A DNA stretch of 64,000 nucleotides from Naegleria gruberi. Its lineage: Eukaryota. This document shows positions 1-64,000 of the stretch, piece after piece; positions within the stretch are counted from its first letter, which is position 1, and the number at the start of each line of letters is the position of its first letter. The DNA lies in NCBI GenBank assembly GCA_000004985.1, contig GG738884.1. The stretch is one strand, 5' to 3'. The notes beneath the pieces are model-generated. The model was not told the DNA's origin and made no database searches. It was given only the letters and a program-made list of their open reading frames with translations. The position numbers and the translations under genes were made by a program.

Positions 1-1508
1 GTCCATTCAAGTTTAAATTCTGAAATGACAAGAGCTGTATGGAACATGCCAAATGCAGGAAGAATTTTAACTGGTGACAAGAGTGGGCTCACTATTTGAC
101 GAATAGTTTGTTTCGTCTTGTTATGGTGATGCATATCTGTCACAATCAACTTGATTTTGATGGATTTTTCAAGAGTTGGATTCGAACGCCACCAATCTTT
201 CAAATTATCTTCTGACAAATTTTCAGTAAATGATCCCTGAGTATTATTACTTGTTCCAGCAAATGATTCTGAAAGTCCAGCACTTGTCATGGAAGCTCCA
301 ATATTTGCAGAATTGCTCTCAATTCCATGATGACTCAATGTCAAATCTCTTGGAATATCAGCTGCTGCACTACTTCTTGTTAAATTACTTCCTGGAGTTG
401 ATTGTTGAATGTTTGAAGGAGTATTTGATGAATTATTGATGAATTGAGGTGGTGTCATTAATACCTGATCCATTACAATACTAGTGGTGAGAGCTGTAAT
501 TGGAGTATGATTAGAATGTAAGTTTGGAGTATTAGAAACTGAATTACTTGTTGGTTTCTTGATTGGAGTGTTATTGTTACTATTGGCGAGGTCTAGAATT
601 TCATCTGACCACTTGACTTCCTTCTTATTAGTTTGATTTGAGGAATCGTCTACTGTTTCACTTTGTGAAGTAATATTATTCGAAAGACCTTCAAATACTT
701 TGGCTACATTTTCTTGAATCATATTCGAAGAACTATTCTCAAAATCCATCTGAGAAAGTCCAACATCAAACGAAAGTATTTCATCAAGTTCTTTCTTTTC
801 ACTTTCCAATAAATTTTCTTCATTTCCTGAGTCACTTTCGTTCAATGTTTTTTCTGTTGTAGCTTTAGCACTTGCAATAATTTCATAGAATTGTGGAGAG
901 AATAGATGCATATTCTTTGCATTCTTCTTTTTGACCGTATGATTTAAAGTAGCATTCAAGGAAGAAGAATTATTCGAAAGTGTATTTTCAGAAGAAGAAA
1001 CATTTTCAGTTTTTTCTTCATTTTCATGAATATGTTCATCTTCACCTGCACTGCTCATCATTTCACTTTCTAACATTCTCACCTTCTCATCCCATTGTTT
1101 CGTAATTGTATTATCCAAGTTTAGGTAAGTTTCCAACATACTCTTCGGATCAGACAAACACATTGAATAACGTTCCATAATATACTCATCATTATGAATA
1201 TCTTCAAAAAGCACACAATTCTTAATTTTCGAATAAGTTACCCTTTGCGGAGGTAAAAGATGTGCCGGAGCATTTAAATTAGCATGATTAATTAATTGTT
1301 GATACATTTCTTCATCGATAATGATGGAATTTGTTGTGGTTGTGGTTTGTATTGATGAATTGTGAGTGGAAGTTGATGTAGAGTTGTGAGTTTCAGAATT
1401 TGTCTGATTGAAAGAGTCAGTTGATTGGTCATGTTGATGGGTGGCAGGTGGCAGGGAGTTGTTGTTGTTGGGGTTATCACCAGCTAGACGGCTAGTTTTG
1501 GAACCCAT
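1..1508 (-). CDS. Partial CDS whose 3' end runs off the window start. It encodes an N-myristoylation-type N-terminus (MGSKTSR), a long Ser/Thr/Asn-rich low-complexity middle and a C-terminal PPPDE/DeSI-like putative peptidase domain that is cut off at position 1.
   Basis: ATG at 1508..1506. I translated the minus strand by hand and the frame stays open to position 1. It is absent from the ORF track because no stop lies in the window. The last residues, ...IKLIVTDMHHH...PAFGMFHTALVISEFKLEW, resemble the PPPDE motifs V-x-L-x-V-Y-D-L and G-x-W-H-T-S-I-V. Both the domain call and the exact frame over about 1.5 kb come from memory and hand translation. Confidence 0.5.
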   Translation of the reverse strand, partial: MGSKTSRLAGDNPNNNNSLPPATHQHDQSTDSFNQTNSETHNSTSTSTHNSSIQTTTTTNSIIIDEEMYQQLINHANLNAPAHLLPPQRVTYSKIKNCVLFEDIHNDEYIMERYSMCLSDPKSMLETYLNLDNTITKQWDEKVRMLESEMMSSAGEDEHIHENEEKTENVSSSENTLSNNSSSLNATLNHTVKKKNAKNMHLFSPQFYEIIASAKATTEKTLNESDSGNEENLLESEKKELDEILSFDVGLSQMDFENSSSNMIQENVAKVFEGLSNNITSQSETVDDSSNQTNKKEVKWSDEILDLANSNNNTPIKKPTSNSVSNTPNLHSNHTPITALTTSIVMDQVLMTPPQFINNSSNTPSNIQQSTPGSNLTRSSAAADIPRDLTLSHHGIESNSANIGASMTSAGLSESFAGTSNNTQGSFTENLSEDNLKDWWRSNPTLEKSIKIKLIVTDMHHHNKTKQTIRQIVSPLLSPVKILPAFGMFHTALVISEFKLEW

Positions 1509-2008
1509 TTAAATGTTGTTGTTTGATAGTATGTTGTGTGTTATGAATTTTGATTTTTTTTTAAATTGTTTTTTGGCGGGCAATGATTGGTGACATTTTT
1601 ACATGAGCATGTTCATTCTACCACAATCTTATTTAAGGTTGTGGTGATTTCATTGAAATTGGATTCAAAGTTTTTTAAAGGTTAGTTTTTGATCAAACTC
1701 TTCACATTGTGGAGTTGGAACTATTCGAAAGTTGTAGCAAAACCTGGCTAAAGATCTCATAGACTGTTTCACAAATTGAAACCCAAGATTGATAAGAATG
1801 AAAAAGAGAGAATGTTGGTGATTGGAATTATTGATGAGTTGAATTTATTAATAATTAAGAAATTAAGCAAATCAGTTGCACATATATATTATCATTATTA
1901 TATGTAAAAATGGTGATTGGAGCGAGAGTGGACATCATCTCCCTTATTAGAGTTATTAGTTTATTGAATCACACACAATATTTATCTTCTTCATCAGGAG
2001 ATTTAGAA

Positions 2009-3109
2009 TCAGAATTGAAATTTTCCAAAACCATCCTCATTACCTCCATGTAATTCATTCCGTGTTGATGATCTAAATCCAAGAAATGTTAAACTGGGCA
2101 TTGATTTCACAAGTAAAAACCCCTCTTGTGTGATGGGATTTCTTCCAATTTGCAACTCTTTCAAATGTCGCATTTCACTTATTGAGCTGGCTCCTTGGAA
2201 TCCAATTTGATTTTCTCTCAAATCGAGAATTTCCAAAAACGAAAGTTTTGAAAGGCACTTGGCACCATCGTTTCCAATACGATTGTACGTGATGGATAAT
2301 TGTTTCAATAATTCTAGTTGACCAATTTGTTTGGCTCCTTCATCACCCAAATTATTGTAATTAGCATCCAAATATGTTAATTTCTTCAATTTACTTAAAT
2401 ATTTTCCTGATTCACTTGATAAAACATTTCCAGAAATATTTAAATGTGTTAAATTGCATAATTCACTCAAATATTGAGCTCCTTTATCTCCTAAATAATT
2501 TGAATCCACACTTAGTAATGTCAAGTTGGTCAATTTGGTCAAATATTGAACTCCTTCACCAATTGAATTATTAAAAAGATTCAATTTGGTCAATTGGGAC
2601 ATTTCACTAATTATTTCAACACCAATCGCTCCAATACTATTACCTCCCATATTAAGAGATTTTAAATTAGTCAACCTCTTCTTCATTAAAACAATACACG
2701 ATTTTGTTACCTTATTAAATGAAACATCAAGTTCCTCTAAATTTTTCAATTTGCAAAAATGTTTAAAACCCTCCTTTGAAATTTCATTACATGTTAAATT
2801 TAAATATTTCAAATTTATCAAATGGTGAATTTCTGAAATATTCTCATCTTTAAAACAGTATGCTTTGGCTTCGTATCTTTGAATATTATTGACTAATTGA
2901 CTGTTTTTAACAATTTCCAAATTTACAATAGAAGGAGTGATGGAAATTGGTATGTTGCGTTCGATAATTATTCGAAACCATTGTTTGGAAAGTAGAAAAC
3001 AACAAAGAATACTTTTAGAATCTAAAAATGTTAAAATTTCATAACAAATATCATCGGGAAAGGTTGAATGTGGAGGTGATGAATTGATCAGCGAATCATC
3101 TTGTTGCAT
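2009..3109 (-). CDS. F-box-like N-terminus followed by RNI-type leucine-rich repeats.
   Basis: The 374-aa ORF begins at a TTG; the first real ATG is at 3109. The N-terminus FPDDICYEILTFLDSKSILCCFLLSKQWF is F-box-like. It is followed by about 10 LRRs of the LxxLxLxxNxIgxxG type, for example LNLSGNSIGAIGVEIISEMSQLTKLNLFNNSIGEGVQYL. Confidence 0.6.
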   Translation of the reverse strand: MQQDDSLINSSPPHSTFPDDICYEILTFLDSKSILCCFLLSKQWFRIIIERNIPISITPSIVNLEIVKNSQLVNNIQRYEAKAYCFKDENISEIHHLINLKYLNLTCNEISKEGFKHFCKLKNLEELDVSFNKVTKSCIVLMKKRLTNLKSLNMGGNSIGAIGVEIISEMSQLTKLNLFNNSIGEGVQYLTKLTNLTLLSVDSNYLGDKGAQYLSELCNLTHLNISGNVLSSESGKYLSKLKKLTYLDANYNNLGDEGAKQIGQLELLKQLSITYNRIGNDGAKCLSKLSFLEILDLRENQIGFQGASSISEMRHLKELQIGRNPITQEGFLLVKSMPSLTFLGFRSSTRNELHGGNEDGFGKFQF

Positions 3110-3259
3110 TTTTTTAAAATGTTTATTTTGCAATTATACTAATATTAACTTTCAATTGTGATATTTACAATGAGAATTGTAATGAAAGCCCAAGAAAGTA
3201 TTCTGGAAAGTGAAGATTTATTTGTGCCTACCAAAATCATACACTATTCTTCATATAAC

Positions 3260-5299
3260 TTAGATAAATCTACTCTCCACAAGTTTGGAAACTTTGTTGT
3301 AAACTCGCTCAATATCAATCTCAACTTGACCCAATGAATCTGACTCTGTAAAATGGCTTGCCTTTACATCTTCTTGTGTCAAACTTAAAACTTGCATGTG
3401 AGATAGTGAATGATGGAAGGCAAGAGAGCTACTTGAAGGTTCGTGGCATGATTGTTTGTTTTCGCTTGGTTGTTTGGATGCACCTACCTTATTGACACCA
3501 TCTGCAGCTGCTTGCTTTTGACGAGGACAAAAAGGAGTAATGATGAGATGAGAATTTTCTGGCATAAACAAAGACCAATAGGATGCACTTCCAGAATTTG
3601 TAATAAAAACATCAACCGATGAGAAGAATCTCACCATTTGAATTAATGAATTTTCCTCATTCTTTCCATAGAGTCCTGATGAAGTTGCTGATGAAACATC
3701 GAGTGGAATTATTTGAACAGAATAACCCAAGTCAATCATGAATTTTTCCTGTGCAAGATTTTCCAATTTCTTTTCCAATTCTTTAGAGTTGAAAATATTG
3801 TTGCTTTCGTGTGTTGTTAATTTTCCTAAAACTACAATCTTGATAGTCTTTTTAGGTTTTCCTCCTCCAAGTAAACCCAAATTTGAAATAATTCTCTTTC
3901 TCAAAAGTTGAATGGAAATATCTCTATATTTTCCATAATTTTTACCAAATGAAATAGATCGTTCTCCAACTCCAAATACGAGCTTTTTGAAACATATATC
4001 AACTTGATTTCTATCGAGAATGGCTTTTTCCTCAGAAAATATCATTGAAGTTGGTCTCTTGGATTCTGGATCATCCATTGGACAAGGTGCTTTTTCAATT
4101 CTATAAATGAGTTGACTGGAAGGTTGTTCAGAGATTTTCATTTCTCTCTTTTCAATCTTGTACGAGCATTTCTGTAAAATAGGTTGTGTAGAGAATATCT
4201 GAGTCCACTGCAAAGATTGTTGAATGGCTTCCTTCTTTTTTCCGTGATAGGTAGACATTTCCTCCGCACAGAATAAATGTTTTCCAGTTTTGACATTCAC
4301 TTGATGTTGTAAATGGACTTGTCTCGAAGGACTAGTTTCACACGAACTATCCTCTTTAACTCCTCTCTCATAAATTATTTCATCCATGAATAAAATAGCA
4401 AGATCCTTAACATCCAAATCAAATTTGTAAATAAGCTCATTGAGTGCAATCAAATTATCATTGAAAAAGTGAGCTAAACTTCCTGCTGCATATCTATTCA
4501 TGGCAATTGTTGGATTTTGAATGAAATTAAAGTCCTTATTAGTCTTTTTGAACATGAAATTCAAACTGACTGATCCTCTCTTTCCACTTCTCCATGTTTG
4601 CAAGAAGGAAATTACCTTTTCATTATGTGTAATTCCAAATAATTGTTTGTAAACCGAATCATATAATTCCTGAGTTGTGTAAAAGATCAAATCTCCCTTC
4701 TTATTCATGCAAACATTTTCCATTACAAATGATGCTTGTGAAAAATCAATCGATTGTCCATTGCCATGATGCGCCGAATTGTGAAATCTCAATTTACTAT
4801 ACAATTCCTCATTCTGTTGTTTGTGTGAAATCTTATCATTCATAGGATCAATAAGTCCACCCACTCCCGATGTGGATGCATACTGATTCACCACTAAATG
4901 TCTAATCCTATTCGTTATTTGTGTATAGTCTGCTCTTTCAAAATTATTTAATGCTGATGAGGGTCCATCTGGCACTACAAGTATATTTTCCTTTCCGACA
5001 ATTTCACTCTTCGACTTGTTCATCCGAATGGAAACATATCCACAACCCATTAACACTACAAGTACTAGAAAGACAAATAGTAATCGTGCCTTGAGTGAAA
5101 ACTTTCCAAAGCCAGAATCAATCTTGTATGGGTCCTTCCTCCGAGTATTATTTAAATTATTGTAATTTATTGCATTGTGATGATGATGCTCTGATGTCTC
5201 GTCATCCGAAGGTGAACCAAATATTTCATCCAAGTCATCAAGTACTCGTTCTCTTTCTTCGTTAATTTTCACATCAACTGTTGTTGTTCGTTTAGACAT
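3260..5299 (-). CDS. Putative type II membrane glycosyltransferase resembling GT61/DUF563.
   Basis: The ORF 3260..5443 starts at a TTG; the first ATG is at 5299 (MSKRTTTV). A single TM helix, LLFVFLVLVVLMGCGYV, sits near the N-terminus. The C-terminal stretch ...DVFITNSGSASYWSLFMPENSHLIITPF resembles the GT61/DUF563 signature (hGAGLTNxxFmxxgsxvIEi). The family call is from memory. Confidence 0.4.
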   Translation of the reverse strand: MSKRTTTVDVKINEERERVLDDLDEIFGSPSDDETSEHHHHNAINYNNLNNTRRKDPYKIDSGFGKFSLKARLLFVFLVLVVLMGCGYVSIRMNKSKSEIVGKENILVVPDGPSSALNNFERADYTQITNRIRHLVVNQYASTSGVGGLIDPMNDKISHKQQNEELYSKLRFHNSAHHGNGQSIDFSQASFVMENVCMNKKGDLIFYTTQELYDSVYKQLFGITHNEKVISFLQTWRSGKRGSVSLNFMFKKTNKDFNFIQNPTIAMNRYAAGSLAHFFNDNLIALNELIYKFDLDVKDLAILFMDEIIYERGVKEDSSCETSPSRQVHLQHQVNVKTGKHLFCAEEMSTYHGKKKEAIQQSLQWTQIFSTQPILQKCSYKIEKREMKISEQPSSQLIYRIEKAPCPMDDPESKRPTSMIFSEEKAILDRNQVDICFKKLVFGVGERSISFGKNYGKYRDISIQLLRKRIISNLGLLGGGKPKKTIKIVVLGKLTTHESNNIFNSKELEKKLENLAQEKFMIDLGYSVQIIPLDVSSATSSGLYGKNEENSLIQMVRFFSSVDVFITNSGSASYWSLFMPENSHLIITPFCPRQKQAAADGVNKVGASKQPSENKQSCHEPSSSSLAFHHSLSHMQVLSLTQEDVKASHFTESDSLGQVEIDIERVYNKVSKLVESRFI

Positions 5300-5399
5300 T
5301 TTTTTGATGATTGATTTGTGAAAATTGATGGAGTTGTTCAACTCTTCTAGATTGTGATAATCAGGTTGAGTGTATTGTGATAATTGAATAATGGATGAC

Positions 5400-6932
5400 T
5401 TATTCAATGCTGAAATTAGAACTGTTACCCTGTCTGTGTTCAATCAAATCAATTGAAGAACGAACATCTGTACAATATTCGAAAAGAACACCAACCAGAG
5501 CTTCATCCTTGTTGGTTTTGATTTCAGCCAAAAGTTGACCTTCTTTTCTGTCTTCAAGAGTGACATGAGTAGTTGGGTGATTCTCATTCAAAGATCCATG
5601 CCACACTTGTCCAATCTTATCGTGTGTAATACAGTGGAGTGTATATCCAAGTTTGAGAGGCAATGTCTCAACAATAACAACCCTACTCGAGGTAATCATG
5701 TAGTGAATGCCCTGATAGACTGGAATGAGTTTAACCAAACTGGTGTGAGTAAGGAAAAAGACAATAATGATAGAAATTTCCCACAAGAATAATGAAATAA
5801 TAATACTCTCCAACAAGACAAGTGAAAGAATGGCCATAATGAACATGATGAAGAATGTTGGAATGACCAAAATCCAAAATATCATCAACATTCTCAATGT
5901 ACTCTTTCTAGAACGTTTCATATTGTCTGTTGAAGGTCTTTCATAGTAGAGGAGTGTTTCATGTTCTTCAGTGGCAGTACTTCTCATGAGTAAATAAACT
6001 GGATGTACCTTATTACCATCATCATTGGTATCGAGTGAGGCAAGAGCAATTTCTTGAAGTTGTGAAGTTGGCTCCTCATCTTGTTGATTGTTTTCCGATA
6101 ATAACAATGCTCTCTTATCAAGTCTTAAAAGAACTTCCTTGTGTCTTTCTGTTGGATCTTGCAAAATAACATTCATTGAAGAGCTCTCCTCCAATCTGTA
6201 TGTTGTTGAATCTCCGCTCAACACGAACGGATCCTTAATAACTTGTCTAACAAATCTATCAAGTGAAAACTTGCTTCTTCCCTCAAAGTAGAAAAATCCA
6301 AACAGAATATAACCAACAATAATAATTAGAACAATAATTAATGCAAGTGGAATGGCCCAATACAACTCTGCAATGTACTGTCTGGTCATATCCATTCGGA
6401 GAGAAATATTAATACTATTTCCTCCAATATTATTAATCTTTTTAGTGGCAAATCTCTCAACATTTGCTTGAATAGCATAGCAAGTGAATGAATCGTCATG
6501 ATCACTTCCAATATATTCCTCCAGACACTTCTTACTCTCTGCAGATGAAGAAGTCTTACAAAAATCATCCCATAGCACTGATGATAAAACAACCAAGTCT
6601 TGTCCATTAGTACTAGCATCATCATGATACAGGGTAACATTGAGAATATAATAATAATAGGTAGAAGAGGAATCAGCACCCTTGTATTCAATCAATGATG
6701 GAGCACTCTCATCAATATATTTACAATCATATGATTTGTAGTGTAGTATCGAAGAGGTATCAACAGATAAACACATGGCAATAAATAACGCATTCACAGT
6801 TATCAAACATAACAGTAATAAACTCCATAGCCATCGTGGTACTTTAAGAAAAGTCTTTGAAGTCATGTTCCCATAGAGGAGGGAATTATCGGATGATCCC
6901 GAACATTTCAATAGGTTCATAACTTTATCCAT
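5400..6932 (-). CDS. Hypothetical multi-pass membrane protein.
   Basis: A 510-aa ORF with an ATG at 6932. There are several hydrophobic helices: one near the N-terminus, one mid-protein (AIPLALIIVLIIIVGYILFGFFYF) and a C-terminal cluster. I recognise no family. Its 3' end overlaps the alt-start extension of the downstream ORF by 44 nt. Confidence 0.35.
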   Translation of the reverse strand: MDKVMNLLKCSGSSDNSLLYGNMTSKTFLKVPRWLWSLLLLCLITVNALFIAMCLSVDTSSILHYKSYDCKYIDESAPSLIEYKGADSSSTYYYYILNVTLYHDDASTNGQDLVVLSSVLWDDFCKTSSSAESKKCLEEYIGSDHDDSFTCYAIQANVERFATKKINNIGGNSINISLRMDMTRQYIAELYWAIPLALIIVLIIIVGYILFGFFYFEGRSKFSLDRFVRQVIKDPFVLSGDSTTYRLEESSSMNVILQDPTERHKEVLLRLDKRALLLSENNQQDEEPTSQLQEIALASLDTNDDGNKVHPVYLLMRSTATEEHETLLYYERPSTDNMKRSRKSTLRMLMIFWILVIPTFFIMFIMAILSLVLLESIIISLFLWEISIIIVFFLTHTSLVKLIPVYQGIHYMITSSRVVIVETLPLKLGYTLHCITHDKIGQVWHGSLNENHPTTHVTLEDRKEGQLLAEIKTNKDEALVGVLFEYCTDVRSSIDLIEHRQGNSSNFSIE

Positions 6933-7314
6933 CTTGTTAATCCGATAGAGTTTGATAATATTAAAAACTTGATGATGATAACAAAAATTTTAGGGTTTGA
7001 TGTTGCGAAGATTTTTTTGTATTTATTTTTTCGTTTTTTCTTCCAATTCTTTTCTATTTTATTTCTTTCGGCCTTAAAATAGATTCGAATTAAGGAATGA
7101 ATAGAAAATTGACTTTTTAATTGGTTTTGATGACGAATAATCTCTGCTTATTGGCGCTGTTTTAAAGGGCTGATTTTTGAATTAGAAATGATTTTATTGT
7201 TCATACAATTAGTTCAATTAGAATATACAGTTTGTTGTTTCCTCGTTTCGTGGTGTCAAAAATTAAAGAGTTTAAATAATCAAAATATCGAATAATTATT
7301 CTATATAATACTCA

Positions 7315-8571
7315 TTATACATTCAATGATGTATTATTGAGTGGATTAACTGTTTCAGTATTTTCCTTACTCTTCTTTTCTCTCTTTCTTTGTTTGGCAA
7401 AGAGACAAGTTGAGGCACAGCAGAACCAGCAACAACAGACAAAGGCCATGAAACCACAAACCAGAATTGTCAATACACACAGGCCAAACATTGCCAAAGC
7501 AACCATGAGAGGAGCGGCAGCAATATTGTCTTTAAGGGTTGAAAAATCTTGGAAAACTGGCATAATCTTGTCAACTATGAGTTTTGTCGAGTAACCTTCC
7601 ACTCCTCCTCTAACAGCCAATAATAGGAGAAAAACTGCAGTAAAACCAATGACAATCATTGAAACAACAAATCTATTTTTGGTATCAATCTTACTTTGGG
7701 AATTATCACACATTGAGGAAACTGCCAATAAGGTTGCACCTGCACAACATAGCATGACAGCAAGGAAAGTCACTGCTTGTCCAACAATGACCATAATAAA
7801 GATTGTCTTATTATTGGCATGGTCAGTTGGATCGTATCCAATGGTTTGCAATGAGTTGAACAAGACAATGGCAGCCACTTCAACAATTGAGAATAAACAA
7901 ACAAGTGTAAGCATTGGACATGCACAGACGAAACTGAAACATCCACAAATAGTCTTGGAGAGGGATGATTTGTCCTGAATACTTCTTGGACTAGCAATCT
8001 TTTCTTGTGGCATTTCTTCATTATTCAATGCAGCAACAGTTCCAGTTCCTTTCAAGGAAATTCCTCCAACCTGTTGTTGAGGAGATATCTCAGTACTTGT
8101 ATTCATCACTGTCGAATAAATATTATTATTCCTATTGGCATTTGGATCAAATTTCGATTGTGAATAGGAGGGTGGCTTTTCTGCCTTTTCCTGTTGTTGT
8201 AGAGCTTGAGCTGCAGCAGAATCCCTCGAAGGTGAAACACTCACTGCATTATATTGTCCAGAATTTCTATTATTCAAATGACTTCTTATTGAATCAGTTG
8301 GTGAATGGGCTGCACTAAATCTCCTCAGTGGATCCAAAGCATCACCTCTAATAGCTCCAATAGGTTGTTGTTGAAGGGAGAATCGATTGTGTGCTGCTGG
8401 GTTGTTGTTGATTCCTACTGGTGATGGAGTGGATGGAGTATGATGATTCGGTGATGGATAAACATTTGTATTGACAGCATTTGGTAATGTGGAGGCGTAG
8501 AATGGAGATTGGTCCATTGCTATGGAAGCTCGGAATGAAGGAGGTGGACCAGTTGGAGGTGATGATGACAT
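7315..8571 (-). CDS. Hypothetical membrane protein with a Pro/Ser-rich N-terminal half and a Cys-rich four-helix transmembrane C-terminal half.
   Basis: A 418-aa ORF with an ATG at 8571. The N-terminus is MSSSPPTGPPPSF... with a low-complexity disordered region. The C-terminus has four hydrophobic segments and a CCCWFCCASTC cluster; the topology is MARVEL-like or tetraspan-like. No family assigned. Confidence 0.35.
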   Translation of the reverse strand: MSSSPPTGPPPSFRASIAMDQSPFYASTLPNAVNTNVYPSPNHHTPSTPSPVGINNNPAAHNRFSLQQQPIGAIRGDALDPLRRFSAAHSPTDSIRSHLNNRNSGQYNAVSVSPSRDSAAAQALQQQEKAEKPPSYSQSKFDPNANRNNNIYSTVMNTSTEISPQQQVGGISLKGTGTVAALNNEEMPQEKIASPRSIQDKSSLSKTICGCFSFVCACPMLTLVCLFSIVEVAAIVLFNSLQTIGYDPTDHANNKTIFIMVIVGQAVTFLAVMLCCAGATLLAVSSMCDNSQSKIDTKNRFVVSMIVIGFTAVFLLLLAVRGGVEGYSTKLIVDKIMPVFQDFSTLKDNIAAAPLMVALAMFGLCVLTILVCGFMAFVCCCWFCCASTCLFAKQRKREKKSKENTETVNPLNNTSLNV

Positions 8572-9075
8572 TTTGATGGAATATTTTGTTTGGAATTAAA
8601 TTGTTATATGTATTTGCTATTTTTCAATATTCGAATAGTTTAGAATAAATTCTATGGGAAAGTTTGGATGAAGGCTTGGTTTTAGCCTAATGTTTTATCT
8701 TTGAAAGCTTAGGAAGAATTGGGAATTGACAATTTTTTCTTGTATTAAAAATTACGATTTTTGTTTTTGGTGGCATTTCAAGGCATGTCATATGGAGATA
8801 CAAGTTTACTGCACTTTCGAATAATATGTAAAACAATTGTAGGATTTGAAGGAGGGTGACAAGGAGAAGACTTTGGTTGATTGAATTCGATATTGAAAAA
8901 TAGGAGTGTTTAATGTCATAATAGTTAAATGGTGTTGACATGTTCTAATTTGGGAACTTTAAAAAAGGAACAAATTCAATTTCATATTTACAAAGTTTTA
9001 ATAGGAAATCAAACTGATCAATAATTTTGAAGGTGGAATGAGAAGGTGAATGAATTATAGAAAATTCACACAATA

Positions 9076-10146
9076 TTATTGGAAAGATATGGAAATATCT
9101 GAAACTTTACAACCAGTGTAACAATCATAGAGTCTATTTCTGAAACGAGAGGGTTTTTCTGAATGTCTATGATCGAAAGCAACACAGCAATGCCAACCTG
9201 CATTCACAACAGAATTGTAAGCTGCTCCATTTCTTAATTCTCTTGTTCGAACAGCAATTTCGTCCAAATTCATCACCTGGACGAAACTATACTTTTTGTG
9301 AGTGAATGCAGTTTTAAAGTCGCCAAACATTTCAGCCACAAAAAATACATCATTCTTTGCATTGATGAGATAGTGACCTCGAGAAAAACATCCAATTCGA
9401 ATACAAGAATCCAAGTTCAAAAGGTTTGATTGTTCCATAAAATTGGGTTGACCATCCATGTTAATACCAAAAGTAATTTGATTTAAATTGTCAAAACCTG
9501 CAGCAAATACTCGTCCATCCCATGTTCTGAAAACACAATGGAAAAAACCACATTGTACATCAGCAATAGGTCCCATCACTGATTTGGTTACTGATTCAAA
9601 TTTAGGACCTAAAATGTGATCATTTTCCAGTGTTGAATTTATACCCAGCTCTCGCTTAATATACTCTGAAGATTCATAAACATGAATATTATCAAACTTA
9701 TCCACTAGCACAATACCTGTGTTTGTAGCACTTCCACACTTGATTTCAACCTGTGGATAATTTAATGTGGTTTGTAATTTCCCACTCAGATCCACAATTT
9801 TCCAATCTTTGAATTGAACCAAAAAATAGGGAGAAACAGGTCCTGTAATAATCTTGATCGCCTCCTGTTCCAATGTCAAGAAATTCACAAATTCCAATGT
9901 TGATCCCAATTTCAACACATGTCTATTCCACCGATCCACAATATAAAAGTCCGAATAATTTCTAAAATATTGACCAGGAATAAATTGAACCTTCTCAGGA
10001 ATGTACTTTTCAATATCGACAATCATTCCCTTGCATTCCACCTTCTTAAGGAATGTCATTTCGGGATAATTATACACCTCAAGAGTGTGATTTTCAGTGG
10101 TTGCATGTTCGGTTTTATATGTATCGTGAATGGGTCTCAACATCAT
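9076..10146 (-). CDS. Hypothetical protein, possibly a beta-propeller repeat protein.
   Basis: The ORF 9076..10167 starts at a GTG; the first ATG (MMLRPIHD) is at 10146. There are weak repeats of the type G..F.AG and W.CC.AFDH. No confident family. Confidence 0.3.
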   Translation of the reverse strand: MMLRPIHDTYKTEHATTENHTLEVYNYPEMTFLKKVECKGMIVDIEKYIPEKVQFIPGQYFRNYSDFYIVDRWNRHVLKLGSTLEFVNFLTLEQEAIKIITGPVSPYFLVQFKDWKIVDLSGKLQTTLNYPQVEIKCGSATNTGIVLVDKFDNIHVYESSEYIKRELGINSTLENDHILGPKFESVTKSVMGPIADVQCGFFHCVFRTWDGRVFAAGFDNLNQITFGINMDGQPNFMEQSNLLNLDSCIRIGCFSRGHYLINAKNDVFFVAEMFGDFKTAFTHKKYSFVQVMNLDEIAVRTRELRNGAAYNSVVNAGWHCCVAFDHRHSEKPSRFRNRLYDCYTGCKVSDISISFQ

Positions 10147-10461
10147 CAACCGATCATCGGGCAACACGAAACAAAATTTCCGATCACCAGCAAATATTAA
10201 TTTGTATGAAAAATCGAGTTGAACAAAAACAAAACTCTTTGATACTTGTTCAATTGGAATATCTAAATTGAAATGAATTAATTATTAATTAATAGAGGAA
10301 TTTAATAAGGCTAAATACTAACCATGTGATTCAAATCCGCAACAGTAAAGGAACGAGCTGCATGATGACATTTTTTTTTTAAATTTAGAAAATTATTCGA
10401 ATCAAATTCTGATACAATTACAATGAATTGTTTATTGATTGATTTTTTCATATTTCTTGAA

Positions 10462-12264
10462 TTAAAATATGCCATACTTTCCAGGAGAGAGAATATTATT
10501 AGGATCAAGCGTTTTCTTTAAAGTTTGAAGAAGAGGTGGAACTGCATTATTGTCTTGTAACCAATTGACTGATTGAATTCCCAATCTGTATGGAACGTAG
10601 CCCAGTTTTTGACCTGCGTTCATTAGTTCATGATAGCACACTTGTGCACGTTTCATTTCTTCCTCATTATTTCTATCAAATAATAGAGGAATAGTACCAA
10701 CGCAACATCTATCCGAAAGACTGGTCAAAGTCATGAGTGGTTCAGTTTTGTGTTTCTTACAAATTTCATTGACCATTGAGGTGAATGAGTTCAAGTCTTG
10801 AGGAGTGATTGGTATGAGTGGATTGTACCAAATAATACCAGCTCCATCTTTGGATGGATTCCAAGGTTTATCTGTTGGTCTTTCACCTGATTTCCAATAA
10901 GCAATACGAAGACCAGTTTCATTTGGAATACCAGAAAATAACTCTAAAGATTTGGAAAGAACATTCGCATAGGTTGCCAAGTGTGTCTTGTTCACAATTG
11001 GAATTTGGTTTAAAAAGCTGGAAGTGGAGTGGACGAAATTGGCAGAAAGAAAGATATTTCTCTTACTTCCATACCTTCTCAAAATCTTCTTGATATCACT
11101 TCTTGCAGCTTTGATCACTGCAGAACTGCCATACAAATTACCAACTCCGTTCCATGCTGTGAATTGATTCTTCTTACAGAACGAATCAATATACGATTGT
11201 GGTAGCATTCCATCGACTGCTTGATCTTTCGGATAAGGCCCAGCCATAGGCACCATGGCATAGTTATTGATTAGTTTTACAGAACCAATAATTCCATTAG
11301 AACATCTCAAGATTTCTTTGGAAGCAGAAACAGCATTCGAAAGGTCATCAAAAAAGAAGAAGAAACTTTCAACCTTTTCTGGTTTAGGATACAAGGCAAT
11401 CGACATCTTGGTTACAATTCCCAAATTACTTTGAGAAAACAAACCCTCCAAATAAGGACCAGTTTGCCATTTGTAAAGTGTGGAAACATGTTTCCCGCCC
11501 ATTTTGTCCAACATGGATTCATGGACATTACCTGTTGGTAACACAATTCTCATACTTGTAGCAGCACCAAAATGATCAATGTATGGTGAGATTCCATATC
11601 CTCTTTCCAGAGCATTGGAAAGTAAACTACATGTTGGACCAGCACCAGTAACAGGAACTGTATAGTCAAGATTCCTTTCTTGTAAATAATCCAAAAGTTG
11701 TTGTTGAGTAACACCTGGTTCGACATGTGCAACACCATTTTCTTCATCCATATCTAATCTTGTCATTTTACTCATCTTTAACAAGACAGTTCTTTGATTA
11801 GTGGCAGGAAGAGCTGAGCCATAACCCCAATTCTGACCAGAACTGACAGGATTTAAAGGTACTTGATATCTGTTGGCTATCTTGACAATCTGAACAACCT
11901 GATCATGACTTGTTGGATAAACAATAGCTGGAACGTTTCGAATATTTCCAGAGCAATCAGCAAGCTCTCTCGAAAGACTTTCCTCATCTGTTGCCACATT
12001 AGTTGCACCAACAATAGAACGAAAGTGTTCCAGAGCTCTTGCCAACAAAATATCACCATTCGTCAAAGAGTCTTTGTTAGTAATCTTGAGTGAAGCTTGC
12101 TCGACATGTGAAAGCTCTTCTTTGACTTTCAATGGAGAATGAGTAATAATAGAAGATGAAGAATAGAAAGAGAGTGTATTAGGTGAAGTATTATTGGTAA
12201 AAGAACCAATGAACAACAACTTATTCTTATGGACATTCGCTAATTGATTTCGAATAGTTTTCAT
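10462..12264 (-). CDS. FAD-linked oxidoreductase of the VAO/PCMH family with an FAD_binding_4 N-terminal domain.
   Basis: A 600-aa ORF with an ATG at 12264. The FAD_binding_4 region is clear: ...VPAIVYPTSHDQVVQIVKIANRYQVPLNPVSSGQNWGYGSA...VEPGVTQQQLLDYL...VTGAGPTCSLLSNALERGYG. A large C-terminal substrate domain follows. About 60 N-terminal residues form an extension that could be a targeting peptide. Confidence 0.65.
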   Translation of the reverse strand: MKTIRNQLANVHKNKLLFIGSFTNNTSPNTLSFYSSSSIITHSPLKVKEELSHVEQASLKITNKDSLTNGDILLARALEHFRSIVGATNVATDEESLSRELADCSGNIRNVPAIVYPTSHDQVVQIVKIANRYQVPLNPVSSGQNWGYGSALPATNQRTVLLKMSKMTRLDMDEENGVAHVEPGVTQQQLLDYLQERNLDYTVPVTGAGPTCSLLSNALERGYGISPYIDHFGAATSMRIVLPTGNVHESMLDKMGGKHVSTLYKWQTGPYLEGLFSQSNLGIVTKMSIALYPKPEKVESFFFFFDDLSNAVSASKEILRCSNGIIGSVKLINNYAMVPMAGPYPKDQAVDGMLPQSYIDSFCKKNQFTAWNGVGNLYGSSAVIKAARSDIKKILRRYGSKRNIFLSANFVHSTSSFLNQIPIVNKTHLATYANVLSKSLELFSGIPNETGLRIAYWKSGERPTDKPWNPSKDGAGIIWYNPLIPITPQDLNSFTSMVNEICKKHKTEPLMTLTSLSDRCCVGTIPLLFDRNNEEEMKRAQVCYHELMNAGQKLGYVPYRLGIQSVNWLQDNNAVPPLLQTLKKTLDPNNILSPGKYGIF

Positions 12265-12472
12265 TTTGTTTTTTAAATTGATTGCAAAGAGTTCACTGGT
12301 GTGAGCACTCTATCCCAACAAAAACACAAAATGATTCAAACAAATTCATTTGAGATGGCTATACTGGAATGTTTACAATATTTTTCATTGGTTGAGTAAT
12401 TGATCTTGTGCACAGCATTGGGAAACCTAATCCTTTCCGGTATTTTGAACAAGATTTTCTCATGAGACTTCT

Positions 12473-12522
12473 NNNNNNNNNNNNNNNNNNNNNNNNNNNN
12501 NNNNNNNNNNNNNNNNNNNNNN
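12473..12522. other. Assembly gap of 50 N that lies inside a gene.
   Basis: A run of N in the sequence. The coding exon of the PRXL2-RGS gene resumes immediately at 12523. Confidence 0.95.
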
Positions 12523-14122
12523 GTCACAAAAACACAACATTCTCCTCATCTTTCGTCGATTTGTAAGTTTCGGCGGGTGTGCCTTCTGCAATAGACGAAT
12601 GGTAGAGTTGATGGAATTTTACAGATCGCTCACACAGTTGAACATTGTACCAATTGTTGTTTATCCGGAAACTGAGGAAAGAGGAGAAGATTTTTTCAAT
12701 TCTGTAAGTTTACTACTGTTCAATGTTCAATAATATTAAATATTAAATACTATATTTACAATAATAATTAACTATTACTATTGAATATTTAACAACTTAC
12801 AAAAAAAATATTTAAAGTGGGAAATTCCCGAAATTTCATCACTCATTCGCGTTCCCGATCCAAACAATGAATTCGCCACTGTTTTTGATATTTACTCCGG
12901 CTCAGTTTCCAAAAAAGTAATCCTGACCTATCTCATTCCACAACTACTACTCACCAAAATGGATGGATTCTCACAGGAACGTAAGAAGAGGGATGAATAC
13001 CATGGGAAAAGTTTCTACATTCGACCTGCAATGTTTCTGATTAGGAGAGGGAAGGTCATCCATTCGTGGCGATTGAATTATGCCGATCATTGTCCTAAGG
13101 TTTTGGAAGAAATTGTTTTGAAATTGGATTTGAAAAGTGGTGGAGGTGATGATTTGGAAAGTTTGAAAATGAATGAGAAAAATGTTGTGAAAATTGAAAG
13201 TAAGAAAGTTATTGGAAAGGAAGAAGAGATGTTGAATGAAGTTTCTAATGAAAATGAAACAAGGAAGGAAGAATGTCAAAATGTAATAATGGAAATGGAA
13301 TTGAAAGAATGTGAATCTCAAATCAAGGAACAAATTCAAATGGAAGAAACTAAACTTGACGAATCTACCCTTCAAACCATTGAAATTTCCACACAAATCG
13401 ACATGCCAATCATTGACACTTCTAGAGAAATTCCAATCTACAAGAGAAAACAAGCAAGCTCATCATTGGAAATAATCACACCAACTGAAAAGAAGGAAAA
13501 TGAAAAAATTCAAACAATCAAAGCAAAGAAATCTCTCCAACCTAAATATTCCTGTTTTGGAAATCGAAATGTGGTAGGAGATTCGGATTTGAACATGTTG
13601 GTAGTTTTGGAAAATCCGAAACTTCGTAAATATTTCAAACTGTTTGCACATATGGAATTTAATATTGAGAATATTCTATTTTGGGAAGAAGTTAATACTC
13701 ACTACAAGCCAATTGCTTCATTTTCCAAATTTGACAAGACGAAATCAATTGCTACAAGTATTGGAAACCTTTTCCTATTCGATTCTCATTCAGTCATGCA
13801 CGTAAATACTTCGGATAAATTAAGGGAACAAGTAAGGGAACAAATTCAATTTCATTTCGAATCAAAATCCATTACTGAACTATTACCATCGAAATATAGA
13901 GTTAATAGATCATTAGAAGACACTGCTGTCGATCCACTTTCGAATACACCAGAAGAATCTGACAACATTTCACAACTTTCAATTGCTGATCGATTTAATG
14001 AAACAGTTACTGGAATATTTGATCCCATCATTAACGAAATGTTATCCTCTTCCATACAGGACATGTTTTTAAGATTCAGGACAAGTGATTTATTCTCCCA
14101 AATGATTTCTTCAGTAAAATAA
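12523..14122 (+). CDS. Fusion protein with an N-terminal PRXL2/FAM213-type thioredoxin-fold (AhpC/TSA-like, CxxC) domain and a C-terminal RGS domain. It is 5'-partial because of the gap. Exons are 12523..12703 and 12818..14122.
   Basis: The exon after the gap reads ...ILLIFRRFVSFGGCAFCNRRMVELMEFYRSLTQLNIVPIVVYPETEERGEDFFNS and ends at a GTAAGT donor (12704). The acceptor is ...tttaaag|TGG (12817/12818), in frame. Translation then continues ...MDGFSQERKKRDEYHGKSFYIRPAMFLIRRGKVIHSWRLNYADHCP, which matches the PRXL2A C-terminal half (NGGFSG...GGVFVVG..GKQGIL). It runs directly into the ORF-track ORF 12959..14122, whose C-terminus carries RGS motifs (YFKLFAHMEFNIENILFWEEVNTHYK ... SIQDMFLRFRTSDLFSQMI). 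A candidate first exon lies upstream of the gap, with an ATG at 12331 (MIQTNSFEMAILECLQYFSLVE, resembling PRXL2A ...AALEYLEDIDL); this is uncertain. Confidence 0.6.
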
Positions 14123-14657
14123 ATCTACAGATTTTTGGTCAACTAATCCAACATGATTACTATATGATTTTTATACACTTTGGTTACAATGAGTAGAGTG
14201 TTATGTGTAGTAGAACATGGAAACATGGAAAACATGGAAACATCCACAAGAAGAACAAGCTGGTACTCACTAGTTTCGTATTGACCTTATGGTTTCACAT
14301 TTTGTAATAAAAAAGTTTTAACAAGTTGCGTTTTCAAAGGTATTACAATCCAAAAGAGTGAGGTGAATGGATATTGTTATTTCGATTTCCTTATGTCGTT
14401 CATAATCATGAAATGTCATGATTATTTTTTTTATTGACATGTAAATGGTTCCAGTTGGGTTAATCGATGTTTCGAACAATATTGAGAGATTACCTCTTGA
14501 ATGTAGCTACAATTCATGATAAATCAGCTTCCATTACAAATATTCGTGAGCCTCTCCCGTGATTTTGATTTGCTTTTTTGGAGTATTACATATTGTTTCG
14601 AATAGTTTCCACAAGTTATAATAAAAATCAAGAAAAAATAGAGTAACAACAATAATA

Positions 14658-16415
14658 ATGGATATACTCAAAGCCAAACTCAATCCTCAACATGCTGGCA
14701 TGCTGCTTAGAGACCAGGTGTTAAAAACAGACAAGGAATGGAATGTCCTCCCATCAGATTCGAATAACATTCCTTACTATTTCTTCTGGTTGATGAATCC
14801 TGATAATCAAGCAGCCGCTCAACTGCAACATCGCTTACTCATCAAACAAGCAACTACTCCACAAGAACTCTCTTATAACTCTCTATTAGAAACTCTAAAC
14901 GATAGAGATGACATTTACCATGATGAACAAGATTGGTTTCAGAGAGAATTATACGATTTAGATGTTCAGAAGGAGAATCTCAATGAATACTTTTACTACT
15001 TTCAAAAGCATACGACTAAGAGTATGTTGAAGGTGCATGAAAACGTTCATGATAGATGGGCACAGTTTTCTCGAGTGGTTAGGGAACCAACAGCAAACGA
15101 AAGTCAACTAAACATATTCGAAACCTCAAAATTCACTCCCATGCAAAGTATGAATAATAGATCCCACTTTATTGTTGCGCTGAAGATATTGGACACTGAA
15201 TATCATGCACAGAATCCTACAATGCCACCAAAATATAACTCTGTTGGTCATGTTGCCTTCTCTGTAAAAGATCTATACATTGATGGGAAAGTTTACAAAG
15301 TTGGGTTGGCTGGTTCTGGATGGTGTGCTCAGAAATACCGTACCCAATGTCCATCTATCAAGTTTAGTGCATGGTTTATGAAGATTCTAATGATGATTCA
15401 CATGAATATTCGTTACTGCTATGCCCATGTCTTTGCTGAAAATTCGAAAAGTTTCGGTTACATTGCAAAGAGTGGAATGGCTGCAACAAGATTTCGTTTA
15501 AAGTATTTAGGTTTCAATTTGAGTTTAGAAGATCATGTCAACATTTCTTCCTTTGACTCTCAAAAACAATTGCAAAACAAGGCAACTCCTCAATTGACCG
15601 ATCTTCACAAGGTCCAATCTTTGGAAGAATACAAAACTCTGATGGACAAAATCTATGGGAAATCCAATTTCCTCATCACACACTTGGACAACATCTTTTA
15701 CCATCCATTCTTTGCTGGATGTTTCATTGACGAGAAGGCACAAGCTTCCTTCCAAGTATGGAAATGTAAATATGCCACCGATCAAAAGACAAACACTCAA
15801 ATTCCAGCATTCATCATCTTTAACACTGTACATTTATCACAATGTGATATTCCACTCACTTCTCAACAAGGTGATCAACTCATGCACTCCATTCGTGAGT
15901 CACTCATTCCACAACTTGTCAAACAAGATACCAAACTTGTCAATTTAGCATTTGCCACTCATGGCGGATCCATTTATCAATATCTATTGAGAAATTACTC
16001 CCATTTAGAGAGTATTTCATTTGCCTCATTGTACTATACCTTTCAGGATAACTTTAAATTGGCTGGCTTGACTAAGAGAGCTCAGCAAACATCTCTTGAT
16101 CCAGTTTCGAAATTCCTCATGCCATCTCAACAAGATTCTAATGAAGAAGAAGCAACAGGTCAACAAGAACAACATATGGAGAGGAATCTCTTTTTGGATA
16201 TCAGAGATTGCACTGGTAAGCCAATGGTATGGTCGGAGGAAATTAAGGAAACTGAGATGGCCACAATCAAACATGTTTCATTGTCTGCATCTGGCATTGT
16301 TGATAGAACAGCAAGACTTGCTGATCAATTGGCTACTAGTAAGAGTACTCCTCCTCCTCCAATTGCTGTATCTTCTCCATTCACTTCACATTCATTGTTT
16401 GCCTCCAAATTGTAA
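14658..16415 (+). CDS. Hypothetical protein of 585 aa.
   Basis: ATG at 14658. I recognise no family. The C-terminus has a PPPP tract. Confidence 0.35.
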   Translation: MDILKAKLNPQHAGMLLRDQVLKTDKEWNVLPSDSNNIPYYFFWLMNPDNQAAAQLQHRLLIKQATTPQELSYNSLLETLNDRDDIYHDEQDWFQRELYDLDVQKENLNEYFYYFQKHTTKSMLKVHENVHDRWAQFSRVVREPTANESQLNIFETSKFTPMQSMNNRSHFIVALKILDTEYHAQNPTMPPKYNSVGHVAFSVKDLYIDGKVYKVGLAGSGWCAQKYRTQCPSIKFSAWFMKILMMIHMNIRYCYAHVFAENSKSFGYIAKSGMAATRFRLKYLGFNLSLEDHVNISSFDSQKQLQNKATPQLTDLHKVQSLEEYKTLMDKIYGKSNFLITHLDNIFYHPFFAGCFIDEKAQASFQVWKCKYATDQKTNTQIPAFIIFNTVHLSQCDIPLTSQQGDQLMHSIRESLIPQLVKQDTKLVNLAFATHGGSIYQYLLRNYSHLESISFASLYYTFQDNFKLAGLTKRAQQTSLDPVSKFLMPSQQDSNEEEATGQQEQHMERNLFLDIRDCTGKPMVWSEEIKETEMATIKHVSLSASGIVDRTARLADQLATSKSTPPPPIAVSSPFTSHSLFASKL

Positions 16416-16582
16416 CATTCTTCCGATAATAATAATTATTATTATACTATTATTATAATAATACTCATCATTAAAATCATGTAAATATTATATTAATATT
16501 GTTAGTAATATATTATTTAATTCCGATAATAAATACTAAAATCATCATCATCAATAAATTAATTTAATTTAACAAAATTGGT

Positions 16583-17068
16583 TTAATTGAAACCCAACAA
16601 TTCAATTTCAAAAACAAGAGTAGAATTTGGTGGAATGCTTGGAGGTGCACCTCTTTGACCATATCCATAAGTTGAATCCAATTCAAAGATACTCTTTTCT
16701 CCGACCTTCATTGAAAGACAAGCATGTTCCCATCCACTAATAACTTGATGAGCACCTAATTTGAATTCAAAAGGTTGATTTCTAGTACGAGAGCTATCAA
16801 ATTGAGCACCTGTTGATTTAAGAGTTCCTACATAATGAACACTGACTGTATTTCCGTTTGATGGAGAAGCAGCATCATCCTTTGCAGCAGTGATAATCTT
16901 CTTCTTTACCAATCCGTCTTGAGTCAAAGAAATCCACAAAGCAGCCTTCTTTTGTTCCTTTGCATCCTTCTTCTTTTGTTTTTGTTCATTCTTCTTGGCC
17001 ATATCTTGCAAGAACTTTAAATCATCATCATTTTGCTTTTTTGTTGTTGGGGCCTTCTTGTTGGTCAT
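16583..17068 (-). CDS. FKBP-type peptidyl-prolyl cis-trans isomerase with a Lys-rich N-terminal extension.
   Basis: ATG at 17068. The FKBP core is VHYVGTLKSTGAQFDSSRTRNQPFEFKLGAHQVISGWEHACLSMKVGEKSIFELDSTYGYGQRGAPPSIPPNSTLVFEIELL. The basic N-terminus, KKQNDDDLKFLQDMAKKNEQKQKKKDAKEQKK, suggests a nuclear or nucleolar FKBP. Confidence 0.75.
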   Translation of the reverse strand: MTNKKAPTTKKQNDDDLKFLQDMAKKNEQKQKKKDAKEQKKAALWISLTQDGLVKKKIITAAKDDAASPSNGNTVSVHYVGTLKSTGAQFDSSRTRNQPFEFKLGAHQVISGWEHACLSMKVGEKSIFELDSTYGYGQRGAPPSIPPNSTLVFEIELLGFN

Positions 17069-17290
17069 TTTTTTTAAATATTAATTTTCAATTTTTTAAA
17101 AATAGAAATTTCACGATTTCCTTCAGAATTTTTCAATCTTTTCATGAATTTTATTAAGGTGATAATCTGTTCGAAACGATTGATCTATTGGTTGTATCAA
17201 TTCTCAAAGGAACAATTACATGGAGGAAATCAAGTTACAATAGAAATTTAGTTTACTTTCAATTTATTGTGAATTAGAAAATGAGAAACC

Positions 17291-17728
17291 TTAATAAACT
17301 GGCCGTATTTGGCGACCATCATCAATGTTTGAATTGTTGAGAAGTGAATCATTCAGAGAAGATTTTTCATTCTTCTCCAAATCCTTCTTCTTTTCACTAG
17401 CTCTCTTTTTACATCGATCTGAAATTTTAATAAAACTAAAGAGAAGCATAGTTGAAAAACAACAACATGAGCATACGAGAATTACTGAACAAGTAATTAT
17501 TTCATCAACATTATATTGTATCTGGTGAGAATAGTAAATTCCATACGCTGAACCTCCAACTAGTGCCATTGCAATTAGAAGCGCAAGAATGAAAAAGCAA
17601 TAAAGTACTGAGGGTGGTAATGGTCGAACTGTTACGGGGGGAAGTTGTCGAGCTGGGACAACTGGCTCGTAGACCTCCTCTACTCTATGGACTGTGATAA
17701 TGTAATTTCCTTTCTTGATTACTGACAT
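17291..17728 (-). CDS. Small hypothetical membrane protein.
   Basis: The ORF starts at a TTG; the first ATG is at 17728. It has a PP-rich stretch, one or two TM helices and a CSCCC cluster. No family. Confidence 0.3.
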   Translation of the reverse strand: MSVIKKGNYIITVHRVEEVYEPVVPARQLPPVTVRPLPPSVLYCFFILALLIAMALVGGSAYGIYYSHQIQYNVDEIITCSVILVCSCCCFSTMLLFSFIKISDRCKKRASEKKKDLEKNEKSSLNDSLLNNSNIDDGRQIRPVY

Positions 17729-17981
17729 TTTTTTATGTGATTTGAATTGCAAGTAAGAATAACCAACTATTTTAAACCTCTGCAGACGAAACGTGATTTC
17801 TCAAAATAGATAATGCCATAACGTGATTTGAATTATGAATTTGAATATTAGAATCTCTTTTCATTCATTAGTTGATGATGACAATTCATATTGTGTAAGA
17901 TCAAATCTGAAAACAAGTTTATGTGTATTTTTTAAGGGTTGTGTGTACAATATTTACAGTAAAGGTAAGAAGTTTAGTTTT

Positions 17982-19370
17982 TTACCTGTAGAATGATGTG
18001 ACCATGTCAGTAACAGAATCCTCATAAACTCCAATAATGTGCATGAGAATGATACCAGCAGTGACGCTTCCAATGGCATAGTAGAGCTTGGTTGGGAAAT
18101 CAGAAGTTTGAGCATCCTTATGAACCTTCTTTTCAGTCTTTTCATCTTCGTTTTTAATTTCTGGAACGGCCACTAATTCACTACTTTCCACTAATTGATC
18201 CAAGATTATTGGAATCATGGATGTGGCAATGTACATAAAACTACCAGCACTCAAAGCAACCAGATGCTTTTCATTAATAAACAAAAATTCAAATCCATGA
18301 TCAGATGTCAAAATTAATCCAAATAAGCAACCAACAACTGACAAGACTCCACTCAGGAAATTGAAGAATAGAGCCTTCTTTACACTAAATCCAGCACTCA
18401 ATAAAATTCCATAATCTGACAATTCTTGTGGAATTTCATGCATACAAATACACAAAACATTGGCAATACCAACAGGAATTGAAACTTGAAAAGCACCTGC
18501 AATTCCTGCACCATCCATAAAATTGTGAATACCATCTCCAATCAAATTGATCCATCCTACTGCCTTAATATGAGAATGACCGTGGTGGTGAGAGTGTCCT
18601 CCTAATTTCACCTCATTGGCCTTCTCCTTCTTTTCCTCTCTCCTTTGACGAACTCTGAGATAGACCTCAATCAACAAACACAAGATGAATCCAAATAATA
18701 TGACAAATGAGTGACCAGAAGCTTCCAAATTATGAACATGTTTTCCTCCACTGCCATGACTGTGACCACTATCATGGCTGTGTTCTTCCGAAGCATAGAG
18801 AATTGGCAACAAGTGCAAGAAACAATCTCCTAACAAGGATCCAACAGCCAAACAACTCAATATAAATTGTAAATTACTCATTGTTGCACCATTCTCTTGT
18901 CCTCTAATACCATAAAACAGTAAACTAGCCCCAACAAAAGACAATAAAGAAACTCCAAAGGAACTTCCCAACGAATACATCCAAATCGATAATTTAGAAG
19001 GTTGATGTTGTTGCTTTTCTTCATGAAGGTTGTGATCATGGTGATGATGATCTCCTTCCTTGTGTATTTCTTTTGTTTCCAATAAATGTCGATGAATTTG
19101 CTGATGTTTTTCATTGTTATTATTTGTATTAACTTCCTTGTGCTCATAATGATGCTCGTGATGCTCATGTTCGTGATGATGCTGGCACTTGTGTTTCTCC
19201 GAAGAGTGTTGTTTATGATGATGGTGATGAGATCCATGAGCATTCACGAGTGAAGATTCGTAATGATGAAAATTTAATAACAACAAGCTCGCCACCAACA
19301 CAACTCCCATCAGCAATAACAAGACGGCTGAGAATCTTCGTGGCCGCTTCTGTTGTTGTATTAAAGACAT
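17982..19370 (-). CDS. ZIP (Zrt/Irt-like, LIV-1 subtype) metal-ion transporter with His-rich loops.
   Basis: ATG at 19370. Signature motif HEIPQELSDYGILLSAGFS (consensus HEIPHELGDFAVLL). Long His-rich runs (HHHHHKQHSSEKHKCQHHHEHEHHEHHYEHK, GHSHHHGHSH). Multiple TM helices. Confidence 0.75.
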   Translation of the reverse strand: MSLIQQQKRPRRFSAVLLLLMGVVLVASLLLLNFHHYESSLVNAHGSHHHHHKQHSSEKHKCQHHHEHEHHEHHYEHKEVNTNNNNEKHQQIHRHLLETKEIHKEGDHHHHDHNLHEEKQQHQPSKLSIWMYSLGSSFGVSLLSFVGASLLFYGIRGQENGATMSNLQFILSCLAVGSLLGDCFLHLLPILYASEEHSHDSGHSHGSGGKHVHNLEASGHSFVILFGFILCLLIEVYLRVRQRREEKKEKANEVKLGGHSHHHGHSHIKAVGWINLIGDGIHNFMDGAGIAGAFQVSIPVGIANVLCICMHEIPQELSDYGILLSAGFSVKKALFFNFLSGVLSVVGCLFGLILTSDHGFEFLFINEKHLVALSAGSFMYIATSMIPIILDQLVESSELVAVPEIKNEDEKTEKKVHKDAQTSDFPTKLYYAIGSVTAGIILMHIIGVYEDSVTDMVTSFYR

Positions 19371-19710
19371 TTTTTTGTAATTTAATATTTATTATAATTT
19401 AATTTATTATTAATATTGATAAGGTCCTAAATTGAACTCTTAGTAGCATTCGTAGTCACCCTTAATATAGTTGTTGGTTTTGCTATTGGAAATCTGTAAA
19501 TGCAAAGCAACTAGAGTAATTAAACAAGTTGGTTGAACCCAATTACTTTATTGGATGTGGTGTTATTGGAACGGATGAGATTTTAGTTGCGATCCAAAAA
19601 TTGATACTTTCCATTTAATAACAGCTTTGACATTTGCAACTTTTATGGATCAAAGGGAGAAAATATGAAATTAGATTGAGTGAACCTTGTAAATACTAAA
19701 CAACAAATAA

Positions 19711-21339
19711 ATGATGCAAGTTCATCAAAAAAAAATGCAAGATTTATCCATTCTCATTCCACCAGAATTATGGCGAACTGTTTATTCATTCCTCAACACA
19801 CCATATCGACCACATTTTGAAAGAGTCAATCTCCTATTCAGATCTTTATGTCTCGAAGAGGAAAGAAGAGAAATCAATGAAATATTTCAACTCCACAATA
19901 GGTATTTGTTAAAGCCACTATGTGAAGCACCTGTTGCAGAGGAAAAGATTAGAAAAATTGAAGAAATGATTCAGAGAAAGATTCCTTTCCACTTGAGAGA
20001 ATTTATTAAAGTATCGGATGGAAGAATCAAGACTATTAGAAGAAGAGAAATGCCTTCAGTGATTAATATGTCTCCTCATTGGAGTAATTGCTTGTATAGT
20101 TTTGATAATTGGTGTTTTTCTGGAAGATTTTTGACAATTTCAACTTTTCACAAACAAAAAACAGAGTTTCGTATTGACTTGGAGAATGGGAAAGTAGAAA
20201 CTTGTTCAAACTCATGTAGAGAAGGGATTTCTGTAAAGGAGTGGTTGAAGATGAGCTTTGATTGTTCAAGAACTATTAATCCATTTAATATTGACAAGCT
20301 ATGTCATGAATCGAATAGAAATGATCTGAAATCAATTTTAAGACATTGTGGGTATTTATTTGAAATATTACCAGAAAATCTCAGAAAAGATAGAGAACTT
20401 GTAAAAAGTGCTTTAGTTTCGTCCAATTTACCTTTCCGATTAACCAGCAAAGAGATTGCAGATGACACTGAATTAGTGAGATGGTATTTCGAGAATGGAA
20501 ACACTAAATTTCAATATCTTTCAGATAAGTTTCGACAAGATAAGAATCTAATACTCAAATATTCCAAAGAATGGGAAGATGCTCATGAATCCCTTTACAC
20601 CGATACGGAAATATTATTGCACTATTTAAAGACGAGTAGACAGAGAATAGTTCCAGAGTTGAAAACTCTCTCAGAAGATTTGATTATTGAAGCCACCAAA
20701 TATGGAAAAGAAGTTAACATTGACAATTGCTTTTCTAATGAGCTTGTTCTAAAGATGTTGGAATATACAACACCCAAGGAAAGAAGTTTACTTGGAAAGA
20801 ATCTCAAAAACCATGAAAAGAGCCTTGATGAGAGAGTTCTGAAAAGACTTTTTGAAGTGAATCCAATTTTTGTGTGTCTCAATTTTGAAAATGAGAATTT
20901 CAAGTTGACAAAAGAACAACTATTACTTGACTTGACTGAATTGGGAGAAAACTTTAAGAATCTTCCTTATCAATGGAGAATGGATAGAGAGGTAGCAAGA
21001 GCAGCCACTCAAAAACAGTTTTATAATTACATATATCTTGATAATGAATTGGCAAATGACATTGAATTCCTGGCACCAATTCTTGAAAATGCAAAAATTC
21101 CACTTTCATTGCCACAACAATATTTCAATCAATTACTTCGAGTTATTAATAAGGATGAGGAAATATTGAGGAAGATACTAACCAATAATCCATCATTACT
21201 TGCTCATACTCCCAATTTGGATGAGGAATTTGTTAATTCTTTGGATTTTAAATATTGTAGTGGAAGATTTATTGAAATCTTGCAAAGGACTAGTTTCGAA
21301 CAATATTGCGAGCACTACAAGCAAAATTATGATTATTGA
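19711..21339 (+). CDS. Protein with an F-box-like N-terminus and DUF4116-type repeats.
   Basis: The N-terminus LSILIPPELWRTVYSFLNTPYRP is F-box-like. Repeated units follow the pattern ...LRKDRELVKSALVSSNLPFRLTSKEIADDTELV / ...FRQDKNLILKYSKE..., matching DUF4116 (x-e-L-r-x-D-k-e-v-v-l-x-A-V). Coordinates are from the ORF track; my hand count of the start differs by 1 nt. Confidence 0.45.
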   Translation: MMQVHQKKMQDLSILIPPELWRTVYSFLNTPYRPHFERVNLLFRSLCLEEERREINEIFQLHNRYLLKPLCEAPVAEEKIRKIEEMIQRKIPFHLREFIKVSDGRIKTIRRREMPSVINMSPHWSNCLYSFDNWCFSGRFLTISTFHKQKTEFRIDLENGKVETCSNSCREGISVKEWLKMSFDCSRTINPFNIDKLCHESNRNDLKSILRHCGYLFEILPENLRKDRELVKSALVSSNLPFRLTSKEIADDTELVRWYFENGNTKFQYLSDKFRQDKNLILKYSKEWEDAHESLYTDTEILLHYLKTSRQRIVPELKTLSEDLIIEATKYGKEVNIDNCFSNELVLKMLEYTTPKERSLLGKNLKNHEKSLDERVLKRLFEVNPIFVCLNFENENFKLTKEQLLLDLTELGENFKNLPYQWRMDREVARAATQKQFYNYIYLDNELANDIEFLAPILENAKIPLSLPQQYFNQLLRVINKDEEILRKILTNNPSLLAHTPNLDEEFVNSLDFKYCSGRFIEILQRTSFEQYCEHYKQNYDY

Positions 21340-22290
21340 TGTAAAGGTCAACTTTAAATGTTCTGGTTGACCTTCCAAGGATGTGTGGTGGCATCCAGAT
21401 TAGAAAGTATTAGAAACTTCTTAAGCATGGATATCTAGATATGGAAAGCGAATATTTCTATAAATGCATTTTTGTATGAGCAACTTGGGAAAGTGAAGAT
21501 ACGATACAACGAAACTGTAATGATACGTTTGTATGCCACGTCTGGAGATTGGCTTCGCACATGATTTTAAGCAATTTGGCAAAACAACTTTTTTGTGTTT
21601 TAAAGTGCTTTATTTTGAAACAACACAAGAAATCAAACAACAATCTTTTGATAATTAGCTGAAGATTGAGCCAACTTTGAAATCTTTTCAAATAACATCA
21701 AGTCTTTATTCAATAATTGCCAAATCCTTAAAATTTTCATCTCACGATCTGGCAATTTCTGCAAACTAGTTGAGAATAGGTTTAGTTTAGTCTTGTCCAC
21801 CTTCTATTTCAGTATTTTGTTGAAACACTGAAAACCGCTACATATCCATCTCCACTAATTTTAAAAATCTAGTCATCAAATATGGAATATTTAAAAATCT
21901 CTATATAAAACCCTTCCTTTACTTATTGGCGATCGCTACAATGCAATTCCTTAATAGCTTTATTCGAAACTTAGAAAGTCTTTATAGCCAAGCTTCAAAC
22001 ACTATCAAAAAAACATTCAAACTGGTTTAGAGCATTTGTTCAGTCTTTAATTCAACGTTTCGTACAAAATAGACAGCTTACTTTAATTTATTAGAAACTC
22101 CAAGCTAACCTAAAGGTTTCGAATACTTCATCCCTCCTATTTCAAATTTACTTCCTCGATCAGTCAATAAGAAACTTGGTCATTGTACATTTCAGATAAG
22201 CTGTTATCTAAAAGAAATTTAATATTTATGTAGATTGCTGACAAGTTGCTTATTTGGAAACACCTAATTTATCTAAAACAACATTTTGCA

Positions 22291-23151
22291 ATGTGTCTTC
22301 ACACCCAGAAAAAAATGTCAAGTCCTTCAACCTCAGTTTCGAATAATTTGGTTTCGTCTGGTTCATTTCACTTTCACAATTTTGATCCAAAAGCAAATGA
22401 AGAGAAGAAACGATTGAATAGAGAAATGATTGCAAAGAATACACATAATGGAATGGCATTTAAACCAAGCAAGTATATGGTTGATATTCAACATTCGAAT
22501 AATAATCAAAGACAAGTTTCACCTGCATCTCCAGTTTCGTATAGAACAAGCCGATCAAATTCTTCTTCGAACAAGTCTGCTGCTAAAACGATTAGCAATT
22601 CTCATTCATCGATTTCCAAACAACACAAGCTACTTTCGAATAATCACCAATACTCTAAGAGTAGAATCTGTGAGAAACAACTGACCATTAATGCTTCTGA
22701 ATGGAACTCCATCAAGCAATCTATTGAATCAAGAAGCAGAAATGTTTCTAATTGTTCAAATTCAAGCACTCTAAGCAAATCTAGTTGTTACATTGACAAA
22801 AACTCTGTAAATGGTGATTATTCGAAAGGTTTCGTAAATTGCCCGTCCAACCGTAACTATTCAAGCAACTACCAAGTCTATTCTCCTCTGGCTCACTACT
22901 CTGAATACTCTCAAAATATATCACTAAGCAACACATCAAATCTGCCAAGTCAATTATCAATCAGCAAAACTATTCCACTAACCAGTTCAATATCACCAAA
23001 TAATGTCCCGTTCACCCGCTCCATGGCCACTCATTGTGAAAGATTACCCTCCATTCAACATTTACTTGAAACTATTCCAATAACAAAATTCGAAAGACGA
23101 AACAATAGTCAATTAAACACAGTTTCAATAATTGAATTGTTGAAACAATAA
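22291..23151 (+). CDS. Ser/Asn-rich low-complexity protein, paralog A of a tandem pair.
   Basis: The ORF 22246..23151 starts at a TTG; ATGs lie at 22291 and 22315. It shares the motif FHNFDPKANEEKKRLNREMIAKNTHNGMAFKPSKY with the next gene. The rest is S/N-rich. Confidence 0.35.
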   Translation: MCLHTQKKMSSPSTSVSNNLVSSGSFHFHNFDPKANEEKKRLNREMIAKNTHNGMAFKPSKYMVDIQHSNNNQRQVSPASPVSYRTSRSNSSSNKSAAKTISNSHSSISKQHKLLSNNHQYSKSRICEKQLTINASEWNSIKQSIESRSRNVSNCSNSSTLSKSSCYIDKNSVNGDYSKGFVNCPSNRNYSSNYQVYSPLAHYSEYSQNISLSNTSNLPSQLSISKTIPLTSSISPNNVPFTRSMATHCERLPSIQHLLETIPITKFERRNNSQLNTVSIIELLKQ

Positions 23152-23371
23152 ATGTCATGAATTAAATTGCCTTCAAAAGATGTTAACTCTGCATAACATT
23201 AAAATTTGGAAAACCAAGATTTCCCTTCCTGCCAAGTTGTCATTCCCAAAATGGACAATTAAAAAAGTTGAAAGGCCAGTTACAGAGATAAATGCCGACG
23301 CATCTTTTATCGAATTGGTAACATCATACTAACATGAAGTGGTTTGTTTTGCATCAAAAAAAACAAAAGAA

Positions 23372-24064
23372 ATGCAACAAGACAGTCCTCGTCAAGTTTT
23401 GAATGCAAATTGTAATTATTCAAGCTCAACTGTTGTGAGTAGAAGGAAGGGAAGGGGAACGTCTGGAAAATGTAGTGGAATGATGGAGAGTCATCATTTG
23501 GTTTCGAATAATAATCCATGGTTGAGGTTTCATTCTTATGATCCAGTTGAACATGAAGAAAAGAAGAGAAAGTTGAGAGAATACTCAAAACGAAACGCAT
23601 ACAAGGGTTTACACTTTAGACCAAGCAAGTATAATCAAGAGGTAGTTAAATTTTCAGTACAAGCTCCTAACATGTTGAGTGAGCAGAATCTAACAGAAAG
23701 GTCTGTATTAAAAGTTGATGAGAAGGCATGTAGTGCACATCAAGTGATCACCAACTCAAAGATACCACTCACTCATTTTCAAGTTTCTTCCATTATTCAG
23801 TTGGAATCGAATAGCTTAATTTCAACAACAAACAACATCCAAGCACCAACCGCCTCCAAATCAACATGCATTCAATTCACCCATCAAAACTCTAGAAACG
23901 TTCTTCCCTCCATAAATGAAATACTATCTCTCTCCAAAATTCAAAAAGCACCACACAAAATGATTCACAACTCATCTCTCCAAATCATCCAACAAAACTC
24001 AATCAATTCTGACAATTTTCAATTGGAAAATCTAACTCTTGCACCAATCAACATGTACTTCTAA
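23372..24064 (+). CDS. Ser/Asn-rich low-complexity protein, paralog B of a tandem pair.
   Basis: The ORF 23339..24064 starts at a GTG; the first ATG is at 23372. Shared motif RFHSYDPVEHEEKKRKLREYSKRNAYKGLHFRPSKY. Confidence 0.35.
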   Translation: MQQDSPRQVLNANCNYSSSTVVSRRKGRGTSGKCSGMMESHHLVSNNNPWLRFHSYDPVEHEEKKRKLREYSKRNAYKGLHFRPSKYNQEVVKFSVQAPNMLSEQNLTERSVLKVDEKACSAHQVITNSKIPLTHFQVSSIIQLESNSLISTTNNIQAPTASKSTCIQFTHQNSRNVLPSINEILSLSKIQKAPHKMIHNSSLQIIQQNSINSDNFQLENLTLAPINMYF

Positions 24065-24208
24065 CTCTCCCCAACCATTCCCACACGATCATTCTCAACC
24101 AATTCTCTCATTCAATTTTACAATAAACCACTCAAGAAAATCTTCGAACGATGTTCTTGTTCAACAAAAAAGCTCAAAATCAAAAAAAACTCTTAAAAAT
24201 AAAAAAAA

Positions 24209-26140
24209 ATGGGAAAGAGAGAATTATACAGAAATAAACAAGCTTTGGCTAATGCTGCTCCTCTGGCTCAAGCACACTCCCAACCGCTTGGTATTACCAT
24301 CGGAGCACGTACATCTAATGTAAAGATGCCTAAGGAGGCCATTCCAGCCATCTATTATGAAAAGATTTTAAAATACATGAAAACAAAGGAAATGTTGAAT
24401 GATATTGCAGGAGCTTGCACTAAATATTTGTACAAACCATCGGATTGGAAGTATTATTACTTTGAACATCGTTGGAAGGAATATTCTAACGTGAGAAGAG
24501 CCTTGCGTAAATTAATTCAAATGGGAACACTTCAAGTCTTGTTGAGAGGAAAGTATTATAAGGAAGAGACTTCTGATCCAGAAGCTATTACAAGTGGTGG
24601 TGCCTCTTCTTCTACTGATAATAATCAATCAGCTGATGCTAGTAATGTTGCTTCCGAAGAAGTTTTACAAGTAAAAGAAGAAGAATTTGAAACTTTTGTA
24701 ATTGGAGGAAGAACATTAACTAGAAAAAAGTATGTAAAGGCTTCTTCTGTGCCATCGAATAAGAAGGCCACCACTCCAGTTGATCAAGAGGAAATTCAAA
24801 TTGAAGAAGAAGAAACAATTAATCAACAAGCAATGAATAAGAAGAATAAGAAGAAGAATAAGAAAAACAAAAAGAAGGATCCTTTTGAATTGGATGAGGA
24901 AAATGATGATCAAGATGATGGAACTTTTGATGGATTTGAAATTACCAGAGATGAGGATCGTCCACAATTATATGAATTGAATGAATGGAAAGATGATCCA
25001 AAGAAGAATAAGAAACAAAATAAGAAACAAAACAAAAAGCAAAGTTCTAGTTTGGAAATTGAAGAAGATACTTTTGTAAAGGAAGAAGAAGGTGGTGATA
25101 AGGGAATTCCTTCTAAAGCTGTACATATTGATTTTAATAATATCAAAAAGATTGTAAAGGCAACTGAAAAGATTGATTGTGCTGAAAATGAAGCAGTTCA
25201 GAATATTACTCTCAACTTGACAAGAAAATCAAAGGAAGAATCATCCAGCTCTCAGAAAACTGTGATTCAGGTTGTTAAAGGTGACATGTTGGAAACTGCA
25301 ATTAGTTTGAGAAGGATTTGTAAACTTAATCCACTCGTTTTGGTCTCTGGTAGCCAAACTGTTCCAGGAGGATCTTTTGCTAAGGGAGGAAATACTCAAG
25401 AGGAAGATTTCTGTAGAAGATCATCATTGTCTTTAGCAATTGCTGATCCATACAGATTTGATGAAACTAGAGAGTGGACTTACCCATTACCTGAATTTGG
25501 AGGAATTTATACACCAAATGTTGTAGTGTTAAGAGGTCCAAAGAGCGATGGATATGCCTTCTTGGATAGAACATGGGCTTGCTCAATGTTTATCACCTAT
25601 CCTTATGTGAATCCACCAACAGAGAAGAGAAAGGTAGCCGATCCAAATACTGTCATTCCAAATGAAGAGGACGATGACGAAGAAGTAACAACTGAGAATT
25701 TCCTCTCTACCAAATTGTCCAACTCAATGAAGAAGAAGATTGCTGCCTACTTTGATGTTGCATTAAAGAAGGGTCATGATTCTCTTGTTATTGGTGCTCT
25801 TGGTTGTGAAAATACTCACTCCAATCCTGCCTATCATATTGCTCAACTTTTCAAGGAAGTATTGGCAAGTGAAATTTTCAAGGACAAGTTCAAGGTTGTC
25901 ATTTTCTCTATTTTGGTTGATAAGGAAACTGATAGCAAGTTGGCCAATGAAGGTGGTGCTGACGATGTGGAAGAAGTTGAGGATAATGATGACGTCGAAG
26001 ATCAACAAGATATCTCAACCAATCTGCTCGATACTTCAATTGAAAGAAAGAATAATCTTTCAGTATTTTCCAAATTATTCCACGGAAAGGAAGAAGCTCC
26101 AACAGCTGAAGAATTCATTCCAACCATTGAATGTAAATAA
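24209..26140 (+). CDS. Protein with a C-terminal bacterial-type PARG / DUF2263 (TIGR02452) macro-like domain and a Lys/Glu-rich central region.
   Basis: ATG at 24209. The C-terminal domain reads ...PLVLVSGSQTVPGGSFAKGGNTQEEDFCRRSSLSLAI...YTPNVVVLRG...DSLVIGALGCENTHSNPAYHIAQLFKEVL. This matches the mPARG diphosphate-binding loop and the catalytic QEE (NFAS.GGG...G...AQEE.LCR.S.L) and the second loop (LVLGA.GCGVF.NDP). The central region has KKNKKKNKKNKKK and KKNKKQNKKQNKKQ repeats. Confidence 0.6.
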   Translation: MGKRELYRNKQALANAAPLAQAHSQPLGITIGARTSNVKMPKEAIPAIYYEKILKYMKTKEMLNDIAGACTKYLYKPSDWKYYYFEHRWKEYSNVRRALRKLIQMGTLQVLLRGKYYKEETSDPEAITSGGASSSTDNNQSADASNVASEEVLQVKEEEFETFVIGGRTLTRKKYVKASSVPSNKKATTPVDQEEIQIEEEETINQQAMNKKNKKKNKKNKKKDPFELDEENDDQDDGTFDGFEITRDEDRPQLYELNEWKDDPKKNKKQNKKQNKKQSSSLEIEEDTFVKEEEGGDKGIPSKAVHIDFNNIKKIVKATEKIDCAENEAVQNITLNLTRKSKEESSSSQKTVIQVVKGDMLETAISLRRICKLNPLVLVSGSQTVPGGSFAKGGNTQEEDFCRRSSLSLAIADPYRFDETREWTYPLPEFGGIYTPNVVVLRGPKSDGYAFLDRTWACSMFITYPYVNPPTEKRKVADPNTVIPNEEDDDEEVTTENFLSTKLSNSMKKKIAAYFDVALKKGHDSLVIGALGCENTHSNPAYHIAQLFKEVLASEIFKDKFKVVIFSILVDKETDSKLANEGGADDVEEVEDNDDVEDQQDISTNLLDTSIERKNNLSVFSKLFHGKEEAPTAEEFIPTIECK

Positions 26141-26258
26141 ACATATCTGTGAATAAATCGTTGAACATTTTCAATAGAATTTTTTTGCTAGATCAGAAAT
26201 TAATTGATCATCAAATATTATTCTAAATTAACTTTACAATTTTTAATTTACATAAATA

Positions 26259-27131
26259 TTAATTACTCTTGTCTGATTCTTCGCTCTTCTTGGCATTCTT
26301 GATGAGCCATTGTAAAGTCTTGTCAATATTTACAGAATTTTTAGCACTAATTGAGTAGCAAGATACTTCTCGTCCAGTAATAAGTTTGAGATCCAATTTG
26401 TCAATTAATTCTTGTACACCTCTAGCATTTGGTAAATCATTCTTATTTCCAAGTACCAGTAAAGGAATAGTCGAAAGAGAGGCTTTTCCAACCAATTCAT
26501 GAAGCTCCTTTTTGGCTACTTCCAATGTTTGTTCATCACTTGCAGAGTCCACAACATATACAATAGCTCCAACTCCTCTACAATATCTCTGTGTTTTTTG
26601 AAATGTAATATTATAACAATCATAATATTAGATAGAATGTGATGACAACAAGTATGAAATTAAAATTAAATATATTACGTTCATATCAAATACATACCTC
26701 CCACATGTTTCTGAATTTGGATTGACCTATTATTGTCAATTTAAATCATCGTTAGTATCATGATAATCCAAAGTTATTAGAAAAATATTAAATGATTAGA
26801 ATAACAATTTGTCATCACAGTTGAACAACATATGATGGACCATCATCATAGTTAATAGTGATGATTATAATAATAAATAATTGAATAGTTTTCAAAAGAA
26901 TGACATACCTCCGATATCCCACAACTTGATTTCTACACCTCCTTTACTCACTTTTCGCATATTAAAGCCAATAGTTGGTATAGTATCCTCATTCATCTGA
27001 CCAAATGAAATTGTATTTACAAGTGTCGTTTTACCAGCATTTTGCAATCCGACCAATGTAAGTTCCAACTCTTGCTTCCAGAAGAGTGATTTAATCCAAT
27101 CCATCAATGATTTCAAAGCTGCTGCTAACAT
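26259..27131 (-). CDS. ARL8: ARL8-type Arf-like small GTPase encoded in three exons: 26909..27131, 26698..26726 and 26259..26588.
   Basis: Exon 1 reads [75 protein letters not shown] and ends at a GTATGT donor (26908). A 29-nt micro-exon encodes (G)QSKFRNMWE, flanked by aatag| and |gtatgta. Exon 3 starts at acacag|AGA and reads [20 protein letters not shown]...[12 protein letters not shown]...[23 protein letters not shown]. The splice joins restore the canonical WDIGGQxxFRxMWERYCRG switch II of ARL8. Confidence 0.75.
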
Positions 27132-27531
27132 TTTCCTCTATTATTACTATTATTTTGTACAAATTTTGCTTTCTCTATGATGTGCTATCTCAACGACTAC
27201 GATAATGATGACTATTAATGACGATGAAATAATATTATCGTTGTTGCTCGGTGATGACAAGATTTTTTTAATAAATTTTTTTTAAAGTTGTTGTTTGCTT
27301 TGCAACGTTTATTTGCTAAATTAAAAATTGATGACGAAAATAAACTCGACAACTCCAATTGGAAGAGGTTTTGAAAAAGATTCTCCGGTAAGAGAGACTT
27401 AGTGAAACATTGAAGATTGTTAAATAGTATTAATAGAGGAATGTACATTGAATATTTGTTGAATTTGATGAAATAATAATGATATCTGCTGTCAGCCATC
27501 AAACAACTTCAGTGAAAGGAAAAACAAAAAA

Positions 27532-29586
27532 ATGGGACAAAACCATTCAGGTGGATCAAATTCTGTGGGTGGAATGGGAGGAACACTAGTTGGAGATCAA
27601 TACAAACCACCAGATCGTACCACAAACAATCTAGCTTCCTCCTTTCATACCAAAGAATCCATCAAAATTCAACAGCAGCAACAACAACAACCCGATTCAA
27701 ATACAAACAACAATAATACATCGTCAGGTAATCTTGTTCTGATAGCAGCATCCAACACTTCCGATGCCTTGCTCATGTCCATCGCAGAGTTAGTCATTGT
27801 TCTCCAACAATTGGGTGAGATTCATCTCGTTGTCTTGCTGGAGGAAATTTCTCGTCACTACTACGAGATTCAAATTGGAGGCAATTTTTCTTCTCTGGAA
27901 GCAATTGCTGCTGCTAACAATAACACACAAGGAAATGGCGCCACTTCTCCAACACAAAATTTACAGGGTGGTGGCCCTCTCGCCAGTACATCATTTAAAA
28001 ATGGCGCCACTGGAAATTATGGCAACTCGAATGTAGATAATGGTCTGAAGAAGTACATTAATTGTGCCAAGTATACTCCCACTTGGTTGGAAGATGAGGG
28101 TGTATTTGGAGGTGGTGGTGGTATCGGAAGTGGATCGATTGGTAGAGGGAGTAGAATTAGTATTGGAGCAACATCAGGAAATAATGGCATGGATGAAGAT
28201 GATATGGAGGAGGATTATGGTGTAAATTATAATACGGATTCTGCTTTTCAGGTCTGGTTGATTGCATTGAAGGATAGACAATTACCGAGATTTAAGAGAA
28301 AATTGGAAAAGTTATTTGTGGATAATAGTGGAGGAGCAAGGAAGGTTGCCTTCTCTTTCAATGTACAAATGTCAACCTCATCGACAAATAGTTTGAGAAG
28401 AGCTTCTTCATTCCTACACGCACAAACTAATCCAAAAACTAATTATGTCATTGATATGGATAGTAAGCAGAAATATTTTGAGGTGAGGTCAGAGATGGAA
28501 ATTATTCTCACTCATACTCTTGAGGAAATTAAAGATTTGAAAGAATGTTTGGATGCAAAGAGAAAAATCGAAGGAGGAACATCAAGTACCAGTGGAGCTG
28601 ATGTTGCCGATGTTTCGGTTCTCCTTCAAGATTTTGATTTTGAATGTAGTTGGTGGGAGAAGAAGATTGGCTCCTCCAATTTCAGTGTCAAGAAGAAGGC
28701 ATTTATTGATGCCATTGAAGAAACTTTTGCTCACTTGAAAGTCAAGTTTGAAATTGAGGTTTTGGAAGAGATTTCAGATCCAACTTGTGATGGAGTTGTA
28801 AGTGTGACAGATTTGAAAACTCTCACTAGATGGTTGGGCAGTATTTACAAGTGGAATACTGACGAATTGAAATTGAGAAATATTGCTGGAAAAGAAGATG
28901 CTGCACCAGTTATTTTCCTTCCTCATTTTTGGGGTTCAGTGACATGTTACGATGCACAAGATATTTTACAAAAGGAAGAACCTGGAACGTACATTATTCG
29001 TTTCAATGAGAACGAGCCTGGGCATTACTACATTTCATGTGTTCAGGAAAATGTTGTGGAAAATGAGGAGACTAGCTCAAATACTGGATTTTTTGCCACT
29101 CGTCAAGTGTATCACTTTGTATTGAAGAGAGGAAAAACTGAGAAGGGAGAACCTTACTATTACTTGTCCGATGCTGATAAGAGTCACAAATTCAAGACCA
29201 TTACTGAGCTACTTGATAAGAATTACTTTTTGACATTCAAATATCCATATGTCAATGACGATCTCAAGTCTGCATTTGTTTCAAAGAAGAGAGATGTCGA
29301 TGTCTTTGGTGCATTGAAGAGTTTATCAGGAGAGGGTGATGATTTGAATCCTTATCCATTTGTTGTATATAAGGGAAAGTTCAATGTTAATGAAAAGAAG
29401 AAGGAATCAGACATGAAAAAGATTGCCAATTTAGCTAAAAAGACTACTGAGCCGTCATTGGGCAATCCAGTCAATAATAATTCATCCTCAAGCATTAAAG
29501 ATCAAGAACCAGGTATGGTACGAGTGGATTCCCTCAATTTACCACTGAGTAATAGCAAGGAAGAAACTTTAGATTTATCTGAATAA
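27532..29586 (+). CDS. N-myristoylation-motif protein (MGQNHSG) with a C-terminal SH2 domain.
   Basis: ATG at 27532. SH2 core FWGSVTCYDAQDILQKEEPGTYIIRFNENEPGHYYISCV ... YHFVL (pattern W.G.ISR..AE..L....GTFLIRxSES.PG.Y.LSV), with the Arg in IRFNE as the conserved phosphotyrosine-binding Arg. The N-terminus has a polyQ tract and Gly-rich segments. Confidence 0.6.
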   Translation: MGQNHSGGSNSVGGMGGTLVGDQYKPPDRTTNNLASSFHTKESIKIQQQQQQQPDSNTNNNNTSSGNLVLIAASNTSDALLMSIAELVIVLQQLGEIHLVVLLEEISRHYYEIQIGGNFSSLEAIAAANNNTQGNGATSPTQNLQGGGPLASTSFKNGATGNYGNSNVDNGLKKYINCAKYTPTWLEDEGVFGGGGGIGSGSIGRGSRISIGATSGNNGMDEDDMEEDYGVNYNTDSAFQVWLIALKDRQLPRFKRKLEKLFVDNSGGARKVAFSFNVQMSTSSTNSLRRASSFLHAQTNPKTNYVIDMDSKQKYFEVRSEMEIILTHTLEEIKDLKECLDAKRKIEGGTSSTSGADVADVSVLLQDFDFECSWWEKKIGSSNFSVKKKAFIDAIEETFAHLKVKFEIEVLEEISDPTCDGVVSVTDLKTLTRWLGSIYKWNTDELKLRNIAGKEDAAPVIFLPHFWGSVTCYDAQDILQKEEPGTYIIRFNENEPGHYYISCVQENVVENEETSSNTGFFATRQVYHFVLKRGKTEKGEPYYYLSDADKSHKFKTITELLDKNYFLTFKYPYVNDDLKSAFVSKKRDVDVFGALKSLSGEGDDLNPYPFVVYKGKFNVNEKKKESDMKKIANLAKKTTEPSLGNPVNNNSSSSIKDQEPGMVRVDSLNLPLSNSKEETLDLSE

Positions 29587-29765
29587 ATACTTCAGAAGAT
29601 TCAATGTAAATAGATTAAGTATATTCAATTAAACAGAAAAGTTTGAAACTGGTATGACTCTTGCATTCTTACATAAGAATGTATACCCTGTTTTGGAGTG
29701 TCAAGACAATATGATATTCATTGTTAGCTATGGTTACTGGCAATAAAAATATGTGAAGCCAAAAG

Positions 29766-29852
29766 CTCCGATGAGACGGAATCGAACCGCCGACCACAGG
29801 ATTACAGTTTTTCTTGCTACAGTCCCATGCTCTACCAGCTGAGCTATCATCG
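29766..29852 (-). tRNA. tRNA-Tyr(GUA): tRNA-Tyr (anticodon GUA) with a 14-nt intron after position 37.
   Basis: Minus-strand sequence CCGATGATAGCTCAGCTGGTAGAGCATGGGACTGTAG[CAAGAAAAACTGTA]ATCCTGTGGTCGGCGGTTCGATTCCGTCTCATCGG A. The acceptor stem is 7 bp. D-arm GCTC/GAGC. Anticodon loop CUGUAGA. T-arm GGCGG-TTCGATT-CCGTC. Discriminator A. Confidence 0.8.
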
Positions 29853-29967
29853 GTTACATATGTAAAGAAAAGTTTTATGTTCATCATGTACTGAGTTCCA
29901 AGTCCAATTAAGGGACTTGGGTGAAAACATTGCTCACAATCGTGTAGTTCAGAGTATAAATGTGAAA

Positions 29968-30038
29968 TCGGGTGTGGTATAGTGGTAGCATTCCAGACTG
30001 TCACTCTGGCGACCCGGGTTCAATTCCCGGCACTCGAG
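29968..30038 (+). tRNA. tRNA-Asp(GUC): tRNA-Asp (anticodon GUC).
   Basis: TCGGGTGTGGTATAGTGGTAGCATTCCAGACTGTCACTCTGGCGACCCGGGTTCAATTCCCGGCACTCGA G. U1-A72 as in metazoan and fungal tRNA-Asp. Anticodon stem CCAGA/TCTGG, loop CUGUCAC. T-arm CCGGG-TTCAATT-CCCGG. One A-C mismatch in the D-stem. Confidence 0.8.
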
Positions 30039-30317
30039 TAATAATTTTATGTTTATTCAATTCTTCGATATTTTTGCTTTTCAATATTTTGTGATCTGAT
30101 AGTCCACATCCTTATCTTGATTATTCATTTTTTATTTTTTAATAATTATTCTTATTTCCTTTTTTAGAAGCCTCGTCCTGACCACTATTTTTTTCAAATG
30201 AGTTAACAAGCTCTCTAAACTCAAAATCATCATGTTCTATAGAGGAAACGTATCTCTCCCATCCAATGTATGGTAAAATTTGAATAATAATAACAATTCT
30301 GAACTTTTCAAAAAAAA

Positions 30318-31407
30318 ATGAAATTTCTTGAACTTCCTCCTGAAATCGCTTGCATTATTCGTTGCTTTCTCATACGGGAAAATAATTCATCATCAATATC
30401 GGAATGTAAATTCAAATTTTCACATATTTCTACCAATCAACACGAGGAAATTATTTCATTCTATATGAAATTGGAAACTGAATGGTTTAAATTAAAAAAT
30501 GATCATATTTGGGTCGATTTATTGGAATATGAAGCTAAAAATTGTAATTTATCTGATTTGCAATTGAGCAAGTGGAAGAAACAATTTAAAAAGAATATCA
30601 ATTTTAGAAGGAAAGTATTATTAGTGAGATGGGCAAGAGCTCAATATATTACAAATATTTTGGAAAAAGACCTGCCAATGAATGGTGTGAAAGAGAGTTT
30701 GGTCTCCTTATTGGGAATAAGTATGTATTATAATGTCGTTTCATATAATTTCTAAATTTCAATTCGATTGTGTGTGAAATTCTAATATATAGGTGGAGTT
30801 GGTAAAACATCAATTTGTAATTACTTTGCAATGGGCCATTTCTATGAAGATTATTCGTGTGGAATTGAGGACACTACACGAAAAATGATAAATCCAAGCT
30901 TTGGTGGAGGTTGGTGATTCGTATGGAGATTACGAATTCTCAGCCATGCTGGAACACACTCTGAAAAGGTATCATTCATCAATTTATGTATTTTCCACAT
31001 CTCATTCCCTAGATGAACAAGTTGTGACTTCTACACGAAAGTTGTTTAATTCATTGCTGAGAGCGAGAGATAGGGAGTGGAATGATTTCCCAGTTCTGTT
31101 TGCAATTAACAAAGTTGATATTCCAGATCAGAAAAGAAGGAGCTCCATTGAAAATATTCAATCATTCATTGGAACAATTATTGAGGAATTTGATTTGAGA
31201 AATACAGCAATATTCGAAACAAGTGCAAGAGAAGGAATTAATATCAATGAAATATTCGAACATGTTGTGCTGAAAATGGAATATTATGAACAGTTTCCAT
31301 TCCTCCCTGCCTTGGAAGATGTACTTGTTAACGATATTGAAGCCCTCAAAAACTTGGAATTATGGAATATAACAAGAAGAAAACAAAGAAAGTGTCTTGT
31401 TTGTTGA
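30318..31407 (+). CDS. Divergent Ras-family small GTPase with an approximately 130-aa N-terminal F-box-like extension and a C-terminal polybasic-CaaX (KQRKCLVC). Exon 1 is 30318..30720, the intron is 30721..30792, and exon 2 runs from 30793. There is an apparent +1 frameshift at about 30900..30915.
   Basis: Exon 1 ends ...LVSLLGI-S, with a GTATGT donor at 30721. The acceptor is tatatag|GT GGA GTT GGT AAA ACA, giving the P-loop GISGVGKTSICNYF. Switch I reads YSCGIEDTTRKMINPSFGGGW* and stops. Frame +1 continues VEVGDSYGDYEFSAM...LFAINKVDIP (NKxD)...FETSAREGINI (G5)...KQRKCLVC. The catalytic DTAGQ is replaced by GDSYG, so there is no Gln61 equivalent. Confidence 0.55.
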
Positions 31408-31846
31408 AAAGTGGTAGGAGGATAAGCATTAGTTGGAGTCATGATGCTTTGTAATGACTATCATCCAATTTCACCATTTCGAAATCAAGTAAATAATAAT
31501 ATTAATTTGCACAACAATAATTTTTATTAATTGTTGTGGTGCAAAACAGGAGAGAAGTGATGCAACAAAACTATAAACACCACAACCCTTTTTCGTTCAA
31601 CCTAAGTGACTTCATGTTCGGAAGCGACAAACTTGCTATTTACAAAATAATAACAATAACAAGCTTGGCACTTTCAAAGTATTCCAAAATCTTTTCGCAT
31701 AGAATCTTTGAGACATGAGGTAGGAGTGCTGTTCTAAAATTTAGAAACGAGCACATCCTGGCGGAAATCACCTCAGTCGAAGATGGAGAGAAGAACCAAC
31801 ACAATTACACCACACTCTCCTCTTTGCTTTTTAGAGATGAGGGCGT

Positions 31847-32125
31847 TTAGACCTTGGTTGGTGCTCTCTTCAATGCCTTCTTTTCAGCAATCAAAGCAGC
31901 ATGCTCCTTCTTTTGAGCAACAACTTGTTGTTGTTTATCAATGCTGTTCAACTTCATCTTCATTGGATCTTGACCAGTCTTCAAGGATTCATATCTACAA
32001 TTGCAGAGGTATCTCTTCTTGGCTCTACCAGTCTTTTCCTTTTCAGTGTTCTTTTGTGGGTCGACCTTTGGAGTTTGGTTCTTAACTTTACCAGCACGTG
32101 CGAGGGATCCGTGAACTTTTGCCAT
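31847..32125 (-). CDS. RPS30: Ribosomal protein eS30 (40S S30) with a C-terminal extension of about 28 aa.
   Basis: ATG at 32125. [61 protein letters not shown] matches yeast eS30 ([50 protein letters not shown]). It then continues [31 protein letters not shown]. Confidence 0.6.
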
Positions 32126-32390
32126 TTTGTGTCAATATATTGTTTCTGTTTTTTTTTTGTTTTATTTTTAAAATAATTTTTTATTGGTTGGGTTATTTAT
32201 TTTACAATGACCGGTTCAATTTTGAGTTTTATCTTACCTTCAGCCAAAATCAAATCTGTACTTGCTTTTCTTTTAATTTACAATAGAAAATTTATTACAC
32301 AACTAGGTATGCCAATTGTAGTCACCACAACGTTATTAACTGTGAAAAGGTAATTATTTATTCAAATATTATCATGTAAAATAACTACTC

Positions 32391-33566
32391 TTAGTCTTGG
32401 TCTGCATAGACAATTGGTTCACTTCTTGCAAATGAATGGTCATATCTGGTCAAATCAATATTATCCTCAGCCTCACCGAGTCCTGTAATTCCCTTTAGAA
32501 TGGTATTCAACTCTATTACTTTCCATTCCAATGCATCTTCTGTTGATCCATTGACAAGTCCCAAATCTAATGTGAAATTATCAAATGGAACGTGCTTGGT
32601 AATGAGAGAGCACATCTTTCTAATTGGTTCCATCATGTTATCATTATATTTAATATAATTCTTTCCTGTGACAAAGGACCATCCTTCATTTCCTTCATCA
32701 ATAACATAGTGCAACATTTGATCGATAATGATACATCTCATTTCTTTGAGAATGTTAACTTTTGGTCGAGCAATGTATAATTCTTCATACAGATTCAAAT
32801 CTCTCATTCTCTCAAAGAAGAGATTGCAACGAGTTGATCTTTGAATGTGATCCATCAATTCATTCCAACCATTTCTGGTGGTTTCGTACAAACATTCTGC
32901 AGAAACATCTTTAGGGGAGCAACCATCACATCTCACAAAGACTGAATCAAGATGATGAACTGATTTCAATTCGAGGAATTCCTCCTCTTCCCTAATAATA
33001 TGAATTGGAGATATTAACAATTGATTAACAGCTTGCTCAGATCCAAACGATTTCTTCAATGTTTCAAACCATTGTGAAAGATCGAAACTTCTCTGAATTT
33101 TAGCCAACACAGCAGTCATTGACTTTCTCATAACAAAAACAACATTATCATCGTGAAATAGATCATCTTCCTCGGAGGCTTTCTTAGAATGTTTGATAAT
33201 AAACTTGTCCATCTCCTTACTCTCATCTTGCTCCAATCTAAATTTTCTAAGATTTTGCAAATCATCAAGATGAATCATTCTACAAGTAGATTCTTCATCA
33301 CCATTATTGGATTCCTCTGCTTCTTCATCACCATTTAGAGGCTCATCAAGAAAATGATCCATAAAGATTCTCCTAGAGATTAAACTCCATTCATGATTGA
33401 ATTGTTGAAGATTATTCTCTTCCGAGGAAATAGCTTGCACATTATCCAAATGCGACATTCTACCCAAATCATTCGGATAGGCCCACTTGAGAGAATACAT
33501 TTGTTTAATACTCTCCTGAAGATTATTATTCGGCAAGGGACGAAACTCTAACTTGGCAACGAACAT
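32391..33566 (-). CDS. Hypothetical acidic protein of 391 aa.
   Basis: Single ORF. I recognise no family. Confidence 0.35.
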   Translation of the reverse strand: MFVAKLEFRPLPNNNLQESIKQMYSLKWAYPNDLGRMSHLDNVQAISSEENNLQQFNHEWSLISRRIFMDHFLDEPLNGDEEAEESNNGDEESTCRMIHLDDLQNLRKFRLEQDESKEMDKFIIKHSKKASEEDDLFHDDNVVFVMRKSMTAVLAKIQRSFDLSQWFETLKKSFGSEQAVNQLLISPIHIIREEEEFLELKSVHHLDSVFVRCDGCSPKDVSAECLYETTRNGWNELMDHIQRSTRCNLFFERMRDLNLYEELYIARPKVNILKEMRCIIIDQMLHYVIDEGNEGWSFVTGKNYIKYNDNMMEPIRKMCSLITKHVPFDNFTLDLGLVNGSTEDALEWKVIELNTILKGITGLGEAEDNIDLTRYDHSFARSEPIVYADQD

Positions 33567-33692
33567 TTTTTTTCAAAAATTCTTAAAAATAGAAAATTTC
33601 AAAGATTTTAAGTGAATTAAGGTGAATGCATTTTGAAATTTACATCTCACACTTGGAATAATTGTTAATGCAGCTTGCTTTGAATTATTTTT

Positions 33693-34871
33693 CTATTCCC
33701 AATCTAGATGGACTAAATGTGTTAAATAGGGAGATGTTGAAATTGGGGCACTTGTGGTCAATTCATTGCATGCTACTGTGAATGATGTTAAATGTTTCAA
33801 ATTGGGAGTATTGCATAATATTTCACATCCTTCATCCAGTATTTCATTAGAGGAAATGTCCAATTTAGTCAAGTTGGTGAGGGTTTTACTTTCTGCAATT
33901 GCCTTGCAACCGTTCAGACCTAGCTCACATTCTTCCACCAATAGTGTTTTCAAATTGGAGGCATTAGGTCCATGGACAATCTTTTCAAATGCTTTACTTC
34001 CAATTACACAATACATCAAGGAGAGGAGCGTTAAATTTCTCAAGGCAGGACCATTTCCTATATACTCACAACCTTCAATTCCAATATTGTGACATTGATC
34101 CAAAATAAGCTCACTAATGTTGGAGCATACAGAGCTGAAACAGAGATTACGAAGCGAGGATAGCGAGATAGGATTACAGGAAATATTCAAATGAACCAAT
34201 CGATGTCCAAACAGGGAAATTTCTTCAATAGCACTCGAATTATTTAGACAATCAAAAATTCTCAAAATTTCAATTGGACTAGCTTGAAGGAATTGCCTCA
34301 ATAAATCAGCACTTATTCTCATTCCATCCATGCGAAGGGATGTTAATTTTGGTAAATATCCATTAGAAAGATCAATCTCACGACAGAATATTTGCAAGGT
34401 TTTCAAATTTTCCAATGCTGAAATCTCAATTGTTCCAATGTCATGTCCTTCCAACTCTAAAACTTCCAATTTCGAAAAGGCCCCACTAGAAAAGCTCAAA
34501 TAACTAATTTCTCTGAGAAAATTCATTTTCAGAACCCTCAACTCTCTTCCTAAATTCTCGAAAATACATTTCAAATTTTTCTGATTAATACTCGGACTGA
34601 CTTTCAAACTTGTTAATTTTTCTAACATTCCACTCTCGAATATATTTGTTAATATTTCATCATCATTGATATCTTTTACATGTAAACTCTCGATCATGTA
34701 TTTACATTTAAAATTAACATTACAAGGAAAGTTTCTAATAGTAATAGACAACGGAATATTTCTAGCTTTTTCACACCAAAATTTGTTAATTAATGAGAAG
34801 GCTTTGATGATCTCCATGTGATCCGAGAAGAGAAGAATGTGATAAATCTCATCAGAGAGTTGTAATGTCAT
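33693..34871 (-). CDS. F-box-like N-terminus followed by RNI-type leucine-rich repeats.
   Basis: ATG at 34871. The N-terminus LSDEIYHILLFSDHMEIIKAFSLINKFWCEKAR is F-box-like. At least 10 LRRs follow, for example LRNLTLLSLMYCVIGSKAFEKI... and LTNLTKLDISSNEILDEGCEIL. Confidence 0.6.
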   Translation of the reverse strand: MTLQLSDEIYHILLFSDHMEIIKAFSLINKFWCEKARNIPLSITIRNFPCNVNFKCKYMIESLHVKDINDDEILTNIFESGMLEKLTSLKVSPSINQKNLKCIFENLGRELRVLKMNFLREISYLSFSSGAFSKLEVLELEGHDIGTIEISALENLKTLQIFCREIDLSNGYLPKLTSLRMDGMRISADLLRQFLQASPIEILRIFDCLNNSSAIEEISLFGHRLVHLNISCNPISLSSLRNLCFSSVCSNISELILDQCHNIGIEGCEYIGNGPALRNLTLLSLMYCVIGSKAFEKIVHGPNASNLKTLLVEECELGLNGCKAIAESKTLTNLTKLDISSNEILDEGCEILCNTPNLKHLTSFTVACNELTTSAPISTSPYLTHLVHLDWE

Positions 34872-35199
34872 TTTTTGATGTTTTGAATATGATGTTTACT
34901 TTGAATATTTGACAACCAAAAGAAAAAAATAGTAATTTCAATAAATTTTCTAATAGATCACTGCATCACATTCTTGGTAGCAATCATACTGCAAACCAAA
35001 CTCTCTCAATGCCTCGAGCTGCAGGTTAGGGCCGTTGAAGGGGATTGCTGTGAAGGACCTTCAGTGACCTCTGCAGTTTTATCCTTCTCAAATTTTGTTT
35101 GGTATGTTATTAAGAATTCAATTTTCTCTATTAGCCATTGGTGGAGCTATGTTTTTTTCGTTTTCTTAACAACAATGAAAAGTTTACAATGAGAAGAAG

Positions 35200-35593
35200 N
35201 NNNNNNNNNNNNNNNNNNNNNNNNNNNNNNNNNNNNNNNNNNNNNNNNNNNNNNNNNNNNNNNNNNNNNNNNNNNNNNNNNNNNNNNNNNNNNNNNNNNN
35301 NNNNNNNNNNNNNNNNNNNNNNNNNNNNNNNNNNNNNNNNNNNNNNNNNNNNNNNNNNNNNNNNNNNNNNNNNNNNNNNNNNNNNNNNNNNNNNNNNNNN
35401 NNNNNNNNNNNNNNNNNNNNNNNNNNNNNNNNNNNNNNNNNNNNNNNNNNNNNNNNNNNNNNNNNNNNNNNNNNNNNNNNNNNNNNNNNNNNNNNNNNNN
35501 NNNNNNNNNNNNNNNNNNNNNNNNNNNNNNNNNNNNNNNNNNNNNNNNNNNNNNNNNNNNNNNNNNNNNNNNNNNNNNNNNNNNNNNNNNNNN
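35200..35593. other. Assembly gap of 394 N.
   Basis: A run of N. The ORF-track ORFs 35131..35951 that span it are artefacts of translating N. Confidence 0.95.
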
Positions 35594-36036
35594 CCAATCC
35601 AACACCACAACATGCAACAAAGTGTGTGCTGCTGTGAGATCCAACAAACACACAAGAAATAAGAGGAGATTCGGAATTTTGAATACTGTAAAAATACCTT
35701 TGTTTACCATCAACAAGATCATCGTAAGTGCGCATCACTCTCTTAATAAACCTTCTGATCATGATGAGTTTGCCAGTTTTCAAGAGTTGCAGCTGAGAAA
35801 TTTCTTGTTTTTTTTCAACTTGGCGAAAAAAAGAACAAGACATCTCCTCCCTTATTCTTACCACTCGAAAAAAATCTGCCTCAATCTGCCTCGCACCTCT
35901 GTAAGATCTTAAATCTATTTTTACCTCCCCTCGCACCTTGTATGGGAGCAAAGTGAACCTTACCTTAATAAAACCATCATTGAAGAAGAATATTCATTTT
36001 TAAGAAGAATATTATTTATAAGAAGTTTGTGCGCAG

Positions 36037-37305
36037 ATGAAGACTGATAGAAAGCCTTATCATCCACAAAATTCAGAGAGTAGTAATAGCAGTGGCGATG
36101 ATGAAGATAATTTTCTGGAAATTAAGGAAAAAAGAAGCGAACCTCAACAAGAAGGAATCATGAGCAATTCACTTCCTTCGTCTTCAACGTATCATCATTT
36201 CAAATTGCCTTCAACTGTTCTATCGAAGAGAGAACGTTCAATCAATTATCATTCTAATAGTACTCCTCCGCCTTCCAACAGTTCGCAAATATATCAGAGA
36301 CAATCTGTTAGCATAAGTGGATCCACAGCAGTTGCCATGGAACAATCATCTTTGAATATTGTAGATGAGACTGATAAGACAACCATTGATATTGAGAGAA
36401 GGAAAAAGAAGAGGAAGAAGATGAAAAACTCTCATAACTACTTGAATGGAGGTGGTGAAAACTGGCTTCATGATGATACCTTGAAGAAGGATGAAGAAGA
36501 TGAGCATGTCCAAGATGACTCTCCCAATTCAACTAATAGTGAAGATGAAACTTTGAAGGTTTATGCCTTTGAAAAGCCCCTCCTCAGCAATAGTTCAACA
36601 TTCAAAGATAATTATTTCATATTGGCACCAGTTTCCAATTCATCTTCAACCTCCTCATCAGGCACAACTTCCAGCTCTAGAAAACAAAACTCATTCTCCA
36701 ATGATTCTTCAAGCCATCATAGCGCACAGTTTCATTCCAACAACAAGAAGAAACAATTTTCACCCCAAGCTCACAATCACCACTCAACTAATTCATCCAA
36801 TTCATTACCCTCATCATCACTGAGTCCCTCTCCACATGTTGTTCAAGCACAGAGTCCATTATTTATTTCACCACCTCAACCAGTGAATGTTCAGAAATAC
36901 ATGTGCAATTCACATTCAGACTCTAACACTTTCACAAGGAGATTTGTTCTGAATGAACCGACAATGACAATCTATGAGAAGAATCCACTTAATAACTCGC
37001 CAGCTAATCAACAAGAATCGATTGGCTATGCAAATGTGCAAGATTCCATGTCAATGCAACTCTTTTCTCAAATAGTGCAATTATTAATTCAAAGATATCA
37101 ACATCAGCTCGATGATTTATTGGAATCTCCAAATTCTCTCGCTCAGAATATTATTAGAGGGTTGAATAATAATGAGCAATCTCAGCAATTCAATAATTTA
37201 TCCTCTGCTGAATCCACACCATCCAATAACGTGTCCATTGAAGAAATTTACTCATTCATACTGCAAAACCAGAATCTTCTTTCGAAGAAAGACAATAATC
37301 AATAA
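36037..37305 (+). CDS. Ser/Asn/Gln-rich low-complexity hypothetical protein.
   Basis: A 422-aa ORF. Extensive S/N/T/P low complexity. No recognisable domain. Confidence 0.3.
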   Translation: MKTDRKPYHPQNSESSNSSGDDEDNFLEIKEKRSEPQQEGIMSNSLPSSSTYHHFKLPSTVLSKRERSINYHSNSTPPPSNSSQIYQRQSVSISGSTAVAMEQSSLNIVDETDKTTIDIERRKKKRKKMKNSHNYLNGGGENWLHDDTLKKDEEDEHVQDDSPNSTNSEDETLKVYAFEKPLLSNSSTFKDNYFILAPVSNSSSTSSSGTTSSSRKQNSFSNDSSSHHSAQFHSNNKKKQFSPQAHNHHSTNSSNSLPSSSLSPSPHVVQAQSPLFISPPQPVNVQKYMCNSHSDSNTFTRRFVLNEPTMTIYEKNPLNNSPANQQESIGYANVQDSMSMQLFSQIVQLLIQRYQHQLDDLLESPNSLAQNIIRGLNNNEQSQQFNNLSSAESTPSNNVSIEEIYSFILQNQNLLSKKDNNQ

Positions 37306-37401
37306 AGGAATGGGATCTTAACACTAAAATGACTGCCTAGCCTATTCTATTTAATTTTTCGTTTGTAAAACAGCAAAAAATTTCATGGCTCGCCACGTTT
37401 A

Positions 37402-37472
37402 CCGTCTCGGGAGGAATCGAACCTCCGTCAATGGATTCAAAGTCCACTATGCTACCATTACACCACGAGACG
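37402..37472 (-). tRNA. tRNA-Gln(UUG): tRNA-Gln (anticodon UUG).
   Basis: Minus-strand sequence CGTCTCGTGGTGTAATGGTAGCATAGTGGACTTTGAATCCATTGACGGAGGTTCGATTCCTCCCGAGACG G. Acceptor stem CGTCTCG/CGAGACG. Anticodon stem GTGGA/TCCAT, loop CUUUGAA. T-arm GGAGG-TTCGATT-CCTCC. The D-arm TGGTGTAATGGTAGCA is typical of tRNA-Gln. Confidence 0.8.
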
Positions 37473-37586
37473 AGCACATTCATAATGTTTGTAGTTCATT
37501 TATATTCACGAAAAGTTTTGTTGCTTTAGCTGCATTACTGCCCAAGTTATAAAATTTTATTAGAGTTCGTTCCAATCTTTTAAAAT

Positions 37587-39194
37587 TTATTGAGGATTCA
37601 TATTTGTCATATAATTATCTAACAAGTGACATGAAACACCTCCATTCTTTGGACAACCAACTTGAACTTCAGCTCCAGCATGAGCATATCCAAACAATTT
37701 AGGAGGAACTTCAGTTACAAGATCTTGCTTTGTCTTTCCATTCTTTTCGAAAGTATTTACAACACGAACATAATCCTTAACATTTTGGTTGACCACTTCA
37801 GCATGTTTCTTATCACCAACTCTAGGACCTCCAAAAGTAACCAATTCAACCTTAACTCCTGAATTCTTGTTACTCAATTCATAATCAGTTGCTGCAATTT
37901 CACTAATGGCTCCTCCCTTACTATGTCCAGTAAAAACAATCTTGTCAATTTTACCTTCTTTTTGATATTGAGCAATGACCTTGTTGATTTCTTCTCTGTC
38001 TTTCATGTAATTACTGAGGAATCCAGAGTGGATTTTACCAGCATATTGACCATTGAAATAGGTTGATTTCAATCCAATCTTCAAGTTATTTCCCCAATCT
38101 TTCAATGAAGTAGAAACAGTTCCTCTATACGAAACTACAAGAGTCTTATCTTTTTCATTGTACAAGACCTTGGAAGCGACCATTTCCTTCTTGTGATCAG
38201 TTGCTAGAACGACTTGATAACCTTGCTTTTCCAAATTCTTATCATTTGTCTTTTCGTATGCATTATTAGAAATTTGAGAAGCAATCGAAACTGTCTTGGC
38301 TGTAATTGATGTCAATGGAGAAACCTTTTGATTTGCCTTCATTCCATTAAGTGATTTAATCTTTTCAACACCTCTTGTTTGATCATTCTTCTTGGAATTC
38401 TTAATTGCTGAAATGACATTCTTTGCTTTCTTTAATTGCTTTGAAATAATCTTCCAAACTTTAGTTCCCTTTAGTTTACCGCCAGCTTGCTTTAATTTTT
38501 GCAATTTCTTCATGACATTATTCTTCAATGATTTGGAAACTTTCTTAATCTTTTCCTTGAGTTTCTTCTTTCCATTCTTGAAGAGATTGTCAACCTTGGA
38601 ACCTGCCTTTCTGAGCTTTTGCTTTGTAGTTTCAACTTTCTTTGAAATCTTCTTTCCAAGTTTGCTATTCTTCAATTTGGAACCAAATTTCTTCAATCCA
38701 TTCTTGAATTTTTTAGATTTTTCTTTCAATTTCTTTCCAAATTTGCTATTTTTCAACTTGTTTCCAATTTTTTTAATTCCATTTTTGAATTTTTTAGATT
38801 TTTCCTTCAAATTACTTTTAACTTTTCTGAAATTTTGTTTTACCTTGTTGAAATTATTCTTAAATTTGGAAGTTCTCTTGGAAATTGCATTCTTTACCTT
38901 GTTAAATGTCTTTGGAATTGCTCTTTTCACTGATTGACCTATTTTTCTTTCGACAGATGACTTGAAATTCTTAATCTTGTTGGTTGTTGACTTGACCTTG
39001 TTAATTCCACCTCTGATCTTTGATTCAACAGACTTGACCTTGTTAGAAATTGAAGATCTGGCCTTGCTGACGGCTGACTTGAAACCAGAGAAGAATTTGG
39101 CTTCAGTTGGTTGGATGGAACACAAACCGACAAGCGAAATCAAAAGAAACAAGATGAACATGGATGTCCATGTTGGAATAAGTTTTCTCTTCAT
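37587..39194 (-). CDS. Secreted class-3 (fungal-type) lipase-like protein with a long Lys-rich repetitive N-terminal region.
   Basis: ATG at 39194. Signal peptide MKRKLIPTWTSMFILFLLISLVGLCSIQPTEA. About 250 aa of KxxK-rich repeats follow. The C-terminal alpha/beta-hydrolase domain carries the nucleophile elbow FTGHSKGGA (class-3 lipase GHSLGGA) and ...VTFGGPRVGD. Confidence 0.65.
   Translation of the reverse strand: MKRKLIPTWTSMFILFLLISLVGLCSIQPTEAKFFSGFKSAVSKARSSISNKVKSVESKIRGGINKVKSTTNKIKNFKSSVERKIGQSVKRAIPKTFNKVKNAISKRTSKFKNNFNKVKQNFRKVKSNLKEKSKKFKNGIKKIGNKLKNSKFGKKLKEKSKKFKNGLKKFGSKLKNSKLGKKISKKVETTKQKLRKAGSKVDNLFKNGKKKLKEKIKKVSKSLKNNVMKKLQKLKQAGGKLKGTKVWKIISKQLKKAKNVISAIKNSKKNDQTRGVEKIKSLNGMKANQKVSPLTSITAKTVSIASQISNNAYEKTNDKNLEKQGYQVVLATDHKKEMVASKVLYNEKDKTLVVSYRGTVSTSLKDWGNNLKIGLKSTYFNGQYAGKIHSGFLSNYMKDREEINKVIAQYQKEGKIDKIVFTGHSKGGAISEIAATDYELSNKNSGVKVELVTFGGPRVGDKKHAEVVNQNVKDYVRVVNTFEKNGKTKQDLVTEVPPKLFGYAHAGAEVQVGCPKNGGVSCHLLDNYMTNMNPQ
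38651..38810. repeat. Direct tandem repeat of about 80 bp, two copies, within the lipase coding region.
   Basis: 38651..38731 and 38732..38810 are about 85% identical. They encode KLKEKSKKFKNG(I/L)KK(I/F)G(N/S)KLKNSK(F/L)GKK twice. Confidence 0.5.
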
Positions 39195-39557
39195 TATCTA
39201 CTTTCTAATATCGTTGACGAAACTAAAAGAATCTATGAATCGTGATGAACGAAAGCAAGTGGTCTTGATGGAGTTTTTTTAAAGATGATTTTTTGTGTAG
39301 TTTGATGTTGAAGCTTTCGTTTGCATATGTTGGCGGTTAAATCTCCACTACTTGTGAATTTGGATTTGACACTTGACGTTATAACGAACTGTCAGGTCAT
39401 TAAAAGTGGAATAGTTAATACAAAAACAAGACTTTGAACGTGAATACATGATTACAACACTTTAAGGACATATTTTCGTACATGATTCTAATCATTTCTT
39501 TTGCATTCTCCAAGATTCGGCTTCAATATTCCATTGGCACTTTTAATTTTAAAAAAT

Positions 39558-42086
39558 TTAAGGAGATTGCACACTCTTAATATGTTCTTTCCATTTCCTT
39601 GAATTATTAAATCTATAAAACGAGTCCATTAAATTTTTGTAAACCTCTGTTTGTAAAGTTGGGAAAATATTTGGTTTACAAATGTTTGTAATGAGCGGTT
39701 TCATGAGTTCTTCTTGGGATTGATCGATATTTGGGAAATATCTCAATGAAATATCTTTCATGATACGAGGAAGTTGGTTGATTTTGAGTTTGTGGTTGTT
39801 GAGAAGGTTTTGAAGTTCTTTGTAATCTTTCAGTTCAGTGTGGATGATTTTGGAAGGAACGTTAATTTCGAATACTGAACTGCTTTCGGATAGGTAGAGT
39901 TTAGTCATTTCCTTGATTTTCATTACTTTGGAACGAACGTGTCTTTCGTTAATCTTTCTCAATCGATTTAAATCCTCAATGAAGAGTAAATTTTCAACTG
40001 AATATTCTTCTCTCAAATATTGATAGAATAAATCTCTTTCCTTCTTGTGTGAAATGATAAAGTCAATTGAGTAGGAACAAATTGGAGAGGAGAGTAATTG
40101 TTGAATACTTTGAATAGCGTTGGCGTTCTTATCATTGGAGGAATCACTGTTATTGAGATTGGCGGCTTTTCTCTTTTCTTTAAAGGCAAGGAAAAAGTTC
40201 CAAATGCCTTTCATTACAGTTATGCCTGGATTACTGATCGAGCCACCAAGGAAATTGAGACCAATAGCTAGTACGAGTGATGAAGTCAATTGTGAACTAA
40301 TTGGGCCATATGATGGGACAATAACGAGAACTATTCCAGAAGCAATATCGAAAATGACAATGAAAAGACTTTCCACTCTATATACGAAAGGATCAGTTTC
40401 GTAAAAGTAGTAAATAAAGAAATTTTCAGTCTTTTCTCCCTTTTCCTTATTGATTCTTCTTGTTTGGATGTATTTGTAAATGGAAAATATGAAATCCACT
40501 GCCAAAAATAATGGAATAGCAAGGAATAGTATAAAAAGAACGATAATTGCATAAATAGAAACATTGTCTCTATCAATCTTTCTACAATATCCACTGTTTT
40601 GCTCCCAAGAGTAAAAGACACTCTCCCAGGAGTCTTTCGCATGAGAAGCAACTCTAACACTGATAATTACAAACCAAACAATGACCCACAAGGAAATATA
40701 CGATATTTCAACAATTCGATATTTGATAATCTTCTTCAACAAGTTGGCAAATCTTCCTTGTTTGGAAATTTCTTCGTAAGATGTAGAGATGGCATCGTCA
40801 TCGGTTGTCAAATCCAAAGCAATGTCATCGTAATCAGAGTAGGCATTGGAAATTTCATCAAGTTCTGAAGGCCTTGAACCTCTGGCAGACATTGGTGCAT
40901 CACTATTGACTGATTGTGAAAGAGAACTCAAATCCAAAGTCGAAACACCCTCATTAAGAGCAACATTTGAAGCACTAGAAGGGAATTGACCTAAATCTTC
41001 AGTACTTTCTGCTGGTCTCCTCAATGATTTTCTGTTTTGAATTGTATTGGAAGTAGCGTTTTGCTGTTCTGTCTTGTTTTGTAATTTGATGTTTTTGAAT
41101 TTTTCCAATTGCTTTCGTTTGAAATCTTCCAATGATTTTACAATATCCTGTCTCTTGTCCTTTAAAAGTGTCAAAAGCAAGAGTTTGATAATCTGAATAC
41201 TATACAGAGCTACACTGAGAACGACAAGCCCATAAAGCACATACGAATTAACGAAACAATACACATTCTCAAATGTAATATAATTGACCAACCAATTTGG
41301 CAAACCATTGCTAGAATTCAAGTTATTTTGATAAAAAGTTGCAGCGCTAACCGATTTAGTACTCTTTTCCATTAAAAATTGATTCCAATAACTTTCAAAA
41401 TACATCTTAATCCACGGTAAAAAATCAAGTGTACCCTGAATATGACTGATAACATTCAAACCAACCAAAATTAGTGAAACAAAGAATTTCGACTTGATTG
41501 GTTCATAATTTCTCAACAGGAAAATGCAACATGTGAGAAAAATATCAAAAATGACAATTACTACTCTGATAGCAATTGTCACAGTCGTAACCAAATTATT
41601 TCCACTAATCATGACAATTGCCTGCTGAGCTGTAGTCAAATTATAAGTAACATTTCCCAACAGGATTGAAAATTCTGTCGTGTTATAATCCTTCAATGCA
41701 ACATCAGATGGTGCTTGAATTACTTCATGTTGTGAAGAATTATCAACAACAACAACTGAGAGATGATGCATTGTCATGAGTGATGGTGAGTCGATATCAT
41801 TTGGGATAGAGTATGTTTTAAAACGATCTGCTAGGTGACCAATTGTGTTGATTAGGAAGTTCTCCTGACTTTCTAAATGTGTTTTTGTTGAGGTGGAACG
41901 TGTTGATGGAATACTGGTGGCTGACATTGTTTCGGCAAAAAAGCATGTATTGCACAAAAAGAGAAACAAGACTACAAGTATGGTAAGAGTATAAATTTTT
42001 CTAGAACGGCTTTTTGGAAAGTGGCTTGTTGATGGAGACATTTTGTGTACGAATGATGACATGTGGTGGCAATGCTGTTTCATCAA
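39558..42086 (-). CDS. Seven-transmembrane receptor-like protein with a C-terminal RGS domain (7TM-RGS).
   Basis: ATG at 42086. The N-terminus has a signal or TM segment and an ectodomain with N-glycosylation sequons. Seven hydrophobic helices are split three and four around a large acidic loop. The C-terminal RGS motifs are ...SIDFIISHKKERDLFYQYLREEYSVENLLFIEDLNRLRK ... LMDSFYRFNNSRKW. Confidence 0.65.
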   Translation of the reverse strand: MMKQHCHHMSSFVHKMSPSTSHFPKSRSRKIYTLTILVVLFLFLCNTCFFAETMSATSIPSTRSTSTKTHLESQENFLINTIGHLADRFKTYSIPNDIDSPSLMTMHHLSVVVVDNSSQHEVIQAPSDVALKDYNTTEFSILLGNVTYNLTTAQQAIVMISGNNLVTTVTIAIRVVIVIFDIFLTCCIFLLRNYEPIKSKFFVSLILVGLNVISHIQGTLDFLPWIKMYFESYWNQFLMEKSTKSVSAATFYQNNLNSSNGLPNWLVNYITFENVYCFVNSYVLYGLVVLSVALYSIQIIKLLLLTLLKDKRQDIVKSLEDFKRKQLEKFKNIKLQNKTEQQNATSNTIQNRKSLRRPAESTEDLGQFPSSASNVALNEGVSTLDLSSLSQSVNSDAPMSARGSRPSELDEISNAYSDYDDIALDLTTDDDAISTSYEEISKQGRFANLLKKIIKYRIVEISYISLWVIVWFVIISVRVASHAKDSWESVFYSWEQNSGYCRKIDRDNVSIYAIIVLFILFLAIPLFLAVDFIFSIYKYIQTRRINKEKGEKTENFFIYYFYETDPFVYRVESLFIVIFDIASGIVLVIVPSYGPISSQLTSSLVLAIGLNFLGGSISNPGITVMKGIWNFFLAFKEKRKAANLNNSDSSNDKNANAIQSIQQLLSSPICSYSIDFIISHKKERDLFYQYLREEYSVENLLFIEDLNRLRKINERHVRSKVMKIKEMTKLYLSESSSVFEINVPSKIIHTELKDYKELQNLLNNHKLKINQLPRIMKDISLRYFPNIDQSQEELMKPLITNICKPNIFPTLQTEVYKNLMDSFYRFNNSRKWKEHIKSVQSP

Positions 42087-42488
42087 AATGATGAAAATTG
42101 ATAGTGGCTAATGTTATGTTGATGATGGAGAGAGGCTTTTTTATCTCAATATTATCTCTCAATAGTAAAATTGATAATATTTAAAGATTCTAATAGTTTC
42201 GGCAAGTTGTTTGTTTTTTTTAGATGGTTCAATGTTCAAAAGGCATGTACAAAGTTTCCGTGTTTTTTGTTGAACTTGTAAAGCTCAAAAGTACAGTGCT
42301 ATTGTATGTTGGTGTTGAGCAATTTTTTTTCGTAATTACGAAATAACAGCCAAATCAACAAGAAACGTCAAATCATGCAGATTAAATTCCAAAAGGGAAG
42401 CATGTACCAAATTTAATAGAGAATGAACTTTACAGCCACAATACAACAACAACCATATTTATTTACAATGTATCAGTTCTCAAAGTCC

Positions 42489-45400
42489 TTATTTATCTTC
42501 ACGTCCTGGTGAATAGGCAGGAGATGATGGACTATAGCTTGGACTAGTTGGTGAATAGCTAGGACTGGTTGGAGAATAAGCAGGTGAAGATGGACTATAA
42601 CCACCACCAGGATTGTAACTTGGACTGCTTGGTGAATAGGCAGGAGAAGATGGTGAATAGTTTGGACTGGATGGTGAATAAGCTGGTGATGATGGTGAAT
42701 AATTTGGACTGCTTGGTGAATAGCTTGGACTAGTTGGTGAGTAAGCTGGAGAAGATGGACTATAACCAGCACCAGGACTTGTAGCACGTGGACTAGTTGG
42801 AGAGTAAGCTGGTGATGATGGTGAATAGTTTGGACTTGTTGGAGAATAAGCTGGTGAAGTAGGCGAGTAAGCAGGAGATGTTGGTGAATAATTTGGTGAA
42901 GTTGGTGAGTAAGCTGGTGATGTAGGACTGTAATTTGGACTTGTTGGTGAATAAGCTGGTGAAGTTGGTGAATAGTTTGGACTACTTGGAGAATAAGCAG
43001 GTGAGGTTGGACTATAATTACCTGGTGAGGATGGAGAATAGCCACCTTGATGTCCAGGAGAAGTTGGAGAACTAGCAACTGGAGAGAATGCAGAATTATA
43101 AGGTGAAGGACTGAATCCACCTTGGTATTCTGGTGAAGGAGTTCTTCCAAGAGGAGTCATTGCACCTTGAGTCCATGGACTTGAAGCACCACCATGATAT
43201 GGGGTAGCAACACCACCATGATAAGGTGTAGCCAAACCACTTGTATGATAAGGTGTTGTTGCACCAAGACTTCCATACATTGATTTAGTTTCAGTAACAA
43301 AGCTTGGTTTAACAGCAACAGCTTGCTTCAATAATTCTTCATCCAAATACAAACCAAAACAACCAGTACCAATTGGAGCCAATTGACCAACCATAACGTT
43401 AGCAGAAACACCCTTCAAAGTATCAGTATCAGCAAATGTAGCAGCTTCAATAAGAATTTCAACAGTTTCTTCGAAAGAACATCTCATCAATGGACCAGTG
43501 TCACTACGATTAATACCGTGACGAGTAATAGCCATCAAACCACCTCTGTGAGTCATAACATCACACAAAATGGCCAAGTGACGATAGTTAACATAAGAAC
43601 CGTCAAATTCAATAACCTTTCTCATTTCTCTCATGAGGGCATTTCTACATGCTTCAATACCCAAAACATCAAGAATTTCATTAACATCGTTAGATGTTGT
43701 AATAGTATGATCAACATAAGGGTGAGATAAGACAGCCAACAAGTTACATCCTTCAGTATCCAAAACCCATTGTTTAACAGTAGCAACACCAGAACTGCTG
43801 AAAACCTTCTTGTCATTTTCTTCTCTCAAAAAGACCTTCTTGAGATCCTTATAACCCTTAAGGGCCAATTCGTTCAACATGTTTGATTCGAGTCTTCTCA
43901 AAAATTCAACAGTACTATTTTCAATGTCTTCTTCTTCAAGCTTTCTGAGAACTTCATCACTTGGATCCTTTGCAACTTGAGCATCCTTTTCCTTTTCTTT
44001 ATCATCCTTGTGAATACGAACAACGAGAATAAGTTTGTCAGCGTTATCGTCAGAGTAGAAACAAGTAATGTCGTTTTGGAATTCTTCTTGAATCTTCTTA
44101 GCAACTTGAGCCATAGTCAATGTGTCACTCATCATCATCTTGTCAAGTTCAAATCTGAGAGACCATGGATTGAGAGTAGTTGAATCCAAAACTGCTGTAT
44201 CCTTGAGTTCTTCCAACAATTCTTCTATGAATTCTCTATCTTCTTCAATAACAGAGTTTGCTGGCTCTGGATCGTAAACAATTGAAGTAGCAGCAGTAAC
44301 ATGTCCAAGAGTAGTATATTCCAAATCTTCCTTAACCATCTTGGCCTTTTCAAAGTCACCAATATATTCATTATTCAAATAAATAGTCAAACCTGGAGTC
44401 TTAATATTCTTGGCAACGTTCAACAATTCCTTCAAACGAGGAACACCCAAAGTAACGTTCTTTGAAGACACACCGGCAAAGTGGAAAGTATTCAAAGTCA
44501 TTTGAGTAGCAGGTTCACCAATAGATTGGGCAGCAACAGAACCGACCATTTCACCTGGTTGAGCCAAACAATTGTGGAATCTCATTCTAATTTCACCAAC
44601 CAAAAAGTCAAAGGCTTCTTGGGTAAGACACAATTCTTTAAGAACAACCTTTGAAGAGAAGGTTGATCTCAAGAACATACTGAAAAGTAAAGTTGCATTA
44701 GTTTGAGCTTCAGTTGACAATTCATCAGTACCCTTGATAACAACCAAGTCGTCACACAACTTCTTAATCTTTTCAATAACATAAATAGGATTCATGTCTG
44801 ATGGCTTACCAATACTTGGATGGATACCATATTCTTTTTGAGCATTCTTAATAATACGTTTCAAGTTGACAGGCATGACAATCTTATTTTCAGCATTAGG
44901 GAAGATTTCAGTACGTAAAATGTGACGATCTTCCATCAAAGTCTTGTATTCTTCACGGACCTTTGAGAGATAGGTTGCAGGATCCTTCAAAATTTCATCA
45001 TAAACCTTAGTAGAAATGAAAGACTCCTTAAGAATACCACCTGATGGCATTGAAACACTAGATTCAGTTGGGTTTGTGAAAGAAGGAGAACTACCAAGAG
45101 AATTGTACCAATACTTGTCTTGGAATTTAGCATCACTCAAATTCATAATATCAATTGATTGAGATTCAACCTTGTGGGCATCCATACCATCTTCACCATA
45201 CAAGAATTGGACAACATTACCTTGAGCATCACGGACAGTACCATCGTACTTGACCATGATATCTTCCATAGCCTTTATCAATCTTCTTTGGATATAACCA
45301 GTTTCAGATGTCTTGACGGCAGTATCGATCAAACCTTCACGACCACCCATAGTGTGGAAGAAGAATTCTTGAGGAGTTAAACCTCTGAGGTAACTGTTAG

Positions 45401-47989
45401 CAACGAAACCACGACTTTCAGGACCATGGTCATCTTGGGCAAAGTGAGGTAAAGTTCTATTACGGAAACCATAAGGAATACGTTTACCTTCGACGTTTTG
45501 CTGACCGACACAAGCAATAATTTGTGAAATGTTAATGTAAGAACCCTTAGAACCGGCTGTCACCATGGACTTGATGTTATTGTCATCCTTCAATGACTTC
45601 TTAGCCTTGTTACCAGCATCTTCTCTGGCCTTGTTAAGAACCTTGTTAACTTGATTTTCGAAAGATTGTTGAATAGTTCTACCAGCTTCAGCTCTCAATT
45701 TACCTTCTTGAGCATCCTTGACAATAAGTTTGACGTCCTTTTCGGCTTTTCTAATAGTTTCTTCGATTTGTTCCATAGTAGCTTTATCGGCAATAGTGTC
45801 ACCAATACCAATACTGAAACCACGGTTAATAAGCCAATGGTTAATAACTCTTTGACATTGGCCCAAGAATTTCTTTCCTTCATTAACACCCTTTTCATTG
45901 ACAATAATGTGAATCAATGAACCGTGAGAAGAACCTAGAGATTTCTTGTCCAAAACACCTGAAACTAATTCACCTCTGTCAATTAAAACCTTTGTATCAA
46001 ATTCAGGTATGTCGTGATCCAAGTGATCTTTCTTATCGGTCAAATCTTCGTGGGTTGATGATGTATTTTCAAGATTGACTTTTGGAAGAAGGAATGTGAA
46101 AAGTTGTTTACCAGTCCACAATGGTTTTGGTTTCAAAATAGCTGGAACAGGTAATTTACCATCAAAATCAATCAAGTGCATTAAGCAATTCATCATTAAA
46201 TCTTTAGCAATAAAGACATCACGACGTGTAAGTTTAGAAGCAGCCAATAAAGTATCTTGGACAAGGGCAATAACTGGTCTGTTACTTTGAGGAGTAATAA
46301 TATTCCTAGGGACCATCATTAATTCTAACAATTCGGCTTTTGTTTGAAGAGATTGTGGAACGTGCAAATTCATTTCGTCACCGTCAAAGTCAGCATTGTA
46401 TGGGGTAGTGACTGACAAATTCATTCTGAATGTACTGTAAGGCATGACCTTAATTCTGTGACCCATCATAGACATTTTGTGGAGAGAAGGTTGTCTGTTG
46501 AAAAGAATAACATCACCATCTTGTAAGTGACGTTCAACTTTGTAACCATATTCCAATTGAATTTGATCGTTAGCTTTTCCTGAAGCAAATCTCAAATCGA
46601 TACGTGTACCATCTTCACGAATAACATACTTGGCACCAGGATAAGTTAAAGGACCATTTGTAACTAATTCATTCAATCTTTCAAAATTGAAAGGTGTAAC
46701 AATTTCAGGTACTGTCATATTTGAAGCAACAGTACGAGGAACACCAACTTGATCAATATCAATATTTGGATCGGCAGTAATGACAGTTCTTGCAGAAAAA
46801 TCAACACGTTTACCCATCAAGTTACCTCTGACACGTCCTTCCTTACCCTTCAATCTTTGTCTGATTGACTTTAAAGGTCTTCCACTTTTAGTTGTAGCTG
46901 TTGGAACACCTGGATATTCATTATTCACATAGGTAGCACAGTGATATTGTAACATTCTAACCATTTCTTCCATTTGATGAAGTGGTGTACCTGACTTTTC
47001 ATTCTTTTGAATGGCAGCATTAGCCTTGATAATATCTGCAAGTTTGTGTGTCAAGTCATCTTCAGAACGATCAGCTGAACCGTGGTGAACACTTGGACGA
47101 ACCTGTGGTGGAGGAATAGGTAAACATGTAAGAATCATCCATTCTGGACGAGCATTATCCTTATCAAAACCTAACAATTCCAAATCCTCAGCAGGAATTC
47201 TCTTAAAGATTTGAAGAGCACGTTCTGCTGTCAATTCTTGTTTTGTTAATTCTTGTTTAGCTTCGGCGCTAGTATCCTTCTTATATTCTGCAAAAATCTT
47301 TAATCCATCTCTGGAAATCTTAGGTTGGAGACCACCACAACCATTTCTTGGTTGGAAAGTTGGGTCAATATTAGCTTCTTGATTTTGTTCATTTTCCTTG
47401 TTTCCTGTTTCTATTATACATTTGTCTTTTCTACACAGATCGATCATTTCTTTGAATCTTTTACGTCTGTTCACGAATTTTGATGCCTTCTTAAATTGTA
47501 AGCTACTCTTATCCGCTAAAAGTTTACCACAATGAATACACACACTTTGTAGCACCTTCACTACTGTATTAATAAAGAGAACATTAAACACTGGATGTAT
47601 TCTAACGTGGCCAAAGTGACCAGGACATTCTGTAGCGTTACCTCCACAACTATTATTGTTAATTAGTTATTATTATTAGTGATGTTGTTGTTGTAATAGT
47701 TTGTTATCATTGTTGATGAGAGAAATTATGAAGAACAGGATTTTTGTATTAAAGATTAGAGGCTTGTTAAATTTCCTCCAAATACTTACGTCAGACAAGA
47801 AAGATGGTGATCAATGGTACCCATACGAAGATCCATCAAACCACTTTCCTTTGGTTTTCCCTTTTCTTGTGTTTCAGCGTGAAGCACTTCACAGACAGAC
47901 ATCTTTTCAATAACTTCAGGATTCAAGATACCGAATTGAATTCTATCAACTCTGGCCAATTCGATTGGCGAGAACGAGAAGAGAGACAT
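42489..47989 (-). CDS. RPB1: RNA polymerase II largest subunit. Exon 1 is 47790..47989 and exon 2 is 42489..47649, separated by a 140-nt intron (47650..47789).
   Basis: Exon 1 reads MSLFSFSPIELARVDRIQFGILNPEVIEKMSVCEVLHAETQEKGKPKESGLMDLRMGTIDHHLSCL and ends at a GTAAGT donor. The acceptor is aataatag|T TGT GGA GGT, restoring ...CLTCGGNATECPGHFGHV. Exon 2 carries all the conserved Rpb1 blocks (NADFDGDEMNLHVPQS, the bridge helix, the trigger loop). The C-terminal domain has about 24 heptads YSP(T/S)SP(A/N/S). The ORF-track 'M' at 47591 is a GTG inside exon 2. Confidence 0.95.
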
Positions 47990-48569
47990 TGTAAAGAAGT
48001 TTTATAATTAGTGTTCGATGATTAAAATTTGCTAACAACAATCACACACGGGTAGAGTGTTTTTGATGTTTGCGTATTTTTTTTAAAGAAAAAAGCGTGG
48101 TTGTTTTATTTTAATTTTTTTTGAGCAACTGTTGCTGCAGATTGAATAGCGATACAAGGCTGGTGAAGAATGTGAAGTTTATGTTGTTTGCTCAAAGCAG
48201 CTTCAAGAGATGTTTATTCGTACTGACAATATTCTTAGTATTTAATACTTGCTATTCATCTTCCACAATATTTGATCTGAAATACAAAGTAGAGACTCAA
48301 TTTAATTAATTTTTTTATGTAATTTTCCAAACGTAACGGTTTTGTGGCTAGAGGTACATACAGGAGGTTAGTACCACACCCATCTAATAAGAAAGTAATA
48401 TTAACAAAATACCAGAACAATGATATTAAGAATAGATGTAATCATATAGTGAAGGTGATCTTGAACTTTAATATTACAAACCAATATTGAATACAATAAT
48501 AACAACAAAAAAATCTTCCTTCACCAAATTAATTCAATCGTTAAGCTGCTATTCATCAAATCATCACAG

Positions 48570-50130
48570 ATGTTGAAAGCAAATAATGATGGAAAGGAAA
48601 TTACTTTTCGGTTCAACTCTCTACAAGTTTTATCCAAGACACCAACCCTTCTCTCCTTGGAAGAATTGGTAGAAATTGAGAAACAATCTTCTGAAGACGA
48701 ATTATCAGAACAGGAATTAGAACTCACTCCAATAGCAACAAGTTTCCACAGTGGTTGTCTGATTCATGCTCCTTACAATCAGCTTATCATTGTTGGAGGA
48801 TGCTTTGATGAAGATGACGAGTGGTACGAGGAAGAGTCTTGTACCAATGAAGTAATGTCATTCAATTATATGGAAAATAAGTGGAAGTTGCTCTTTAGCA
48901 GAGTATTGAATGATGATGAAAGTACTAGTACAACAGTTGAGGAAAGTGATACAAACAATGTGCAAGAACAAATCTCTCATATTAACATCTCATCCGATGA
49001 ACAATATTTGGAAAGAATTGTACAATCACCAATTATTCAACAATCATCATCGACAGCAGAAAGAAGAAGTAATACTCCTCCTAGAATTTGGGGACATTCC
49101 TGTTCTTACAGTCCTCTCACAAGAAGTCTTTATGTCTTTGGAGGAATTAACTATCACGATGAATATAATGAACATTTGTTTTCCTTCTCATTGGATAGAA
49201 GAGAGTGGAAGAAGATTGATGCACAAAAAGACTCATCAATGGAGGAGCTTCCCTGTGGAAGACAAGGACATAGAACAGTCTACATTCCTTCCATTCACAA
49301 GATGGTCTTATTCGGAGGCTTTTCTAGTTCTCATCTTGATGACTTTTGTGAATTTGATGTTAGAAATAATACGTGGAGTCGAGTTGAAGAAGATCCAGCT
49401 TTCCTAATGAATAGACCAAGTTGTAGAGAAGTTTTTAGTATGATTTATGCTGAGAATAGAAATTCAATTATCATATTTGGAGGTAAAACTGAAGATGAGA
49501 GGTTTGTTATTTATCTAATAATTAATTTTTAATTCCAAAATTTTATTTAATTTTTAATATTATTTTGATTAATATGATACTATTATTTAAAATGGAAAAA
49601 TTGGAATTTGAAAATATAGATATTCGGATTTACGTGAATTTTCCCTCACAACAAGAAGGTGGACACTACTTTATCAAGGAAAAATCAAAAAAACCAACCA
49701 TAATGGTAACACAAAAAAAGTAACAAAATTATTCAAGGATATTCCATCGGAAAGAAGTAGTCACACTGCAGTCTATTTGGAAAATTACCAGAAAATGATA
49801 ATTCTGTCTGGATATGATGGCGAGGAATGGTTCTGTGATTGTTACGAATTTGATTTTAATACCATGCAATGGGATGGAATTAAATTGGAAACAAAAGACT
49901 TACCAGATACAGATAGAGAGATCTTTACTAAGGGATTTAGTAGTCATGTAGCTGAATTTAACAATATTACTAATGAAATGCTCGTTTTTGGAGGTTGGGA
50001 TGGTGAAATAGATAGTAATATCTTATTCTCTATCAAGATTCCAAGCTATCATTCAGTTGCAATGAAATTTAAATTACTCAGCATGAATGATTTATTCTCA
50101 GATGTTTCCATTCACTGTAATGAACATTAG
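48570..50130 (+). CDS. Kelch-repeat protein. Exon 1 is 48570..49501 and exon 2 is 49620..50130, separated by an intron at 49502..49619.
   Basis: ATG at 48570. Exon 1 ends ...SIIIFGGKTEDE-R at a GTTTGT donor. The acceptor is atatag|A TAT TCG, giving ...RYSDLREFSLTTRRWTLL...PSERSSHTAVYLENYQKMIILSGYDGEEW, which continues the kelch motifs. Earlier kelch units include RIWGHSCSYSPLTRSLYVFGG and CGRQGHRTVYIPSIHKMVLFGG. The second ORF-track ORF (49777) begins at a TTG inside exon 2. Confidence 0.65.
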
Positions 50131-50171
50131 CTGTTAGAGTCTCTTTAAAGAGAGACAATTTCAGGATTTTA

Positions 50172-51734
50172 TTAGATCATTAGGAGAGCACTTTCTTCAT
50201 CAAAGTGGACTTTGAGGAATCTTTGTACAATTCTTCTTCCAAAAGCATCCATATCGAGAGTGAGATCAAACTGGAGCACATTGAGGATTTCAACTTCTAA
50301 TTGATTGAATTCTTTGAATGTAATTCTCTTGTGATCTTCTCTCTTTCTACAAAGACTACTGAATAATTTGAAATAAGTCTTGCTCTTCCAATAATTGTCC
50401 TCATCATACATTTTACTGGACAACATGACACAAATACACATGATTGTTTTCAATTCATTCCTATTGAAGGAATTCCTTAATGAATGATCCTTATTGGATC
50501 CATCGTGCTGACCTTTCAAAAGTGGAGAAGAAACTCGTTCATTCTCCAACAATGAAATAACCTTTTCGAAATATGACAAGCCAACAACAATACACTTTGG
50601 ATCTACAATCAATTTGAGGAAGATAATTTCAATGAACTTTCTCCAATAGATTTCTTCAGATTTACGGAGAATGGTCTTGTGAATTCTGCCCAACATGTGA
50701 GGAGACAAGTTGTTATTGGCGCACTTCTTTTCTGTTCCATTCGAAACTGAATTGAGCTCATTCTCCAATTCCCACTTTGAACAACACAATGGAGATTGAG
50801 TTACAACAGAATAGATCATCTTGGTACAGAGTTGAACTACCAAATCGAATTGATCGACAGCCAACTCATTCTCACTCTCAATTAATCTTAAAGCCATTTG
50901 GAAATTCTTCTTAAAACCTGTGCATGTTTCTGGAGAGGTTTCCAGCTGACCACGTTTTCCATTCTCAAAATCTTGTGAGGAAGTTGAAGATTTGGAAGAT
51001 TGATTTTGAACCAATTGAGTATTTTCCTCTCTTTCTCTCAAGAGAAGAGTATCTAACTTGAGCCAATTACCTCTTTCCATTGGAATTCGATGAGGTTGAT
51101 ATCTGGCAGCCCATTTCATTTCCTTTTCGATAATTTTCACATTCTGAACCCAATCTGTTGAAGGTAAAGTGTGTGACTTGTTGTGGTGATGGTGACCATG
51201 GTGGTGATTTTGATGTGCTGTCGATCTCTCTTGAGCCACATGTCCACCATGATGGTTATGTCTACTTCCATTTGTTGCACCACCACTTTGATTCGAAAGT
51301 ATATTAACAGAAATTGATTCTGATTGTTTCATTTTCTGAATTTCTTCCCAAGTCATTTCATTATTAGATTTGTTAAGGAATTCCTGGAGAGAAACAAAAT
51401 CCTCATCATTGAAAGAAGGTTGTTTTCTCTCGTGTATTGAATTTACACCTAAATTTCTAGCAAGTCCTTGACCAGTAGTCGATGACATTTGATTTGAATT
51501 ACCAGTGCTTGCTTGATCTTTCATCACTACATCGGAATCATCGTCACAATAATCAAGTACTTTCTGCGCTTTTTGTTTTAATTCCCTCAATTCATTCAAT
51601 TGAGAACAATACAATTGATGAAGTTGAATTCTTGCACTTGATTTACATTCATGAGAAGTATTAAAATAATGATCGTGGACAGGAGAAGGCAACCAACAGA
51701 GTGGAAAGAAGAAAGATGGATGAATGGATGGCAT
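50172..51734 (-). CDS. Hypothetical His-rich protein with a possible cyclin-like C-terminal fold.
   Basis: ATG at 51734. There is a HHGGHVAQERSTAHQNHHHGHHHHNKSH tract. The C-terminal region ...IFLKLIVDPKCIVVGLSYFEKVI...LKTIMCICVMLSSKMYDEDNYW... loosely resembles a PHO80-type cyclin box. The call is weak. Confidence 0.3.
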   Translation of the reverse strand: MPSIHPSFFFPLCWLPSPVHDHYFNTSHECKSSARIQLHQLYCSQLNELRELKQKAQKVLDYCDDDSDVVMKDQASTGNSNQMSSTTGQGLARNLGVNSIHERKQPSFNDEDFVSLQEFLNKSNNEMTWEEIQKMKQSESISVNILSNQSGGATNGSRHNHHGGHVAQERSTAHQNHHHGHHHHNKSHTLPSTDWVQNVKIIEKEMKWAARYQPHRIPMERGNWLKLDTLLLREREENTQLVQNQSSKSSTSSQDFENGKRGQLETSPETCTGFKKNFQMALRLIESENELAVDQFDLVVQLCTKMIYSVVTQSPLCCSKWELENELNSVSNGTEKKCANNNLSPHMLGRIHKTILRKSEEIYWRKFIEIIFLKLIVDPKCIVVGLSYFEKVISLLENERVSSPLLKGQHDGSNKDHSLRNSFNRNELKTIMCICVMLSSKMYDEDNYWKSKTYFKLFSSLCRKREDHKRITFKEFNQLEVEILNVLQFDLTLDMDAFGRRIVQRFLKVHFDEESALLMI

Positions 51735-52452
51735 GTTTTTTGATTTGTTTTTAAAGTTGTTGTGTTATTGTTTTTTCTGAAAGAACACAATCAAATATGT
51801 TTGAGATTAGATGTTGGATAATTGGAGTTTACAAAACGAATTTTGAAATTTGTATTTTGGATAATGGATAGTTTACAATGAAAAGTTTCAATCTTGACGT
51901 TTTTTTTGAGAATTTGCAAGTTTGCATGAATTGAATCGTTAAGAAGAAAACCTATTCAACGTGTGCATCATGTGTCTATATTTATGGAAAGACAATAACT
52001 ATTAGAAAGAAAGTAAAAAAAGATCTTGGCCAAAGAATGAAAAGGAAGAATGAGAAGTAGTTTCAAATTAGAGTTACCACTTTATGTTTGGAATGTTTCC
52101 TAAAATGGTTCTATTTGAAGAGATTGATAATAATATTATTGATGGGTTATATAATTGTTACTTGAATCGCATATGAAGAGTGAATGGAAGATGAGAAAGA
52201 GTGTCAGCCAAATCACCATTTTCATGAATTAATTTAAAAATGGAAAGTTTTTGATTTTTGAATCTTGGCTCGAAAGAATTGAAGAGTTTTATATAATTTT
52301 TAAAATGACTTTCATGTATGTGATTCTTTCATGTATTTGATGATTGAAATGATACAAACTAAACAATAAGATGAGCTTTAAATTAGAATTTTTGTATTCC
52401 TATTATGTATCAATAACGATATATAAATAATATTTTTTAAAATATTGTGTAA

Positions 52453-52526
52453 GCAGCGATAGATCAGTTGGTTAGATCGTAAGCCTAACACGCTTAAGGT
52501 CGCGGGTTCAAGCCCCGCTCGCTGTA
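52453..52526 (+). tRNA. tRNA-Val(AAC): tRNA-Val (anticodon AAC).
   Basis: GCAGCGATAGATCAGTTGGTTAGATCGTAAGCCTAACACGCTTAAGGTCGCGGGTTCAAGCCCCGCTCGCTGT A. D-arm GATC/GATC. Anticodon stem TAAGC/GCTTA, loop CUAACAC. T-arm GCGGG-TTCAAGC-CCCGC. G1-U72 wobble pair. Confidence 0.8.
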
Positions 52527-52566
52527 AACTTTATATTTTAATATATTGGTTTTTGCTTTACAAAAA

Positions 52567-54144
52567 ATGCACTATGATGCCAATCTCCCTCTCATATGCA
52601 GTGATGGAATCTACCTCACCATCTTTTCACAATCAATCCACAACACGAATCCACTCCGATTTATTAGAAATAATTTTCCAATTTCTTCCAAATTTCTTTC
52701 TCTTGAGTCCTCCGATCATTGCCATGTGGAGAACATTTTCAAATTTAATGGAAATGATGAGAATATTGTTGATCAATTAATTCAACAATTAGTATTAAAT
52801 CGATTCTTGAAATTAAAAGTTTTGGGTGGAATGACAACTTTTGAATTATTATCAGAGATTGTGAGTGCTAATAAGAATGGAAAATATTTTGGATTTTATG
52901 GAACGAATCCACAAATAATTGTTGAAAAATTGGGATTAACTTATCATGTAAATGAATGGGCATGTCTATTCGAAAGGTTGTGGAGTTATTGTTCCTGTGG
53001 AGAGAAATATCCAGAAAATCCTCAAAAATTACAATTGGATTTGAAACAATTATTGATGGTGAATGAGTTGGTGTCTCGTTTCAGTCCAATACTTTGTAAT
53101 AGATTGATGAATGGAGGAGGATTCGAATCATTAGTTTTGAATTCTCCACTCGAGTTTAGTTTATTATATTTTGAAGATTTTGATTGTAAATTTTACAAAC
53201 AATCACTTTTGTACAATTATTTTATGCCAGATGATAAATGGAATGTGGATTTTTCAGAAACAGTTGTTAGAGTGAGAGGAGAATTGGTCAAGAGAAACAA
53301 TAGAATTGAATTTCATCCTTATTTGAATTGGTTTAGTCAACCAACTGAATCTAAACAAGTTAGAATGAAAGGATGTGAAAATTATTTAAAAATTATGAAA
53401 GAAAAAGGAAATCTTGGTGAACACAGTGAAGATTTTCTCCAAAGATATTGGTTTAAAGCATGTGTCAGAGAAAGTGAACTATTCTATTCCTATGCAAAGA
53501 ATGAGAGTGGTTTGTATGGAAGAGTTCTTAATCTAATCAATTCAAAGAATGGAGAAATGGCAAGAGCAGATGGAAATATCAATGAATACTTGGCTGTGAA
53601 ATTTCCAAAATTGTTTCGACATCAGCGATTTGGACCAACTGAAATTGCTAAATGCAACATTAGTTTGAAACCCAGGACTAATTATATCAGAGCTCTCATT
53701 ATTCCACAAAATATTTCTGAATTGGTTTTTGCAATTGGAGGAAGAGCACTTGTTTCCACAATTTTATATTATAATGATTGGTTTTTCACTTGGAAATATT
53801 CGATTCAATTTTTTAAAACCAATAACTTTTCATTTTGGGGAAAGGTTTCGTTCATCATGTTGGATTTATTGACAGTGGTAGGATATCCATTTAAGGCAAT
53901 GTATAGTCTTTATCATGGTTTTTGGTTTCACCACCATGTTACTCTATTCGAAACGTTTTTATACCTTTGCTTGGCTGTTTCCTACATGGATCTATTCAAA
54001 TATATGTATTCGTTTAGATTTACTAAAAAGATATGGGAAGGTTCTTTCATTCAAAATAATGAGCAAATCAAGTTACTCAACTGGAATGAAACAACACGTC
54101 ATTATCCTAACTTTTACAAAAAACCGCCTTTGAAATTACAGTAA
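52567..54144 (+). CDS. Hypothetical protein with C-terminal transmembrane segments.
   Basis: The ORF 52546 starts at a TTG 20 nt after the tRNA-Val; the first ATG is at 52567 (MHYDANLPL...). The C-terminus has two or three hydrophobic helices. No family. Confidence 0.35.
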   Translation: MHYDANLPLICSDGIYLTIFSQSIHNTNPLRFIRNNFPISSKFLSLESSDHCHVENIFKFNGNDENIVDQLIQQLVLNRFLKLKVLGGMTTFELLSEIVSANKNGKYFGFYGTNPQIIVEKLGLTYHVNEWACLFERLWSYCSCGEKYPENPQKLQLDLKQLLMVNELVSRFSPILCNRLMNGGGFESLVLNSPLEFSLLYFEDFDCKFYKQSLLYNYFMPDDKWNVDFSETVVRVRGELVKRNNRIEFHPYLNWFSQPTESKQVRMKGCENYLKIMKEKGNLGEHSEDFLQRYWFKACVRESELFYSYAKNESGLYGRVLNLINSKNGEMARADGNINEYLAVKFPKLFRHQRFGPTEIAKCNISLKPRTNYIRALIIPQNISELVFAIGGRALVSTILYYNDWFFTWKYSIQFFKTNNFSFWGKVSFIMLDLLTVVGYPFKAMYSLYHGFWFHHHVTLFETFLYLCLAVSYMDLFKYMYSFRFTKKIWEGSFIQNNEQIKLLNWNETTRHYPNFYKKPPLKLQ

Positions 54145-54213
54145 ATCTACAGTTAACTAACTTGGTTTTTATAGTTGAAAGATAACGTTTATTATCCATT
54201 CGAAAATGATTCA

Positions 54214-55647
54214 TTATTTTGCCTTTCTAATTCTCTGATCGTATAATTCACTCTCAACGAATCTCAAAAACGAATCCTTAATTGCATCTCCTTCCATGCT
54301 AACTTTCACATCATCGAACAATTCAGGAATTGCTCCTTCCTTTTCAAAGGTTGACAAGACTCTCTTTTTCATGGCTGACGAAATGTTAATTTCCAACATG
54401 GAATCCGAATTCAAATATGTATCAATTATATATTGAGCAAGTTGTCTTCTCTTTTTCAGAGTTTTTAATTTCTGATAGGCAGTTGCATGTTCCCAAAACA
54501 GTAAACTTTCAATGGCATAAATTTTGGCAGCAAATAGTTTGAAAACTTTTCGATATTGTGGATTGATTAATGATTCTTCGAGTGAAATGGTACACGAGAG
54601 GTCAATTTGAGCTGATGTACAACTAAATGATCGTTTGTCTTTCATTTTCATTACTTCTTTTGGGAGAGAAGCAAGTTTTCGAGCCATTGGATAATTCTGC
54701 AAAAGTTTTTTCATATTTTTTCTTTCCACAAGGTTGACCTGTGAGGTTTCTACAAATTCTGGAACAATTTCTTCCTTATCAATTGATTCTTCATCATTTG
54801 TTGAAGAATCGTCTGATATACTCAATAAATCGAATAGATTATCACTTCCTTTTCCTTCGACATCAAGTAATAATTCGAGAAAATCTGGAATTTTCGAAGC
54901 TGAATGAGTTACAAATTGATTAACTATTCTGCCATGTGCCACAATGAAAGAACCAGCCAATTGATCTCTATCTGCCTTCTTTGAGGCATCAGGTGTCAAT
55001 TTATAACCTTCTGTCAATGACAATTTAAAAGCATCCAAAGTTGACGTGAAAGTTACCATCTTTGTGGCTGAAGGCACAACTCCAAATTGCTTATAATAAT
55101 AAGTACCTTCTGGATCTTCGACTCTTAGAAATTGTTTCATCAGTTTACTCCTTGCACTCTTTTCAAAAGTTACTGACACTGTCTCACTTGTCAAAGCTTG
55201 ATTATTGACAGTTATTTCTTTATCTTCCTTCTTTTCCAACTTGATCAATGGCTTAGGCATTCCCTTCTCTGAAAAGAATTCATCAGCTTCTTCCTTACTT
55301 TCTTGATGAACAAAAACGGGCACACAATTCAACTTGATTAAATTTGACAAACAGCTGACAATCTGAACAACACTTTTTTGACAGAAAACACAACCAAAAT
55401 AGCGAAGGAATATGAGAAGGACAATATGCTTTCTACTCAGCTCTTCAACTGTTACTCCAATATTAGTTTTCATTTCGGATAGAAGGTGGTGAGGTAATCC
55501 TTCAATACCAGTTAATTGTATTTGTGATTGAATATCATCGGGATGATAATCTGTTGCGTTATTATCGTTAGGTTCTATGATGATTGCATTGTCATCATTT
55601 TGGGATGTTTCTTTTTGGTTTAGGTTAGTTTCTTCTTGTCCTAACAT
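54214..55647 (-). CDS. PRXL2/FAM213-type thioredoxin-fold (CxxC) domain fused to a C-terminal RGS domain. It is a paralog of the gene at 12523..14122 and has no intron.
   Basis: ATG at 55647. ...IVLLIFLRYFGCVFCQKSVVQIVSCLSNLIKLNCVPVFVHQESKEEADEFF ... GSFIVAHGRIVNQFVTHSASKIPDF parallels the other copy (ILLIFRRFVSFGGCAFCNRRMVELMEFYRSLTQLNIVPIVVYPETEERGEDFF ... GKSFYIRPAMFLIRRGKVIHSW). The C-terminal RGS motifs are YRKVFKLFAAKIYAIESLLFWEHATAYQKLK ... IKDSFLRFVESELY. Confidence 0.6.
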   Translation of the reverse strand: MLGQEETNLNQKETSQNDDNAIIIEPNDNNATDYHPDDIQSQIQLTGIEGLPHHLLSEMKTNIGVTVEELSRKHIVLLIFLRYFGCVFCQKSVVQIVSCLSNLIKLNCVPVFVHQESKEEADEFFSEKGMPKPLIKLEKKEDKEITVNNQALTSETVSVTFEKSARSKLMKQFLRVEDPEGTYYYKQFGVVPSATKMVTFTSTLDAFKLSLTEGYKLTPDASKKADRDQLAGSFIVAHGRIVNQFVTHSASKIPDFLELLLDVEGKGSDNLFDLLSISDDSSTNDEESIDKEEIVPEFVETSQVNLVERKNMKKLLQNYPMARKLASLPKEVMKMKDKRSFSCTSAQIDLSCTISLEESLINPQYRKVFKLFAAKIYAIESLLFWEHATAYQKLKTLKKRRQLAQYIIDTYLNSDSMLEINISSAMKKRVLSTFEKEGAIPELFDDVKVSMEGDAIKDSFLRFVESELYDQRIRKAK

Positions 55648-55937
55648 GTTTCCTTCCAGTACAGTTGTGGGATATTATTATTTTGAGGGCTTGTATGGCT
55701 AAAATCTGGTTAGCTGCTTGACCGGTAAAGATGTTAGATAATTTTTTTGAACGTTTTTTTGCATGAAGTTACATGATTTTTCCACCTTCCCAAAATAAAC
55801 GAAATGAGATGTTTCTTTGATTTTTTGATTTCGAGAATCCTAAAGTTCGTTGTGGTGATCATCAAGTAGTACAATTGAGTATGATCTAATTCAATTAAAA
55901 TGTTAATAAGGAAATTGATAATAATAGTTATTTACAT

Positions 55938-57509
55938 TTATTTACATTTTGGAAATTGATCCATTGCATTTTGAATTAAAACATTGATGGCTTGAACTTT
56001 CTTTGCTGATTTCTTCTTGGTAAGGTAAGAAGCTTTGATTTGTTTCAGATATTGGACACGATCTTCTAGAGCTCCCTTAAGTCTTTGTCTTTTGAGTTGA
56101 GCATGGGAGTGAACATTTCTATCTTCTACGATTCGTAAAGTGACTTCTTCAGAGATGGAGAATAAATTTCCCAATGTTTTGACTCGAGAATTTTCATCAT
56201 CGACCATTCTTTCTTCGAGAGCTAGGATCATTCGGACACAATCAGTGAAGGTCTTGTTCATACTGGCATAGAGAGAATCAATGAATATCTTGTGTCTTTC
56301 TAAACAGAGAATGCTCTCGTAGGATTCTAATCTTCCAAGACACATGACAATCTGCTTGCACAATTCAATTTCATCCATGTCGAGCAGTGTGAAGAAGGTG
56401 TTGGTAAAATCAATCTCTCTTGATAGCATTGCATCAGCAATTGAGTGAATCAATTCAGTATTCACTTCAGAGCTCAATGCCTTATCTTTCTTTGAAGTGT
56501 GAATCTTGACCACATTCTTCAATCCTTGATGATCCATAATCAGAGCAATATTGGAAATCAAACTTCTCAATAAATCCTCATCTTCACTAATGAAAGGAAT
56601 GACATGCTTGAAATTGATACGTTTCTCCTTCAAAACTTCAATCAGGGTTGCTTCATTCATTATCATTGGAGGCTCGCTAACTATAACTTGCACCAGTTCA
56701 GTTTCCATTACTTGATCACTCTCCTTCACTGCCTCAAATATTGTTGTCACTGAAGTATTATTCGGACTCAAAGGCTTGGCAATGACTGTCTTGACTACCA
56801 CTTGTGAAGGACTTGCCGATTGAACTTTCTGCTTTTTTCTTGCAGGTGAGAATGAATCCGAAACATTAGGCTTTCTAAAATTCACCACCACAGTTTTAAC
56901 ATTCTTATCAACAATAATCTTTGGAATCTCTTCAATTAATTGAATAAATTCTCCAACATTATAATAAAAGCTTCCAACAACGAGAGTTTGCTTCTCTCCA
57001 GGAACTGAAAATTCATACACTTTCTTTCCGAATACATGATACAATTCAATTCTTTCATCATTTTCCCAACAATGACTGTAAATAGGCTTACACCAATAAT
57101 CCAATTCATTTCTATTCACCCAACTACACTTAACATCATCGCCACGTTCAACATGAAACTCAATCATATTCTCTGATCGGTCCTTTCTGCAGGTTCCTCT
57201 GTACAAATAATGAAGATCGGATCGTTTTAAATAAACTCTTGCTCCCAAATTAATTTCATTAAAATCTCTCGTGTACATCATCTTGTAGATGGTCAGCAAT
57301 TGATTTCTTAATTTCATTGGAGGATCAATTCTAATAGGAGTTGACCACAATCTTCTACAAATTGAATCGCCAGAAGAAAGTGAATTCACCAAGTAGGTGG
57401 TATAGGTATTGTCGCAAAGAACATCCATGATGAATTGTTTTTCTTCAGTGAGGCTTCTTGCAAGAGAGAGGAATTGATTGTTAGGAAGAGTTTGATGTTG
57501 TTGAGACAT
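55938..57509 (-). CDS. Hypothetical protein of 523 aa.
   Basis: ATG at 57509. No family recognised. Confidence 0.35.
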   Translation of the reverse strand: MSQQHQTLPNNQFLSLARSLTEEKQFIMDVLCDNTYTTYLVNSLSSGDSICRRLWSTPIRIDPPMKLRNQLLTIYKMMYTRDFNEINLGARVYLKRSDLHYLYRGTCRKDRSENMIEFHVERGDDVKCSWVNRNELDYWCKPIYSHCWENDERIELYHVFGKKVYEFSVPGEKQTLVVGSFYYNVGEFIQLIEEIPKIIVDKNVKTVVVNFRKPNVSDSFSPARKKQKVQSASPSQVVVKTVIAKPLSPNNTSVTTIFEAVKESDQVMETELVQVIVSEPPMIMNEATLIEVLKEKRINFKHVIPFISEDEDLLRSLISNIALIMDHQGLKNVVKIHTSKKDKALSSEVNTELIHSIADAMLSREIDFTNTFFTLLDMDEIELCKQIVMCLGRLESYESILCLERHKIFIDSLYASMNKTFTDCVRMILALEERMVDDENSRVKTLGNLFSISEEVTLRIVEDRNVHSHAQLKRQRLKGALEDRVQYLKQIKASYLTKKKSAKKVQAINVLIQNAMDQFPKCK

Positions 57510-57888
57510 TTTTTTTTGAAATTATTTGGAGGCTTGTTCTTGTTTTTGCTCGCAGTTTTTATAGCTTTGAAAAACAAAATATTTTGTGGATATTTTTAAG
57601 GTTGTGCGAACACAATAAAATGAATTTTGTGAAGAAGCAATTAAAATTGTTTTTTTCAAAGTTGTTGTGGTGGAAATTAATGAAATGGTTGGGAAACGTG
57701 TGAGTGTTGTTTTTGGTAAGAACGTGCTTGGGAATTCATTTACAATACTAATATTTGAAAATGTCACGTTGCTTGAGAACAAGTGTTCACACGTTTACTT
57801 AACCACCTTCCAAGTTTATATTAAATCATATTTACAATACCATTGAAGGTAGTAAATTGGTCTGGGTTGGTTTCAAAACAATAAAAAA

Positions 57889-57965
57889 TTGATGAACGGA
57901 TTGTTACCAAGCTCGGAGTGATGGGTGTTACCGAAGTGACAATCAAAATTCCAACCAAATTAAGC
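57889..57965 (+). repeat. Degenerate duplicate, about 88% identical, of the first 75 nt of the coding sequence of the gene at 58930. It is a gene-fragment pseudocopy.
   Basis: attgatgaacggattgttaccaagctcggagtgatgggtgttaccgaagtgacaatcaaaattccaaccaaatt aligns with atgattgaacagattgttaagaagcacggagtgatgggtgttacagaagtgactatcaaaattccaaccaaatt at 58930..59003. Similarity ends there, and the fragment has an in-frame stop shortly after. Confidence 0.45.
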
Positions 57966-58929
57966 CATAAAAGGAATTGATATTAATCGAAAATCATCAA
58001 GAATGAACGTACTCTTTTCATCATGTTTCTTAATGTTGTCATGTTGCTTAGTTGCACAGTTTCCAACTCTGAAAAAGCAGGATAAAGTGGTGTTCAATTC
58101 GTTGAGTTTATTTCCTGGTCTGTTCAGTTACCTGTTGAGAGTTACCCTCATTCTCTAACTGTTTCTTCGATAATGATCTCTTGATTGATGTAATGTTAAT
58201 AGTATTAATTGGAAGATTTCACATCTCAAAATTGTAGCCGGAAAGATTTTTGTTCCAAATTCTTTACTGGAATTTCCAGACTTCTTTTTCAAGGTAGTAA
58301 AACTCCAGCTATTTTGATATGAGCTGATGAAATACCTTCTATCTCAATTAATTTGACAGATATTGAAATAATAAATTGTACAGAGAGAGAATATATTACT
58401 GGTAATCTATCTTCTTCTAATGAATGTTTCTCATCCCTTATTCATTGAATATAATAGTAAAGTATCACAAATATTAAAAGTAATATATCCAATAGTGAAA
58501 ATTACAGTAAAAGATAATTATCTGGTAGAGAATGGATGAATGACATGCTATTCGTGATGTTTCAGTGAGAAGTCAATATCCACATCATGATAAAAACAAT
58601 AAAAACATGAAAATATCAGATATCCATGATTTTCACAAATTATGCTACAGGGCGCAGGAGTTACCTTACTGTATTTGAAGAATTCTAGTGTATTTTCAGA
58701 GCTGTACAGACAGGCAGAAGAATGTGACGAATCTATCAATTACCAGAAATCGATGAAAAGTTTAGTTTGGAGTAACGCAGAATTTGGCCAAATGGTCATG
58801 AAAATGGTAGATTTAAATCCAAAAACAGGCCTTCAGCTCACTATTTAGAGAATTATTTCCCAATCCTAATTGATAATATGGAGTAGATAAATCTCAATCT
58901 TGGGATTTGTTACAAAAAACTTAAAAAAA

Positions 58930-59622
58930 ATGATTGAACAGATTGTTAAGAAGCACGGAGTGATGGGTGTTACAGAAGTGACTATCAAAATTCCAACCAA
59001 ATTTACATTTACTCCTTTTGAATATTGTACCTCTATCTATCGATTACTTTCTCGAATCGTGAATTTTCAGAATAATTTGATCAAGAATTTGATGAATAAT
59101 TCATTTCATGATATTGATATCATCACGGAAGGGAATAATTCAGCAAGTAATTCCTTCAAATTGCTACAAATTTATCCAACCAACAGGAATAGTAGGGAAT
59201 CTATTAATTTATTGACCTTTTATATATCTACGGAATGTTTGAAGAAATCTTTGGATGGGAAATATTCGGAAAGTCTTTGTTATTATTCTCCTCTTCAGAA
59301 ATTTAATATTGATTTTACAAATTATCAAAATCTTACTCGGGAGACTTTATTTAAAATTATAATGACATGTGAATCAATTAATGAAATATCTGAATGGGAT
59401 ATGGACAAGAAATTGGTAGATATCAGTTCAGAGCATCCAGAGACAATAATCAATTCAGTATTTCCTTTACTATTTGGATTTGAAAAGGGGAAGAGTGATT
59501 ATTTTACACCTATGGAAAGTGTGATTGATAATTGTATTCGTAATTTTCTTAAATCTGCTAGTAAGGGATTTTTTGAAAAGGTTAGGATTAAGAAGGTAGC
59601 AGAAGCAGCAATTAAATTGTAA
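58930..59622 (+). CDS. Hypothetical protein.
   Basis: The ORF 58900 starts at a TTG; the first ATG is at 58930 (MIEQIVKKHGVMGVTEVTIKIPTKF...). No family. Confidence 0.35.
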   Translation: MIEQIVKKHGVMGVTEVTIKIPTKFTFTPFEYCTSIYRLLSRIVNFQNNLIKNLMNNSFHDIDIITEGNNSASNSFKLLQIYPTNRNSRESINLLTFYISTECLKKSLDGKYSESLCYYSPLQKFNIDFTNYQNLTRETLFKIIMTCESINEISEWDMDKKLVDISSEHPETIINSVFPLLFGFEKGKSDYFTPMESVIDNCIRNFLKSASKGFFEKVRIKKVAEAAIKL

Positions 59623-59909
59623 TATAAAATTAAATAATATTAAATATTTAAAAATTACAAAAAATATTTTCAAAAAAATGTCATCAATCACACCAGCGGG
59701 AGGTGTTAAAAATCAACAACAACAACCCCAACTTAACCTTCTTCCATCTTCGCTCAACAATAGTATCATGATGGATTTGGATGATGATGAATTAACCAGT
59801 ACATCAACACTCAACACTTCAACTTCCTATCACAATAATCATCGAACAATTTCTCATCAATTCCTTGCCTCTTCTTCCTCTCTTCATAATCGATTCGGTT
59901 CCACATCAT

Positions 59910-59946
59910 CTAATAATAATAATAATTAATTAATAATAATAATAAT
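59910..59946. repeat. (TAA/AAT)n microsatellite: two (TAA)5 blocks separated by TAAT.
   Basis: taataataataataat taat taataataataataat. It sits exactly where reading frames switch between the 59678 ORF and the long downstream ORF. Confidence 0.7.
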
Positions 59947-60003
59947 GGAAAATATCAAGCAGCCGATTCCGATGATGAACATGAAGAAGATTTGCAGAGT
60001 TTC

Positions 60004-63000
60004 ATGTTGGAGAGTAGTACTGAACCGAATATGATCATCGGATCGGCACGAGTTGAAGCAGATGATGATGATCACCATCAAGAACCCTATAAACAATACT
60101 TGTCATCAATTTTAGATGAAATTTCGGATGAATCATCCAATGATGATGAAAGTGGTGTCGATGAACAAAATCAACAAAAGAGAAATGGAGCAGCAGCATT
60201 GGTGAACAAACAAGCAACAAGTAAGAAACGAAAAATTACTGTAAAAACAATATTGAGAGATGATGGACCAACACAAATGGTTACTACAGGTGCTAGTGGC
60301 CATAAACAACAAGAAGATAATGATGACAATTACTACTCGGATGAATTTATGGAAGAGGAGAATGAAGCAATTTTCATGTCAAATCCGTATGCTTCATTGA
60401 TGCCCTCCTCATCCAACAGCACACCAACAACAACATTGGAAAACAATGAAAAACAAAGGAAACCAAATTCGAATACTGCAAACACTGGTGGACAACAATC
60501 ACTCTACTTTTCACCGTCGAATATTTTGTTGGATATGAAATTAGAAGATTCTGAACGATTTGAAATTCTAAAGCAAGCCAGTGTTTTGGAACAGACTAAA
60601 TATCAATTGCAGAAATTGTTCATTCCCTATGATCCATCGAATAAGAGAGCTTCATTGAATAATCAACAACTTTCGAATAATCATCATGTAACTCATCATC
60701 ACCATCATCATGGAAGAAAACATCAAGATTTGGTAACAGTTCTCACAGTACCATCCGAAGAGGAATATGAAAAGAAAAAGATACTCCTGAGAACTCTTCG
60801 TGTTAAGCACACTGACAAGGTCATTGACTCAATTTTAAATTCACCACATTCTTCAGCAGTTTCTTCTTCTTCTTCTGATAATGAGGAAGAGGACTACAGA
60901 GGTAATGAAATTGCAAATATTGTAAAACATGCCAGAAACAACAAGTTTGACTCTGATGATGACAATTTATCCACTTCAACAACTTCTGAAATGGGATCGG
61001 ACTATATTCACAATCTCATCAATAATGGTGATATAGAAGATGATGATTCATTGGCATCAGATGATTATGATCCAGAGGCACTTCAACAAGGATCAATCAG
61101 TCGTCAAAATTCCTCACAACAATTAGTCAAAAATACTGAGGAAGCTAGAGCTCTGATAACAGCCATGAGAAAGAAGAATATCAAGGATTTGAAGGAATTC
61201 AATTCTATTGATAATTGGAAAGATTATTATGGAGGGGTAGTGGCTCACAACCTGTCCATGATTAAGCTCGACATGATCAAATCAATTAATGAATATTTGG
61301 AGTTGCATCGTCAAGAAATTGGTATTTGTAAAGTAATCAAAGTTTCCTCTACCATTTTGGCTATTGGTACATCTAATGGAACAACAGTTATATTTTCCAA
61401 TAGCAGCAGTAAGGTAGCTCACTTGAAATTGACCAAACAAGGAAAGGGAACACCAACAAAGAATCCACAACCAATTGTAAATCAATATAACAGTGTAACT
61501 TGTATGGATATTACATCGACAGGAAATTACGTTGTTTGTGGCTATGAATACGGTGATATAGCCTTTTGGAGTATTCAAAATGGTGGTGAGTTAATCAAGA
61601 GAATTAATGGTAAAGGAGAGGAAAATGTAAATAGTAATAGTTCAGAGTTCATGACACCAGTAGATAATATTCAATTTGTAAAAAATAATCCTTTCAAGGT
61701 ACTTGTTTCTAGTCAAGGAGCTGTCAAGTTGATAACACTCAAGGAAAAGTTAATCAAATTGGGAGGAAATTCATACGTGTATGATAGTTTACGAGTCACT
61801 GATGACAATTTTGATAGAGTAGTCGATGTGAAAATTCTTGCAGAAGGAGAAGCTTATCACGCTAGTAATGATTACCTTGTTGTTGCTATGGCAACAAGTA
61901 TGGGAGTTTTTGTAATGGCTCTTGAACCATTCGTAAAGATTCTTTGCTTTTTATCTAAACCTGAGGAAGTTTCTCCAACCACACTTCCCTATCTGTCTTG
62001 GAGAAAAGTTTTGGCTCCAATTCAGCTGGCAACCTCCCACGAAACTACACTCAACCAAATTTTAAGACTCAATAAGACTAAACCACCTCTGTTAGCTATT
62101 GCTTGGGGTAATATTTTGAATATTTTCCAATTGGAGGTGGAACCTCAACCAAAAGGATCAGTTCCAAACGACAGTGTAAATAGTGAAATGTTCAGAGTTT
62201 CATGTATGGAATTTAAGAATGATTTGATTGGAGCATTATGGTGTGGAGAGCAAGTCATGCTTTTATTGGACAGAGAGCATCAACTGCTTGTTGTTGATCC
62301 ATTCGCAACAAAGAATGTCGAAGAGAGAAAGATTACATTCGAAATACCAACAAAAGCTACACAGGAGAAGGTAATTTCAACTCACCACCTAACCTATCAC
62401 TCCAGATTCGATGTAAAGAGTAATGATGGAAAATTTACTCTCCATCCTGTTCCATCTTTTCATTCTACTCTTTGTACTAGAGCTTCATCTGTTGATGGAG
62501 TTGCCTATTTATTGTGTGATAACGATATGAATATTAATAATCAAGTTGTTATCACTGTAAAAGTGTTGAGTTGGAAGGAAAGAATTGATCAGCTATTGGA
62601 TATGGGATCTTGGAATCATGCACTCAAGATGGCTCTCAATTTCTATCAAGGAAGAGGTATTGCTGTTATTGGTCTGCCAACCGATTCCAGTCTCAGAAAA
62701 CAATTGGCTGGTGATGTTATTGGAGATATTTTACAGGGCTATGTAGATTATTATACTTCTCAAGTTAACACTCCAGGAGATCAAGATGAAATGTCTGATA
62801 ATGGAATTGATGAGTATTATACAGAACTTGCCAAGACATGTATTAGGTATTCGATAGAGATTGAAAAATCTGACAAGATTTTCACAACCTTCTATGAAAT
62901 ATTTAAAGGGAAAAACAAGGAACGACTTTTCATTTCAATTATTCAAGAGTATATCATCAAAGGTTTATTAATATCGAGCGAGTCTGAAATTGTTATTGTT

Positions 63001-64000
63001 CCCAATAATTTCGTGGATAAGATTATTCAACAACATTTGGAAATTTATCAAGCTTCTAACATGCCAGCTCTCGAGAATTTCCTTCTTTGCTTGGAATATA
63101 ATGATCATTTGAGTACGGATGAGTATGCCAATGTAGAATTTTGCAAACAATTAATTGAAAAGTGTATTAGACTGAGAATGTTCAAAGCCATGGTTATTAT
63201 TTACAATAAGGGATTGGACGACTATGTTACTCCGCTTAAAGAATTATTGACCATTGTTTTTGATCCAAATAATAATTCGCAAGGAGACAGGCCTGCATGT
63301 ATTGAGTTGGTTTTCGAATATTTGGAAAAGCTATTCATTCAAGGAACTTCCATTACGAATAATCGTATTTCTGCTGGACTTCTCTATGACATCAAACTCC
63401 AAGTTTTGAATACCATCTTTAAAGCCAATGAGAATATTAGAGACCAATTCTCTAGCTCTGCAATGCCATTCAAGTCATCAGCGCTCTCTAAGAACTTTTC
63501 CTACAAGAAGTATTACATGCTCTCTCGGCTGCTCATCTTATCTGCCAAGAGATTCTTTGCTTGGTTAGAAAAGGTCAACAATGATAGTTCTTCATCTAGT
63601 TTATGGTACTCTACTGAGGAAAAGGAGGTTTTAGCTCATCCACTATTCAAGCCAATCACCAAACAAGAGTTAACGAATTGTTTGATTTATATTTTCAGCT
63701 ACTTGTCTGGAATTGAAAATCCTTTCTCTCCGTGGGAAATGAAAACAAAGAAATTTACCATAGAGGAGGAACAATCACCACAAGCACATTGGGCTCCAAA
63801 TCTAGAAGATACTGTCTACTTTTCATTATTCTTAGCTGAACAATTGTCCAAGTCTGGAAAACAAGCTATTGATAAGAATTCAATCTTTGTCTCTGTGGAT
63901 ACTCTTCATAGAATTTTTTCCACGTTATGTTATGAAGGAAACTTGTTTGATGATGATATTGCCACCACACAATTGGAACTGGTTGAAATTTTAACCAATG
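60004..64000 (+). CDS. Partial CDS whose 3' end runs off the window. It encodes a large protein with an acidic S/N-rich N-terminus and a VPS8-like (CORVET/HOPS-type beta-propeller plus alpha-solenoid) body.
   Basis: The frame is open from 59926 to the window end, more than 1,350 codons, and I checked it by hand. It is absent from the ORF track. The first in-frame ATG is at 60004. Motifs include ...KVIKVSSTILAIGTSNGTTVIF... (compare the Vps8 or Vps41 ALGTSHG..) and ...LDMGSWNHALKMALNFYQGRG... (Vps8-domain like). The family call is from memory and is moderate. The gene may instead start at the ATG at 59678, which would require a 1-nt indel in the microsatellite. Confidence 0.5.
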   Translation, partial: MLESSTEPNMIIGSARVEADDDDHHQEPYKQYLSSILDEISDESSNDDESGVDEQNQQKRNGAAALVNKQATSKKRKITVKTILRDDGPTQMVTTGASGHKQQEDNDDNYYSDEFMEEENEAIFMSNPYASLMPSSSNSTPTTTLENNEKQRKPNSNTANTGGQQSLYFSPSNILLDMKLEDSERFEILKQASVLEQTKYQLQKLFIPYDPSNKRASLNNQQLSNNHHVTHHHHHHGRKHQDLVTVLTVPSEEEYEKKKILLRTLRVKHTDKVIDSILNSPHSSAVSSSSSDNEEEDYRGNEIANIVKHARNNKFDSDDDNLSTSTTSEMGSDYIHNLINNGDIEDDDSLASDDYDPEALQQGSISRQNSSQQLVKNTEEARALITAMRKKNIKDLKEFNSIDNWKDYYGGVVAHNLSMIKLDMIKSINEYLELHRQEIGICKVIKVSSTILAIGTSNGTTVIFSNSSSKVAHLKLTKQGKGTPTKNPQPIVNQYNSVTCMDITSTGNYVVCGYEYGDIAFWSIQNGGELIKRINGKGEENVNSNSSEFMTPVDNIQFVKNNPFKVLVSSQGAVKLITLKEKLIKLGGNSYVYDSLRVTDDNFDRVVDVKILAEGEAYHASNDYLVVAMATSMGVFVMALEPFVKILCFLSKPEEVSPTTLPYLSWRKVLAPIQLATSHETTLNQILRLNKTKPPLLAIAWGNILNIFQLEVEPQPKGSVPNDSVNSEMFRVSCMEFKNDLIGALWCGEQVMLLLDREHQLLVVDPFATKNVEERKITFEIPTKATQEKVISTHHLTYHSRFDVKSNDGKFTLHPVPSFHSTLCTRASSVDGVAYLLCDNDMNINNQVVITVKVLSWKERIDQLLDMGSWNHALKMALNFYQGRGIAVIGLPTDSSLRKQLAGDVIGDILQGYVDYYTSQVNTPGDQDEMSDNGIDEYYTELAKTCIRYSIEIEKSDKIFTTFYEIFKGKNKERLFISIIQEYIIKGLLISSESEIVIVPNNFVDKIIQQHLEIYQASNMPALENFLLCLEYNDHLSTDEYANVEFCKQLIEKCIRLRMFKAMVIIYNKGLDDYVTPLKELLTIVFDPNNNSQGDRPACIELVFEYLEKLFIQGTSITNNRISAGLLYDIKLQVLNTIFKANENIRDQFSSSAMPFKSSALSKNFSYKKYYMLSRLLILSAKRFFAWLEKVNNDSSSSSLWYSTEEKEVLAHPLFKPITKQELTNCLIYIFSYLSGIENPFSPWEMKTKKFTIEEEQSPQAHWAPNLEDTVYFSLFLAEQLSKSGKQAIDKNSIFVSVDTLHRIFSTLCYEGNLFDDDIATTQLELVEILTN

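What the first reader, a model, noticed from the sequence alone, without database searches (positions are those of the whole stretch)
12331..14122. PRXL2/FAM213-type thioredoxin-fold domain fused to an RGS domain; the gene is split by an assembly gap
The exon after the gap encodes a CxxC thioredoxin-fold segment (FGGCAFC...IVPIVVYPE...DFFNS) that aligns with the PRXL2A peroxiredoxin-like family. After a 114-nt GTAAGT...AG intron it reads straight into an ORF that the track shows only from an internal Met. That ORF's C-terminus is an RGS domain. The product would be a redox-type module attached to a G-alpha GAP, an architecture I do not recall as characterised. The 50-N gap (12473..12522) removes part of the 5' region. 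A possible first exon with an ATG at 12331 lies upstream. A second copy sits at 54214..55647, so this is a gene family and not a chance fusion.
Basis: partly seen in the sequence, partly recalled or inferred. Interest (0 to 1): 0.7.

Follow-up and report, generated by a model that had tools for sequence, protein, structure and literature searches.

The report
Redox-type domain fused to RGS
Two Naegleria gruberi genes in this window each encode one protein joining a CxxC thioredoxin-fold "redox" domain to a G-protein-deactivating RGS domain; this fusion is a large, uncharacterised gene family of heterolobosean amoebae that may link redox state to G-protein signalling.

Summary

The "PRXL2/AhpC-TSA_2" label is only roughly right. 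Pfam PF13911 gives no reportable match on either window protein and stays below threshold in the orthologues. The closest curated model is NCBIfam "SelL-related redox protein" (E 8e-11 and 4e-19). Its bacterial members mostly match PF13911, and their best solved relative is human PRXL2B.

At least 44 sequence clusters share the architecture. Every named one is Heterolobosea (Naegleria spp., Acrasis kona). The CxxC cysteines and the RGS residues that contact G-alpha are almost invariant. The function is inferred, and a redox-gated GAP is the most likely reading. I found no paper describing it. The 5' exon remains unresolved.

The parts
12265..12472 (+). Unresolved 5' region of gene A, lying between the divergent neighbour's ATG and the gap. 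It holds the ATG at 12331 followed by a 22-codon ORF (stop 12397-12399), and an 8-codon open stretch TRFSHETS (12449-12472) in the same frame as the post-gap exon.
   Evidence: There is no significant similarity to the orthologues' N-termini. A hypothetical 58-nt intron (12396-12453) would join the ATG in frame, but it has no support.
12473..12522 (.). Assembly gap of 50 N that interrupts the first coding exon of gene A.
   Evidence: The ORF is open right up to the gap. There is no in-frame ATG between the gap and the CxxC motif. Domain-profile positions 1-18 are missing.
12524..12703 (+). Gene A exon fragment encoding the N-terminal half of the SelL-related / peroxiredoxin-like thioredoxin-fold domain. 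The CAFC motif is at 12578-12589.
   Evidence: Hits the domain HMM at positions 19-78, E = 7e-28. NF040769 match.
12704..12817 (+). Intron: 114 nt, GTAAGT...AAG, 85% A+T.
   Evidence: The intron position is conserved in N. lovaniensis (L001, 117 nt). The gene models P0010 and P0011 from other sources read through this same site.
12818..13132 (+). Gene A: C-terminal half of the redox-type domain. It lies in the same uninterrupted ORF as the RGS domain.
   Evidence: Domain HMM positions 104-201, E = 1e-21. Alignment A1.
13133..13585 (+). Gene A linker: low-complexity, rich in Glu and Lys. It contains the conserved basic-Ser-Cys-Phe motif (KYSCFG; Cys codon 13553-13555).
13586..14122 (+). Gene A RGS domain with an internal insertion of about 60 residues relative to gene B, plus the stop codon.
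   Evidence: Pfam PF00615 26.7 bits against a cut-off of 23.9. Own RGS HMM E = 4e-53. Alignment A1.
54214..55647 (-). Gene B: complete intronless 477-aa paralogue, identical to N. gruberi 'G protein signaling regulator' P0001.
54844..55494 (-). Gene B SelL-related / peroxiredoxin-like domain (residues 52-268). The CVFC motif is at 55381-55392. The domain has a disordered insertion of about 40 residues.
54217..54609 (-). Gene B RGS domain (residues 347-477).

Best explanation
Both loci are real genes of Naegleria gruberi. Each encodes a cytosolic two-domain protein with three sections:
- an N-terminal peroxiredoxin-like thioredoxin-fold domain with a CxxC motif, closest to the bacterial 'SelL-related redox protein' family and more distantly to PRXL2B;
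- a long disordered linker, which often carries a basic-Ser-Cys-hydrophobic motif;
- a C-terminal R4-like RGS domain.

Shown here: the architecture, the homology of both domains, the conservation of the redox cysteines and of the RGS residues that contact G-alpha, and the spread of the family across Heterolobosea.

Inferred:
- The RGS domain acts as a GTPase-activating protein on some of the many Naegleria G-alpha subunits.
- The CxxC domain works as a thiol/disulfide switch. It would be oxidised by peroxide or by a thiol relay and reduced by thioredoxin or glutathione systems.
- That switch would change the GAP activity, the partner binding or the membrane association of the RGS domain, so that G-protein signals are terminated according to cellular redox or oxygen status.

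Gene A is the same kind of gene. Its first exon is broken by the assembly gap, and the public model is therefore truncated to an RGS-only protein.
For: Architecture (near certain):
- A single ORF carries both domains in gene B.
- Gene A's large exon carries the C-terminal half of the redox domain plus the RGS domain.
- The orthologues P0007, P0008, P0002, P0003 and P0004 have the same layout.

RGS domain:
- Pfam passes the cut-off at 26.7 and 53.7 bits.
- Equivalents of RGS4 Glu87, Asn128 and Arg167 are kept in 44, 42 and 36 of 44 family members. The residue equivalences rest on the RGS5 alignment and on my knowledge of RGS4 numbering.

Redox domain:
- NF040769 E = 8.3e-11 for gene A and 3.7e-19 for gene B, and 44 of 44 family members match.
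- hhalign gives 100% probability, E = 2.7e-43, to 52 stand-alone relatives.
- The first Cys of CxxC is kept in 44 of 44 members and the second in 42 of 44, at 20-30% overall identity. This argues for selection on thiol chemistry.

Family size and range:
- An exhaustive HMM search gives 547 hits at E<=1e-3. About 45 of the top 150 carry an RGS domain.
- All 44 tested members pass Pfam RGS at E<=1e-3.
- Every named member is from N. gruberi, N. lovaniensis, N. fowleri or Acrasis kona.

Context: N. fowleri encodes 79 RGS proteins beyond the 7TM-RGS class, and self-activating G-alpha subunits, so GAPs are key control points there (PMC9283941).
Against: - There is no biochemical or expression evidence of any kind.
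- Neither window protein reaches a curated cut-off for any thioredoxin-like family: PF13911 (27 bits), PF00578 (26 bits) or NF040769 (120 bits).
- The AlphaFold2 model cannot say whether the two domains touch. The full-length mean pLDDT is 57.7 and the linker is disordered. The model of the domain on its own was poor, with pLDDT 44.7.
- Conserved CxxC motifs are also compatible with catalysis or metal binding, not only with sensing.
- Gene B has Ser where RGS4 has Asn88, and gene A has Met where RGS4 has Ser164. Gene A's RGS domain also carries a large insertion. GAP competence is therefore not guaranteed.
Confidence: 0.45

Rival explanations
1. Targeted enzyme. The N-terminal domain is a catalytically active thiol oxidoreductase, for example a peroxidase, a disulfide reductase, or a PRXL2B-like reductase of a lipid endoperoxide. 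The RGS domain would mainly deliver it to activated G-alpha at the membrane, for instance to repair or modify oxidised cysteines in the G-protein complex.
For: The CxxC motif is nearly invariant. The nearest solved relative of the wider family is an enzyme, prostamide/prostaglandin F synthase 9us9. The stand-alone bacterial relatives are presumed redox enzymes (NF040769).
Against: No substrate is known for SelL-related proteins. The G-alpha-contact residues of the RGS domain are conserved as in true GAPs, so the RGS domain is unlikely to be only an address tag. A family expanded to dozens of paralogues fits signalling diversification better than a housekeeping enzyme.
Confidence: 0.2
2. Non-redox scaffold. 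The thioredoxin-fold domain is a protein-binding module, comparable to the thioredoxin-like domain of phosducin that binds G-beta-gamma. The cysteines would be structural.
For: Thioredoxin folds are used as binding domains in another G-protein regulator, phosducin (my own knowledge, not tested here). Sequence divergence from curated redox families is large, and all curated cut-offs are missed.
Confidence: 0.15
3. Gene A is a decaying pseudogene or an assembly chimera, and only gene B is functional.
For: No start codon or first exon can be identified. A gap abuts the ORF. A 12-nt A/C-rich string occurs on both sides of the gap (12318-12329 and 12526-12537). The RGS domain has a long insertion and only just passes Pfam (26.7 bits).
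Against: There are 494 open codons across two exons with a canonical intron at a conserved position. CxxC, the RGS Asn and the RGS Arg are all retained. The spliced product is 43% and 41% identical to the two intact N. lovaniensis relatives P0007 and P0008 in alignment A1. Their RGS domains carry shorter insertions at the same point. The missing start is fully explained by the gap.
Confidence: 0.05

Closest known systems
SelL-related redox proteins (NCBIfam NF040769) and selenoprotein L
   Same: This is the best curated match to the N-terminal domain (E 8e-11 to 4e-19; 44 of 44 family members). The two share the F-L-R-x-x-G-C-x-F-C motif, the upstream 'TN.G..(L)S' segment and the C-terminal 'G.I...' strands. 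hhalign gives 100% probability.
   Different: Scores are far below the subfamily cut-off (42-69 bits against 120). Known members are small stand-alone proteins, or membrane-anchored ones of about 175-320 aa. They are very common in bacteria such as Saprospiraceae and other Bacteroidota. Animal SelL has two selenocysteines two residues apart where these proteins have CxxC (PMC3316567). None is fused to an RGS domain.
PRXL2A/B/C (FAM213, AAED1), i.e. Pfam AhpC-TSA_2 PF13911; solved example human PRXL2B, prostamide/PGF synthase, 9us9
   Different: PF13911 does not reach threshold on any RGS-fused member. Direct hhalign to PRXL2B gives only 17.8% probability. The window proteins are not orthologues of PRXL2A. 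The Naegleria domain has a large insertion between its two halves.
R4/RZ-type RGS proteins (RGS4, RGS5, RGS16, RGS17)
   Different: The animal R4 proteins are small, with only an amphipathic or palmitoylated N-terminus. Here an N-terminal redox-type domain of about 200 residues and a long linker are attached.
Oxygen/NO control of RGS4/5/16 through N-terminal Cys2 oxidation and the Arg/N-degron pathway (my own knowledge)
   Same: A precedent that cysteine oxidation state controls how much RGS GAP activity a cell has.
   Different: That mechanism is entirely different: it destroys the protein through an oxidised N-terminal Cys and involves no dedicated thioredoxin-fold domain. This is an analogy only and was not tested here.
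Other lineage-specific RGS architectures (7TM-RGS of plants and Naegleria, RGS-RhoGEF of Entamoeba and Naegleria)
   Same: Naegleria expands RGS proteins and couples the RGS domain to input or output modules (PMC9283941).
   Different: Those partner domains are receptors or GEFs. A redox-type partner is not mentioned in PMC9283941 or PMC3971589.

Membership tests
RGS domain (Pfam PF00615) | Score above Pfam's gathering cut-off (23.9 bits) | tested here: met
   Gene A 26.7 bits, gene B 53.7 bits. 44 of 44 family members match at E<=1e-3.
RGS domain (Pfam PF00615) | All-helical RGS fold superimposable on solved RGS domains | tested here: met
RGS domain (Pfam PF00615) | G-alpha switch-contact residues (RGS4 Glu87, Asn88, Asn128, Asp163, Arg167) | tested here: met
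   Glu in 44 of 44, Asn128-equivalent in 42 of 44, Arg in 36 of 44. Gene B reads IES...EINI...KDSFLRF and gene A reads IEN...HVNT...QDMFLRF. Position 88 is Ser in gene B. Numbering is from my knowledge of RGS4.
RGS domain (Pfam PF00615) | GTPase-accelerating activity on a G-alpha subunit | not testable with these tools
   Needs single-turnover GTPase assays.
AhpC-TSA_2 / PRXL2 (Pfam PF13911) | Score above Pfam's gathering cut-off (27 bits) | tested here: not met
   No match at E<=1 on either full-length window protein. Best orthologue 21 bits, P0004. 1 of 44 members at E<=1e-3.
AhpC-TSA_2 / PRXL2 (Pfam PF13911) | Homology to bona fide PF13911 members and to PRXL2B | tested here: inconclusive
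AhpC-TSA_2 / PRXL2 (Pfam PF13911) | CxxC motif at the N-terminus of helix 1 after strand 1 | tested here: met
   CAFC at 12578-12589 and CVFC at 55381-55392. Both follow the hydrophobic strand LLIF(R/L)R.
SelL-related redox protein (NCBIfam NF040769) | Score above NCBI's curated cut-off (120 bits) | tested here: not met
   Gene A 41.8 bits, gene B 69 bits. These are statistically significant homologues (E 8e-11 and 4e-19) but not members at subfamily level.
SelL-related redox protein (NCBIfam NF040769) | Near full-length collinear match to the model | tested here: met
   Gene A residues 3-154 match profile positions 24-165 of 173. P0007 matches 12-158 of 173. hhalign covers 165 columns.
Typical peroxiredoxins (Pfam AhpC-TSA PF00578) | Score above the cut-off (26 bits) and the Prx catalytic Pxxx(T/S)xxC...R triad | tested here: not met
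   Gene B scores 15 bits as the full protein and 16.4 bits as the domain alone, in both cases on the N-terminal half of the profile only. Gene A gives no match at E<=1 as the full-length product. 18 of 44 relatives match at E<=1e-3. The triad itself was not checked residue by residue. The motif here is CxxC, not TxxC.

The most novel reading that the evidence does not exclude
These proteins would be redox-gated GTPase-activating proteins. A dedicated CxxC thioredoxin-fold sensor, probably acquired from bacteria, was fused once to an RGS domain in an early heterolobosean and then expanded to dozens of paralogues. In Naegleria, including the pathogen N. fowleri, and in Acrasis, peroxide or thiol-redox state would then directly set the lifetime of heterotrimeric G-protein signals. 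That signalling logic has not been described in any eukaryote.
Probability: 0.3. Interest if true: 0.7.

Novelty: new variant of a known kind. Interest (0 to 1): 0.5.

Why it matters
RGS proteins are the main off-switch of heterotrimeric G-protein signalling, and the domains attached to them usually tell what signal controls that switch.

A conserved, expanded RGS family with a redox-type CxxC domain suggests a direct route from oxidative or oxygen status to G-protein signalling. This would operate in amoebae that move between soil, water and, for N. fowleri, human brain.

The hypothesis can be tested with recombinant protein and the Naegleria G-alpha subunits already in hand (PMC9283941).

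The result also corrects a truncated public gene model. It shows too that standard Pfam annotation hides this architecture, because these proteins are labelled only 'RGS domain-containing'.

It would be less important if the domain proves to be a passive scaffold.

Tried and rejected
1. AlphaFold2 on the N-terminal domain alone (alignment A3) gave pLDDT 44.7. Foldseek on it found no significant hit, with best E = 0.12. I used the full-length model instead.
2. The afdb50 fold library was unavailable.
3. A profile of the Naegleria domain against PDB sequences gave only a spurious TIR-domain hit. A direct hmmsearch of two family HMMs against the PRXL2B segment found nothing.
4. The word-indexed protein search with the domain profile found only six proteins. 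The exhaustive search was needed.
5. For the 5' exon I tested a hypothetical 58-nt intron (12396-12453, GTAATT..AAG) that would join the ATG at 12331 in frame to TRFSHETS. The product has no similarity to the orthologues. tblastn of four orthologous N-termini against 12200-12600 found only the post-gap exon. I rejected this model as unsupported.
6. A genome-contig scan with the single protein P0018 found nothing. The scan with the alignment worked.
7. The look-up of paralogue P0009's contig failed.
8. Anantharaman et al. 2011 (Gene 475:63, PMC3396428) surveyed RGS architectures including Naegleria. Shchedrina et al. 2007 (PMC1955791) described SelL. Neither paper is held, so prior mention of this fusion in the first cannot be excluded.
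9. A neighbour-joining tree of 131 domains placed most RGS-fused members apart from the bacterial stand-alone proteins. It did not recover one clean fused clade and it has no support values, so I do not claim a single fusion event.
10. I rejected the idea that the fusion is a gene-model artefact, because single ORFs carry both domains.
Full report
**Origin and anatomy.**
The window is Naegleria gruberi. The minus-strand ORF 54214-55647 is 100% identical to the N. gruberi protein 'G protein signaling regulator' (P0001). The ORF from Met 12959 to 14122 is the 387-aa N. gruberi 'predicted protein' P0006. G+C content is 34%.

- a 50-N gap at 12473-12522;
- an ORF open from 12524 that encodes ...LLIFRRFVSFGGCAFCNRR...IVPIVVYPE...DFFNS up to 12703;
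- a 114-nt GTAAGT...AAG intron (12704-12817, 85% A+T);
- an in-frame continuation from 12818 to the stop at 14120-14122.

**Is it one gene?**
Yes, and no transcript data are needed to show it.
- Gene B is a single intronless ORF with both domains.
- In gene A, the 1.3-kb exon alone carries the C-terminal half of the N-terminal domain (profile positions 104-201) and the RGS domain in one uninterrupted frame. The small exon carries profile positions 19-78 of the same domain.
- The spliced product aligns without gaps across the junction to N. lovaniensis P0007 and P0008.
- The N. lovaniensis gene has a 117-nt GTAAGT..CAG intron at the identical codon boundary.
- Two truncated gene models from other sources (P0010, P0011) read through the same site into 'VS...', which is the translation of GTAAGT.
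- A single match to NCBIfam NF040769 runs from residue 3 to residue 154 of the spliced protein, across the junction.

**The C-terminal domain is a bona fide RGS domain.**
- Pfam PF00615 scores 26.7 bits for gene A, which carries an insertion of about 60 residues relative to gene B in this domain. It scores 53.7 bits for gene B. The cut-off is 23.9.
- By sequence, the nearest solved chains are RGS5, RGS17, RGS10, RGS3, RGS16 and RGS4.
- The residues that, in RGS4, contact the G-alpha switch regions are retained. These are Glu87, Asn128, Asp163 and Arg167, with numbering from my own knowledge. Across 44 family members the Glu is kept in 44, the Asn in 42 and the Arg in 36.

**The N-terminal domain: what it is and what it is not.**
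Pfam does not recover AhpC-TSA_2 (PF13911).
- Neither full-length window protein matches at E<=1.
- The best orthologue reaches 21 bits against a cut-off of 27.
- Only 1 of 44 family members matches at E<=1e-3, while 18 of 44 match AhpC-TSA PF00578.

The domain is nevertheless clearly a peroxiredoxin-like thioredoxin fold of a specific kind.
- NCBIfam NF040769 'SelL-related redox protein' matches gene A at E = 8.3e-11 and gene B at 3.7e-19. It matches all 44 RGS-fused relatives, with a best E of 1.9e-23. All scores are below NCBI's 120-bit membership cut-off.
- An exhaustive HMM search with the Naegleria domain profile found 547 proteins at E<=1e-3. Many of them are stand-alone proteins of about 175 aa, or membrane-anchored ones of about 315 aa, carrying the motif FLRHFGCxFC(R/K)E.
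- A profile of 52 of the stand-alone proteins aligns to the Naegleria profile with hhalign probability 100%, E = 2.7e-43, over 165 columns.
- Of those 52, 37 match PF13911 and 32 match PF00578 at E<=1e-5.
- The same motif is very common in bacteria.
- Among solved structures, the stand-alone profile's best full-length hit is human prostamide/prostaglandin F synthase, PRXL2B (9us9, E = 6.5e-11). ResA-type oxidoreductases follow, and they cover only half the domain.
- Direct hhalign of the Naegleria profile to the PRXL2B segment is weak, with probability 17.8% and P = 0.0014.

Conclusion: this is a divergent member of the SelL-related / PRX-like2 group. It is related to PRXL2 proteins at about the level of Pfam PF13911, but it is not a PRXL2A orthologue.

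**Family and distribution.**
About 45 of the best 150 hits carry an RGS domain C-terminal to the redox-type domain. All 44 that I aligned match Pfam RGS at E<=1e-3.

Every member that carries an organism name is heterolobosean:
- N. gruberi: genes A and B, plus a third truncated model, P0009;
- N. lovaniensis;
- N. fowleri, including forms of about 1000 aa;
- Acrasis kona, with at least nine distinct clusters.

The remaining members come from metagenomes, Logan assemblies and unnamed EukProt entries, so occurrence outside Heterolobosea is neither shown nor excluded.

Sequence identity between subfamilies is only 20-30%. Even so, the first CxxC cysteine is kept in 44 of 44 and the second in 42 of 44.

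A neighbour-joining tree places most fused domains apart from the bacterial stand-alone ones. It is unsupported and not cleanly monophyletic. A bacterial origin with one or a few fusion events is therefore a hypothesis only.

**Mechanism.**
Shown: the architecture, the homology of both domains, and the conservation of the thiol motif and of the GAP interface.

Inferred:
- The protein is cytosolic. There is no sign of a signal peptide or transmembrane helix, though I ran no dedicated predictor, and the N-terminus and linker are disordered in the model.
- The RGS domain accelerates GTP hydrolysis on some of the many Naegleria G-alpha subunits.
- The CxxC domain acts as a thiol/disulfide switch that modulates that activity, or its localisation.

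I give this redox-gated GAP reading about 0.45. The rivals are a targeted oxidoreductase (0.2), a non-redox scaffold of the phosducin kind (0.15), and gene A being defective (0.05).

One further observation bears on the mechanism. A basic-Ser-Cys-hydrophobic motif lies 15-35 residues upstream of the RGS domain in roughly half of the family; the Cys column is shared by 24 of 44 members. It could be a palmitoylation site or a partner cysteine for the CxxC pair. This is untested.

**The 5' end of gene A.**
It is unresolved. The ATG at 12331 opens a frame that stops after 22 codons. The eight codons before the gap (TRFSHETS) are in the same frame as the post-gap exon and faintly resemble 'TRMETS' in P0010, but a stop codon precedes them. 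Neither a hypothetical 58-nt intron nor tblastn with four orthologous N-termini gave support. The orthologues have about 65-85 residues before the conserved 'LSxxH' segment. At least part of exon 1 therefore lies in the gap.

**Literature.**
Full-text searches found no paper that describes a thioredoxin-like, peroxiredoxin-like or SelL-like domain fused to RGS.
- The N. fowleri G-protein study counts 79 RGS proteins beyond the 7TM-RGS class but mentions no redox domain (PMC9283941).
- The eukaryote-wide GPCR-system survey does not mention one either (PMC3971589).
- The most relevant survey, Anantharaman et al. 2011, is not held, so prior mention cannot be excluded.

**Verdict.**
The finding is real and correctly located. 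The domain label is approximately right and is now refined. It represents an uncharacterised, lineage-specific RGS architecture, that is, a new variant of a known kind. It comes with a testable redox-signalling hypothesis and no functional data. Interest is 0.5.

Noticed in passing
window 39561-42107 (-): A third RGS-domain gene in the same 64-kb window: an 849-aa ORF with the RGS domain at the C-terminus (Pfam 27 bits; own RGS HMM E = 5e-13). It has no SelL-like domain. Its N-terminal 680 residues were not examined.
   Followed up: partly
window 13553-13555 (+) and 54619-54621 (-); alignment A6 column 1092: A conserved Cys sits in a basic-Ser-Cys-hydrophobic motif (KYSCFG, RSFSCTS) in the disordered linker, 15-35 residues before the RGS domain. 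It is shared by 24 of 44 family members in the aligned column. It could be a palmitoylation site or a partner cysteine for the CxxC.
   Followed up: partly
window 12318-12329 and 12526-12537: The identical 12-mer ACAAAAACACAA lies on both sides of the 50-N gap. In both places it translates through Q-K-H. This may be chance in A-rich sequence, or it may hint at a mis-joined or collapsed assembly at the gap.
   Followed up: no
window 10462-12264 (-): The upstream neighbour is a 600-aa FAD-linked oxidase (FAD_binding_4 plus FAD-oxidase_C), transcribed divergently. Its ATG is only 66 nt from the candidate ATG at 12331, so any shared promoter region is very short.
   Followed up: partly
window about 13850-14010 (+): Gene A's RGS domain carries an in-frame insertion of about 60 residues relative to gene B (roughly FHFESKSITELLPSKYRVNRSLEDTAVDPLSNTPEESDNISQLSIADRF). 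It is about 27 residues longer than the corresponding inserts in N. lovaniensis P0007 and P0008. Its base composition looks coding, not intronic.
   Followed up: partly
P0009 (N. gruberi, another scaffold); P0010 and P0011 (other Naegleria-like sources): Further members of the family are deposited as truncated models. P0009 is a 144-aa N. gruberi fragment, 76% identical to gene B's domain. P0010 and P0011 run through the conserved intron into nonsense. Public annotation therefore systematically under-reports this architecture.
   Followed up: partly
P0012, P0061, P0071 and about 30 similar hits (about 300-325 aa): Many relatives fuse the SelL-like domain to an N-terminal hydrophobic domain of about 140 residues. 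In P0012 this domain gives a weak BphX-like match. This is a second, unrelated architecture of the same redox domain. Their source organisms are not named in the collection, and I only presume they are bacterial.
   Followed up: no
P0082 (667 aa, unnamed source): One relative combines a CAP-Gly domain (60 bits), the SelL-like domain and a partial RGS domain. This hints at a link to microtubules in at least one family member.
   Followed up: no
window 35200-35593: A second assembly gap of 394 N.
   Followed up: no

What the first reader, a model, noticed from the sequence alone, without database searches (positions are those of the whole stretch)
24209..26140. Eukaryotic protein with a bacterial-type PARG (DUF2263/TIGR02452 macro-like) domain that retains the catalytic QEE
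The C-terminal 300 aa contain GSQTVPGGSFAKGGNTQEEDFCRRSSL and LVIGALGCENTHSNP. These correspond to the diphosphate-binding loop with catalytic Glu-Glu, and to the second signature loop, of microbial-type poly(ADP-ribose) glycohydrolases. The N-terminal half is a Lys-rich region with repeated KKNKK units, which are nuclear-localisation-like. This suggests an active ADP-ribose-removing enzyme in a protist, possibly chromatin-associated.
Basis: partly seen in the sequence, partly recalled or inferred. Interest (0 to 1): 0.6.

Follow-up and report, generated by a model that had tools for sequence, protein, structure and literature searches.

The report
Naegleria-type microbial PARG with insert
This is an intact amoeba (Naegleria-like) gene for a bacterial-type poly(ADP-ribose) glycohydrolase that keeps its catalytic Gln-Glu-Glu but has an altered substrate-holding loop and a long disordered insert inside the enzyme domain; this class of gene is already reported in Naegleria, so it is a fairly ordinary find.

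Summary

- The enzyme domain is not just the C-terminal 300 aa. It starts at a helix at aa 93-113 and is split by a 175-aa disordered insert, where relatives have about 4 residues.
- That insert is net acidic. Its two KKNKK runs come from 12-nt DNA repeats.
- The second loop, GCENTHSNP, lacks the family's G[A/V][F/Y] patch (N-T-H plus one extra residue), and GGG is GGS.

A sister pair in the same lineage shows strong purifying selection (core dN/dS about 0.04). Whether the protein is an active PAR hydrolase, a hydrolase with altered specificity or a non-catalytic reader is unresolved. Nuclear targeting is only a pattern match.

Perina et al. 2014 already reported up to seven bactPARGs in N. 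gruberi, several with partly degenerate signatures. I rate this a new member of a known kind, of low to moderate interest.

The parts
24209..26140 (+). Complete single-exon CDS (643 codons plus stop) of the microbial-type PARG homologue
   Evidence: ORF listing. Aligns end to end with N. lovaniensis C9374_002239, 53% identity and 100% coverage. The ORF reads through both positions where the N. lovaniensis gene has introns.
24209..24484 (+). N-terminal helical extension (aa 1-92) carrying the pattern PLGI...P..YY...Y.P.dWkyyyF; shared with eukaryotic family members; no Pfam family
   Evidence: BLASTP of aa 1-125 finds the same module at the N-termini of relatives from Willaertia, Acrasis and Balamuthia, among others. 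AF2 pLDDT is about 90 or above for aa 41-120. No Pfam hit.
24485..24574 (+). First helix and strand of the PARG domain (aa 93-122, NVRRALRKLIQMGTLQVLLRGKYYKEE); the 'N-terminal accessory element' of bacterial-type PARGs
   Evidence: In the 119-sequence alignment this helix aligns with the N-terminal helix of short relatives that begin with it (P0009, P0035, P0057, P0112). In Balamuthia P0017 the PF10021 match starts inside the equivalent helix, at profile position 4. AF2 gives helix 93-113 and strand 115-119, pLDDT >90.
24575..25099 (+). Insert 1 (aa 123-297): 175-aa disordered, charged, net-acidic insertion between the first strand and the next strand of the PARG domain
   Evidence: Relatives have about 4 residues here; Naegleria and Willaertia have 119-179. 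AF2 pLDDT is mostly <50 (about 59 around aa 161-170). Composition 15% K, 25% D+E, net charge -13. For the same insert in a sister pair, dN/dS is about 0.15.
24836..24877 (+). Basic run 1, NKKNKKKNKKNKKK (aa 210-223), encoded by a 12-nt tandem repeat
   Evidence: TRF: 24839-24877, period 12, 3.2 copies. K-K/R-x-K/R pattern matches at aa 211 and 215. A basic patch occupies the same place in relatives.
24914..24997 (+). Conserved acidic/aromatic motif inside the insert, DDGTFDGFEITRDEDRPQLYELNEWKDD (aa 236-263)
   Evidence: Near-identical in the Naegleria relatives P0001-P0003: DDGTFDGFEIQREEDKEPLYELNEWKED.
25001..25042 (+). Basic run 2, KKNKKQNKKQNKKQ (aa 265-278), encoded by a 12-nt tandem repeat
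   Evidence: TRF: 25007-25043, period 12, 3.1 copies; pattern match at aa 265.
25100..25954 (+). Macrodomain core of the PARG domain (aa 298-582)
25283..25285 (+). Asp359 in the family's conserved GD motif
   Evidence: Asp in 148 of the 155 other family sequences. A role in adenine contact is inferred from general macrodomain knowledge and was not tested.
25364..25405 (+). Catalytic (PARG signature) loop PGGSFAKGGNTQEE (aa 386-399): GGS-X7-QEE; E399 is equivalent to the catalytic Glu (DrPARG E112, TcPARG E115)
   Evidence: Aligned to DrPARG GGGFLGGAQAQEE and TcPARG GGGFLSGAHAQEE. E112A abolishes DrPARG activity (PMC6445106). The third Gly is Ser here; it is Gly in 143 and Ser in 4 of the 155 other family sequences.
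25802..25831 (+). Diphosphate-binding loop GCENTHSNPA (aa 532-541): derived form lacking the G[A,V][F,Y] patch, with a one-residue insertion (E534)
   Evidence: The family consensus is GCGA[FY]xNPP. Among the 155 other family sequences, G occurs in 150, A/V in 144 and F/Y in 147; the window has N, T and H, and an extra residue after GC that only 8 of the 156 aligned sequences (window included) have. The role of the patch is described in PMC7050489 and PMC4030884.
25955..26044 (+). Insert 2 (aa 583-612): 30-aa acidic disordered insertion near the C-terminal region, which in TcPARG contains the 'ribose cap'
   Evidence: pLDDT about 50; net charge -13. Relatives read ...DDHNxxxxHNPxGNxxPFxxxF without this stretch.
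26045..26137 (+). Conserved C-terminal helix element (aa 613-643, ...KNNLSVFSKLFHGKEE...)
   Evidence: Matches the family C-terminal motif GN..PF...F (F624 is nearly invariant in A3). AF2 gives helix 616-625 with block-mean pLDDT about 81-97 over aa 611-640.

Best explanation
The gene encodes a heterolobosean (Naegleria-type) member of the microbial-type PARG family, a macrodomain ADP-ribose glycohydrolase.

Shown here: the fold and family, the aligned catalytic QEE, the split-domain architecture and purifying selection in the lineage.

Inferred mechanism: the macrodomain cleft binds a terminal ADP-ribose. E399, the second Glu of QEE, protonates the 2'-O leaving group of the ribose-ribose (or ribose-2'-OH) bond, and E398 and water resolve the oxocarbenium intermediate, releasing ADP-ribose as in TcPARG and DrPARG. 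This lineage has remodelled the diphosphate-binding loop: G-A-F/Y became N-T-H with one extra residue, and GGG became GGS. I therefore expect weakened or shifted substrate handling, not a textbook PARG.

The 175-aa charged, disordered loop inserted into the domain, with its two basic patches and a conserved acidic/aromatic motif, most likely provides targeting (possibly nuclear) or partner binding. This last point is speculative.
For: Family membership: PF10021 64.8 bits and TIGR02452 79.3 bits, both above the curated cut-offs; profile match to 3SIG at E=8.6e-25.

Catalytic residues: QEE aligns with the catalytic QEE, and other family-invariant residues are kept (D359, R403, R404, Y425, P426, Y434, R442, H543, F548). 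QEE is invariant in the closest relatives P0001-P0005.

Selection: for N. lovaniensis P0001 against its close relative P0002, dN/dS is 0.08 overall and 0.04 in the core. His at the F/Y position is conserved through the derived lineage.

Architecture. N. gruberi is reported to have PARPs and several bactPARGs (PMC4245714). The mechanism is taken from PMC4030884, PMC7050489 and PMC6445106.
Against: The G[A,V][F,Y] patch is absent. The literature describes it as positioning the distal ribose and diphosphate for catalysis. The window has N-T-H with an extra acidic residue, states seen in at most 5 of the 155 other family sequences. The third Gly of GGG is Ser. Related proteins in the same derived lineage (N. 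fowleri FDP41_008054 and P0082) have lost the catalytic Glu (QEDD), which shows that catalysis is dispensable for at least some members. Perina et al. explicitly left the functionality of such partial-signature N. gruberi bactPARGs open. There is no activity, expression or localisation data. The dN/dS test used a sister pair, not the window gene itself, whose dS against relatives is saturated.
Confidence: 0.55

Rival explanations
1. It is a catalytically dead or strongly attenuated macrodomain that acts as an ADP-ribose or PAR binding 'reader' (a pseudo-PARG). The charged disordered insert would recruit partners.
For: The defining G[A,V][F,Y] patch is lost and GGG reads GGS. Relatives in the same derived lineage have QEDD instead of QEE. 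A second, canonical-looking heterolobosean paralogue group (N. gruberi P0159, N. fowleri 000498) could supply the actual PARG activity. Strong purifying selection is equally compatible with a binding role.
Against: Both glutamates, the Gln and most other family-invariant residues are strictly kept in the window protein and its closest relatives. A pure reader has no obvious need to keep QEE. His at the aromatic position is conserved and could still pack against the ribose (inference).
Confidence: 0.25
2. It is an active hydrolase whose preferred substrate is not protein-linked PAR but ADP-ribosylated nucleic acid (2'-OH RNA, or 5'/3'-phosphate DNA/RNA ends). Bacterial-type PARGs are known to have this activity.
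For: [quoted passage not shown] Family members are fused to PF08719 (which I know as the NADAR domain) and to PF03747 (which I know as an ARH-type hydrolase domain). A remodelled substrate loop and basic patches would fit a nucleic-acid substrate (inference).
Against: No evidence is specific to this protein. The insert is net acidic, and nothing in the window links the gene to nucleic-acid ADP-ribosyltransferases.
Confidence: 0.15
3. The gene is an artefact: bacterial contamination, a very recent horizontal transfer or a decaying pseudogene.
For: The family is named 'microbial/bacterial-type', and bacterial members are in the same subfamily (Microscilla, Bacteroidaceae).
Against: GC content is uniform at about 0.28-0.39 across the window. 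The flanks are eukaryotic genes. Orthologues exist in N. lovaniensis (with spliceosomal introns), N. fowleri and Willaertia. The ORF is intact and the lineage is under purifying selection.
Confidence: 0.02

Closest known systems
Bacterial-type (microbial) PARG: T. curvata PARG (PDB 3SIG) and D. radiodurans PARG (PDB 5ZDA-5ZDG); Pfam PF10021 / TIGR02452 / DUF2263
   Same: Same family by HMM and the best structural match. It shares the N-terminal accessory helix, the macrodomain core, the QEE catalytic pair and the C-terminal element.
   Different: GGS instead of GGG. The diphosphate loop is GC-E-NTH-SNPA instead of GCG[AV][FY]xN[DP]P. Val replaces the LN[FM]AS Asn, though this change is shared with otherwise canonical eukaryotic relatives (17/155). 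There is a 175-aa disordered insert after the first strand, a 30-aa acidic insert near the ribose-cap region and a 90-aa N-terminal extension.
N. gruberi bactPARG set described by Perina et al. 2014 (PMC4245714)
   Same: A heterolobosean genome with multiple bactPARG paralogues, only some with a full GGG-X6-8-QEE. The window protein (GGS-X7-QEE) fits the 'partially conserved signature' class.
   Different: The paper gives no accessions or architecture. The exact window protein is not in the searchable collections, so identity with one of the seven could not be verified. The split-domain insert and the diphosphate-loop change do not appear in the passages of that paper that I read.
Naegleria lovaniensis C9374_002239 (UniProt name: Microbial-type PARG catalytic domain-containing protein)
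   Same: Probable orthologue: 53% identity over the full length, with the same N-terminal module, insert position, basic patches, acidic/aromatic motif, QEE and GC[DE]NTHSNPA loop.
   Different: Its gene has two introns that are absent here. It has AGS instead of GGS, a shorter insert (151 against 175 aa) and different neighbouring genes.
Canonical eukaryotic PARG (Tetrahymena 4EPP, Drosophila 8ADJ, human)
   Different: No match to a canonical PARG family in the Pfam scan, 9% identity, and no tyrosine clasp could be assessed. The protein belongs to the microbial-type branch.

Membership tests
Microbial-type PARG (PF10021 / TIGR02452 / DUF2263) | Significant match to the family HMMs above the curated thresholds | tested here: met
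   PF10021: 64.8 bits against 23.5. TIGR02452: 79.3 bits against 50, covering aa 316-572 and profile positions 17-255 of 266.
Microbial-type PARG (PF10021 / TIGR02452 / DUF2263) | PARG-like macrodomain fold with an N-terminal accessory helix | tested here: met
Microbial-type PARG (PF10021 / TIGR02452 / DUF2263) | Catalytic loop GGG-X6-8-QEE with both glutamates | tested here: inconclusive
   Q397-E398-E399 are present and aligned with the catalytic QEE, and the spacing is X7. However, GGG reads GGS; the third Gly is Gly in 143 and Ser in 4 of the 155 other family sequences. This is the 'partial signature' class of Perina et al. 2014.
Microbial-type PARG (PF10021 / TIGR02452 / DUF2263) | Diphosphate-binding loop with the hydrophobic patch G[A,V][F,Y] (the GVFG-type Phe that restrains the diphosphate and distal ribose) | tested here: not met
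   The window reads GC-E-N-T-H-SNPA. The consensus G, A/V and F/Y are present in 150, 144 and 147 of the 155 other family sequences. The feature is defined in PMC7050489 and PMC4030884. This does not cancel sequence or fold membership, but it lowers the claim that the protein works like a canonical PARG.
Microbial-type PARG (PF10021 / TIGR02452 / DUF2263) | Conserved Asn of the LN[FM]A[SN] strand preceding the catalytic loop | tested here: not met
   The window has Val379; the family has N in 125 and V in 17 of the 155 other sequences. V is shared with relatives that are otherwise fully canonical (P0008, P0011, P0014), so it is a subfamily trait.
Microbial-type PARG (PF10021 / TIGR02452 / DUF2263) | C-terminal 'ribose cap' that enforces exo-only cleavage | not testable with these tools
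   The region is conserved in outline, but it carries a 30-aa acidic disordered insert (aa 583-612).
Microbial-type PARG (PF10021 / TIGR02452 / DUF2263) | PAR (ribose-ribose O-glycosidic) hydrolase activity dependent on the second Glu | not testable with these tools
   This needs an enzyme assay. Only homology-based inference is available.
Canonical PARG | Match to a canonical PARG catalytic-domain family with accessory domain and tyrosine clasp | tested here: not met
Linker-histone/winged-helix DNA-binding domain (my own early idea for aa 40-120) | Winged-helix fold or a family match | tested here: not met

The most novel reading that the evidence does not exclude
The derived Naegleria lineage to which this gene belongs (GG[SA]-X7-QEE, GC-x-[GN][AT]H loop, 120-180-aa charged insert inside the domain) may be a neofunctionalised PARG. 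On this reading it kept the catalytic Glu pair but rebuilt the ribose/diphosphate-clamping loop around a conserved His, and so acts on a different ADP-ribose linkage (for example nucleic-acid ADP-ribosylation) or works as a regulated, insert-gated enzyme in the nucleus. A canonical paralogue would do the ordinary PAR turnover.
Probability: 0.2. Interest if true: 0.45.

Novelty: new member of a known kind. Interest (0 to 1): 0.25.

Why it matters
Bacterial-type PARGs in eukaryotes are known but almost unstudied biochemically. Naegleria has an unusually large set, some members with degenerate signatures whose function the literature leaves open. This gene is a clean example of a lineage that keeps QEE under strong purifying selection yet has replaced the aromatic clamp thought to be needed for catalysis, and has a long disordered loop inserted into the domain. 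Testing it would show whether the G[A/V][F/Y] patch is truly essential, and whether such 'partial-signature' PARGs are enzymes, specificity variants or readers. Beyond that, the find mainly confirms what automatic annotation and a 2014 survey already say.

Tried and rejected
1. Winged-helix or linker-histone idea for aa 40-120: rejected. There is no Pfam hit, and the segment is the family's own N-terminal module and helix.

2. Splice test: I removed aa 123-300 and rescanned. Scores rose only about 3 bits and the HMM match still began at profile position 17 (TIGR02452) or 27 (PF10021), so this test was inconclusive. The question was settled instead by the 119-sequence alignment, the AF2 model and the Balamuthia PF10021 boundary.

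3. In-frame retained intron: the two intron positions of the N. lovaniensis gene are read through as conserved coding sequence in the window. The extra ~55 residues at aa 125-180 lie in the variable insert. I could neither confirm nor exclude a small in-frame intron there.

4. Source species: exact-match look-ups of the PARG and three neighbouring ORFs found nothing (searches used wrong minus-strand ends and were repeated). The organism is therefore only inferred to be Naegleria-like, possibly N. gruberi, whose slot in this paralogue group is otherwise empty.

5. AFDB50 fold search: the library was unavailable.

6. Model coordinates are not exposed, so active-site geometry (His537, Glu534, ribose cap) could not be measured.

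7. PARP, macro or a second PARG in the window: none found.

8. The Perina et al. supplement holds no list of N. gruberi accessions.

9. The word-indexed homology searches were leaky. Searches missed N. fowleri P0013, and one search also missed P0001, so absence from those lists is not evidence of absence.

10. In the Pfam scans of minus-strand ORFs I trimmed the wrong end, so those queries lacked the first residue. This does not affect the domain calls.
Full report
OBSERVATION. Window 24209-26140 (+) is a single 643-codon ORF with an ATG start. The two Lys runs are at aa 210-223 and 265-278. The N-terminus MGKRELYRNK is conserved in the N. lovaniensis and Willaertia homologues, which supports the start codon.

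FAMILY AND FOLD. The protein matches Pfam PF10021 (PARG_cat_microb; E=1.5e-17, 64.8 bits, cut-off 23.5) and NCBIfam TIGR02452 (E=3.3e-22, 79.3 bits, cut-off 50). Alone it finds D. radiodurans PARG (5ZDF, E=1.5e-5) and T. curvata PARG (3SIG, E=2e-4) in the PDB, with QEE aligned to QEE. A nine-sequence profile of the domain hits 3SIG at E=8.6e-25.

ORGANISM AND CONTEXT. The best homologues are N. lovaniensis C9374_002239 (53% identity, full length), two unnamed assemblies, and Willaertia magna. Further relatives are N. fowleri, N. gruberi (a paralogue), Acrasis and Balamuthia. The window has a uniform GC content of about 0.28-0.39 and encodes RPB1 with CTD heptads, SH2, RGS, Kelch, LRR and ZIP proteins, and an intron-split Arf GTPase. 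It is therefore nuclear DNA of a Naegleria-like amoeba.

Exact look-ups of this protein and three neighbours found nothing, so the species is not confirmed. In a rough NJ tree the window occupies a position for which no N. gruberi sequence was found, so N. gruberi or a close relative is plausible. The N. lovaniensis orthologue has two introns that the window gene lacks. No PARP, macro or second PARG gene lies in the 64 kb. The literature reports PARPs in N. gruberi (PMC4245714).

ARCHITECTURE (a correction to the finding). The PARG domain is not just the C-terminal 300 aa. In an alignment of 119 family members, window aa 93-119 (NVRRALRKLIQMGTLQVLLRGKYY) aligns with the helix that opens short, bacterial-like members (P0009, P0035, P0057, P0112). 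In nearly all relatives that helix is followed by about 4 residues and then the next strand ('V.l'). The window has 175 residues there, and its Naegleria and Willaertia kin have 119-179.

In Balamuthia P0017 the PF10021 match begins at profile position 4, inside the equivalent helix. AF2 predicts helix 93-113 and strand 115-119 at pLDDT >90, then a disordered stretch with pLDDT mostly <50 over aa ~125-295, then strand 302-306 and the core. A direct splice test with the HMMs was inconclusive, raising scores by only about 3 bits.

THE 'LYS-RICH' REGION. The insert is 15% Lys but 25% Asp+Glu, giving a net charge of -13. The two KKNKK runs are each encoded by a 12-nt tandem repeat of about 3 copies. 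They flank a motif, DDGTFDGFEI.R.ED...LYELNEWK, that is conserved among Naegleria relatives. K-K/R-x-K/R patterns occur at aa 211, 215 and 265. That is the only basis for calling the region NLS-like, and no localisation evidence exists. In a sister pair the insert evolves under constraint (dN/dS about 0.15), so it is not junk.

ACTIVE SITE. I compared the window with the 155 other family sequences retrieved up to that point. Most of them are the best representatives of the 11,663 found by an exhaustive profile search.
- Kept: D359 (148/155), P386-G387-G388, G393, Q397, E398 (155/155), E399 (151/155), R403, R404, Y425, P426, Y434, R442, G532, C533, N539, P540, H543 and F548.
- Changed: the third Gly of GGG is Ser (G in 143, S in 4). 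The LN[FM]AS Asn is Val (N in 125, V in 17); this change is shared with otherwise canonical relatives, so it is a subfamily trait. The diphosphate loop reads GC-E-N-T-H-SNPA where the family has GCG-A-[F/Y]-xNPP (G in 150, A/V in 144, F/Y in 147 of 155). The extra residue after GC occurs in only 8 of the 156 aligned sequences, the window included.

According to the literature, the G[A,V][F,Y] patch bends the distal ribose towards the catalytic loop, and its Phe restrains the diphosphate that stabilises the oxocarbenium intermediate (PMC7050489, PMC4030884). The second Glu is the essential catalytic residue: DrPARG E112A is inactive, and TcPARG E115 is the equivalent position (PMC6445106; 3SIJ). 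GGS-X7-QEE is the catalytic loop, and GCENTHSNP is the diphosphate-binding loop.

EVOLUTION. A rough NJ tree places the heterolobosean proteins in one clade with two lineages.
- One lineage has canonical loops (N. gruberi P0159, N. fowleri 000498, Willaertia 006664, P0005).
- The other is derived: Willaertia 003597, N. fowleri 008054, P0003, the window, and N. lovaniensis P0001 with P0002.
In the Naegleria members of the derived lineage (Willaertia 003597 instead has a deletion in this loop) the aromatic residue is His and the loop is one residue longer. The residue after GC varies (G, D or E), which suggests that position is tolerant. N. fowleri 008054 and P0082 have additionally lost the catalytic Glu (QEDD).

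Nei-Gojobori dN/dS between N. lovaniensis P0001 and its close relative P0002 is 0.070/0.839 = 0.08 overall and 0.041/0.943 = 0.04 in the core. The window's own comparisons are saturated at dS about 1.5, with core dN of 0.28. The lineage is therefore maintained by selection, but selection alone cannot tell a hydrolase from a binder.

INTERPRETATION. I am confident that this is a genuine eukaryotic member of the microbial-type PARG family. My best estimate, at about 0.55, is that it still hydrolyses ADP-ribose O-glycosidic bonds through E399, with altered efficiency or specificity because of the remodelled clamp loop. The rivals are:
- a non-catalytic ADP-ribose or PAR reader (about 0.25);
- a hydrolase that prefers nucleic-acid ADP-ribosylation (about 0.15), an activity shown for bacterial-type PARGs in PMC11833690 and hinted at by family fusions with PF08719 and PF03747;
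- an artefact or pseudogene (about 0.02).
Nuclear or chromatin association is speculation based on two short basic runs.

NOVELTY. Perina et al. 2014 already reported bactPARGs in all eukaryotic supergroups except plants. They found up to seven in N. gruberi, only three with a full GGG-X6-8-QEE, and left the function of the others open (section read). Cho et al. 2019 also list 'some protozoan species'. UniProt automatically names the N. lovaniensis and N. fowleri homologues 'Microbial-type PARG catalytic domain-containing protein'.

The specific details found here did not appear in the papers I read:
- the domain is split by a lineage-specific disordered insert;
- the aromatic clamp is replaced by a conserved His;
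- there is a shared eukaryotic N-terminal extension;
- QEE was lost in a relative within the same derived lineage.
These are variations within a known family. I rate this a new member of a known kind, with interest about 0.25.

Noticed in passing
window 22246-23151 (+) and 23339-24064 (+): Two tandem ORFs just upstream of the PARG gene share a conserved ~40-aa motif (FH.[FY]DP...EEKKR..RE...N..G..F[KR]PSKY). They are 29% identical overall and have no Pfam match, so they are probably tandem paralogues of an uncharacterised Naegleria protein.
   Followed up: partly
window 26259-27131 (-): An Arf-family small GTPase is split by an intron: the N-terminal exon is at about 26892-27131 and the C-terminal exon at about 26259-26552. 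From memory it looks Arl8-like, which I did not test.
   Followed up: partly
window 42489-47591 (-): The largest subunit of RNA polymerase II (RPB1 domains 1-7) with C-terminal heptad repeats. This confirms a eukaryotic nuclear origin for the window.
   Followed up: partly
P0013 (N. fowleri FDP41_008054) and P0082 (JGI metagenome): These relatives in the same derived PARG lineage have QEDD instead of QEED, so the catalytic second Glu is Asp. They also have GGT or CIG in place of GGG. They are likely non-catalytic or attenuated copies.
   Followed up: partly
L001:6001-8065 (N. lovaniensis PYSW02000015.1): The N. lovaniensis orthologue has two spliceosomal introns, one after about codon 9 and one after NRNW in the catalytic domain. 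Both are absent from the window gene. The neighbouring genes also differ, so there is no local synteny.
   Followed up: partly
family hits P0040, P0187, P0221, P0194, P0184 and P0012: Several domain fusions occur in the wider family: PF10021 with PF08719 (JGI name 'ribA/ribD-fused'; I know it as NADAR), PF10021 with PF03747, and PF10021 with a C-terminal UBA domain in Glomus. A 1441-aa protein, P0012, has five matched PARG-like stretches.
   Followed up: no
window 29968-30038 (+), 37401-37473 (-), 52453-52526 (+): Three tRNA genes (Asp-GTC, Gln-TTG, Val-AAC) are scattered among the protein-coding genes.
   Followed up: no
window 12959-14122 (+) and 39558-42086 (-): Two separate RGS-domain proteins lie in the same 64-kb window, along with LRR/F-box-like, Kelch, DUF4116 and class-3 lipase proteins. 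This is typical of the signalling-gene-rich Naegleria genome.
   Followed up: no

What the first reader, a model, noticed from the sequence alone, without database searches (positions are those of the whole stretch)
30318..31407. Ras-like GTPase with an N-terminal F-box-like extension, no catalytic Gln, and an apparent +1 frameshift
Splicing the 72-nt intron (30721..30792) rebuilds a correct P-loop, GISGVGKT. NKVD, ETSAR and a polybasic-CLVC prenylation tail are present. Switch II reads VGDSYGD instead of DTAGQ, and switch I lacks the conserved Thr. The reading frame shifts by +1 inside a G-run (about 30903..30915). This is either a hydrolysis-dead pseudo-GTPase with an assembly indel, or a decaying pseudogene. 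The roughly 130-aa N-terminal extension begins MKFLELPPEIACIIRCFL, which is F-box-like.
Basis: seen in the sequence. Interest (0 to 1): 0.55.

Follow-up and report, generated by a model that had tools for sequence, protein, structure and literature searches.

The report
Frameshifted Naegleria Ras-like GTPase pseudogene
This is an already catalogued Naegleria gruberi Ras-family gene with an F-box-like front end and a lipid-anchor tail; in the reference strain two missing bases break its reading frame, so it is most likely a young pseudogene and not a new kind of protein.

Summary
The sequence features are real. Removing the 72-nt GT..AG intron (30721..30792) rebuilds the P-loop GISGVGKT. NKVD, ETSAR and RRKQRK-CLVC are present. 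The Ras G12, T35 and Q61 equivalents are S, G and D. The frame changes between 30892 and 30914.

The window is Naegleria gruberi NEG-M. The public model XP_002674418.1 ("ras family small GTPase") hides the frameshift behind a 103-nt "intron" (30910..31012) that deletes switch II and beta4. A syntenic contig from a closely related Naegleria carries an intact ORF. Against it the window lacks two separate A's (TCACAAGCATTTGG -> TCCAAGCTTTGG, about 30894..30900). The lesion is therefore not a homopolymer slip in the "G-run".

Herman et al. 2021 (BMC Biol, Table S8) already list this gene as a putative Ras pseudogene. It belongs to a family in Naegleria and Willaertia with an N-extension, a Ras domain and a polybasic CaaX tail; most members lack Gln61.

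The family N-extension matches verified F-boxes in a profile comparison (hhalign 88.8%, P 2.5e-6). The window copy alone gives no Pfam hit, and the structure models were uninformative.

Verdict: ordinary birth-and-death decay in a known expanded family. Interest is low. An assembly error or a heterozygous intact allele is not excluded.

The parts
30318..30720 (+). Exon 1: Met1 to the first base of codon 135. It encodes the ~125-aa N-terminal extension, beta1 and the first half of the P-loop.
   Evidence: The ORF and splice junction were read directly. It is identical to the first 134 aa of the public model XP_002674418.1. It aligns with the N-extensions of paralogues.
30318..30560 (+). F-box-like region (residues 1-81): LELPPEIACIIRCFL ... 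SHISTNQ ... HIWVDLLEYE.
   Evidence: The family profile matched against 9 Pfam-verified F-boxes gives hhalign 85.7-88.8%, P 5e-6 to 2.5e-6. Column-shuffle nulls reach at most 15.7 against a real score of 32.8. This copy alone has no Pfam F-box hit.
30721..30792 (+). Genuine intron: 72 nt, GTATGT...TATAG, phase 1, splitting the P-loop codon for Ser135.
   Evidence: Its removal restores GISGVGKT and the homology to Ras. The public model uses it. Its aligned 3' 66 nt (30727..30792) are identical in the related genomic contig L001.
30793..30917 (+). Exon 2 read in the upstream frame: the rest of the P-loop, alpha1, switch I (YSCGIEDTTRK), then PSFGGGW and a premature TGA (30915..30917).
   Evidence: Translation gives a truncated product of 175 aa.
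30894..30900 (+). Lesion site. The window reads TC-CAAGC-TTTGG where the intact relative reads TCACAAGCATTTGG. Two single-A losses give a net -2, which changes the frame by +1.
   Evidence: Alignment of the window with L001. Re-inserting the two A's gives an uninterrupted 339-aa ORF. The intact version has the same beta2-beta3 length as the closest paralogue.
30892..31407 (+). Continuation of the coding sequence in frame +1: beta3, switch II DSYGD (30916..30930), NKVD (31108..31119), ETSAR (31216..31230), a C-terminal helical extension, RRKQRK-CLVC (31375..31404) and the stop codon (31405..31407).
   Evidence: The stretch is stop-free for 172 codons, against 0 of 5000 shuffles.
30910..31012 (+). 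The 103-nt "intron" of the public gene model XP_002674418.1 (GTTGGT...CCCTAG). It is judged an annotation artefact that restores the frame by deleting 34 codons (switch II, alpha2, beta4).
   Evidence: Splicing the window this way reproduces the 304-aa public protein exactly. The stretch encodes family-conserved Ras residues in frame. In the relative, which has a continuous ORF, the stretch is 103/103 identical and removing it would break the frame.

Best explanation
The locus is a recently disabled copy of a Ras-family small GTPase from a family found in Naegleria and Willaertia (Heterolobosea).

The intact protein, about 339 aa, has four parts:
- an N-terminal F-box-like helical extension;
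- a Ras-type G domain that keeps the nucleotide-binding motifs (GxxxxGKT, DxxG, NKxD, SAx) but has Ser, Gly and Asp at the Ras Gly12, Thr35 and Gln61 positions;
- a short C-terminal helical extension;
- a polybasic CaaX tail (CLVC).

Inferred function of intact family members: a farnesylated, membrane-bound GTPase that hydrolyses GTP slowly or not at all. Its F-box-like head could dock to Skp1 in an SCF ubiquitin ligase.

In the reference strain NEG-M, two single-base losses at about 30894..30900 shift the frame. Translation stops after 175 residues, before G3-G5 and the lipid anchor, so the product should be non-functional.

The public gene model conceals this with an artificial 103-nt intron.

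Shown: the gene structure, the lesion, the intact relative, the family membership and the earlier curation as a putative pseudogene. Inferred: that the lesion is real in the organism, the loss of function, Skp1 binding, prenylation and the hydrolysis defect.
For: - Organism and gene. The best database hit is N. gruberi XP_002674418.1. The window reproduces it exactly with the 72-nt and 103-nt splices.
- Ras domain. It spans the frame break: Pfam Ras 45.8 bits and R-Ras/Rap1 E 1e-17 to 1e-12. In tblastn, the alignments that reach the break (nine of the eleven paralogues compared) end their frame-0 part at 30884..30893 and begin their frame +1 part at 30892..30919.
- Intact relative. L001 is genomic and syntenic with RPS30. 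No substitutions were seen in 99 nt upstream of the lesion (30793..30891) or across 30910..31012. It reads RKMINHKHLVEVGDSYGD without interruption.
- Ancestral state. The closest paralogue XP_002680941.1 has the same beta2-beta3 length as the intact allele, so the window state is the derived one.
- Relaxed constraint. There are 7 nonsynonymous and 2 synonymous changes, dN/dS about 0.9, and omega <= 0.2 is rejected at p = 0.04. Amino-acid divergence is 7/168 here against 0/143, 2/166 and 4/209 for three paralogues between the same two genomes.
- Independent curation. Herman et al. 2021 Table S8 lists "Ras XP_002674418.1 putative pseudogene: yes". Their supplement describes birth-and-death evolution in the divergent Rab-like GTPase clades, and Table S8 also flags several other Ras-family genes as putative pseudogenes.
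- Family architecture. It is shared with N. gruberi, N. lovaniensis and Willaertia magna proteins.
- F-box similarity. hhalign 88.8%, P 2.5e-6 against shuffle nulls. Five members and the family consensus give sub-threshold Pfam hits to F-box families.
Against: - Apart from the one lesion the gene is pristine. Both splice sites, 134 + 33 + 172 codons and the CaaX tail are intact. That also fits a reference-sequence error or a very young or heterozygous null allele.
- No NEG-M reads or transcripts could be inspected.
- The intact relative comes from a different Naegleria genome (about 1.5-2% diverged). It shows the ancestral state, not the state in NEG-M.
- The dN/dS estimate rests on 9 substitutions.
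Confidence: 0.7

Rival explanations
1. The frameshift is an error of the reference assembly, or only one of two alleles in a heterozygous strain. NEG-M then makes an intact 339-aa atypical GTPase from this locus.
For: Everything except the 2-nt deficit is intact. The 172-codon downstream frame has no stop, against 0 of 5000 shuffles. The splice sites are intact. A closely related genome has the intact ORF. Herman et al. note that some N. gruberi Ras genes are found only in unassembled reads, so the assembly is imperfect.
Against: The two missing bases are separate and lie in non-homopolymer sequence. That is not a typical sequencing slip. Curators who corrected many other gene models left this one flagged as a pseudogene. 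dN/dS of about 0.9 and raised protein divergence relative to paralogues suggest weak constraint on this gene anyway.
Confidence: 0.2
2. The public model is right. A 103-nt intron (30910..31012) is spliced out, producing a 304-aa protein that lacks switch II, alpha2 and beta4.
For: The stretch has GT..AG ends, and its length (103, which is 1 mod 3) restores the frame. The resulting protein is the deposited XP_002674418.1.
Against: The "intron" encodes in frame the family-conserved DxxG, SAM and beta4 residues that align to Ras. In the intact relative the same 103 nt are identical, and removing them would break the frame. The donor GTTGGT is unlike the GTATGT donor of the gene's verified intron. 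A G domain without G3 and a core strand is unlikely to fold; this last point is inference.
Confidence: 0.05
3. Programmed +1 ribosomal frameshifting, for example antizyme-like at UGG-UGA-U (30912..30918), joins the two frames during translation.
For: The frame-0 stop context UGG UGA U would allow a +1 shift into GAU UCG UAU GGA (DSYG).
Against: The intact relative and the closest paralogue both encode this region as one continuous frame, so no shift site is conserved. A shift at the stop codon would replace the conserved beta3 residues LVEV with GGGW. No known slippery motif lies in 30892..30900, where the shift would have to occur to keep beta3.
Confidence: 0.02

Closest known systems
N. gruberi XP_002680941.1 (closest paralogue; corrected model in Herman et al. 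2021 Table S8)
   Same: Same architecture and 52% identity over the C-terminal 138 residues. It starts MSLLVLPSELVEIIRSFL.., and shares the LLEYEAKNCN motif, the NK[VI]DIP and ETSA[RK] motifs and the C-terminal -C[IL][LV]C. It also has a non-Thr switch I.
   Different: The paralogue has an uninterrupted ORF and has lost the DxxG motif altogether (LKLYTHDEY). It is well conserved between the two Naegleria genomes (2/166 differences), whereas the window copy is frameshifted and has diverged faster.
Naegleria F-box + GTPase fusions (Rab-like, Rho, Ran, G-alpha) described by Herman et al. 2021, BMC Biol, Suppl. Material 4
   Same: An N-terminal F-box or F-box-like extension sits in front of a divergent small-GTPase domain. 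One subgroup has a CaaX tail. The expansions are lineage-specific and include copies with disrupted coding sequence ("birth-and-death").
   Different: Those authors class the present gene and its relatives as Ras family and list no extra domain for them. The F-box similarity found here is sub-threshold in Pfam and is visible only by profile-profile comparison.
RhoBTB (atypical Rho GTPase fused to BTB domains, a Cullin-3 adaptor)
   Same: A small-GTPase domain with non-canonical catalytic residues is fused to a module that recruits a cullin-RING ligase. Herman et al. draw the same general parallel, "GTPase-dependent ubiquitination".
   Different: The adaptor module differs (BTB/Cul3 against putative F-box/Skp1-Cul1). 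The order of the domains differs. The GTPase is of the Rho family, not the Ras family. RhoBTB has no CaaX tail (this last point is from general knowledge, not tested here).
TbFRP (FYVE - F-box - GTPase protein of Euglenozoa; Exp Parasitol 2013, PMC3593210)
   Same: An F-box lies upstream of a Ras-like GTPase domain in another group of Discoba. The role of that F-box is also unknown.
   Different: TbFRP has a FYVE domain for membrane binding instead of a CaaX tail, and its GTPase is closest to Rab18. The authors found no N. gruberi orthologue.
R-Ras / Rap1 (closest solved structures)
   Same: Best sequence matches in the PDB (E 2.8e-17 and about 2e-12). They share G1, DxxG, NKxD, SAK and a CaaX-type tail.
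   Different: About 30% identity. The window protein has S/G/D at positions 12/35/61, a beta2-beta3 hairpin about 3-4 residues shorter, a ~125-aa N-extension and a ~40-aa C-extension. The ORF is broken in the window.

Membership tests
Ras family small GTPase (Pfam PF00071) | Domain score above the Pfam gathering threshold | tested here: met
   45.8 bits against a cut-off of 21.6, E 6.5e-12, on the spliced and frame-repaired protein. The best PDB matches are R-Ras and Rap1.
Ras family small GTPase (Pfam PF00071) | G1 P-loop GxxxxGK[ST] | tested here: met
   GISGVGKT, formed only after removal of the 72-nt intron. The position equivalent to Ras Gly12 is Ser (alignment).
Ras family small GTPase (Pfam PF00071) | G2 / switch I Thr (Ras Thr35) | tested here: not met
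   YSCGIED aligns to YDPTIED, so Thr is replaced by Gly (30861..30863). In the family alignment 7 of 14 members keep Thr.
Ras family small GTPase (Pfam PF00071) | G3 DxxGQ with the catalytic Gln61 | tested here: not met
   DSYGD: Asp57 and Gly60 are kept and Gln61 is replaced by Asp. Only 2 of 14 family members keep Gln.
Ras family small GTPase (Pfam PF00071) | G4 NKxD and G5 SAx guanine-specificity motifs | tested here: met
   NKVD at 31108..31119 and ETSAR at 31216..31230.
Ras family small GTPase (Pfam PF00071) | C-terminal CaaX prenylation signal | tested here: met
   RRKQRK-CLVC followed by the stop codon. A CaaX tail is conserved across the family. Prenylation itself cannot be tested here.
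Ras family small GTPase (Pfam PF00071) | Uninterrupted coding sequence | tested here: not met
   The frame changes between 30892 and 30914, with a premature TGA at 30915..30917.
F-box domain (Pfam PF00646 / PF12937 clan) | Pfam score above the gathering threshold | tested here: not met
   The window copy has no F-box hit at E <= 10. Relatives give only sub-threshold hits: P0011 PF13013 E 0.0012, the closest paralogue PF13013 E 0.0057, P0009 PF12937 E 0.007, P0066 E 0.056, P0058 E 0.11.
F-box domain (Pfam PF00646 / PF12937 clan) | Profile-level similarity across the whole ~45-residue F-box (LPxE[IL]xxxI, V.K.W, LW..L) | tested here: met
   Family N-terminal profile against 9 F-boxes that each pass the Pfam thresholds: hhalign 88.8%, P 2.5e-6, 45 aligned columns. 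A longer query gave 85.7%. 400 column-shuffled controls reached at most 15.7 against the real score of 32.8, and a reversed control scored 7.3. This is a family-level result.
F-box domain (Pfam PF00646 / PF12937 clan) | Three-helix F-box fold | tested here: inconclusive
F-box domain (Pfam PF00646 / PF12937 clan) | Binding to Skp1 | not testable with these tools
   Needs a pull-down, a two-hybrid assay or a complex prediction with Naegleria Skp1.
Unitary pseudogene / null allele | A disabling lesion relative to an intact orthologous sequence | tested here: met
   A net 2-nt deficit against the syntenic contig L001, which has a continuous ORF. Flagged as a putative pseudogene in Herman et al. 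2021 Table S8.
Unitary pseudogene / null allele | Relaxed selective constraint | tested here: inconclusive
   dN/dS is about 0.9 (7 nonsynonymous, 2 synonymous). Omega <= 0.2 is rejected at p = 0.04, but omega of 0.3-0.5 is not rejected. Protein divergence is 2-3 times that of the paralogues.
Unitary pseudogene / null allele | The lesion is present in the organism (not an assembly error), and no full-length product is made | not testable with these tools
   No reads or transcripts are available. Exact-product look-ups in public assemblies found nothing.
Programmed +1 ribosomal frameshift site | The shift site and two-frame organisation are conserved in relatives | tested here: not met
   The relative and the closest paralogue encode the region in one frame.

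The most novel reading that the evidence does not exclude
The Ras-family expansion to which this gene belongs could consist of true F-box proteins. It comprises dozens of genes in N. gruberi, plus N. lovaniensis and Willaertia, and is so far listed with no extra domain. Its members would then be farnesylated, membrane-anchored SCF substrate receptors whose variable, mostly Gln61-less Ras domain acts as the GTP-dependent target-binding module. That would be a Ras-family counterpart of RhoBTB. The window copy would be a null allele segregating within the N. gruberi complex, which is direct evidence of ongoing turnover in that family.
Probability: 0.35. Interest if true: 0.45.

Novelty: already known. 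Interest (0 to 1): 0.2.

Why it matters
It matters little on its own. The gene is in GenBank, and a 2021 curated survey already marked it as a putative pseudogene in a family known for rapid gene birth and death.

There are two small useful points. First, the deposited protein XP_002674418.1 is an artefact: an invented 103-nt intron removes switch II and beta4, so it should not be used in alignments or domain counts. Second, the N-extension shared by this Ras-family clade is probably a diverged F-box. That would extend the known Naegleria theme of F-box + GTPase fusions (Rab, Rho, Ran, G-alpha) to the Ras family, and it supports the idea that GTPase-linked ubiquitination is widely used in these amoebae.

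Tried and rejected
- Exact-product look-ups in public assemblies. I searched for the window's ORFs (30901..31407 with L or M start, an ATG-start version, the exon-1 ORF) and for the public model. None is on record, so no independent NEG-M or transcript contig was obtained.
- JGI metagenome scan with the intact relative. 303 pattern matches, none confirmed.
- N-terminal family profile against PDB sequences and against the 5.8-billion-protein set. No hits. hmmsearch is too weak for this short, diverged domain.
- Structure prediction of the frame-repaired full-length protein.
- A second short intron as the cause of the frame change. Rejected because the homology to Ras is continuous across 30860..30950 and the overlap of the two open frames is only 23 nt.
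- Antizyme-like +1 frameshifting at UGG-UGA-U. Rejected because relatives use a single frame and beta3 would be lost.
- Tandem paralogues in the window. None found by tblastn.
- Literature searches for the sample accession PRJEB11402 and for the gene's accession numbers. Nothing found.
- Rfam scan of 28000..33000. Only two tRNAs, and nothing within the gene.

Full report
**What is in the sequence**

An ATG at 30318 opens a frame that runs to a GT at 30721. The 72 nt from 30721 to 30792 (GTATGT...TATAG) have GT..AG ends and are phase 1. Removing them joins ..LLGI-S|GVGKT and creates the P-loop GISGVGKT. In that frame the protein continues through alpha1 and switch I (FYEDYSCGIEDTTRK). It then reads MINPSFGGGW and stops at TGA 30915..30917 after 175 residues.

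The +1 frame is open from 30892 to the TGA at 31405..31407. It encodes LVEVGDSYGDYEFSAM..., NKVD (31108..31119), ETSAR (31216..31230) and RRKQRK-CLVC. None of 5000 composition-matched shuffles of that stretch is free of stops, so it is coding sequence or was until very recently.

With one base removed anywhere in 30892..30914, the joined protein scores 45.8 bits on Pfam Ras (cut-off 21.6). It aligns end to end with R-Ras (E 2.8e-17) and Rap1 (about 2e-12). In those alignments Ser, Gly and Asp occupy the positions of Ras Gly12, Thr35 and Gln61. Asp57, Gly60, NKxD and SAx are retained.

**Origin and the public annotation**

A search of 5.8 billion proteins returned two close hits. P0001 is XP_002674418.1 / EFC41674.1 / D2VNK2, "ras family small GTPase [Naegleria gruberi strain NEG-M]". 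The window reproduces this 304-aa protein exactly if 30910..31012 is spliced out in addition to the 72-nt intron.

That 103-nt "intron" (GTTGGT...CCCTAG) has a length of 1 mod 3, so it restores the frame. It also deletes 34 codons that encode switch II, alpha2 and beta4. These residues align to Ras and to every paralogue. I regard this intron as a gene-prediction artefact.

**The intact relative and the nature of the lesion**

P0002 is a 192-aa ORF on a 1768-nt ENA metagenome contig (L001). The contig is genomic: it starts inside the 72-nt intron. It is syntenic: the RPS30 gene lies downstream on the opposite strand, and then the next gene follows. It is nearly identical to the window.

Across the critical site it reads ...RKMINHKHLVEVGDSYGD... 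in one frame. The DNA there is AAATCACAAGCATTTGG, against AAATC-CAAGC-TTTGG in the window. This amounts to two separate single-A differences with no substitutions. Re-inserting the two A's into the window gives an uninterrupted 339-aa ORF.

The lesion is thus at about 30894..30900, just upstream of the G-rich stretch. It is not a homopolymer slip, because GGTGGAGGTTGG has no run longer than two G.

The intact version has the same beta2-beta3 length as the closest N. gruberi paralogue, whose corrected sequence is given in Herman et al. Table S8. The window state is therefore the derived one.

If the 103-nt stretch were spliced in the relative, its frame would break. The stretch is 103/103 identical in the two genomes.

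**Constraint**

Between the window and L001 the aligned coding sequence has 7 nonsynonymous and 2 synonymous changes, which gives dN/dS of about 0.9. Strong purifying selection (omega <= 0.2) is rejected at p = 0.04, but milder constraint is not.

Overall divergence of the downstream ORF is 1.8%. This is comparable to flanking intergenic DNA (1.65-4%), while RPS30 is 0/279.

Three paralogues compared between the same two genomes differ at 0/143, 2/166 and 4/209 residues, against 7/168 here.

The numbers are small. They point to weak constraint on this gene.

**Prior knowledge**

Herman et al. 2021 (BMC Biol 19:142, PMC8296547) curated all Ras-superfamily genes of N. gruberi and N. fowleri. Their Table S8 lists "Ras XP_002674418.1 - putative pseudogene: yes", with no additional domain. 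The accession occurs only once in the table, so no one-to-one N. fowleri orthologue is recorded.

Their supplementary text reports about 80 Ras-family genes in N. gruberi. [quoted passage not shown] Ras is not in that list.

The gene, its Ras identity and its probable pseudogene status are therefore already on record.

**The family**

An exhaustive HMMER search with P0001 found 59 representatives at E <= 1e-3. The closest is XP_002680941.1 at 52% identity.

A set of 309-366-aa proteins has the same layout: a 105-165-aa N-extension, a Ras domain, a C-terminal helical extension and a polybasic CaaX tail. They come from N. gruberi, N. lovaniensis and Willaertia magna.

In a 14-member alignment, only 2 members keep Gln61 and 7 keep Thr35. 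"No catalytic Gln" is therefore a family trait and not decay of this copy.

Many more members appear in Table S8, and several of them are also flagged as pseudogenes. No paralogue lies elsewhere in the window.

**Is the N-extension an F-box?**

The members share three motifs spaced as in an F-box: LxLPxE[IL]xxxILxF, then [FV]xS[IL]xKxF, then FWWxLF.

Pfam gives only sub-threshold hits to F-box-clan models. It does so repeatedly and always at the N-terminus:
- P0011: PF13013, E 0.0012.
- The closest paralogue: PF13013, E 0.0057.
- P0009: PF12937, E 0.007.
- P0066: E 0.056.
- P0058: E 0.11.
- The family consensus: E 0.021.

The window copy itself gives none.

I built a reference alignment of nine F-boxes. 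Eight were recalled from well-known proteins and one was taken from a Naegleria Rab in Table S8. All nine pass the Pfam thresholds.

Profile-profile comparison of the family N-termini with this reference gave 88.8% probability, P 2.5e-6, over 45 columns covering the whole F-box. A longer query gave 85.7%. Two hundred column shuffles of either side gave mean scores of about 8 and a maximum of 15.7, against the real score of 32.8. The reversed reference scored 7.3.

My reading is that the family N-extension is probably a diverged F-box. For the window copy this rests on homology to its relatives, and Skp1 binding is untested.

**Most likely mechanism**

For intact family members I infer the following:
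- The CaaX tail ends in C, M or Q, which favours farnesylation (established knowledge of prenyltransferase specificity). Together with the polybasic stretch it would anchor the protein to membranes.
- The G domain binds guanine nucleotide, because G1, DxxG, G4 and G5 are kept. The residues at positions 12, 35 and 61 predict slow or absent hydrolysis and a non-classical switch I (established Ras biochemistry).
- The F-box-like head may tether the protein to Skp1/Cul1.

For the window copy, translation ends after switch I. The product lacks G3-G5 and the anchor, so it should be inactive.

The lesion must be young, because nothing else in the gene is damaged.

**Rivals**

- An assembly error or a heterozygous intact allele cannot be excluded without reads (probability about 0.2).
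- The public model's intron has a probability of about 0.05.
- Programmed +1 frameshifting has a probability of about 0.02.

The last two are contradicted by the single-frame relatives and by the coding content of the 103-nt stretch.

**Surroundings**

- A tRNA-Asp(GTC) lies at 29968..30038, 280 nt upstream of the ATG.
- An intron-containing tRNA, evidently Tyr(GTA), lies at 29767..29853 on the minus strand. ARAGORN missed it and Rfam found it.
- Upstream is an SH2-domain protein gene (27532..29586).
- Downstream on the minus strand are RPS30 (31847..32125) and an LRR protein gene (33693..34871).
- Nothing of note lies on the minus strand within the gene, and Rfam finds no RNA family there.

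**Verdict**

The locus is an already catalogued, probably recently inactivated member of a large lineage-specific GTPase family.

The only new points are the exact lesion, the artefactual public model and profile-level support for an F-box in the Ras-family clade.

Interest is 0.2. Novelty: already known.

Noticed in passing
window 29767..29853 (-): An 87-nt tRNA gene with an intron after the anticodon (..GGGACTGTAG/caagaaaaactgt/AATCC..), evidently tRNA-Tyr(GTA). ARAGORN did not report it; Rfam scored it at 54.8 bits.
   Followed up: partly
window 29968..30038 (+): tRNA-Asp(GTC), divergently arranged about 115 nt from the tRNA-Tyr gene and only 280 nt upstream of the GTPase start codon.
   Followed up: no
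window 30910..31012: The deposited protein XP_002674418.1 depends on a 103-nt intron that deletes switch II and beta4. The public model is an artefact and will mislead alignments and domain counts.
   Followed up: yes
closest paralogue XP_002680941.1 (P0003 / P0062; not in the window): The closest paralogue has lost the DxxG motif entirely (LKLYTHDEY), yet it differs at only 2 of 166 residues between the two Naegleria genomes. It may be a constrained pseudo-GTPase, unlike the decaying window copy.
   Followed up: partly
L001 (ENA ERZ929261, contig k127_553571) against window 30727..32490: This metagenome contains a genome of the N. gruberi complex. The contig is syntenic with the window. RPS30 is 279/279 identical, while the intergenic DNA carries 30-nt, 21-nt and 6-nt indels. 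Several other contigs from ENA assemblies (sample not checked) encode near-identical paralogues (P0062, P0064, P0065).
   Followed up: partly
window 27532..29586 (+): A 684-aa ORF with a Gln/Asn-rich N-terminus and a single SH2 domain (Pfam E 1.4e-7). No other domain was detected.
   Followed up: no
window 24209..26140 (+): A 643-aa ORF with a microbial-type poly(ADP-ribose) glycohydrolase catalytic domain (PF10021, E 1.5e-17) in this eukaryotic genome.
   Followed up: no
window 32391..33566 (-): A 391-aa ORF immediately downstream with no Pfam match at E <= 0.001. Its 3' end is conserved in L001.
   Followed up: no

What the first reader, a model, noticed from the sequence alone, without database searches (positions are those of the whole stretch)
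39558..42086. 7TM receptor-like protein with a C-terminal RGS domain
The architecture is a signal peptide, a glycosylated ectodomain, seven hydrophobic helices (three and four around a long acidic loop) and a terminal RGS box. It is the self-contained receptor-plus-GAP arrangement known from plant AtRGS1 and scattered protists. It fits the RGS-rich signalling content of this window.
Basis: partly seen in the sequence, partly recalled or inferred. Interest (0 to 1): 0.55.

Follow-up and report, generated by a model that had tools for sequence, protein, structure and literature searches.

The report
Naegleria seven-helix membrane protein with RGS
This is a real Naegleria gruberi gene for a receptor-shaped membrane protein with a built-in G-protein off-switch (RGS) domain, a design already described and partly tested in Naegleria, so it is a sound but ordinary finding.

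Summary

The architecture is not new: Bosch et al. 2022 (PMC9283941) report 28 7TM-RGS proteins in N. fowleri and show GAP activity for three RGS domains.

What is specific here is the membrane core. HMMER against 1.84 billion proteins finds only five relatives: three Naegleria, one Willaertia and one metagenomic of unknown source. No Pfam GPCR family matches, and there is no profile similarity to the AtRGS1 7TM domain. The signal peptide is plausible but unconserved and unproven. Glycosylation is only predicted from sequons. Verdict: new member of a known kind, low-to-moderate interest.

The parts
39558..42086 (-). Whole ORF, 842 codons plus stop (39558-39560). The first ATG is at 42083. The public gene model starts at Met54 (41927).
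41934..41990 (-). N-terminal hydrophobic segment, residues 33-51, preceded by KSRSRK. It is a candidate signal peptide or signal anchor, and it is not conserved in homologues.
41598..41933 (-). Predicted extracellular N-terminal region, residues 52-163. It is S/T-rich with four NxS/T sequons and has no Pfam domain.
41514..41597 (-). TM1, residues 164-191, followed by the conserved RNxxPxK in ICL1
41421..41483 (-). TM2, residues 202-222 (marginally hydrophobic)
41172..41267 (-). TM3, residues 274-305, with conserved Cys277 at its outer end
40722..41171 (-). Long cytoplasmic loop between TM3 and TM4, residues 306-455. It starts with a basic helix, has a disordered variable middle, and ends with a conserved acidic S/T-rich block (DIALDLTTDDDAISTSYEEISK) before TM4.
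40644..40721 (-). TM4, residues 456-481
40476..40565 (-). TM5, residues 508-537. It is preceded by ECL2, which holds the invariant Cys500.
40377..40475 (-). ICL3, residues 538-570, with the family signature NFxxYYFxETDPFVYR. F555, Y558, F560, T563, D564, F566, Y568 and R569 are invariant.
40311..40376 (-). TM6, residues 571-592
40215..40289 (-). TM7, residues 600-624, with the conserved GGxxxNPGIT motif (P619 and G620 invariant). It is marginally hydrophobic.
40068..40214 (-). Basic juxtamembrane helix and linker, residues 625-673
39561..40067 (-). RGS box, residues 674-842, with an insert of about 45 residues. The G-alpha contact residues are E697/N698, N741 and D820/R824.

Best explanation
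The gene encodes a Naegleria gruberi 7TM-RGS protein. It is a GPCR-fold membrane protein with its N-terminus outside and its C-terminus in the cytosol, and the tail carries a catalytically competent RGS box. The most likely mechanism is the one established for AtRGS1 and shown in part for N. fowleri 7TM-RGS proteins. The membrane-tethered RGS domain binds the transition state of one or more of the amoeba's many G-alpha subunits, some of which exchange nucleotide spontaneously. It accelerates GTP hydrolysis and so holds signalling off. An extracellular or membrane cue sensed by the 7TM part then relieves or relocates that GAP activity.

Shown here: the ORF, the seven conserved helices, the GPCR-like predicted fold, the cytosolic placement of the RGS box, and conservation of all RGS4-type G-alpha contact residues.

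Inferred: GAP activity, the G-alpha partner, and any ligand control. It is also inferred that the conserved acidic S/T-rich block of the TM3-TM4 loop and the ETDPFVYR motif of ICL3 are regulatory or coupling elements.
For: - The ORF is identical to an N. gruberi protein.
- RGS is supported by Pfam above the cut-off, by RGS matches in 7 of 7 family members, by the RGS fold at Foldseek probability 1.0, and by profile alignment to RGS4. That alignment places the family-invariant E697/N698, N741 and D820/R824 on RGS4 E87/N88, N128 and D163/R167.
- Topology is supported by K/R 27 inside against 7 outside and by a conserved Cys pair at the TM3 top and ECL2.
- The architecture is conserved in homologues from N. 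lovaniensis, Willaertia magna and a metagenome.
- In the literature, N. fowleri has 28 7TM-RGS proteins. The RGS domains of 7TM RGS2-4 act as GAPs on G-alpha2, 3, 5 and 7 and bind the AlF4- form (PMC9283941). 7TM-RGS proteins are reported as widespread in bikonts (PMC3971589).
Against: - No biochemical or expression data exist for this protein or its subfamily.
- The Pfam RGS score is only 3 bits above the cut-off, and the box carries an insert of about 45 residues of unknown effect.
- The AF2 model rests on 7 sequences (mean pLDDT 67), and AF2 may favour a GPCR-like packing for any seven-helix input.
- TM2 and TM7 are only marginally hydrophobic on the Hessa scale.
- A 150-residue insertion in ICL2, a loop GPCRs normally use to couple to G proteins, has no precedent I can cite. 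It could mean that the membrane part works differently.
Confidence: 0.75

Rival explanations
1. A true ligand-activated GPCR (a GEF for G-alpha) with a built-in RGS domain. The RGS domain would sharpen signal kinetics or act as an effector or scaffold, rather than the protein being primarily a constitutive GAP that is relieved by ligand.
Against: There are no class-defining GPCR motifs and no Pfam GPCR hit. ICL2 is interrupted by 150 residues. No GEF activity has been shown for any 7TM-RGS protein in the papers read.
Confidence: 0.15
2. The RGS box is a non-catalytic RGS-homology scaffold, as in GRKs or sorting nexins. The seven-helix part would then be a membrane anchor, or a transporter-like module unrelated to G-protein signalling.
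For: The Pfam score is weak (27 bits). The RGS box has an insert of about 45 residues. GRK RH domains appear among the lower Foldseek hits.
Confidence: 0.07
3. A gene-model artefact. Either the ORF joins two neighbouring genes (a 3TM protein and a 4TM-RGS protein), or the N-terminal 53 codons are untranslated leader.
For: The N. gruberi paralogue P0005 is modelled as only 4TM+RGS and starts inside the loop. P0002 and P0006 lack TM1-2. The public model of this gene starts at Met54.
Against: A single stop-free frame of 842 codons in 34% GC DNA cannot be chance. The full TM1-TM7+RGS arrangement recurs in N. lovaniensis, Willaertia and a metagenome contig. The only donor-like motif (GTATGT at 41244) lies inside conserved TM3 coding sequence. 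The truncated paralogues are more simply explained as incomplete models, but their loci could not be fetched.
Confidence: 0.03

Closest known systems
Naegleria fowleri 7TM RGS proteins (28 genes; Nf 7TM RGS1-4 studied; Bosch, Jeck & Siderovski 2022, PMC9283941)
   Same: Same genus and same architecture, with an N-terminal seven-helix domain and a C-terminal RGS box. The RGS boxes use a canonical G-alpha interface. The proposed role is as membrane GAPs for self-activating G-alpha subunits.
   Different: The studied Nf proteins have large adhesion-GPCR-like ectodomains with EGF repeats, lectin domains and a GPS motif. This protein has a short, domain-free, S/T-rich N-terminus. Its 7TM core retrieved only five relatives from 1.84 billion representatives, so it is a distinct small subfamily. 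The N. lovaniensis homologue P0003 makes an N. fowleri orthologue likely.
Arabidopsis AtRGS1 and plant RGS1 orthologues
   Same: A 7TM domain plus a cytosolic C-terminal RGS box. The RGS halves are detectably homologous (hhalign P = 1.2e-4). AtRGS1 has an established mechanism as a membrane GAP for a self-activating G-alpha.
   Different: The 7TM domains show no detectable similarity (hhalign P = 0.22 over 30 out-of-register columns). Plant RGS1 is about 460 aa with short loops. This protein is 842 aa, with a 150-residue TM3-TM4 loop and an RGS insert of about 45 residues. Some plant proteins carry a precomputed Pfam 7tm_3 hit, and this family carries none.
GPCR superfamily fold (closest solved bundles: class C TAS1R2/3, GABA-B2, GPR156 and mGlu2; class T TAS2R14; class D Ste2; class A CB2)
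   Different: Sequence identity is 5-10%. No Pfam 7TM family matches, including Dicty_CAR (cAMP-receptor type). The long insert sits in ICL2 rather than ICL3. The margin of class C over other classes (16.3 against about 15) is too small to assign a class.
Human R4/RZ/R7 RGS boxes (RGS4, RGS8, RGS17, RGS9)
   Same: Same fold (Foldseek probability 1.0, TMt 0.67-0.84). The contact residues equivalent to RGS4 E87/N88/N128/D163/R167 are conserved.
   Different: There is an insertion of about 45 residues between the N128-loop region and the last helices (family profile nodes 104-169 against RGS4 129-149). Identity is 14-25%.

Membership tests
RGS domain proteins (Pfam PF00615) | Sequence match to the RGS profile above the curated cut-off | tested here: met
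   27.0 bits against a cut-off of 23.9, E 6.5e-6. All 7 family members match, best 2.3e-8. PDB phmmer gives RGS17 at 5e-5.
RGS domain proteins (Pfam PF00615) | Helical RGS-box fold | tested here: met
   The AF2 model has pLDDT 75-88 in this region. Foldseek gives probability 1.0 to RGS8, RGS9, RGS1, RGS17, RGS2, RGS16 and RGS4, with TMt up to 0.84.
RGS domain proteins (Pfam PF00615) | G-alpha switch-contact residues of GAP-active boxes (RGS4 E87, N88, N128, D163, R167) | tested here: met
   E697, N698, N741, D820 and R824 are invariant in 7 of 7 sequences. The family profile aligns them to the RGS4 residues. The RGS4 sequence was recalled from memory, and its numbering was checked at six positions.
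RGS domain proteins (Pfam PF00615) | GTPase-accelerating activity on a G-alpha subunit | not testable with these tools
   Needs a biochemical assay. GAP activity has been shown for three other Naegleria 7TM-RGS boxes (PMC9283941).
7TM-RGS architecture (AtRGS1 type, sensu Urano 2012 / Bradford 2013 / de Mendoza 2014) | Seven transmembrane helices N-terminal to the RGS box | tested here: met
   [not shown]
7TM-RGS architecture (AtRGS1 type, sensu Urano 2012 / Bradford 2013 / de Mendoza 2014) | RGS box on the cytosolic side | tested here: met
   The positive-inside count is 27 against 7, with the N-terminus out and the C-terminus in. This is predicted and not measured.
AtRGS1 family proper (homologous 7TM domain) | 7TM domain homologous to the plant RGS1 7TM domain | tested here: not met
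   hhalign of the family 7TM profile against a 12-species plant RGS1 7TM profile gives probability 0.3% and P 0.22. The positive control, RGS against RGS, gives P 1.2e-4. Both profiles are shallow, so deep homology is not excluded.
Naegleria 7TM RGS family (Bosch et al. 2022) | Naegleria protein with predicted 7TM and a C-terminal RGS | tested here: met
   definition in PMC9283941
Naegleria 7TM RGS family (Bosch et al. 2022) | Adhesion-GPCR-like ectodomain (GPS motif, EGF repeats, lectin), as seen in a sizable number of members including Nf 7TM RGS1-4 | tested here: not met
   No Pfam domain is found in residues 1-163 at E <= 1. The paper does not treat this feature as obligatory for the family.
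cAMP-receptor-type GPCRs (Pfam Dicty_CAR) and other Pfam GPCR families (7tm_1, 7tm_2, 7tm_3, Frizzled, STE2 and others) | Sequence match to the family profile | tested here: not met
   No 7TM family is listed for any of the 7 members, even at E <= 10. HMMER filters drop most matches above about 0.1.
GPCR fold | Seven-helix bundle with GPCR helix packing | tested here: met
   [not shown]

The most novel reading that the evidence does not exclude
The membrane half may be a previously undescribed GPCR-fold family, so far seen only in vahlkampfiid heteroloboseans (Naegleria, Willaertia) and one unplaced metagenomic sequence. Its marks are a 150-residue regulatory insertion in ICL2, an NFxxYYFxETDPFVYR signature in ICL3 and a GGxxxNPGIT motif in TM7. 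It would have acquired its RGS box independently of the plant AtRGS1 lineage. Receptor-GAP fusion would then have arisen more than once, on unrelated seven-helix scaffolds.
Probability: 0.4. Interest if true: 0.4.

Novelty: new member of a known kind. Interest (0 to 1): 0.25.

Why it matters
7TM-RGS proteins are the proposed receptor-side regulators of self-activating G proteins in plants and many protists. Naegleria has an unusually large set: 28 in N. fowleri, and 229 RGS genes of all kinds reported for N. gruberi. This gene adds an annotated, topology-checked member from a small subfamily with a domain-free ectodomain. It also supplies conserved cytoplasmic motifs that could be mutated to test how a seven-helix domain controls an attached GAP. 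It gives a name to a database entry that is currently only a 'predicted protein', and it suggests a longer N-terminus than the public model. It does not change the current picture of G-protein signalling.

Tried and rejected
- The single-sequence AF2 model was useless (pLDDT 42). It was replaced by a 7-sequence alignment model.
- The genome-contig scan for the paralogue locus failed, because that collection holds only bacteria and archaea.
- The look-up of encoding contigs had no record for P0002 or P0005. I therefore could not check whether the truncated paralogue models hide upstream TM1-3 exons.
- The word-indexed protein search found only 2 family members with the single sequence and 4 with the profile. 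The exhaustive HMMER search was needed to find 5 representatives.
- The afdb50 fold library was not available. AtRGS1-type and other predicted 7TM-RGS structures could therefore not be compared by fold.
- Pairwise MAFFT with RGS4 misaligned the N128 loop. This was corrected with a profile alignment.
- I considered the idea that the ORF is two genes or contains a retained intron, and rejected it.

Full report
**What is there.** The window is Naegleria gruberi nuclear DNA. The ORF at 39558-42086 (-) is 100% identical to an N. gruberi 'predicted protein' (P0001, 789 aa). The neighbouring ORF is RNA polymerase II Rpb1 with its heptad tail. The ORF is uninterrupted for 842 codons in 34% GC DNA.

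The public model starts at Met54. The frame stays open for 52 more codons upstream, with ATGs at codons 2, 9 and 16. The chance expectation for this is about 2% given the base composition. The extension encodes a basic stretch (KSRSRK) followed by a 19-residue hydrophobic segment. That looks like a signal peptide or signal anchor. It is not conserved in the four homologues whose models reach the N-terminal region: P0003, P0004, P0006 and P0007. I therefore treat it as plausible but unproven.

**The RGS half.** Pfam RGS scores 27.0 bits against a gathering cut-off of 23.9. All seven members of the family match it, best E 2.3e-8. phmmer against PDB sequences finds RGS17 (5e-5), RGS9 and RGS10. 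The match splits into an N-terminal stretch and the C-terminal helix, which reveals an insert.

A profile of the family RGS region aligned to human RGS4 places three conserved blocks on the RGS4 contact residues:
- S-x-E-N-L-L-F aligns to S85-E-E87-N88.
- F-E-V-N aligns to K-E-V-N128.
- D-S-y-y-R-F aligns to D163-S-Y-R-R167-F.

The corresponding residues E697, N698, N741, D820 and R824 are invariant in all seven sequences. About 45 extra residues lie between profile nodes 104 and 169. The RGS4 sequence was recalled from memory, and its numbering was checked at six landmark residues. In the alignment-based AlphaFold model this region has pLDDT 75-88. Foldseek matches it to RGS8, RGS9, RGS1, RGS17, RGS2, RGS16 and RGS4 with probability 1.0 and target TM-scores up to 0.84. 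The C-terminus is therefore a canonical, probably GAP-competent, RGS box with an insertion.

**The membrane half.** Kyte-Doolittle analysis of the single sequence gives strong peaks for TM1, TM3, TM4, TM5 and TM6 and a weaker one for TM2. On the Hessa scale TM2 and TM7 fall below the insertion threshold. Averaging hydropathy over the seven-sequence alignment gives seven conserved segments: 164-193, 202-220, 275-308, 456-484, 506-538, 571-598 and 598-622.

Several observations support the topology:
- K+R counts are 27 on the predicted cytoplasmic side against 7 outside.
- Sequons just before TM1 recur in two homologues.
- A Cys at the top of TM3 and an invariant Cys in ECL2 sit where GPCRs have their common disulfide.

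**The 3+4 arrangement.** This arrangement is real. The 150-residue loop lies between TM3 and TM4, so it is ICL2 and cytoplasmic. It begins with a basic helical extension of TM3 and has a variable disordered middle. It ends in a conserved acidic S/T-rich block (DIALDLTTDDDAISTSYEEISK; D409, D424 and D430 invariant). The loop as a whole is not acidic (22 K/R, 24 D/E). Two other family signatures are NFxxYYFxETDPFVYR in ICL3 and GGxxxNPGIT in TM7.

**Relatives.** A HMMER profile of the membrane half, searched against 1.84 billion representative proteins, found only five hits, all at E <= 1e-10. They are one N. lovaniensis protein, two further N. gruberi proteins, one Willaertia magna protein and one protein from an ENA metagenome contig. 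With P0001 and P0002 this makes seven known members. All carry the RGS box.

P0002, P0005 and P0006 lack some N-terminal helices in their models. I could not fetch their loci to see whether this is real. No member matches any Pfam 7TM family, including Dicty_CAR and 7tm_1, 7tm_2 and 7tm_3, even at E <= 10.

To test the AtRGS1 comparison directly, I retrieved plant RGS1 proteins and built a 12-species profile of their 7TM domain. hhalign against the Naegleria 7TM profile gave P = 0.22 over 30 out-of-register columns. The RGS halves gave P = 1.2e-4 as a positive control. The similarity to AtRGS1 is thus architectural. Homology of the membrane domains is not supported, and it is not excluded either, since both profiles are shallow.

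**What is known.** de Mendoza et al. 2014 note that many bikonts have 7TM-RGS architectures (PMC3971589). N. gruberi is credited with 229 RGS genes (PMC5784254). Bosch, Jeck and Siderovski 2022 report 28 7TM-RGS proteins in N. fowleri. They show that the RGS boxes of three of them accelerate GTP hydrolysis on G-alpha2, 3, 5 and 7, bind the AlF4- state, and are blocked by the switch-1 G-to-S mutation. They find self-activating G-alpha subunits in the same organism (PMC9283941). The studied members have adhesion-GPCR-like ectodomains, which this protein lacks. The architecture and its likely mechanism are therefore already described for this genus. This gene is an unnamed member of a small, sequence-isolated subfamily.

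**Mechanism.** The most likely role is a plasma-membrane GAP for one or more G-alpha subunits (confidence 0.75). The 7TM domain would provide localisation and probably stimulus control. The conserved ICL2 acidic block and the ICL3 motif are candidate regulatory or coupling surfaces; that part is inference only. Three rivals remain:
- A genuine GEF-type GPCR with a kinetic RGS module (0.15).
- A non-catalytic RGS-homology scaffold (0.07), disfavoured by the invariant contact residues.
- A gene-model artefact (0.03), disfavoured by the single long frame and by the same layout in three genera.

**Context.** Three of about 28 long ORFs in the window carry RGS domains: 12959-14122 (+), the target, and 54214-55647 (-). 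At 229 RGS genes per roughly 15,700 genes (the gene total is from my memory of the genome paper), about 0.4 would be expected. The 'RGS-rich' remark therefore holds. The three have different architectures and are not tandem copies, and only the target is membrane-bound.

**Verdict.** The finding is a new member of a known kind, and interest is low to moderate. The remaining open points are the true start codon, experimental topology, GAP activity and partner, and whether the heterolobosean membrane core is an independent GPCR-fold family.

Noticed in passing
window 12959-14122 (+): A second RGS-domain ORF of 387 aa (Pfam RGS 27.4 bits, residues 216-302). It has no TM segments and has an acidic, low-complexity N-terminal half, so it is a soluble RGS protein.
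   Followed up: partly
window 54214-55647 (-): A third RGS-domain ORF of 477 aa, with a strong C-terminal RGS match (53.7 bits, residues 356-471). It has no convincing TM helices. The N-terminal part contains a CxxC-like 'FGCVFCQ' motif reminiscent of a thioredoxin or peroxiredoxin-like fold, but no Pfam hit at E <= 0.001.
   Followed up: partly
window 42489-47591 (-): The RNA polymerase II largest subunit (Rpb1) with a long YSPTSPA-type C-terminal repeat array. The ORF begins at Pfam Rpb1 domain-1 position 80, so the first exon probably lies upstream of 47591 beyond an intron. The 225-aa ORF at 42473-43150 (-) is an alternative-frame artefact of the heptad repeats.
   Followed up: no
window 37587-39194 (-): The gene immediately downstream encodes a secreted-looking protein. 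It has an N-terminal hydrophobic segment, then about 250 residues of lysine-rich repeats (KFKNGxKKxGxKLKNSKxGKK, with a weak apolipoprotein-like hit), then a class 3 lipase domain (93.6 bits). This is an unusual amphipathic-repeat plus lipase combination.
   Followed up: no
window 12473-12522 and 35200-35593: Runs of N (assembly gaps). The 255-aa ORF at 35184-35951 (-) runs through the second gap and is not a reliable gene.
   Followed up: no
window 27532-29586 (+) and 24209-26140 (+): An SH2-domain protein of 684 aa (32 bits) and a protein with a microbial-type poly(ADP-ribose) glycohydrolase domain (64.8 bits). These are further signalling-type genes in the window.
   Followed up: no
P0005 and P0006 (N. 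gruberi paralogues elsewhere in the genome): P0005 is modelled as only the last four helices plus RGS, starting inside the long loop. P0006 replaces TM1-2 with a long N/S/H-rich low-complexity region. These are either incomplete gene models or genuine 4TM/5TM-RGS variants of the family. Their loci could not be retrieved.
   Followed up: partly
[not shown]
   Followed up: no
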